A stretch of 63,429 nucleotides of DNA, the filler included, from Octopus bimaculoides (Eukaryota), in assembly GCF_001194135.2 (NCBI RefSeq). It is 5 parts of 5 records of this genome, joined end to end, with 100 filler letters (N's around TTAATTAATTAA, not from the genome) between each part and the next. Parts side by side here need not be neighbours in the genome. Positions count along the whole stretch, not along the records: positions 51,341 to 58,949 come from NC_069010.1; 4 more parts are not named here. One strand, written 5' to 3'. The position numbers were made by a program, and so were the translations under genes. Positions 1 through 63,429 of the stretch are shown in pieces (the first letter of the stretch is position 1; each line of letters starts with the position of its first letter). The notes under the pieces were generated by a model. It saw nothing but the letters and a program-made list of their open reading frames with translations. It did no database searches and was not told where the DNA came from.

Positions 1-62
<62 letters not shown>
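1..62. repeat. (TA)n microsatellite
   Basis: Direct reading; many similar tracts flank assembly gaps. Confidence 0.98.
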
Positions 63-67
<5 letters not shown>

Positions 68-575
68 GTATATGTAGATCTGTATATGCACACACACACT
101 CTAGCACACACACACCCATATACACATTCACGCATGCGTGCATGTGTGTAAGTTATTTGCCAAGACCTGCAACACACTAAAATGTCCTCTACTCACATTC
201 CTAACACAACTCTATATTTATTCAATGACTTCAGCAAAGAATTTACAAAATACTTCAGTTTTATATTCCGACATTCTCTTTTACAACATCTTTTTATTTC
301 ATGTATGCAATGTGCCGGAAAAAGAAAGGAAATAAAAAAAAACACACACACTCACACAAGTATTTATTTTTTTGCAATGTATCAACAGGCTGGTTTATAT
401 ATTTTTTTCTTTCCTCTTTGCAAGGAATGTTTGAAGGGTTTTGCTAATGAATGCTTTCAATTTCGAATTTGTACTGTAATAAAATGAAAATAAAAAAGAA
501 AAGACTAAATGAAATTTATTTCCCTGCAAAATAAGTCAGATGTGATGTGATTACTAATTCAGAATGTACTTATGT

Positions 576-576
<1 letters not shown>

Positions 577-672
<96 letters not shown>
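577..672. repeat. (CA)n microsatellite
   Basis: Direct reading. Confidence 0.98.
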
Positions 673-864
673 NNNNNNNNNNNNNNNNNNNNNNNNNNNN
701 NNNNNNNNNNNNNNNNNNNNNNNNNNNNNNNNNNNNNNNNNNNNNNNNNNNNNNNNNNNNNNNNNNNNNNNNNNNNNNNNNNNNNNNNNNNNNNNNNNNN
801 NNNNNNNNNNNNNNNNNNNNNNNNNNNNNNNNNNNNNNNNNNNNNNNNNNNNNNNNNNNNNNNN

Positions 865-907
<43 letters not shown>

Positions 908-1199
908 ATGTACATTCGTGCATATTACAAACATCTGTTTATTCTACATTTTGTAGCATTTTTCACTTGAGAAAAGACAAAAGAGATTAAATTTTATATA
1001 ATAAAACATAAATATTTTCTAAATTCTTTCTTACATTTCTGTGTCATATACTTTTTTGGCATTCACTGTATTTGAATATATTATTTTGATTTTAAGATTC
1101 AAACGATGGCTGCAAATGATGGATATTTTTATCATTTTTCATAACAAATGTACAGTCATATCTGGTTCTCTCTTTCTCTATCTATCTATCTATATGTAT

Positions 1200-1400
1200 C
1201 ATCATTGTCATCATCATTTAACATCCGTTTTCCATGCTGGCATGTGTTGGACGTTTTGACAGGAGCTGGCTAGGTAGACAGCTGCACCAGACTCCAACTG
1301 TCTGTTTTGGCAAGGTTTCTGTGGTTGGATGCCCTCCTGGAACCATCCACTTTACAGAGTGTACTGGTTGTTTACTTTGTGTGGCACCTGCTTGGGTACC
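1200..1400 (-). mobile_element. Repeat family C, short form
   Basis: catttaacatccgttttccatgctggcatg...ggatgccctcc. Confidence 0.7.
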
Positions 1401-1911
1401 TTTTGTATCATACATTGGTTTCATTTAATGCCCCGCCCCTTTCCCCTGCTACCATGGCATAGATTGAAGGCAACTGAGGAAGGATTTTGTGACAGGCTTC
1501 ACTTATCCATTTTCAAGTAAGGGAAATCTTTTATTCCAAAGGAATTCAAAAAGTAAAGAATTGTTGAGCAGTTTGTGGACAGGAAACTTCATCCAACATC
1601 TCAGTCACAAACGGTGACAACATCTTTCGCGGCCACAGATCAATCCTTGTAAACATTTACACAGCTACACTTAAAAACACAAACATAATTGAGATTCCAT
1701 CAACAAGATTTCCTCACAAAGAATTGGTTGACACAGAGCAAATGTAAAGGATACTTACCTAAGGTGCTGCACAAAGGAACCGAAACTTAGAGTATGTAAA
1801 TAAGAAGTGCTCTTCAGCTATGCAGGCTGTGCATGTATATATACATTATACATACATTCATACATATACACATTATACATACATTCATACATATATACAC
1901 ATTATAGATAC

Positions 1912-1942
<31 letters not shown>

Positions 1943-2383
1943 NNNNNNNNNNNNNNNNNNNNNNNNNNNNNNNNNNNNNNNNNNNNNNNNNNNNNNNNNN
2001 NNNNNNNNNNNNNNNNNNNNNNNNNNNNNNNNNNNNNNNNNNNNNNNNNNNNNNNNNNNNNNNNNNNNNNNNNNNNNNNNNNNNNNNNNNNNNNNNNNNN
2101 NNNNNNNNNNNNNNNNNNNNNNNNNNNNNNNNNNNNNNNNNNNNNNNNNNNNNNNNNNNNNNNNNNNNNNNNNNNNNNNNNNNNNNNNNNNNNNNNNNNN
2201 NNNNNNNNNNNNNNNNNNNNNNNNNNNNNNNNNNNNNNNNNNNNNNNNNNNNNNNNNNNNNNNNNNNNNNNNNNNNNNNNNNNNNNNNNNNNNNNNNNNN
2301 NNNNNNNNNNNNNNNNNNNNNNATATATTCTTTTATTCTTCTACTTATTTTAGTCATGCTGGGGCACTGTCTCGAAGAATTTT

Positions 2384-2471
2384 ACTCAAGGTGCATAAAT
2401 TGTACCTTAATCAGAACATTGAGTATTCTGGTCCACTAATGTGGGCGTGGATTCGAATCCCACTTCTGACA
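2384..2471 (+). pseudogene. tRNA-Leu-CAA: Intron-containing tRNA-Leu(CAA) pseudogene lacking its 5' half
   Basis: ACTCAAG anticodon loop (CAA at 2387-2389), ~35-nt intron (2391-2425) containing TTGAG complementary to the anticodon, long variable arm TCCAC-taat-GTGGG, T-arm GTGGA-TTCGAAT-CCCAC with one mismatch, 3' acceptor strand TTCTGACA, then a T9 Pol III terminator; D-arm and 5' acceptor strand absent. Confidence 0.8.
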
Positions 2472-2920
2472 GATATTTTTTTTTAAATGGTGGTGCCCCA
2501 GCATGGCCACAGTTCATGAGCTGAAACTAGATAAAATGAAAATGAAATGAAAATCAATTAAACTCAGTACAATCATTTTTTAAAGCCTGGTACTTATTCT
2601 ATCAGTCTTCTTTGGCAAATTGCTAAGCTATAAGAATGTAAAAACAGCAACATTGGTTGTCAAGCAGATGTGGATCACAGAAAAATACACAGACACATAT
2701 ATATATATATGTGTCTGTGTATACATATTTACATATTCTATTTGAAACTTTATCCTTAGCTGCATCATTTTAAGTAAACATTGTCTTGTTCTGCACTTTA
2801 CCAGATGTAATAGGTTGTCCTGAACTGTTCCAAGTGTAATAACTTCTCCTGTACTATTCCAGGATTTTAATGTTAAGAATATCATTTCTCTTGCTCACAT
2901 TTTTCCATGTAATATACATA

Positions 2921-3080
2921 GGCACAGGTGTGTCTGTGTGGTAAGAAGCTTGCCTACCAGCCACATTGTTCCTAGTTCAGTCCCACTTCATGGCATCTTG
3001 GGCAAGTGTCTTCTACTTTAGCCTTGGGCCAACCAAAGCCTTGTGACTGGATTTGGTGGATGGAAACTGAAAGAAACCTG

Positions 3081-3083
<3 letters not shown>
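2921..3083 (+). mobile_element. SINE family A (tRNA-derived, CORE-like), 5' part
   Basis: A-box-like GGCTGTGTGGTAAG, B-box-like GGTTCAGTCCC, CORE-like GGCACCTTGGGCAAGTGTCTT; many copies in the window. Confidence 0.8.
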
Positions 3084-3111
<28 letters not shown>

Positions 3112-4671
3112 ACACACACATATAGTCAATCGAAATAAACAAATAAAAATGAACAACATGAAGATGAGCATAAGAAATATATCAGCTTGATGCTCGGTGA
3201 AAGGAGAATGGTCCAGTTCCACTGTATGGCAGCTTAAGAAACTGCTTTCTGCTATAGCATTGGGCTGACCAATCAAAGCTTTATAAGGGGATTTCATAGA
3301 CGGAAACTGAAAGAAGCCCATCATAAATATGTGTATTTGTATGTATATATGTATGTCTTTTATGTGTGTGAGTGTTTGTCTGTATTCTTGTATCAGCGTT
3401 GCATGATGGCAGTAGATGAGCCTCACCACCACATGAGTGATGTTGGTGATCATCAGTCTTCCATGCAAAATATGTCTGGCTGTGGGAAATATTATCTTTC
3501 TGAATGTTACCTTTTGTGGAAACAGGTGAGTTTTGGCAACAAGAGGAGGAGTATCTGGTCAGAGAAGATTTCTAACTCAATAAATTGTCTTACTCATTGC
3601 AAGTATGGAAAATTGGACATTACAAGATGAAGATGATGATGATGATAGATATATATGTAAGCCATTAATTTCTTAATGTTTGCTTTCGGTGTTTGCTTAA
3701 GCAAGGAAAAATTAGTTGAGTGATTTTTCCCTGCCACACTCTTCAAACTTTCATTGATGGAAGAGCTGAATCACCTACAGAGTTGCTTCCTCACCTCATG
3801 AAACATTGATTCTTCCTGTATTTAGAGACAAAGTACAGCAGCACCCTCAATTTAAATCAATTGATCACTTGACCCTAAATCAGATGATCAATATATATTT
3901 CAATGCAACTATGACATATCCAAACCCATTCTATATATTTAACATACACAATGCAATTCCCCAGAGATATTTCCCACCAGCCATATTCATTATAGAATAC
4001 ACATTCCCAGTTTCCATCTAATAGAAATTAAAGAACCACACAGGATATTTGAAGAACCAACTTGTTAATTGATCAGCTATACCTGTACTTAATGTTAATT
4101 ATATCTTTATTCCTGCTTCTACTTCCTCTGTCATTAAGTAGTTCATAAATTCAACCCACCATCATATATTATAGGTTGTTTCCATTAGGCTGCGTCACCT
4201 TAAAGCTGGCTATACATTACATTTATCATCCATTTCAAATCTTTAATCTATACACACAGCTTCAAGTGCTAATTTGTTTCGACACATTCGCTCGACAATA
4301 AGTCATACTTTTAAATCCATAATGTCAAAATATTTTCATATCAGTCAAATCGCTATCAATCTATGTCTATCTCTGAAAATATCACGATCATGTGTGTGTG
4401 AGTGTCCATGTTTGTATGTGTGTGTGTATATGTTTGTGTGCAGGTGCACGTGTGTGTGTGTGTGCATGCATGCATGTGTTGTTAGTGTGTGTGTGTAGTG
4501 CAAGAATGGATGAATGGCTGTAGTGTTTACTTCACAGAATTCTGTTTTGGGGTTTCATCTCATTGCATACACTTTGAGAAAGATTTTTCTTCTCTGACCT
4601 CAGCCTGATCTATGACTTGTGTCCAAGACTATATAGAAATCCAATATATATATATGTGTGTGAGTGTGTGA

Positions 4672-4716
<45 letters not shown>

Positions 4717-5227
4717 CATACACACACACACATACATATAAAAGAATAAAAAAAATGGGACAAGAACACAAGACAGCCAGGCAGATGATAAAAAAGGGAG
4801 AAGGAAAAACAAGGACAGGTCATTCGGAGTCGAGATTGCTCCAATCTGGCCAGCCCCAGGAAAAAACTAAGCTAACAGCATTAGATTCCTTGGAAGAAAG
4901 CAGCGAATGTATACGAAAACAAGGATGGAAAAAAACAAAACGGAGAAATGGTACACAAATGCAAATAACAGGACATTAACAACATGTGTCTTTCATCTAA
5001 GGACGAACTAAATTAAACTGGCGTGTGTGGAAGTGAAGACTTACGGCAGGGACATAAGAGATGACAGGCATGGGGAGGGATATAGATGTTGCACGGATGG
5101 TAGTTGAACCAAGAAAGAAAGGTCAGGCTTGGTGGAACACTGATCATGTGGAGAGAGAGGAGAGACAGGTATGCATGTATGGTATCACTCAGGCAGCACC
5201 TGCTACACAACAGCAGCAAAAAAAAAA

Positions 5228-6193
5228 CATATTAATGCAGTCCTGAAAAGTGAAGTGAGCAACATTGTACGAGTTGGCAGTGAACTCCTCAAGAAACACT
5301 CTCTTCCTGATGATCTCCTGTACAGCACCAAAACAGCTGGGTTCTCTTACCTCAGAGAAGACCTGGATGGAAAGCACTCAGCATACAAAAAAAAAAAAAA
5401 GAAAAAAAACTATGTACGAGTATGCTGCCTGGAAGCTTGAAGAAGAAAGTAGAATTGCCATGAAGCACAGCCTCTCTTAGACACAAGACCACTACATTAC
5501 ATCACACTTTGAAGGCTAAACGTTTGCAATCCAAAAACAAGAGATTGCCACAAAGTACCTGGTGAAGAAGAGAGACAGTAATCCCAAGATTCAACCACAT
5601 GTGTAGGCTATGTCATGTTTCTATGGAAGACATCACACATGTGATTAGCAGCTGTCCTAAAATGTCATCACATTGCTACCATCCTATGCGGCATGATGTG
5701 GTTGCTAAAACAATTTAAAATGCCATCTGTAAAAAAAGACTGTCCTGAAATAAACTTAGAAAATTCCTCTGATATGGAATACATTCATAAACACCAATTC
5801 AAGGAATAATGGTGGAATATTCCCATCAAAACTTCTGTCAAATGTAAGCGTAACAGCTCGGGTATTGTTGCTTGGGACAGAGGGGCAAAGGTATGTACCA
5901 TCACAGAGGTTAGTTGCCCTGCACATATAAATATCTCTTTGAAAATCAAACAAAAATAGGATATCTATAAACAACTGCTTTGAAACCTCCAGCTTCTATA
6001 TCCAGACTATAAATTCATATTCATACCAATAATAATTGGAGCACTAGTTTTTATTGGTAAATGCTTAAAAGAGAGTCTGGATAAAATGGGATTTTAAGAA
6101 AGAGAAACTGATTGGCTGATTCGTACATTATGAGAGAAATCTGTGAGTGGAAGAGTAAAAATATGCAAGACCTTTCTCAAGTTCCAAATGTGA
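5228..6193 (+). mobile_element. R4/Dong-type non-LTR retrotransposon, 3' fragment (CCHC knuckle + restriction-like endonuclease), degenerate
   Basis: Manual translation across stops and frameshifts: [106 protein letters not shown]. Confidence 0.85.
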
Positions 6194-6750
6194 ATTTGTC
6201 TGGGTTAGCTACATCCCAAAGATGGAGCCTTGTATCTTTGTTGGAAACCAGCTCCCTCCTCAGTGGAAGATTTATAACAATATAGATATGCACACATATG
6301 TATATGAACATACATACATACATACATACACACATATATACATGTATGTATATATATACATGTATGTATGTATATACATGTATGTATCTATATACATATA
6401 TGTATTTATATATGTATATATGTATGTATATATATATGTATGTATATATTTATATGTATGTATATAGAATAATTGTGCATGCATTTGTCAGCAGGTAAAG
6501 TTTCAAGGTCCTTGCTGACATTTGTATTGAGAAATAAGAAAAAAGAAAAGCTATTTCCGGTAATTAAAGACATTTTATCTTAGACTCCTTCCAAAATTAT
6601 GGATTGCCAACCTAGAAATAAACAGACAATGCTAATGAAGGGTTCATTATAGTGATTAAGTGAAGGAATGGCATTTACTGAAAGTTAGCAGATCGATTCT
6701 AGGAAAACAAGAGATGAGCATAGCTGAAAAGATAGAAAAAAAGATAAGGG

Positions 6751-6799
<49 letters not shown>

Positions 6800-7024
6800 G
6801 GAAATGAAGTGCATGTGCTAAATAGGTAAAGAGAGACAAAAAGATAAAGGAGTAAGAGAGGGAGAGAAAGAGAGACGGTAGCCACAAATAGCATCAATTT
6901 GAGAAGTAACTAATGGAAAATTAGCAAATACATGGATATATAAGTAGATAAATTCATGCAAAAACATGTACAAATATATACATACATGCATATGTATAGT
7001 AATAAATATTCACATGAACACACT

Positions 7025-7026
7025 TC

Positions 7027-7071
<45 letters not shown>

Positions 7072-7102
7072 GTCTATCTATCTGTCTATCTATCTATCTA
7101 TC
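7025..7102. repeat. (TCTA)n microsatellite
   Basis: Direct reading. Confidence 0.95.
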
Positions 7103-7340
7103 AGTGTACATTTTATGTGTGTGTGTGTTTATATATGTGTGTACATATGTGTTATACATCCACATATGTGTGTTTGAGACGATGGGTGAGAATGTGTGTA
7201 TGGCTGTGGGTGTGTCTTTGGCTTCATTGCAACCGTGGGGCAACTGAGCAACTGTCTATTGTCCCAACCCCTGCCCAACGGGCAGATTTGGCAAACAAAA
7301 TTAAAAGAAGCCAAGCCCTTTGTACATATATGTATATATA

Positions 7341-7414
<74 letters not shown>

Positions 7415-7423
7415 CCAGGGCTG

Positions 7424-7500
7424 GCTTTAGGAGGTGCAGAGCCCAGTTGGGAACAATTTGGTGGGCCCCAGGTTCGCAGTCAACTTGCACCAAGGTCTAT
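7424..7500 (+). mobile_element. Possible hAT-derived MITE end
   Basis: Starts CAGGGCTGGCTTTAGG with an internal gggcccc motif, as in small hAT non-autonomous elements; partner end not found. Confidence 0.3.
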
Positions 7501-7544
7501 AGAAACATGAAAATATAAAAATCATAAAAATATAAAAAGCCACC

Positions 7545-7730
7545 CGTTGAAACTCTGCTACCGTGCGGTACCACTCAGTCCACGCTGTAAAGTGGTGGCG
7601 TTAGGAAGGGATTCCAGCCACAAAGACCATGCTAAACCAGATGGGTGCTAGACGTAGCCCCTGGCTTGTTGGTATCTGTCAAACCATCTAACCCATGCCA
7701 GCATGGAAAACGGGCTTTAAATGATGATGG
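7545..7730 (+). mobile_element. Repeat family C, short form
   Basis: ggcgttaggaaggg...cccatgccagcatggaaaac...aaatgatgatg. Confidence 0.75.
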
Positions 7731-7785
7731 TATGAATATACATACACATATTATGTATATATTTATATGTGTGCGTATATATATA

Positions 7786-8131
7786 CGGGGAAACGTTATC
7801 GGCATAAACATAAAAAAAGGTTTAAGGATGGCATAAGGACTGCTATGAAGTCAATTGGAATGGCTCCAAAAGATATAGAAGTCCTCGCTTCAGATCGAGT
7901 TGGGTGGCGAACAAGGGTGTGGAGCGGAGTGAAAGCATTTGAAGAGGCCAGGATGATGCAAGCAGGGCTCAAGAGATATTTAAGGAAAAATGTAAAGACT
8001 GAGAAGGTGAATGACAAGGACCTTTTTGTGTGCACAGTCTGTGACAGACCATGTCTGTCCTTGGCTGGCCTCAAATCTCACCTGCGAACCCATGGAAAAC
8101 AAACCTCATCCAGCTATTCTGATTATATGTC
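7786..8131 (+). mobile_element. RTE-clade LINE, 3' end of ORF with C-terminal C2H2 finger; 5'-truncated and cut by a gap
   Basis: GKR..KKRFKD..R..MK...LASDRVGWR..VWSGV.AFE..R...KR..RK...FVCTVCDRPCLSLAGLKSHLRTH is the typical RTE C-terminus. Confidence 0.8.
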
Positions 8132-8490
8132 NNNNNNNNNNNNNNNNNNNNNNNNNNNNNNNNNNNNNNNNNNNNNNNNNNNNNNNNNNNNNNNNNNNNN
8201 NNNNNNNNNNNNNNNNNNNNNNNNNNNNNNNNNNNNNNNNNNNNNNNNNNNNNNNNNNNNNNNNNNNNNNNNNNNNNNNNNNNNNNNNNNNNNNNNNNNN
8301 NNNNNNNNNNNNNNNNNNNNNNNNNNNNNNNNNNNNNNNNNNNNNNNNNNNNNNNNNNNNNNNNNNNNNNNNNNNNNNNNNNNNNNNNNNNNNNNNNNNN
8401 NNNNNNNNNNNNNNNNNNNNNNNNNNNNNNNNNNNNNNNNNNNNNNNNNNNNNNNNNNNNNNNNNATATATATATATATATATATACATA

Positions 8491-8542
<52 letters not shown>

Positions 8543-11500
8543 GTAATTTTCTGAAACGTATAATTTGTTAATAAAATTTTCTACATATACGTCTCAGATG
8601 GTGCAGATTACGATTTTATCGTAATTTATTGTGTAAAGCATTTTTCTCTCTCTTTTAAATAAATTCAAAGGTACCTGGTCCTCAACGGGGTTGTTTAGTA
8701 TGCTAGAAATAACAGTTATTATGCATAAAAAACAACCACTATTCTGATCCCTTAATATGCCACAAAAGGGGAAATAAGTCCTTTGCAGTGTACTAGGAAC
8801 CAAGATTATTTGATAGCACACGAGAAAACAAAAAACAGAAAACCAGGAAAAAATTCCGAGGTGAGGGGGGAATCCGAGGGCTCACCTCCACTCCGATTTT
8901 GGTGGATGCTTACATCATAATTCTGCCGAAACTTTTATTTGTTGCCTGTTGTTACGCTAAAAGAGATATACATAAAATGCAAATTAATAATAATTATTAA
9001 TTAGAATTTTCCGGAAGCTGGTTATATACTTATTGGTTATTCTTTTTTTACTATAAGCTCTGATGTACGACTCAGTTCTGTCAGGCTTTAAAAGAAAATA
9101 TATAGCGGGATTGATTCATTCAAGTGAAAAATTCTTTAAGGTGTTGCTTCAGCATTGTCATAGTTTAATTACTGAAAGAAAGGCAAAAATATAATGGTTC
9201 AACCCCACTTATAATTTTGAGCCAAGAATGTGTAGTGAGAGAGAGAGAGAGAGAGAGTTCCCAAATGCTGTATAAAGACAACCAAACAGGATTTTTGCAA
9301 ATAACACAATATTAAGATAGTAAGTTTGCTGTATCTGGATCTACCATGAACAAAACTTATACTTTCTGTTGTTTCTAATTTGATTCAATTACAGTTGTAT
9401 AAACCTCACACATGTCCTTTAAATGATAGATGTTTAACAAACTTTATTACACTAAAAGCATCATTTAAAGAAGATAATGGTTTATGCAGAATTCCCTTTA
9501 AATTGAGGTATAACTAACACAGAAATTCAGAACTTCGATCTTACCAGCTGATTCTATTTTATTGAAATAAATTTCACATTTAACAAGAAATACCTATTAC
9601 AACATTTTATAATTGCTTCATGTCTTCAGTTTGAATACCTTACCATTATATTTCACTTAGCTTCACTATTTACAATATTTTACCCATAAACATTTTAAAA
9701 ACTTTCTTCATCTTTACTCACTTCTTTTCTGATTATTTCTCTTATTAGCAATTGCTAGATTGTAAACAAATTGCTATATAAGTCGTCTTTAAAAAGAACA
9801 CACAAAAACCTTTACTTTTATACATCTCTTTTATCTACATTCACTCTCCCATCATCTTTTAATCCAATACATTATTGATACAAATGTTTCTTTTTTTTTA
9901 ATTTATTGCTTTTTATATTTCTACTTGTTTTATTTCTCTTTTCTTTCTTCTTCCACTGCTGCTGCCTTTCCTATTCGTCTTTGCTTTATGCACATGTTTG
10001 CTTTTACAGTTTCGCTATTTTCTTTCTTGATTTTTCTCGCTTTATGTCCATTATTTTTAACAGTGAGGCAGTTATGTATATTATCAGTTATGTACATGGC
10101 TGAAGGATAAAGGATAAAAAGAAAGAAATTTGTCATATTTACTATATTATAATAAAGAATGAATAGTCACTCAGAATAATGTATTGAGTCCTTACAATTT
10201 TGAGTACCATCATATGTTATTTTTGCATTTATAGTAAATAAATAAAAGCAAAGTTAATGGCTGATTTTCAATAGTCTTGAAATAGGTCAATTGTCCATTA
10301 GTTTAGCCTTTCAGTAACAAAAGTATATCTCCTATCTTGAAGTCCTACTCATATCAAACAAAGATATTATTTTATTTTATATCTTGAGCAAGAATATATG
10401 GCATATAATATTTTCTTCAGCAAAACTTCTGCTTATCTCATGCAATACATTGAAAATTTTCACAGACAAATATTTCTTCTATCTGTCCGACACTCTTTCA
10501 TATTGTGTATTTCTTATCAAAAAGCCATTAGAGTTCTGGGATATTTTCCACCAGCACCAGCACCACCGCTGCCGCCACTTGCGCTCCGGCCTTTCCAGCC
10601 ATGAGTAAAAGTGATGTTAAACCAACATCAATGTTGATGGTGATGACAGTGATGACATTCATGATGATGATGATGATGATGCTGAGGATGATGATTGGAA
10701 AACTCTGAAGAAAAATTATCAACATAACTTGCAAGAAAGCATTTTGATGTATCTATAAAACCTTTGCTATGAATATGTTATATCTTTCTTTCTGAACGTA
10801 GAACTTTATACACAGCAGTTAATAATATAGCATTTTGTTTCTGTAGGTCAGTTTTCTAGATACCAAACAAATCTCTCTTGTTGTTGCCACAAACATTAAC
10901 AACATTAGAGAATACCTAACATAGATTCTTCTTCTTCTTCTAATGTCTCTTCTAGATAATCTTCTCTGAATTTAGATAACAATATCAAATTTGCTTTCAA
11001 AGAAATTAAAATTATTTTTTTCTTTTTCCTTTACTTTTATGTTTGTATTATCACATTGTGTTCCCCTCAATATATTGGTGATATGCTTCCTGCAGATAGA
11101 AATCCAGTCTTGTGATAATGAGTAGCTTTCAGTAATTCGCTAAGTTTGATTTCACTTTACAGCTTAAATTTAAGCTGTTTCTTCTGCTCTATTCCTTGTC
11201 ATCTGAAGCATGTTATTGTATTAGCAACTGTTTATGCATGATGTGTTCGTTGGATGCATATCTTCAACTTACTTGAAATCATAACAGCCTTATCTCTGAA
11301 GATATGCAATATTAACAACACTATACACTCAAGAATAATTTGCTGTAAAATAGGATTTATACATTTTTAAAGATATTTTTCCTTTAATTTAAGAAAATGT
11401 ATTTCGTTTCTTTAGTCAGATTTAATGATCCAAATTTTTCAAGTTAAATGCTAAGATTTTCGTTTAATTACTGCCAATAAATTAACTCATTGCTACGCAA

Positions 11501-37710: not shown

Positions 37711-39018
37711 ATAGAAAAATAAATATATATATATATTCTTTTTTATATATATATATATATTCTTTTATCTATATATNNNNNNNNNNNNNNNNNNNNNNNN
37801 NNNNNNNNNNNNNNNNNNNNNNNNNNNNNNNNNNNNNNNNNNNNNNNNNNNNNNNNNNNNNNNNNNNNNNNNNNNNNNNNNNNNNNNNNNNNNNNNNNNN
37901 NNNNNNNNNNNNNNNNNNNNNNNNNNNNNNNNNNNNNNNNNNNNNNNNNNNNNNNNNNNNNNNNNNNNNNNNNNNNNNNNNNNNNNNNNNNNNNNNNNNN
38001 NNNNNNNNNNNNNNNNNNNNNNNNNNNNNNNNNNNNNNNNNNNNNNNNNNNNNNNNNNNNNNNNNNNNNNNNNNNNNNNNNNNNNNNNNNNNNNNNNNNN
38101 NNNNNNNNNNNNNNNNNNNNNNNNNNNNNNNNNNNNNNNNNNNNNNNNNNNNNNNNNNNNNNNNNNNNNNNNNNNNNNNNNNNNNNNNNNNNNNNNNNNN
38201 NNNNNNNNNNNNNNNNNNNNNNNNNNNNNNNNNNNNNNNNNNNNNNNNNNNNNNNNNNNNNNNNNNNNNNNNNNNNNNNNNNNNNNNNNNNNNNNNNNNN
38301 NNNNNNNNNNNNNNNNNNNNNNNNNNNNNNNNNNNNNNNNNNNNNNNNNNNNNNNNNNNNNNNNNNNNNNNNNNNNNNNNNNNNNNNNNNNNNNNNNNNN
38401 NNNNNNNNNNNNNNNNNNNNNNNNNNNNNNNNNNNNNNNNNNNNNNNNNNNNNNNNNNNNNNNNNNNNNNNNNNTATATATATATTTATTTATATATATA
38501 AACATTTATGGTTGAGTATAAATTTATTATTCTTTAACAAGAATAGTTTTGACAGTGACTTCAAAGTTTCAGCCAGCTAATCCATCCATCCATCCATCCA
38601 TCCAGCCTGTCTGTCTGTCTGTATGTGTAAGTATCTCTTTCTCTCTATCTCTCCCTATATATATTTATTCATTTCTCTATTTATTGATCTAACTCTCTTT
38701 TTATCTCTCCCTCCCTCTCTGTCTATCTATCTATTTATCTCCCTCTCTCTCTCCCCCTCTATCCATTTATCTATCTATCTATCCATCCATCCAGCTACAC
38801 AGTGTGCCAGTTATCCAATCCTGAAATTTCCCATACTTTCATATATGTTATCATTGAACAGAAATTCTCCTCAATGGAATTCTGCAGAATGGAAATGTGA
38901 CATGATTTATGTATTCATGTTTGCTTTTTGTTTTAATTTAATTTAAATTATGGAGAGCAGTTGGTGAATGATGGTACCAGTTGGGGTTGGTTTTTCAAAG
39001 AGTCGGTCATTGGATTAT

Positions 39019-39545
<527 letters not shown>

Positions 39546-39549
39546 AGAT

Positions 39550-39776
39550 TTACTATTTTGCTTGTCTGAATCACAAAAAACCTTAAATGGACCCCTCCCC
39601 CCAGGGATCATATGGACCCCAGTTGAAAACCATTTAGTTGTTCCTCGCTATAAACACAACTAAAGCAAAATTTTTCCATAGGCCACTAAAATACTATGGT
39701 GGATCCTCAATTTACTATTTTGCTTGTGTGGACCCTAAAAAGATCTTATATGGACCCTGTTTGAGAAACACTGCCC
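39550..39776 (+). mobile_element. Two tandem hAT-like MITE 3' ends
   Basis: Duplicated tttactattttgcttgt...tatggaccc unit ending in gttgaaaacc / gtttgagaaacactg. Confidence 0.4.
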
Positions 39777-39799
39777 TAAACTCTCATTGCTTGACACAA

Positions 39800-40090
39800 A
39801 GCTGCATCACTCAATAAGACTCCTTCCCTCATTTGAGGGGAATCTTTGTCCACAAAAAGCTTCCAGTACACTCTTGGTGTAAGGAAGGACATCCAGCTGT
39901 AGAGACCATGCCAAAACAGACCTTGCCAATGCTGGTGCCACATAAAAAATGCACCCTGTCTACTCTGCAAAGTGGTTGGCATTAGGAAGGGCATCCAGCC
40001 AGAGAAACCATGCCTAAGCAGTCTTCTAGCTTGCTGGCTCCTGTCAAACCGTTCCACAGGTGCCAGCATGGAAAACTGACATTTTAACAC
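39800..40090 (+). mobile_element. Repeat family C variant
   Basis: Two aggaagg(a/g)catccagc motifs and a gccagcatggaaaac tail. Confidence 0.65.
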
Positions 40091-40106
40091 ACATTCTTGG
40101 ACCAAC

Positions 40107-40388
40107 TTCTAGCTGTTTTGCAATGTCAGAAGCTATCGAATGGGGTTCGTTTTCCACAATTCTCTTCAAACAGTGAAGTTTCCTTTTCGAGGGCTCAGGT
40201 CAGCCAGGACAAGAATCTGTTGATTCTTATCCTTGGCTTTTGATTTGCACTATAATTCTATTAACAGTAGCAAGAGGAATTTGAAGATTTTCGGCAATTT
40301 TTCGCTGGCTAAGACCAGCCTCAGATTGCCCAACAATACGACCTCTTTGAAAATCTGACAGTTCTGCTGAATTTTTTGTGCATGGCAT
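40107..40388 (-). mobile_element. Tc1-family transposase N-terminal fragment
   Basis: [46 protein letters not shown]...G*..PG*P...LKRIVENEPHSIASDIAKQLE; not in the ORF track because of stops. Confidence 0.82.
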
Positions 40389-41021
40389 GGTTACTCTTCG
40401 CAAATGTTTAATATAATGGCACCTGGAATGAAAAAGAATAATTACATTGTAAATTCTACACCACTAAAAACATATTAGGATGCTTAGATCAGAAATTTTG
40501 AAAATTAAAGGTGTCTATTTACTTCCTGCATATCTNNNNNNNNNNNNNNNNNNNNNNNNNNNNNNNNNNNNNNNNNNNNNNNNNNNNNNNNNNNNNNNNN
40601 NNNNNNNNNNNNNNNNNNNNNNNNNNNNNNNNNNNNNNNNNNNNNNNNNNNNNNNNNNNNNNNNNNNNNNNNNNNNNNNNNNNNNNNNNNNNNNNNNNNN
40701 NNNNNNNNNNNNNNNNNNNNNNNNNNNNNNNNNNNNNNNNNNNNNNNNNNNNNNNNNNNNNNNNNNNNNNNNNNNNNNNNNNNNNNNNNNNNNNNNNNNN
40801 NNNNNNNNNNNNNNNNNNNNNNNNNNNNNNNNNNNNNNNNNNNNNNNNNNNNNNNNNNNNNNNNNNNNNNNNNNNNNNNNNNNNNNTTAATGAATAAAAA
40901 TTCTTCTGATAGAATAAATGGGTTAATAGAAACCAATGTAGCAAAGAACACAAAATAACTGTGGTTTAGTTCCTGTTTTTAAGGCCGGAACTCCTTGAAA
41001 TTTTGGGTATTTGAGTATATT

Positions 41022-41140
41022 TAAGAATTTAAGGAATGGAGAAAACGCATGTTATAATTCCATACTTTATTCCTACATATGTTTCAAAGGAATAAAGTAT
41101 GCAATTATAACATGTGTTTTCTCCATTCCTTAAATTCTTA
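41022..41140. repeat. Near-perfect inverted repeat: 53-bp arms, 13-bp spacer
   Basis: 41022-41074 vs the reverse complement of 41088-41140, 51/53 identical. Confidence 0.92.
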
Positions 41141-41771
41141 TATATATATTTATATATATATATATATATTATTTATATTTATGTGCATGTAGATTAATGC
41201 ATGTGTATGTATATAATGTTTATATTTACACATCACATATTTGAGTGTGTGTACGCGTGTATGTATATGAATATAAATATGTTACATTTTGTAGGACTTT
41301 CTATTTCTGTTAACATGTGTGTTTGATGAGTTTGTTGTTTATATCCCTCCTAATGAGACTGATGCATTGCTCACCATAATTTATCCTGTCTGACATTTTT
41401 GAAGTGCATCCGTTGAAACATATGTAGAAGAATTCAAGATATAAATGGTTTAATAACATCCTGAGTGAATGTCCCCATATTCAATTTTCCTATATATATA
41501 TATATATATATATATACATGCTATTTTTTAAAGCTGGAAATACATCAGTTTTGTGATGTTTTTGTAGCTTTAATAAAAAAGTATATCACTCTACCTCTGG
41601 TATTCAAGTACTATTGTTTCCACCTTGTTTTGCATTTATGTGCTTACTTGTGTGTGTGTGTGTGTACGTGTGTGTGTATATATATATATATATATATTAT
41701 ACACACATATAGATATATAAATATGCATATATAGATATATAGTTATATACATACAGTCATATACATACAAA

Positions 41772-41925
41772 GGCGCAGAAATGGCTGTGTGGTAAGTAGC
41801 TTGCTTACCAACCACATGGTTCCGGGTTCAGTCCCACTGCGTGGCCCCTTGGGCAAGTGTCTTCTACTAATGCCTTATGTCGATCAAAGCCTTAGGCTGA
41901 CCAAAGCCTTAGGCCGACCAAAGCC
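41772..41925 (+). mobile_element. SINE family A, 5' part with a local caaagccttagg tandem, cut by a gap
   Basis: Close match to the family head and CORE-like block. Confidence 0.85.
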
Positions 41926-42774
41926 NNNNNNNNNNNNNNNNNNNNNNNNNNNNNNNNNNNNNNNNNNNNNNNNNNNNNNNNNNNNNNNNNNNNNNNNNNN
42001 NNNNNNNNNNNNNNNNNNNNNNNNNNNNNNNNNNNNNNNNNNNNNNNNNNNNNNNNNNNNNNNNNNNNNNNNNNNNNNNNNNNNNNNNNNNNNNNNNNNN
42101 NNNNNNNNNNNNNNNNNNNNNNNNNNNNNNNNNNNNNNNNNNNNNNNNNNNNNNNNNNNNNNNNNNNNNNNNNNNNNNNNNNNNNNNNNNNNNNNNNNNN
42201 NNNNNNNNNNNNNNNNNNNNNNNNNNNNNNNNNNNNNNNNNNNNNNNNNNNNNNNNNNNNNNNNNNNNNNNNNNNNNNNNNNNNNNNNNNNNNNNNNNNN
42301 NNNNNNNNNNNNNNNNNNNNNNNNNNNNNNNNNNNNNNNNNNNNNNNNNNNNNNNNNNNNNNNNNNNNNNNNNNNNNNNNNNNNNNNNNNNNNNNNNNNN
42401 NNNNNNNNNNNNNNNNNNNNNNNNNNNNNNNNNNNNNNNNNNNNNNNNNNNNNNNNNNNNNNNNNNNNNNNNNNNNNNNNNNNNNNNNNNNNNNNNNNNN
42501 NNNNNNNNNNNNNNNNNNNNNNNNNNNTATATATACATATATATATATGTATATATATACATATATATATATATATGAGAGGCTTCCACACAGTTTCTAT
42601 CTACCAAATTCATTTACATGACATTGGTGGACCCAGTATGATGGTAGAAAACATTTGCCTAAGCTGCCATACAATGGGGCTGAACCCCAAATGACTGGCT
42701 TGTCGTGTATCTTAAATATTTCAAAATGTGGGTCTATTCACCTTGTTTAACATGTCCTGTCATTTGCAAGACAA

Positions 42775-43060
42775 TTGTGTATGATTTTAGGGAGATTTGG
42801 CTGTTATTTTTAGCAGGTTTTGGTGACTATTCAGAAATCTGCCTTAGGTCATACATGCATATATACATAAATAAGACAGTAGGGTGTGATTTGAGGGAGA
42901 TTTGGCTGCTATTTCTACCAGTTCTAAGTAGTATTTAGAAGTCTCCCACATTGGCTCAAACATACACATATATATAAACATAAAACATTAGGGTGTGATT
43001 TGAGGGAGATTTGGCTACTATTTCTACCATGTCAAGCAACCATGTAGAGGTCTCTCACTG
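42775..43060 (+). repeat. Three tandem copies of an unclassified ~75-bp dispersed repeat (family F)
   Basis: gggtgtgatttgagggagatttggct(g/a)ctatttcta; related copies at ~8680-8725(-), ~44215-44260(-), ~61795-61865(+). Confidence 0.7.
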
Positions 43061-43239
43061 GTTGCTATTATTGATGATGTCATAGCCAATAGTAGCAACA
43101 TCCATAACTGCCCCTTTAAGACAAGACAGCTGCCACCTCCTCCCCACTTTCTTCTGCTCCTCTTACTTCACCCAGTTCTGTCTCCTACTTCGTCTGGCGT
43201 TTTGTCCTCAGCTCTGGCAATTAAAGATAGTCTTGTTGT

Positions 43240-43870
43240 TGATGGCCATGGTGGTGGTGGTGGTGGTGGTGGTGGTAGTGGTGGTGAATGTGTTGGCTGT
43301 AGTGGTTATGGTATTAGTGGTGATGGAGGCGATGGTAGTGGTGGTGGAGATGACGGTGGTGGTGGTGGTGGTACTGGTTATGGTATTGGTTGTGGTGGTA
43401 GTGGTGGAGGCAATGGCAGTGGTGGCGGCAGTGTTGATGATGGTTGTCATGGTGTTGGTGGTGGTTGTGATGGTGATGGAGGTGGTGGTGATAGTTGCTG
43501 TTGCAGTGGTGGTGATAGTTGCTGTTGTAGTGGTGGTGATAGTTGCTGTTGTAGTGGTGGTGGTAGTGGGTGGAGGTGGAGGTGGCATTTGTGTTCATGA
43601 AGATGGTGGTAGTGGCGGTGGTGGTGGCTATGGTGGTAGCAGACAATGCTGTTGATAGTGATGGTGGCGTTTCTGGTGATGGTGGTGGTGGTGCTGTAGT
43701 TTGTGGTCATGACGGAGTTGGTGGCGGCATCGACATTTGCAGCTTCTGTAATGGTGGTGGTGGTGGTGGTGGCTAATGCTAGTTCCTGGTTGAAATCGAT
43801 ATTAGAGTGAAAGAACATGCTGTGGTGCTGCTAATGATGATGGTGGTGGTGGTGGTGGTGGTGGTGGTAG
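43240..43870. repeat. Cryptic (GGT/GAT)n-rich tract
   Basis: Direct reading. Confidence 0.9.
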
Positions 43871-43958
43871 AGACATGAGCCATATCTGTTGCTGCACTGT
43901 TGCAGTTTTCTGTGTTGATGAACACACACACACACAAACACACACACAGACATATATA

Positions 43959-44058
43959 NNNNNNNNNNNNNNNNNNNNNNNNNNNNNNNNNNNNNNNNNN
44001 NNTTAATTAATTAANNNNNNNNNNNNNNNNNNNNNNNNNNNNNNNNNNNNNNNNNNNN
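43959..44058. other. Artificial scaffold linker (N44-TTAATTAATTAA-N44)
   Basis: Same 100-bp construct, 12-mer at 44003-44014. Confidence 0.95.
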
Positions 44059-45020
44059 AAATGAAATATTCAAACACTGAGATTTGAAGTTAGATGTCAC
44101 TACTGTTCATACCATCTGTGGATAAATTCAAAATTTGATGATATCACCAGTAGTAGCATTGGTGGAACGCAGTTATGATAGCTTTATCGAGCTATGAAAT
44201 ATCGTAATGATGCTTAATGAGCATCTACCTGCTAGAAATAAGAGCCAAGTCTTAAGTAATCCACCGTAGCGCACCAATATAACAGAGAAAAACAGTATGC
44301 GAGGAAAACAGACCGAATTAAAACATTTAACAACACAAATAAAAACATTATACAATTACGGATATATATATATATACATACACGATGAGTTTCTTTCAGT
44401 TTCCGTCATAAACTACGCGCCCATAAGAGAAACAACAAACAATTAATGAAACATACGCATCAACATGCAAAGAATACACACGATTACTTCTATCGTACCA
44501 ACAAACAATATACCGACTCACAAACACCTAAAAGCGACAGAAAAAGCTCAACAAACGAAAAAGCAAGTATTGCAGGCTTTGTGCCTGTAGTATAAAAGAT
44601 TATGATTATTATTAGGATGCCAACATCGATAGAGCAACAAACAAACAAAAAAACTTTCAGTATTCATTTTCACCTATTTATGTGTTCATTCTTAGTACGT
44701 AATGGTTGATTTTGTTTTCTTTCGTTCTAGGATCGATAAAATAAAGTATCAGTGAAGTACTGGGAGAGGAAATTTGTGATCCTGGGTTATAATTAAAAAT
44801 AACCAGCAACACAATCGCATCACAGCATGAACATCACCGCCATTCATCTATCAATATGGTCCTAGTATTGAATATTATAAGGTCGTTAAACATAAAGCGT
44901 ACAACGTCACAGCTTCCGATTTTTCAAGATATAAATCAAAGATATGATGTCTGAGTAAATAAATTTAGTGCACTACTTTTTGTATGAATAAAATCAAGAA
45001 CGTGATTGTCTGTCTCTAAG

Positions 45021-45235
45021 GTAATGAGCTGGTAGAATCGCTACCATGCCGGTCAAAATGCCTTGCGACATTTCGTCCATCTTTAAATTCTGAGTCTAAC
45101 TTCCGCCGAGGTTGGCTTTGCCTTTCATCTTTTAAGAATCGATAAAATAAGTACCAGTTGAGCACTGGAGTTCATCTAATCGACTTGCTCCTTCTCCCAA
45201 AATCGTTGGCCTTGTACCAAAATTTGAAACCAATA
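45021..45235 (+). mobile_element. SINE family B
   Basis: Head GAGCTGGTAGAATCGCTA, central domain, tail ccttgtaccaaaatttgaaaccaatatt. Confidence 0.8.
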
Positions 45236-46076
45236 TTATCTGTCTGTCTTTCTTTCTATCTTCCGCTCTCTGTTTTTTCACATTCTCTTCTTCATCCTTC
45301 TCTCTTCATAGAATATTATCTCTAGACATAAAGCAGACACGATTAAATCAGTTCTTTCAGTGACGAGTACACATATCTCCTATTATTTCTCCTATCATCG
45401 AGCAAAGACACACTCTATAGTTTCCATTACTACAAATGTACTAAAGTGAGTACCTCTGTCTTCTTCTCAACAAAATTTACACGATACATGTACATTTATT
45501 CTCATCTCTCTCTTCATCCCCTTAAGATTCACCCTGCAGTTGTTTTACTTTATCCAGCCTTTATCCACACTTTTCTTTTCCATATAACTCCATTTTGATA
45601 AAATTTCTGACTCTGCCAACACGTTGCGACAACTGCCAGGCATCAACAATTTAAATTAACTGTTAATTCGTTAACCCCAACATCTTTGCCAGAAATTCTG
45701 ATATGATAATGGAAAACACTTTAGATACTACACTTCATTTCTAAATGAATATACGTAAAAAAGTCGATCTTTTTGGACTACATCAGAACGAGCACTTATT
45801 TCATCAAGCAGAGTAGAAGTAAAATTATAGATACAGGTCTTATCTGTTATTTATTATATCGTGCTTGACGTGATGTAATTTATTATATGAACGTACACAT
45901 GCCTAACCTTACCTTAAATATTGCTTTGTGTTTAAACACAATTTAAGCGTTAACTGGGCATTGCGATTTCGAAATTTTCATACAAAACTCGACTCTTTTG
46001 ACATCGAATTCTTTTAATAATTTCTACATCGATTTATTTTACAAGAATTTGCGTGTTCCTTGATGAAGCCAGAGAA

Positions 46077-46461
46077 TATTGGCTTCAAATTTGGCACGGG
46101 GCCAGCAATTCTTTTATGAGAAGGGAAGTCGATTATATTCACCATAGTACATGACTGGTATTTATTTTATCGACTCCGAAAAGATCAAAGGCAAAGTTGA
46201 TCTCGGCCAAATTTGAACTGAGAATTTCAAGTGGGAAAAAATGATGCTAAGCAACTTTGCAACGCGATAACGATTCTCTCAGGTCGCCGCTTTAAAGCCT
46301 TGAAGCCAAAGAATATTGGCTTCAAATTTTGGTACAAGACCAGCAAGTTTGAGGAAGGGTTTAAGTCGATTACACCGACCTCAGTGCTCAACTGGTACTT
46401 ACTTTATCCATCCCGAAAAGATAAAAGGCAAATTCGACCTCGCTGGAATTTGAACTCTGAA
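46077..46461 (-). mobile_element. Two tandem SINE family B copies; the second abuts the Tc1 fragment
   Basis: Reverse-complement copies at ~46077-46290 and ~46313-46461, both preceded by tgaagcc(a)(g/a)agaatattggcttc. Confidence 0.78.
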
Positions 46462-47255
46462 CATAGAGGTCAAATTGTTAGTGCTCGTATGGCAGGCGTT
46501 AGCGCAACAAAAACATCCGAAATGTTTGGTGTATCAAGAAGTACTGTCTCGAAAGTAATGACAGCTTTTGAGAAAGAGGCAAAAAACCTCCTCGTCGAAA
46601 CAAAACATTCAGATTGGGACCGTCGGACTCTTACACGAATTGTTAGAAAGGATCACAAAAGTATAGCTCCCAAAATTACTGCAGAGTTTAATGACCACAT
46701 TGAGAACCCAGTTTCCACAAAAACTGTTCGCCGGGAACTGCACAAAGCCGGATAACACGGGAAGGCTGCAATCATAAAACCACTACTTACAAAAACAATC
46801 GTTGCAAAACGTTTAGAGTAAAGTAAAAACCTACAGAATTGGTCCCTAGAGCAGTGGAAGAATGTTCAACCACCGGCCGAGTTTACGTGTGGGGACAGCC
46901 AAAAGAAGCATTTGGCCCAGACTGCCGTCTTCCAACTATTAAACATGGAGGAGGATCTGTGATGATCTGGGTGGCTATAACTTGGAAATCCGCCGGCTCA
47001 GTTGTTTCCCCTCATGACAGAATTAATAGTCAAGATTATTTAAGCATTTTATATGATCAAATTCATCCTATGTTTGCTGAACTGTTTCCGGAGGGAAGCG
47101 CAATCTTTCAGGATGATAATGCACCAATTCACACAGCTAAAGTTGGTACTGAACGGCACGAGGAACATTCTAGGGAAGTTGACATTCTTATCTGGCAACC
47201 ACAGTCCCAGATCTCAATATTATTGAACATTTATGGTACATTTTAGAAAAACAAG
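46462..47255 (+). mobile_element. Degenerate Tc1 (DD34E) transposase
   Basis: RGQIVSARMAG..FGVSRSTVSKV, VSTKTVRRELHKAG, TIKHGGGSVMIW, IFQDDNAPIHTA, frameshifted PDLNIIEHLW; stops and a deletion; cut by a gap. Confidence 0.92.
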
Positions 47256-48828
47256 NNNNNNNNNNNNNNNNNNNNNNNNNNNNNNNNNNNNNNNNNNNNN
47301 NNNNNNNNNNNNNNNNNNNNNNNNNNNNNNNNNNNNNNNNNNNNNNNNNNNNNNNACTACTACTACTACTACTATCAAGGTCACTACTAACAATCACTGC
47401 TACTATTATCACTACTAATGCTGTTGCTGCTCCTACTACTGCTATTGTTATAACGGTCACTACTACTGCTGATATTCCGGTCACTACTACTGCTGCTGCT
47501 GCTGCTGCTGCTTGTGCTACTTCCACACCTACCACTACAATCAATTTACTACTACTACTGACACGGACAGAGGTCACTGCCATTTACTATTGCCAACAGG
47601 GACACTACTACTACTACAACCAACAAAAAAATGCCCCCACGTGGACTAGTGACACCAGTAAGGAACAATTATGAACTCTTCATTTAATTTTATTTTCATT
47701 TTATTAAATATGTAGTTTTGATAAGGTTCGTTTTTACAAGAACCGAAACATGTTAAATTAAAATTCATTTTGGTAGAGATGGACTATATGTAATCTGAAC
47801 CTTTCTCCACCTTATTTATTAATTTTTTTTACGGAATCCCACGTTTTAGGCTATGGAGATTCCGATTCTGAAAAAAAATTTTTTTTTAATNNNNNNNNNN
47901 NNNNNNNNNNNNNNNNNNNNNNNNNNNNNNNNNNNNNNNNNNNNNNNNNNNNNNNNNNNNNNNNNNNNNNNNNNNNNNNNNNNNNNNNNNNNNNNNNNNN
48001 NNNNNNNNNNNNNNNNNNNNNNNNNNNNNNNNNNNNNNNNNNNNNNNNNNNNNNNNNNNNNNNNNNNNNNNNNNNNNNNNNNNNNNNNNNNNNNNNNNNN
48101 NNNNNNNNNNNNNNNNNNNNNNNNNNNNNNNNNNNNNNNNNNNNNNNNNNNNNNNNNNNNNNNNNNNNNNNNNNNNNNNNNNNNNNNNNNNNNNNNNNNN
48201 NNNNNNNNNNNNNNNNNNNNNNNNNNNNNNNNNNNNNNNNNNNNNNNNNNNNNNNNNNNNNNNNNNNNNNNNNNNNNNNNNNNNNNNNNNNNNNNNNNNN
48301 NNNNNNNNNNNNNNNNNNNNNNNNNNNNNNNNNNNNNNNNNNNNNNNNNNNNNNNNNNNNNNNNNNNNNNNNNNNNNNNNNNNNNNNNNNNNNNNNNNNN
48401 NNNNNNNNNNNNNNNNNNNNNNNNNNNNNNNNNNNNNNNNNNNNNNNNNNNNNNNNNNNNNNNNNNNNNNNNNNNNNNNNNNNNNNNNNNNNNNNNNNNN
48501 NNNNNNNNNNNNNNNNNNNNNNNNNNNNNNNNNNNNNNNNNNNNNNNNNNNNNNNNNNNNNNNNNNNNNNNNNNNNNNNNNNNNNNNNNNNNNNNNNNNN
48601 NNNNNNNNNNNNNNNNNNNNNNNNNNNNNNNNNNNNNNNNNNNNNNNNNNNNNNNNNNNNNNNNNNNNNNNNNNNNNNNNNNNNNNNNNNNNNNNNNNNN
48701 NNNNNNNNNNNNNNNNNNNNNNNNNNNNNNNNNNNNNNNNNNNNNNNNNNNNNNNNNNNNNNNNNNNNNNNNNNNNNNNNNNNNNNNNNNNNNNNNNNNN
48801 NNNNNNNNNNNNNNNNNNNNNNNNNNNN

Positions 48829-48892
<64 letters not shown>

Positions 48893-49876
48893 CGAATGAC
48901 AGAGAGACGGGGAGGTTTGTTCTTATTTCTTCTACATAATAATAATGCGCATAAATGTTGAGCAAATTATTTCTATTATTATATTAACTAGACTTTATCC
49001 AGCGAACAATAAAATTAGATATGCATAAATAATAAAGCAAATAGACTTTATTTTAGAGCATAATCTGTTAGACTGCTCGATAAAGAGATAAATGGATGGA
49101 TAGATGGATGTAGGGATGGATGGATGGATAACAGATTTATGCCTATATGTATGTGCGTGTGTGTGTATGTGTGTGTAGAAATCGTTTTCAATTTGTCTCA
49201 AATTCTTTAATCGTCTCCGTATAAATGAGAAGATGGGATCGTTCTACGTACCCACAAAATGTACGTACACAAGAGTAAATATAGGCTCTATACATAAGCA
49301 TAAACGCACACATACGAATACATATGCATTGTTACAATACAGACATCCACACAAAAAACCTTTAGGTCCTAACGTATATATGCAGACAACTTTTTAAAGA
49401 AATTGCTGAGCGTATAATAGCGAAAATTGGGCAAAAATACATTCATAATAGAATCCCATATATCGAACCATCCATAAAAACGGTTTACTTTGTTTGCAAA
49501 ATATTTTGAAATAAATACAAATGAAATAAAATAAAATAAAATAAAATAAAATAAAGTAAAATATAAACAAGAAAACTATACATATAATAGTGAAAAGCTT
49601 TCTTAAAAAGACGTAGGGATCTATACAATATTCTTCCAACGCCAAGTAAATTATGTATAATGCAGTACAAATCCAATAGTGAGATTGCAAACTGGTCTCA
49701 AGGAATCAAAAATTATCAAAAATATACTACCCATATGGTATGTTATTAGCCGACATTTTAAATTTAGACGCATGTCTACATGAATTTAAAAGTTCGCGTC
49801 TTTGGTTCAAAGCTTTCTTGTCTTGGAATAAGATATGGAATTTCTCTAACACAACTCACATTTAATTTGTCTTTTA

Positions 49877-49919
<43 letters not shown>

Positions 49920-50383
49920 ATATATATATATATATAAACAATATATGAGTATATGCNNNNNNNNNNNNNNNNNNNNNNNNNNNNNNNNNNNNNNNNNNNN
50001 NNNNNNNNNNNNNNNNNNNNNNNNNNNNNNNNNNNNNNNNNNNNNNNNNNNNNNNNNNNNNNNNNNNNNNNNNNNNNNNNNNNNNNNNNNNNNNNNNNNN
50101 NNNNNNNNNNNNNNNNNNNNNNNNNNNNNNNNNNNNNNNNNNNNNNNNNNNNNNNNNNNNNNNNNNNNNNNNNNNNNNNNNNNNNNNNNNNNNNNNNNNN
50201 NNNNNNNNNNNNNNNNNNNNNNNNNNNNNNNNNNNNNNNNNNNNNNNNNNNNNNNNNNNNNNNNNNNNNNNNNNNNNNNNNNNNNNNNNNNNNNNNNNNN
50301 NNNNNNNNNNNNNNNNNNNNNNNNNNNNNNNNNNNNNNNNNNNNNNNNNNNNNNNNNNNNNNNNNNNTATATATATATATATG

Positions 50384-50414
<31 letters not shown>

Positions 50415-50659
50415 TTATATACATATACATATACACACACATACATATATGTACATACACTCACACACACATATGTATGTGTGTGTGTGTGTGTATGTGT
50501 GTGTATGTGTGTGTGTGTGTGTGTGTGTACGCGGTGCGTAAGACATTTGAGGACAGATATATGATAACAGATAAGAACTTTATTTATCAAAAAATTGCTA
50601 TGAGCATAAAAATTAACCTTTTCCATAATGTTGACCTTTCTCACAACAGCACTCCACAT

Positions 50660-51120
50660 GCCCACGGGATTGAGAACTGGGGAATTAGAAGACCAAATTT
50701 TGTCTTCTTATGCATATAGTTGCATATCAAGACATGCTCATATATATGTATATGATAAAACTTCTGGAAAGTTTTACAGATATTTACAGTTCCAGTGATG
50801 GATTGGATCTGTAGTCATTAAATCAGCTTTCTCCTTTCTGGTTTTGAAAAACCTAATTTCTCAAGATTGGTATTTAAGCAGTGTTACATATTTCAGGGCC
50901 CCAATAATTCAGGTGTAGACCTGAACTTGTAATCTGGATAGAGTAACTGTAGATTTCTCAACAGTTCAGCGTAGGTATTCTATTTTTCACTGCTCTTCAG
51001 CTTTATGTTAACATCAGCTGGGCAGCTAATTTCCACAACTGTACACAGTTTCACTTCTCTATCCCAAATCATTATATCAGATCTGTTGCGCTTACATTTT
51101 ATTGAGGTTTTCACTCGGAC
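50660..51120 (-). mobile_element. R4/Dong-type element, endonuclease and C-terminal fragment
   Basis: Minus-strand translation VKTSIKCKRNRSDIMIWDREVKLCTVVEISCPADVNIK...YAELLRNLQLLYPDYKF...LEKLGFSKPERRKLI**LQIQSITGTVNICKTFQK. Confidence 0.85.
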
Positions 51121-51240
51121 ATTCGACCAGTAGATAGATAGATAGATAGATATCTTTTTATTATAGCCACACAGGGCTAAATACAGAAAATGGACAAATT
51201 ACAATGTAGAGCTTTTCTTTGAGGGGGGAAAGGGGGGATA

Positions 51241-51340
51241 NNNNNNNNNNNNNNNNNNNNNNNNNNNNNNNNNNNNNNNNNNNNTTAATTAATTAANNNN
51301 NNNNNNNNNNNNNNNNNNNNNNNNNNNNNNNNNNNNNNNN
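51241..51340. other. Artificial scaffold linker (N44-TTAATTAATTAA-N44)
   Basis: Same 100-bp construct, 12-mer at 51285-51296. Confidence 0.95.
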
Positions 51341-52437
<1,097 letters not shown>

Positions 52438-52650
52438 CAGTTGTGGGGAATCATTCTCTTGAAATAATCAGTCAACTAAACACAAATCCATTCATACAGG
52501 AGAGAAATCTATAATAAATCATTCTCTCAAAATGGTAACTAAGTTATACATAAGTATATTTTTACAGGGGAGAAGCCATATCACTATGATATCTGTGATA
52601 AATCATTCCCCAAAAGATAATTGATTACACATGTAATGTATTCATACAAG
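52438..52650 (+). pseudogene. Degenerate zinc-finger repeats downstream of the ZNF-A stop
   Basis: Recognisable catacaggagagaa, aaatcattctct and ccatatcactatgatatctgtg motifs, broken by stops and deletions. Confidence 0.85.
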
Positions 52651-52682
52651 TGAGTATGCTATCATAATTTTATCTTACAAAT

Positions 52683-52688
52683 AATAAA
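52683..52688 (+). terminator. Candidate polyadenylation signal for ZNF-A
   Basis: AATAAA just after the decayed finger tail; the hexamer is common in AT-rich DNA. Confidence 0.3.
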
Positions 52689-53106
52689 ACGCAATGCATG
52701 TCCTGTTTGTGACGCTAATAGAAGAAGACTAAAACAACGAACTGAGTGGGAGTGAGTAACAGCCAGATGCTAAATGCAGACAAACTGCAGTAAAAGGTTT
52801 CGCTCTGAAGTTGCAGGTATTTTAATCGAAATAAAACTGCACCTTTTCATTGTAAATTGTATTTAGTTTATCATTTTCCCACACACACATGTAAATATAT
52901 AATAAATTAAATATTAAACTGTTTTGTTTTCGGAATTTTATTATTTCTTTTTCCACATAAAGAATAACATATTTTACAAGTTTCATCAATTCAAGAAATG
53001 TAAAAAACCATGCATGCACGCACATTCATAGACATGTATGCAGATGCATAGGTGTATATAAATATGTATGCATATATGCGTATGTATGAGTGTATGCACA
53101 CCTGTA

Positions 53107-53323
53107 TGAAGGATTGCTGAAAAATTCCTGACTTTGGTTAAAAGAAAATACAGGAGGATCAGTTAAATATGACTTTATTCACCATATTCCCCTCTCAGAT
53201 TCACACACCTATTGCAGCAGTCCTTCAGTTTTTCTAAACCCAGTAAAAGAACTCAGAAGGTTGGGCCTCCAACCAGACCTTTTGTGATACCCTTCAAGCC
53301 AGGAACTTTTCAGCACTCCCCCA
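53107..53323. mobile_element. Mariner-derived MITE (217 bp) flanked by TA/TA
   Basis: TIRs tgaaggattgctgaaaaattcctgactt / aagccaggaacttttcagcactccccca; internal minus-strand remnant CNRCVNLRGEYGE* resembles a mariner C-terminus. Confidence 0.82.
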
Positions 53324-53325
53324 TA

Positions 53326-53630
53326 CGAGGTCAGATCAATAAGTATCCGGACTGTTGCCATAGTAAAGAAGCTAAAGCACGCAGAGTAAAGCCGGTTGAA
53401 CAAACATTGACCTTGAACTCTGGCTCTACATGCGCACTAAGTTTTAATGTTCTAGCTCAGTTCGGCTGTTTACAGCAGTGCTTGGAAGGAAAGTGTGTAG
53501 CATGTGATCGTCACTTTGGCAATGACAGAGAAAGTTGCTATGGCAATACCTGTTCAGAGGCCTACGCAAAGTTGCAGAAAGTGTATAAACCGCACACAAG
53601 TGTACGAACGGTTCAGACGTTTCCAAGATC
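53326..53630 (+). mobile_element. 5' part of a second mariner element
   Basis: TA-CGAGGTCAGATCAATAAGTATCCGGACTG TIR-like start, then MTEKV / GNTCSEAYAKLQKVY / NRTQVYERFRRFQD (mariner N-terminal HTH with deletions). Confidence 0.75.
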
Positions 53631-53634
53631 TCAG

Positions 53635-54178
53635 CCAGCCCACTTAGGCGTACCTTCCTTCATTGGACACTAAACTTCATTTGCGAAGACCTGTTGAGGC
53701 AAGTGAAATCGAAATCGAGTTAAATTCGACGACTGGCACCCATGCCAACATTGTCTCCTTCATTGGACACGAAACTCAGCTTGCGAAGACTTATTGGGGC
53801 AAGCGAAAGCGAATTTGTGATGGCACCTGTGCCCAGCATCGCCTTTCTGGCACTTGTGCCCGCGGCATGTGTAAGGACTTTCGAGCGAGATCGTTGCCAG
53901 TGCCCCTGGACTGGCTCTTGTGCGGGTGGCACATAAAATACACCATTTTGAGCGTGGCCGTTGCCAGTACCGCCTGACTGGCCTTCGTGCTGGTGACACG
54001 TAAAAGCACCCACTACACTCTCTGAGTGGTTGGCATTAGGAAGGGCATCCAGCTGTAGAAACTCTGCCAAATCAGATTGGAGCCTGGTGTAGCCATCTGG
54101 TTTCACCAGTCCTCAGTCAAATCATCCAACCCATGCTAGCATGGAAAGCAGACGTTAAACGACGACGATGATGATGAC
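53635..54178 (+). mobile_element. Repeat family C, long form (retroposon with (GAT)n tail, probably RTE-dependent)
   Basis: Ends GGCATTAGGAAGGGCATCCAGCTGTAGAAACTCTGCC...CCCATGCTAGCATGGAAAGC(A/G)GACGTTAAACGA(T/C)GATG; internal ~100-bp duplication. Confidence 0.8.
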
Positions 54179-54627
54179 TACCAAGTATGACATCACCCCT
54201 TCCTTTCTCATTCATAAACACAAGAGTATTAGTATGGTAGATTATCTCGGTAACCATGGGAGCTATGGAAAAAATACAAAGCCCAGCATCACCACATCTG
54301 TGTAATTTTTAGCACAATTCCACACAGCCGTTTGACTGTGAATCCAAAGACAAGAAAGAATTGCCCATGTAAAATTTATATGTATAAATAAATGAATGAG
54401 ACAAAGAAGAGAATGGAGAAATTGACATGCAGATATTCAAATTCATATAATGAAATTCCTGTCCTACACTTGTTTCCATATCTAATTAGTTCAATTACAG
54501 AAATTAAATTAATGTAGTGTGTGCGTTGTTTAAAAAAACATTTATACATACATATATATATATATCGATATCAGTGGGAAAAAGCCTTATATATTTTGCA
54601 AGGAGATATCTTTCGCATCAAAGGTCG

Positions 54628-54686
54628 GCGATTGTCGTACGCTGAAGAAGGGAGACTACCCTGAAACTCGAGTCCGTACATATCGC
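54628..54686 (+). ncRNA. Minimal type I hammerhead ribozyme
   Basis: GCGAT-tgtc-GTACG / CTGAAGA / AGGG-agacta-CCCT / GAA / AC-tcga-GT / C / CGTAC-at-ATCGC: complete core, three helices and a GUC site (cleavage predicted 3' of 54674). Confidence 0.85.
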
Positions 54687-55017
54687 AGATCAAGATGGGA
54701 AAGATAACTTCCCTTTGCAAATATAGACAGGACACAGATGTGTGTCGATAGCCAGCTGGAGGAGATGTTCTCCTGGGGCTAAAAGCAACAGTAACATGCA
54801 CCCTTAGGGGTCAGCCACATTTAAGTGGCAAATATACTTTACTTTATAAATATATAGTTTTAGGGAAAAGAACCAAGGTTCATGAACTCATCGATGAAAA
54901 TCCACTGTCAAATATAGAAAAATTAATAATTAAAAGCACAATAAATGAGTATAATATAATACAAAGTAAATATCATAAGATTTTATTCCTAATATTATTA
55001 TTATATATATATATATA

Positions 55018-55326
55018 GGCGCAGGAGTGGCTGTGTGGTGTGTAGCTTGCTTACCAACCACATGGTTCCAGGTTCATTCCCACTGCGTGGCACCTTGGGC
55101 AAGTATCTTCTACTATAGCGTCGGGTCGACCAAAGCCTTGTGAGTGGATTTGGTAGAACGGAAACTGAAAGAAACCTGTCATATGTATGTGCTTGTCCGC
55201 CCCAACATTGCTTGACAACCGATGGTGGTGTGTTTACATCACCCGTAACTTAGCGGTTTGGCAAAAGAGACCGATAGAATAAGTACTACTAGGCTTACGA
55301 AGAATAAGTCCTGGGGTCGATTTGCT
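55018..55326 (+). mobile_element. SINE family A, 3'-truncated
   Basis: GGCGCAGGAGTGGCTGTGTGG...GAATAAGTCCTGGGGTCGATTTGCT. Confidence 0.88.
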
Positions 55327-55659
55327 GAGGAATTTAATGAAATAACTTTTGTTTGGAACCTGAAATTTTAAAAGAAGGATTTAATTTATATCAGTTTAAA
55401 ACAAGAATTTTGTTTGATAGAAGCAGAGGTAGCCAGAGGAATTGGTATCAAAAGGGTTAAATAAATAAAGACCAAACGGAATATTTCTTTTATAGAATGA
55501 CATTTGGCACTCAACCATTTATTCTTCTGTCTAAATACATACTTATGTAGTGAACTGGGTTTTTTTCTAATATGATTAGAAAGGCATCACAGGGATAAAT
55601 TTCCTTGCCTGCATGAAACATTCATTTAGTTTAGGTTTTTACCACAGAAGAGCACGGTT

Positions 55660-55850
55660 GATGCCAGTGCCAGTGGCACGTAAAAGCACCCACTACACTC
55701 TCTGAGTGGTTGGCATTAGGAAGGGCATCCAGCTGTAGAAACCTTGCCAGATCAGATTGGAGCCTGGTGCAGTCTTCTGGTCTGCCAGTCCTCAATCAAA
55801 CTGTCCAACCCATGCCAGCATGGAAAGTAGACGTTAAACGATGATGGTGA
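55660..55850 (+). mobile_element. Repeat family C, short form, adjoining the ZNF-B decayed tail
   Basis: Close match to 54000-54170. Confidence 0.85.
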
Positions 55851-55859
55851 TAATCAGTG

Positions 55860-56618
<759 letters not shown>

Positions 56619-58320
56619 TCATGTATGAGTACGTTTGTGTGTAGTTAAACTAGTATCACGAATGAATGATTTACCACAGATTTCACAGCGATAGGGCTTC
56701 TCGCTCATATGAATAAATCTGTGTCTAGTTAAATGATAATTTCTAGAGAATGATTTACCACAGATATCACAGTGATATGGTTTCTCTCCTGTATGAGTAC
56801 TTTTGTGTGCAGTTAAACTAGTATCACGAGTGAATGATTTACCACAGATTTCACAGCGATAGGGCTTCTCTCCTGTATGAATGAGTTTGTGTCTAGTTAA
56901 ATGATGATTTTCAGAGAAGGATTTACCACAGATATCACAGTGATATCGTTTCTCTCCTGTATGAATACGGTTGTGTCGAGTTAAATTAACATGACAAGAG
57001 AATGATTCACCACAGATTTCACAGCGATATGGCCTCTCTCCCATATGAATACGNNNNNNNNNNNNNNNNNNNNNNNNNNNNNNNNNNNNNNNNNNNNNNN
57101 NNNNNNNNNNNNNNNNNNNNNNNNNNNNNNNNNNNNNNNNNNNNNNNNNNNNNNNNNNNNNTAGTTAAACTAGTATCACGAATGAATGATTTACCACAGA
57201 TTTCACAGCGATAGGGCTTCTCGCTCATATGAATAAATCTGTGTCTAGTTAAATGATAATTTCTAGAGAATGATTTACCACAGATATCACAGTGATATGG
57301 TTTCTCTCCTGTATGAGTACTTTTGTGTGCAGTTAAACTAGTATCACGAGTGAATGATTTACCACAGATTTCACAGCGATAGGGCTTCTCTCCTGTATGA
57401 ATGAGTTTGTGTCTAGTTAAATGATAATTTTCAGAGAAGGATTTACCACAGATATCACAGTGATATCGTTTCTCTCCTGTATGAATACGGTTGTGTCGAG
57501 TTAAATTAACATGACAAGAGAATGATTCACCACAGATTTCACAGCGATATGGCCTCTCTCCCATATGAATACGTCTGTGTGTAGTTAAATGATTATTTTT
57601 AGAGAATGATTTACCACAGATATAACAGCGATATGGTTTCTCTCCTGTATGAGTACGTTTGTGTGCTGCTAAATTTTCATTACGAGAGAATGATTTACCA
57701 CAGATATCGCAATTATGTCGTTTCTCTCCTGTATGAACATACTTGTGTTGAGTTAAGTGATAATTGCGAAAGAACGATTTACCGCAAATTTCACAATGGT
57801 ATGGCCTCTCTCCTGTATGAGTGCGTTTGTGTCCAAGTAAGCTACCGCTTTGAGAGAATGATTGACCACAAACATCACAGCAATATGGTTTTTCACCCGT
57901 ATGAGTACGAAGGTGAACTTTTAAAGACCTCGTGTAAACGAACGACTTACCACAAATGTCACAGTCATGTAGTTTCTCTTCTAAGTGAATGGGTCTGTGT
58001 TTAGATAAAGCACTCGCACAAGAGAACGATTTACCACAGATGTTGCACTGATATGGTTTCTCGCCACCATGAATACGGCTGTGAATGGTCAAGTGGTCAT
58101 TTTGAGAAAATGATTCACCACAGATTTTGCAGTCATATGGCTCCTCTCCTGTATGTGTACATTCGTCTGTAATAAGGCTATCTTCATGAGAATTTAACTT
58201 TTTGCAGATATCACAGGGATATACGTTTCCTACATCTCCTGGCATTTCATCATGAAAATTAATCCTTTTGGATTCCATTTTACATTGAACACTGCCCTCA
58301 CATAATTCACTGCCCATCAT
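56619..58320 (-). CDS. Multi-finger C2H2 zinc-finger protein (ZNF-B); short N-terminus, one degenerate finger, then 12-17 fingers; gap at 57054-57161
   Basis: ATG at 58320 is the first after an in-frame TGA 18 codons upstream; canonical C2H2 repeats with TGEKP/MGERP linkers on both sides of the gap; TGA at 56621-56619. Confidence 0.92.
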
Positions 58321-58680
58321 TTTCTTTCTGTCATCACAATATACAAATCTTTCACCATTCTTCGTTTTTCTATTTCATTCCTAACGAACTGTGATTCTGT
58401 CCTGTCTTCATGAAATGTCAGCTTAGTCAATATCTGATGATTCTGCAAGCTCCTTCATTATCTAAGTTTAACGAGATCAGAATATCACACCCTCAGCACA
58501 TTCCAGACAGCGATGTAGAGAAGTTATACTAAATACCCTCAAGCAAGATGAAATATTTCGCAGTAATTCTACCAAAGGTTTATACAAACAGGGCCATGTT
58601 CATTCCGTGTAAATTTTTCCTTTAAGCTTGGTAAACGTTCGATAAATTCAGAGTAAAAACATCCTTTAATGCCATGAAAT

Positions 58681-58700
58681 CTGGAATTCTGAAATAATAG
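58681..58700 (-). promoter_or_regulatory. Candidate 3' splice acceptor for the ZNF-B terminal exon
   Basis: Minus strand reads ctattatttcag/aattccag about 370 nt upstream of the ATG; no transcript support. Confidence 0.3.
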
Positions 58701-58736
58701 AGAAACAGTGTAAACTAGAGAGGATACGGAAAAAGT

Positions 58737-58777
<41 letters not shown>

Positions 58778-58949
58778 CATCATCATCATCGTTTAACGTC
58801 CGCTTTCCATGCTAGCATGGGTTGGACGATTTGACTGAGGACTGGTGAAACCGGATGGCAACACCAGGCTCCAATCTAATTTGGCAGAGTTTCTACAGCT
58901 GGATGCCCTTCCTAACGCCAACCACTCAGAGAGTGTAGTGGGTGCTTTT
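58778..58949 (-). mobile_element. Repeat family C, young copy, cut by the linker
   Basis: Near-identical to the reverse complement of 54003-54170 and 59322-59490. Confidence 0.88.
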
Positions 58950-59049
58950 NNNNNNNNNNNNNNNNNNNNNNNNNNNNNNNNNNNNNNNNNNNNTTAATTA
59001 ATTAANNNNNNNNNNNNNNNNNNNNNNNNNNNNNNNNNNNNNNNNNNNN
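58950..59049. other. Artificial scaffold linker (N44-TTAATTAATTAA-N44)
   Basis: Same 100-bp construct, 12-mer at 58994-59005. Confidence 0.95.
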
Positions 59050-59098
<49 letters not shown>

Positions 59099-59126
59099 GC
59101 ATGTATATACGTGTGTGTGTAGATAT

Positions 59127-59166
<40 letters not shown>

Positions 59167-59216
59167 TGAAAAGTGGTTAGGAATCCATACAAATCAAAAA
59201 TTATAGTTAAAAAAAA

Positions 59217-59573
59217 AAGTAAATAAAGTAGAAAAAGGCACAAAAGTATATTTTAGAGAAAATGTTTAATAAAATATAACAGTTTCGATGTATCCATCTT
59301 ATCAAATATTAGAAATATTAGAAAGCACCCACTACACTCTCGGAGTGGTTGGTGTTAGGAAGGGCATCCAGCTGTAGAAACTCTGCCAAATCAGATTGGA
59401 GCCTGGTGTAGCCATCCGGTTTCACCAGTCCTCAGTCAAATCGCCCAACCCATGCTAGCATGGAAAGCGGATGTTTAACGATGATGATGATCATCATATG
59501 TTGAAACCGGTTGTATTTTATTAAACATTTTCTCTAAAATATACTTCTGTGCCTTTTCCAACTTTATTTACTT
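59217..59573. repeat. ~70-bp inverted repeat enclosing a family C copy
   Basis: 59217-59286 vs the reverse complement of 59503-59573 (aagtaaataaagt..aaaaggcac..aagtatattttagagaaaatgtttaataaaata..gtttc). Confidence 0.88.
59322..59490 (+). mobile_element. Repeat family C, young copy
   Basis: aaagcacccactacactct...gtttaacgatgatgatga. Confidence 0.88.
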
Positions 59574-59649
59574 AGTTTAACAGTCCGAAACAGTCATATT
59601 GTTAATAATAATAATAATAATAATGATGATGATGATGTTGATGATGATG

Positions 59650-59659
<10 letters not shown>

Positions 59660-59681
<22 letters not shown>

Positions 59682-59900
59682 CCTTTCTATTTAAGGCACA
59701 AGGCCGGAAATTGGGCGGGAGCAACGAGTTGATTACATCGACACTCCCCAGTGTTTCACTGGTACTTAATTTGTTGACCCCCGAAAGGATGAAAGGCAAA
59801 ATTGACCTCGGCGGAATTTGAACTCGGGAACATAAAGGCAGACGAAACACTGATAAGCAATTTTTCTAGCTCGCTGACGACTCTGCCAGCTTGCAATAAC
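59660..59900 (-). mobile_element. SINE family B
   Basis: Reverse complement of head and central domain, with (TTA)n tail. Confidence 0.82.
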
Positions 59901-60076
59901 GGCTGCCATAACAACAGCAGTAATAACAACAACAACAACAGGAACAGTTACTGCAGCATTATCAATGAAAGCCGTAACAACAAGAACAACAAGACAATCA
60001 GTTAAGGAGTCTGACATTGTACAGGGTTCCATGATGATGTCAGCAAGATGCAGTGGGGGGAGACGGCATGTATATG

Positions 60077-60125
<49 letters not shown>

Positions 60126-60474
60126 CCTATTTATTGACAGCGGGTGGGGGGGGTAGATGATAAGGNNNNNNNNNNNNNNNNNNNNNNNNNNNNNNNNNNN
60201 NNNNNNNNNNNNNNNNNNNNNNNNNNNNNNNNNNNNNNNNNNNNNNNNNNNNNNNNNNNNNNNNNNNNNNNNNNNNNNNNNNNNNNNNNNNNNNNNNNNN
60301 NNNNNNNNNNNNNNNNNNNNNNNNNNNNNNNNNNNNNNNNNNNNNNNNNNNNNNNNNNNNNNNNNNNNNNNNNNNNNNNNNNNNNNNNNNNNNNNNNNNN
60401 NNNNNNNNNNNNNNNNNNNNNNNNNNNNNNNNNNNNNNNNNNNNNNNNNNNNNNNNNNNNNNNNNNNNNNNNNN

Positions 60475-60990
60475 TGGATGGGTTGGTTACGGGCAATGGG
60501 GGTGGGCAGGTGATGATGGTGGGGTGGGGTGGTGATGGCGGTGGGTAGGTGACGGTGGTGGGGATGCGTAGATGACAGCAGTGGGGTGGATAAGTGACGG
60601 TGGTGGGAGATCGGTAGGAGATGACGGGGAAGGGGGTAGAGTAGGTGATAACAAGGGTAGATGCAGGAGGCAGTAAGTGTGTAAATAAAGGGGGTATATA
60701 ACGGGAGGGGCAAGGTTGTAGATGGGGTGGGGCAGGTGACAGAGAGGAGGCGATGGGGTACTAGGATAAATTATGCTGTGGTACTGGGTAGGGGTAGATG
60801 ATGGGGTAGATTACTGGGCGGAGATACAGGGGTAGATGATGAGGTAGATTATGGGGTTAGGGGTACTGGGATACCTAACAGCGTAGATTTTGGGGTGGGG
60901 GTACGGGGGTAGACAACAGGGTACATTATGAGGTGGGGTACTGGGGTAGATTAAGGGTAGGGGTACTGGCTTTAGGTGATAAGGAGCCAG
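60475..60990. repeat. G-rich degenerate minisatellite (ggggta[g/c] units)
   Basis: Repeated ggggtagat / ggggtact motifs with strong G skew on the + strand. Confidence 0.8.
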
Positions 60991-62058
60991 GGTAGAAATA
61001 GTCGCCTTGAAGAATGTAGGGGAAGAAGTGTGGGGGTGGATGTGTGTATATGTGTATATATATGTGTAAGAGTGTGCATGCATGTATATATGTGTATGTA
61101 TATGTATGGGTGTGTATGCTTATGTGTGTCGCTGCGTGTGTATGTACGTGTGTATGCTTACGTATATGTGAGTGTGTGTGTGTATGTGGGCGTATGTGTG
61201 CATATGCACATGCGTGTGGGTGAGTATATTCATATCAGCGTCAGGACAGGGAGTGGTGGTCATGTCATCTGACAATAGACAAAACGAAACACAAGAAACT
61301 CTGAATTGGTGTCAATTACTGGTGTGTGTATNNNNNNNNNNNNNNNNNNNNNNNNNNNNNNNNNNNNNNNNNNNNNNNNNNNNNNNNNNNNNNNNNNNNN
61401 NNNNNNNNNNNNNNNNNNNNNNNNNNNNNNNNNNNNNNNNNNNNNNNNNNNNNNNNNNNNNNNNNNNNNNNNNNNNNNNNNNNNNNNNNNNNNNNNNNNN
61501 NNNNNNNNNNNNNNNNNNNNNNNNNNNNNNNNNNNNNNNNNNNNNNNNNNNNTATATATATATATATATATATATATGCATACACACACATATATATAAA
61601 CACTGATAACATCAGAAACAGTATTAATATACCAGAAGGTAATATTTTACTCCATTTAAAAGCAGATGTTGTGTTACAACACAAAATTACAGCATTATTT
61701 ACCATAGGAGGAACTTTGATATGGACTTGTGGTGCATATGGGCACTCTTGCTTATATTACTAGACACAGACAATACTCCGATATTAAATGTACTTTCTGA
61801 TCTGAGGGAGATGTTGCTGCTATTTCAAGCAAGGCATGCGACCATATAGAGACTTCCTACCTCCTTTGTCTAACGACTATGAATAATATTATAAAATGGG
61901 ATGAGGGGTCCCCCTGCGCTTTTTAACAAGGGTGGTTTCGGTTGGAATACCACAGTGGAGTATTTAATGTAGGTGGAGGAATTGTAGGAGAGGCTGAGGA
62001 AAAGGAAGAGGGAGAGAATGAATGAGTGAAGGGGAAGTGAGGGGGTGGTGTGGAGGAG

Positions 62059-62093
<35 letters not shown>

Positions 62094-62154
62094 GTATGTG
62101 AGTATAGATGCATGATTGTGAAAGAAAAGACGCAACACTGTGTATATATGTATG

Positions 62155-62222
<68 letters not shown>

Positions 62223-62480
62223 CATNNNNNNNNNNNNNNNNNNNNNNNNNNNNNNNNNNNNNNNNNNNNNNNNNNNNNNNNNNNNNNNNNNNNNNNNNNN
62301 NNNNNNNNNNNNNNNNNNNNNNNNNNNNNNNNNNNNNNNNNNNNNNNNNNNNNNNNNNNNNNNNNNNNNNNNNNNNNNNNNNNNNNNNNNNNNNNNNNNN
62401 NNNNNNNNNNNNNNNNNNNNNNNNNNNNNNNNNNNNNNNNNNNNNNNNNNNNNNNNNNNTATATATATATATATATACAA

Positions 62481-62520
<40 letters not shown>

Positions 62521-63429
62521 TCATATGCAGACGCAGGCATACTGTGGTCTGAAACTTGAGCCATATGTAAAAAGAACGTTTTCTTTTTCTTAATCTTTGC
62601 CACATCACTGAGGGACGTCAACTCCAACTCAAGAGCAAATTTTCCTCCAGGTTCTGCAAGATGACATTGCACAGACCAAATGCTGAAAACAATGCGCAGT
62701 TCTGTGTAACACATAGATTTCCAGACATAAATCATGTGAGCCTGGCTACTAGGCTTGTACCTCCCTGCAGTGTAATAGCAAGAAAAAGAAAAATCCTGTG
62801 ACAGGTTGATCTGCTTGATAAAAAATTCACAGCGGCCTACAAATTTTTTGTGTGTATATAAATTTGTCTGAATATAAATTTCATATATAAATTTGTTTGC
62901 ATATAAATTTCATACATAAATTGGCCTGAGACTGAGACCTCTTTAAAATATGGAAGGGAAAAAGTCTTGTTTTTAAGGGTGAAAGCCTAGGTGATCATCT
63001 CCCTCTGGCTTTGTCTATCGATCTTCAGCCGCAGTTCCATCTTGTGGTCACCAAAGCACCACAAAGGTAAACAATTGTCTCCCTTCAGCCAGCCTTGGTG
63101 GTTGGTTTCCAGCCAATATATATATTTATGTATGTATGTAAGTCCTAGATACACCAAATCTGAATAAAAGATGGGATGGTCACATCTGGAACCACATTGA
63201 TCATAAGTCTGTCTGGATCAGGACTGACCTAGGGTTAAACAATAACATCAACAACAATAACCGTAGTCATTTACTACCACACACATACATACACCCACAT
63301 ACCCAAACACACACATACACCAACAACCACCCCAATTGCCACCCACCCACCCAAACGCTTACGTAACCCACCCATTAACACAAACACCTACACACACACA
63401 CATACACATACACCCACACTACATATATC

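What the first reader, a model, noticed from the sequence alone, without database searches (positions are those of the whole stretch)
54586..54830. Intact minimal hammerhead ribozyme at the tip of a long stem in a ~250-nt structured element between two convergent ZNF genes
Seen: complete core CTGAAGA (54642-48) and GAAA (54663-66); helix II AGGG/CCCT; a 2-bp helix III inside the perfect palindrome ACTCGAGT; GUC site at 54672-74; helix I GTACG/CGTAC extended by GCGAT/ATCGC. An outer stem closes it: TATCTTTCGCATC (54607-19) with GATGGGAAAGATA (54694-706), 12/13, then a TATATTT(T)GCAA pairing. Further hairpins follow: GACACA/TGTGTC, TAGCC/GGCTA enclosing AGGAGA/TCTCCT, and GCCAC/GTGGC. Established: minimal type I hammerheads with short palindromic helix III occur in Penelope-like LTRs and metazoan non-LTR retrozymes and typically cleave as dimers; A10.1-U11.1 is less favourable than G-C. 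Inference: this is a retrozyme-like or solo Penelope-LTR monomer. It lies sense to ZNF-A, ~2.2 kb past its stop, so it could cut read-through RNA before it overlaps ZNF-B. No ORF and no other repeat family in the window explains it.
Basis: partly seen in the sequence, partly recalled or inferred. Interest (0 to 1): 0.85.

Follow-up and report, generated by a model that had tools for sequence, protein, structure and literature searches.

The report
Solo hammerhead-ribozyme retroelement copy
A complete type I hammerhead self-cleaving ribozyme sits at the tip of a folded ~250-base non-coding element between two zinc-finger genes; it is most likely a lone, dead-end copy of the ribozyme-carrying mobile elements (retrozymes and Penelope-like elements) already known from many animals.

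Summary
Cleavage would fall between C54674 and C54675.

It is not chance. A type I hammerhead (HHR) descriptor found no match in 1.4 Gb of random sequence of this composition. A covariance model built from other hammerheads hits only 54637-54679 (25.2 bits, E 4.5e-6).

Rfam's Hammerhead_1 also matches end to end, but only at 18.3 bits against a gathering score of 34. The match appears only when the 66 bases alone are searched, so routine annotation would miss it.

The architecture is the canonical animal type I form, not the "minimal" Penelope form:
- helix I of 5 bp, an internal loop, then a 5-bp extension
- helix II of 4 bp with a 6-base loop
- helix III of 2 bp with the palindromic loop UCGA

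Two copies are predicted to pair as a double hammerhead.

There is no second copy, no tandem array, no reverse transcriptase and no flanking LTR in the 7.6-kb piece. It is best read as a solo non-LTR retrozyme-type unit with no shown host role.

Copy number, covariation and activity could not be tested, because no collection here holds the source genome.

The parts
54566..54832 (+). Candidate full element, about 245-267 nt with approximate ends. It is non-coding, GC 0.46, about 63-66% of bases paired, and lies between TA-rich low-complexity flanks.
   Evidence: fold, z -4.24; flanks; the 76-aa minus-strand ORF across it has no relatives; no other copy in the piece.
54628..54686 (+). Extended type I hammerhead domain: helix I extension, internal loop, helix I, core, helix II, helix III and the cleavage site.
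   Evidence: sequence; the hammerhead structure evaluates at -11.0 kcal/mol against an MFE of -15.1; own model R1, 25.2 bits, E 4.5e-6 at 54637-54679; RF00163, 18.3 bits, E 0.017, model positions 1-45.
54642..54648 (+). Core strand C3 U4 G5 A6 A7 G8 A9 (CUGAAGA).
54649..54662 (+). Helix II AGGG/CCCU (A10.1-U11.1 at its base) with the 6-nt loop 2 AGACUA.
   Evidence: present in the MFE and in all 12 lowest-energy suboptimal structures listed.
54663..54674 (+). G12 A13 A14, then helix III (A15.1-U16.1 and C-G around the loop UCGA, i.e. the palindrome ACUCGAGU), then C17. The predicted cleavage is between 54674 and 54675.
   Evidence: (two copies form an 8-bp intermolecular helix III, duplex -10.7 kcal/mol).
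54637..54641 (+). Helix I, 3' strand GUACG, which pairs with CGUAC at 54675-79.
54675..54686 (+). Helix I 5' strand CGUAC, the internal-loop bases AU, and the extension AUCGC, which pairs with GCGAU at 54628-32 across the loop UGUC at 54633-36.
54590..54619 (+). 5' arm of the outer rod (UAUAUUUUGCAA ... UAUCUUUCGCAUC).
   Evidence: (I4, I12).
54694..54726 (+). 3' arm of the outer rod (GAUGGGAAAGAUA ... UUGCAAAUAUA).
54731..54829 (+). Hairpins downstream of the rod: 54731-46, 54749-81 (with an inner stem at 54760-74), a small one at 54801-12, and 54814-29.
54543..54565 (.). (TA)n-rich 5' flank. It may be one half of a target-site duplication with 54833-55 (74% identity), but the sequence is low complexity, so this is inconclusive.
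   Evidence: (D1).
54833..54855 (.). TA-rich 3' flank, the possible second half of that duplication.
   Evidence: D1.

Best explanation
This is a single ('solo') genomic copy of a short non-autonomous retroelement of the animal hammerhead class. That class comprises non-LTR retrozymes, which recent work derives from the terminal repeats of Penelope-like elements.

The unit is about 250 nt, has no ORF and folds into a rod with three or four side hairpins. The tip of the rod is an intact canonical type I hammerhead.

If the + strand is transcribed, the ribozyme would cut between C54674 and C54675 by the usual transesterification, leaving a 2',3'-cyclic phosphate and a 5'-OH.

Helix III is only 2 bp plus the palindromic loop UCGA. 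Efficient cutting should therefore need a second copy, with which it forms a double hammerhead through an 8-bp ACUCGAGU duplex and swapped helix I strands.

A lone copy has no partner in cis and only one cleavage site. It cannot release a unit-length RNA or a circle. This locus is therefore most likely a dead-end insertion into TA-rich intergenic DNA, with at most slow self-cleavage of any transcript that crosses it.

Shown: the motif, its non-chance status, its architecture, its solo state in this piece, the lack of coding capacity, and the predicted dimer.
Inferred: the retroelement origin, the cleavage and the lack of a host function.
For: - All core positions and the three helices are present.
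- The descriptor gave 0 hits in 1.4 Gb of random sequence and 0 in 40 Mb of Markov sequence.
- Model R1, built from the RF00163 consensus plus two unrelated metagenome hammerhead families, hits only this site (25.2 bits, E 4.5e-6).
- RF00163 is the best Rfam family and is matched over positions 1-45.
- Size, GC 0.46, high self-pairing (z -4.24) and the absence of LTR, PBS or ORF fit the definition of metazoan non-LTR retrozymes in PMC7229834.
- Solo 'monomer' retrozyme copies dispersed in intergenic DNA are described in bioRxiv 10.64898/2026.07.22.740005.
- The dimer MFE is -38.9 kcal/mol against 2 x -15.1, and it is exactly the double hammerhead.
- The internally looped helix I extension is the feature that newt type I hammerheads need for monomer activity (PMC6155905).
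- 235 Hammerhead_1 hits were reported in a cephalopod genome (PMC6962438).
Against: - No other copy could be found, because none of the collections holds the source genome:
  - the 76-aa ORF across the element has no relatives;
  - the ZNF-B N-terminus has no relatives;
  - exact protein look-ups failed;
  - element-specific DNA patterns gave 0 hits in metagenome, viral and prokaryotic genome contigs.
  Family membership therefore rests on architecture alone.
- There is no tandem arrangement here, although that is the defining state of active retrozymes.
- The Rfam score is below gathering (18.3 against 34).
- A10.1-U11.1 replaces the usual G-C at the base of helix II. All seven other distinct hammerheads in model R1's alignment have G-C.
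- The target-site duplication is ambiguous.
Confidence: 0.7

Rival explanations
1. It is a solo fragment of the terminal repeat (pLTR) of an autonomous Penelope-like element, left behind by truncation or recombination, rather than a unit of a retrozyme.
For: - Penelope-like elements carry hammerheads in their pLTRs, and most such motifs occur as single, probably truncated copies (PMC4209133).
- These elements favour microsatellite targets such as (TA)n (PMC8557442), and the element abuts a (TA)n run.
- Retrozymes and pLTRs are reported to be homologous, so the two readings overlap.
Against: - No reverse transcriptase or GIY-YIG domain was found in any of six frames of 52440-56101.
- No direct repeat containing the ribozyme flanks anything.
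- The hammerhead has canonical dimensions, not those of the min-HHR.
- A tRNA-type SINE 200 nt downstream also sits next to a (TA)n run, so the TA context is not specific to Penelope-like elements.
Confidence: 0.17
2. It is a co-opted ribozyme that cuts transcripts running on from ZNF-A before they become antisense to the convergent ZNF-B gene, acting as a terminator or insulator.
For: - It is sense to ZNF-A and lies between convergent genes.
- The core is fully intact.
- Domesticated hammerheads in 3' UTRs and introns exist in amniotes (PMC6155905).
Against: - It lies 2.2 kb past the stop, with eight poly(A) hexamers in between, the first 76 nt after the stop.
- The weak helix III predicts poor monomer cleavage.
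- Solo retrozymes are found mostly in intergenic DNA by default.
- There is no expression or conservation evidence.
Confidence: 0.05
3. It is a chance match to the hammerhead consensus within a chance hairpin.
For: Rfam gives no hit in the 7.6-kb and 291-nt searches, and the score is sub-threshold when found.
Against: - 0 descriptor hits in 1.4 Gb of random sequence.
- None of about 90 chance matches to the 18 fixed bases in metagenome DNA has helices I and II.
- Fold z-score of -4.24.
- Rfam's filters and narrow model also miss a clearly real hammerhead family.
Confidence: 0.01

Closest known systems
Metazoan non-LTR retrozymes (coral Acropora millepora, mussel Mytilus, axolotl; PMC7229834)
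   Same: - Type I hammerhead with a 4-bp helix II and a 1-2 bp helix III capped by a palindromic loop.
- Unit of 170-400 nt with GC below 50%.
- No ORF, LTR, PBS or PPT.
- Strongly self-paired fold.
- Solo monomers are known (bioRxiv 10.64898/2026.07.22.740005).
   Different: - Only one unit is present here, not a tandem array.
- No sequence similarity to any held retrozyme-like locus beyond the ribozyme core.
- A10.1-U11.1 at the base of helix II.
- Copy number and circular RNA are untested.
Rfam RF00163 Hammerhead_1 (newt satellite 2 / Schistosoma Sm-alpha type)
   Same: - Full-length alignment to model positions 1-45, with only one skipped base on each strand of helix I.
- The same helix and loop lengths.
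- An internally looped helix I extension.
   Different: - Scores 18.3 bits against a gathering score of 34.
- The helix II sequence AGGG/CCCU is not matched by the model.
- Helix I has 5 bp, not 6.
Minimal hammerheads of Penelope-like element pLTRs (PMC4209133)
   Same: - Animal retroelement context.
- Mostly single dispersed copies.
- Proposed to act as dimers.
   Different: [quoted passage not shown]
- They lie beside an RT/GIY-YIG ORF. None of this is seen here.
Hammerhead-bearing dispersed repeat in metagenomes Ga0126336/Ga0126342, and the 662-nt tandem unit of L003
   Same: - Identical GAAACUCGAGUC helix III and cleavage site.
- Type I topology.
- The Ga0126336/42 family is also missed by RF00163.
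   Different: - G10.1-C11.1 at the base of helix II.
- Different helices I and II and different loops.
- The flanking sequence is unrelated.

Membership tests
Hammerhead ribozyme, type I | Conserved core: C3 U4 G5 A6 N7 G8 A9, G12 A13 A14, A15.1-U16.1, and H17 (not G). | tested here: met
   CUGAAGA 54642-48, GAA 54663-65, A54666-U54673, C54674.
Hammerhead ribozyme, type I | Three helices around the core, with helix I open and helices II and III capped. | tested here: met
   helix I 5 bp plus a 5-bp extension, helix II 4 bp with a 6-nt loop, helix III 2 bp with a 4-nt loop. Own model R1 scores 25.2 bits, E 4.5e-6.
Hammerhead ribozyme, type I | Reaches the Rfam RF00163 gathering score of 34 bits. 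| tested here: not met
   18.3 bits, E 0.017, and only when 66 nt are searched alone. No hit. Control: the same model scores L003 at 34.9 bits and misses the Ga0126336 family.
Hammerhead ribozyme, type I | Loop 1 / loop 2 tertiary contacts. | tested here: inconclusive
   A 6-nt loop 2 (AGACUA, against the model's CAAAUA) and an internal loop UGUC/AU in helix I are in the right places. Which bases make contact cannot be judged from one sequence.
Hammerhead ribozyme, type I | Site-specific self-cleavage. | not testable with these tools
   Needs in vitro transcription.
Metazoan non-LTR retrozyme | Canonical type I hammerhead within a unit of 150-450 bp with GC below 50%. | tested here: met
   About 245-267 nt, GC 0.46.
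Metazoan non-LTR retrozyme | Head-to-tail tandem repeats with at least two hammerheads. | tested here: not met
   There is one hammerhead and one copy of the unit in the 7.6-kb piece. It can therefore only be a solo/monomer derivative.
Metazoan non-LTR retrozyme | No LTR, PBS, PPT or ORF. | tested here: met
Metazoan non-LTR retrozyme | Highly self-paired predicted RNA. | tested here: met
   z -4.24, 0 of 200 shuffles; 63-66% of bases paired whether folded as linear or circular RNA.
Metazoan non-LTR retrozyme | Multi-copy family in the genome, expressed as linear and circular RNA. | not testable with these tools
   The source genome is not in any collection.
Penelope-like element (pLTR hammerhead) | Adjacent ORF with an RT and a GIY-YIG endonuclease. 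| tested here: not met
   Pfam scan of six frames of 52440-56101 found only a zinc-finger remnant.
Penelope-like element (pLTR hammerhead) | min-HHR architecture: long helix II and no helix III loop. | tested here: not met
Penelope-like element (pLTR hammerhead) | Insertion into a microsatellite, with a target duplication or tail. | tested here: inconclusive
   A (TA)n run lies at 54543-65, with a 74% similar TA-rich stretch at 54833-55. The sequence is low complexity, and a neighbouring SINE has the same context.
Domesticated genic hammerheads (HH9/HH10, CLEC2 type) | Conserved at an orthologous genic site (intron or 3' UTR) across species. | not testable with these tools
   No orthologous loci were obtainable. 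The position is intergenic, 2.2 kb past the stop and beyond eight poly(A) hexamers.

The most novel reading that the evidence does not exclude
The intact ribozyme has been kept by the host as a co-transcriptional cutter between two convergent zinc-finger genes. It would end read-through transcripts before they form antisense or double-stranded RNA with the neighbouring gene. That would be an invertebrate counterpart of the domesticated amniote hammerheads.
Probability: 0.05. Interest if true: 0.7.

Novelty: new member of a known kind. Interest (0 to 1): 0.3.

Why it matters
If the element belongs to a multi-copy family, it would add one more animal lineage to those that carry hammerhead retrozymes. 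It would also give a concrete sequence for looking for small circular RNAs in that species.

There is a practical lesson too. This clearly genuine hammerhead scores half of Rfam's threshold and is dropped by the default filters. Standard annotation therefore under-counts such motifs.

As a single locus with no sign of host function, it is otherwise an ordinary piece of mobile-element debris.

Tried and rejected
1. Rfam on the whole piece and on 291 nt gave no hammerhead. Controls and a 66-nt search showed this was an effect of the filters and the narrow model.
2. I looked for other copies through the 76-aa minus-strand ORF that spans the element. It has no relatives.
3. I tried to identify the organism and orthologous loci through ZNF-B. 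The full query was swamped by vertebrate zinc-finger proteins, and the N-terminal 86 aa shared no words with anything. Exact look-ups of two window ORFs failed.
4. The element-specific DNA pattern gave 0 hits in metagenome, viral and prokaryotic genome contigs. The looser pattern gave 113 metagenome loci, of which only two unrelated hammerhead families are real, and 0 viral loci.
5. A literature search for the sequence strings found 0 papers.
6. A tRNA-like or pol III SINE origin of the element is rejected. ARAGORN finds no tRNA, and the A-box-like and B-box-like strings I saw by eye are about 300 nt apart.
7. The direct repeats at 53987-54175 and 55667-55854 are not LTRs of this element. They are copies of a separate repeat with a (GAT)n-like tail, a third copy of the tail lies on the other strand near 58726-58803, and none contains the ribozyme.
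8. A check of whether the Ga0126336 repeat is a Penelope-like element found only an RNase H-like fragment nearby. I dropped this as a side issue.

Full report
**What is there**

Written as RNA, 54628-54686 reads:

GCGAU-UGUC-GUACG-CUGAAGA-AGGG-AGACUA-CCCU-GAA-AC-UCGA-GU-C-CGUAC-AU-AUCGC

This breaks down as follows:
- Helix I is 5 bp (54637-41 with 54675-79). It continues past a 4x2 internal loop into a further 5 bp (54628-32 with 54682-86).
- The core strand is C3-A9.
- Helix II is 4 bp with a 6-nt loop.
- G12-A14 follow.
- Helix III is A15.1-U16.1 plus C-G around the loop UCGA.
- The cleavage-site base C17 is at 54674.

This domain sits at the tip of a rod formed by two pairings: 54607-19 with 54694-706 (12 of 13 paired) and 54590-600 with 54716-26. 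Hairpins follow at 54731-46, 54749-81, 54801-12 and 54814-29.

RNAfold reproduces all of these stems. For 54570-54835 the energy is -88.3 kcal/mol and z is -4.24, and no dinucleotide shuffle out of 200 folds as well. Linear and circular folds of 54586-54830 are the same and pair 66% of the bases.

**Is it chance?**

I wrote a type I descriptor: helix I of at least 5 bp, CUGANGA, helix II of at least 4 bp with a 4-8 nt loop, GAAA, helix III of at least 2 bp with a 2-6 nt loop, U16.1 and H17.
- It finds this site and nothing else on either strand of the piece.
- It finds nothing in 40 Mb of first-order Markov sequence trained on the piece.
- It finds nothing in 1.4 Gb of random sequence of the same composition.
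- My hand calculation gives about 5e-10 per position, or a few chance sites per multi-gigabase genome and about 1e-5 for this piece.

Real DNA gives an empirical control. A scan of metagenome contigs for CTGANGA-N12-18-GAAACTCGAGTC returned 113 loci. Only the members of two repeated hammerhead families also had helices I and II. The roughly 90 other matches had essentially none. The motif is therefore a genuine hammerhead sequence by descent, not a coincidence.

**Why Rfam was silent, and what it says when pushed**

- cmscan over the 7.6-kb piece and over 291 nt reported no hammerhead even at E <= 10.
- In a control on metagenome loci, RF00163 just reaches its threshold on the L003 hammerhead (34.9 bits against 34). 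It does not report the obviously intact family in Ga0126336/Ga0126342 at all. The model is narrow, being built around the newt/Schistosoma sequence.
- When only 54625-54690 is given, RF00163 is the top family. It hits 54637-54679 at 18.3 bits, E 0.017, covering model positions 1-45.
- The match has the same helix and loop lengths as the consensus aUccag-CUGAcGA-GUCC-CAAAUA-GGAC-GAAACGcgCGUC-cuggAu.
- I built model R1 from that consensus plus the two metagenome families (alignment A1). With filters off it scores the site at 25.2 bits, E 4.5e-6. The next best hit in the piece is 10.2 bits.
- Caveat: the metagenome sequences were retrieved with a pattern that fixes the 12-nt GAAACUCGAGUC, so that part of R1 is not independent of the window.

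**Which kind of hammerhead**

PMC4209133 defines the canonical animal type I motif as:
- helix I of about 6 bp;
- helix II of 4 bp;
- interacting loops 1 and 2;
- helix III of 1-2 bp capped by a 2-4 nt palindromic loop.

It defines the Penelope 'min-HHR' as helix II of 7-8 bp, a short helix I with an ill-defined loop 1, and no helix III loop.

The internally looped extension of helix I is the feature reported as necessary for monomer activity of newt hammerheads (PMC6155905).

One deviation stands out. The base of helix II is A10.1-U11.1, whereas all seven other distinct sequences in A1 have G-C. From my own knowledge, G10.1-C11.1 is the strongly preferred pair, so some loss of activity is likely. 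Natural retrozyme hammerheads with a weakened base of helix II do exist, for example axolotl HHR_Amex2.

**Monomer or dimer**

- As a monomer, the hammerhead secondary structure evaluates at -11.0 kcal/mol against an MFE of -15.1. Helix II, and in most cases helix I, persist in the 12 lowest-energy suboptimal structures listed.
- RNAcofold of two copies of 54628-54686 gives -38.9 kcal/mol against 2 x -15.1.
- The minimum-energy dimer is exactly the double hammerhead: both helix II hairpins are intact, ACUCGAGU forms an 8-bp intermolecular helix III, and the helix I strands are swapped between molecules.
- This matches what is described for newt and axolotl repeats, which cleave poorly as monomers (6-22% in an hour) and well as dimers.

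**Context**

- The unit occurs once. There is no second hammerhead, no similarity of the unit to anything else in the piece and no tandem repeat apart from (TA)n runs.
- Six-frame Pfam scans of 52440-56101 show no reverse transcriptase or GIY-YIG endonuclease.
- The 76-aa ORF that happens to span the element on the minus strand has no relatives.
- The direct repeats at 53987-54175 and 55667-55854 belong to a separate repeat family and do not include the ribozyme.
- The element is bounded by TA-rich low-complexity sequence: a (TA)n run at 54543-65 and a 74% similar stretch at 54833-55. This could be a target-site duplication in a microsatellite, the target preference reported for Penelope-like elements. 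However, a SINE 200 nt downstream also follows a (TA)n run, so I treat it as inconclusive.

**Interpretation**

The features fit the published definition of metazoan non-LTR retrozymes in every respect testable here except tandem arrangement. Solo monomers of such families are described as common, dispersed and mostly intergenic. They are thought to be non-mobile offspring of active arrays. The canonical architecture and the lack of any RT/EN ORF favour the retrozyme side.

With one cleavage site and no partner in cis, this copy cannot yield unit-length or circular RNA.

The suggested role in trimming ZNF-A read-through has no support. Eight poly(A) hexamers lie between the ZNF-A stop (52437) and the ribozyme, the first 76 nt after the stop. 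Four lie on the other strand between the ZNF-B stop and the element.

**What could not be done**

- The decisive test is copy number, tandem arrays and covariation in the source genome. It was impossible because the protein and contig collections do not contain this organism.
- The DNA collections are microbial or viral.
- The host was not identified. The SINE at 55019-55330 resembles, from my memory only, an abundant octopus SINE. If the guess is right, Rfam-detectable Hammerhead_1 motifs are already reported in a cephalopod genome (235 in the giant squid, PMC6962438).

**Verdict**

This is a real, intact, canonical type I hammerhead in a solo retrozyme-type unit. It is a new member of a well-known kind, of modest interest. 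Its main practical point is that standard Rfam annotation would miss it.

Noticed in passing
window 55019-55330 (+), preceded by a (TA)8 run at 55002-55017: A GC-richer block that looks like a tRNA-derived SINE (GGCGCAGGAGTGGCTG..., with the B-box-like string GGTTCCAGGTTCATTCCC). ARAGORN calls no tRNA. From memory only, it resembles an abundant octopus SINE.
   Followed up: partly
window 53987-54175 and 55667-55854 (+); tail on the minus strand near 58726-58803: Copies of another repeat ending in ...CATGGAAAGCAGACGTTAAACGA followed by (GAY)n, 86-92% identical. The region 53200-54175 also has internal direct repeats (53656/53756 and 53879/53946) and many overlapping spurious ORFs. The minus-strand tail gave a weak RUF21 hit.
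   Followed up: partly
window 56619-57044 and about 57162-57580, either side of the 108-N gap at 57054-57161: About 420 nt of the ZNF-B coding sequence is duplicated almost exactly on both sides of an assembly gap. The 141-aa ORF repeats residues 247-386 or so of the 433-aa ORF. This looks like an assembly artefact rather than biology. A second, 10-N gap lies at 52186-52195 in ZNF-A.
   Followed up: no
window 53010-53111: A TG/TA-rich imperfect palindrome gives sub-threshold hits to mir-1277, mir-297, mir-3149 and mir-466 on both strands (best 34.6 bits against a gathering score of 81). It is low-complexity sequence, not a credible microRNA.
   Followed up: no
window 55873-56618 (-): Degenerate 84-nt zinc-finger repeat units continue past the ZNF-B stop codon, suggesting a decayed 3' part of the finger array.
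   Followed up: no
L014, L016, L021, L023, L039, L043, L050, L054, L065, L068, L075 and others (metagenomes Ga0126336 / Ga0126342): A dispersed repeat of at least 850 nt carries an intact type I hammerhead (GAGCAA-CUGAUGA-GGUUC-ACUGAA-GAACC-GAAACUCGAGUC-UUGCUU). Many copies start 56 nt upstream of the core. Rfam RF00163 does not report it; there is only a 19.6-bit HH9 hit.
   Followed up: partly
L003 (Ga0049110_10014201), hammerheads at 267-310 and 929-972 (-): Two identical hammerheads lie 662 nt apart in a perfect direct repeat (1-300 = 663-962). This is either a tandem retrozyme-like array or a small circular hammerhead RNA/DNA assembled as a concatemer.
   Followed up: partly
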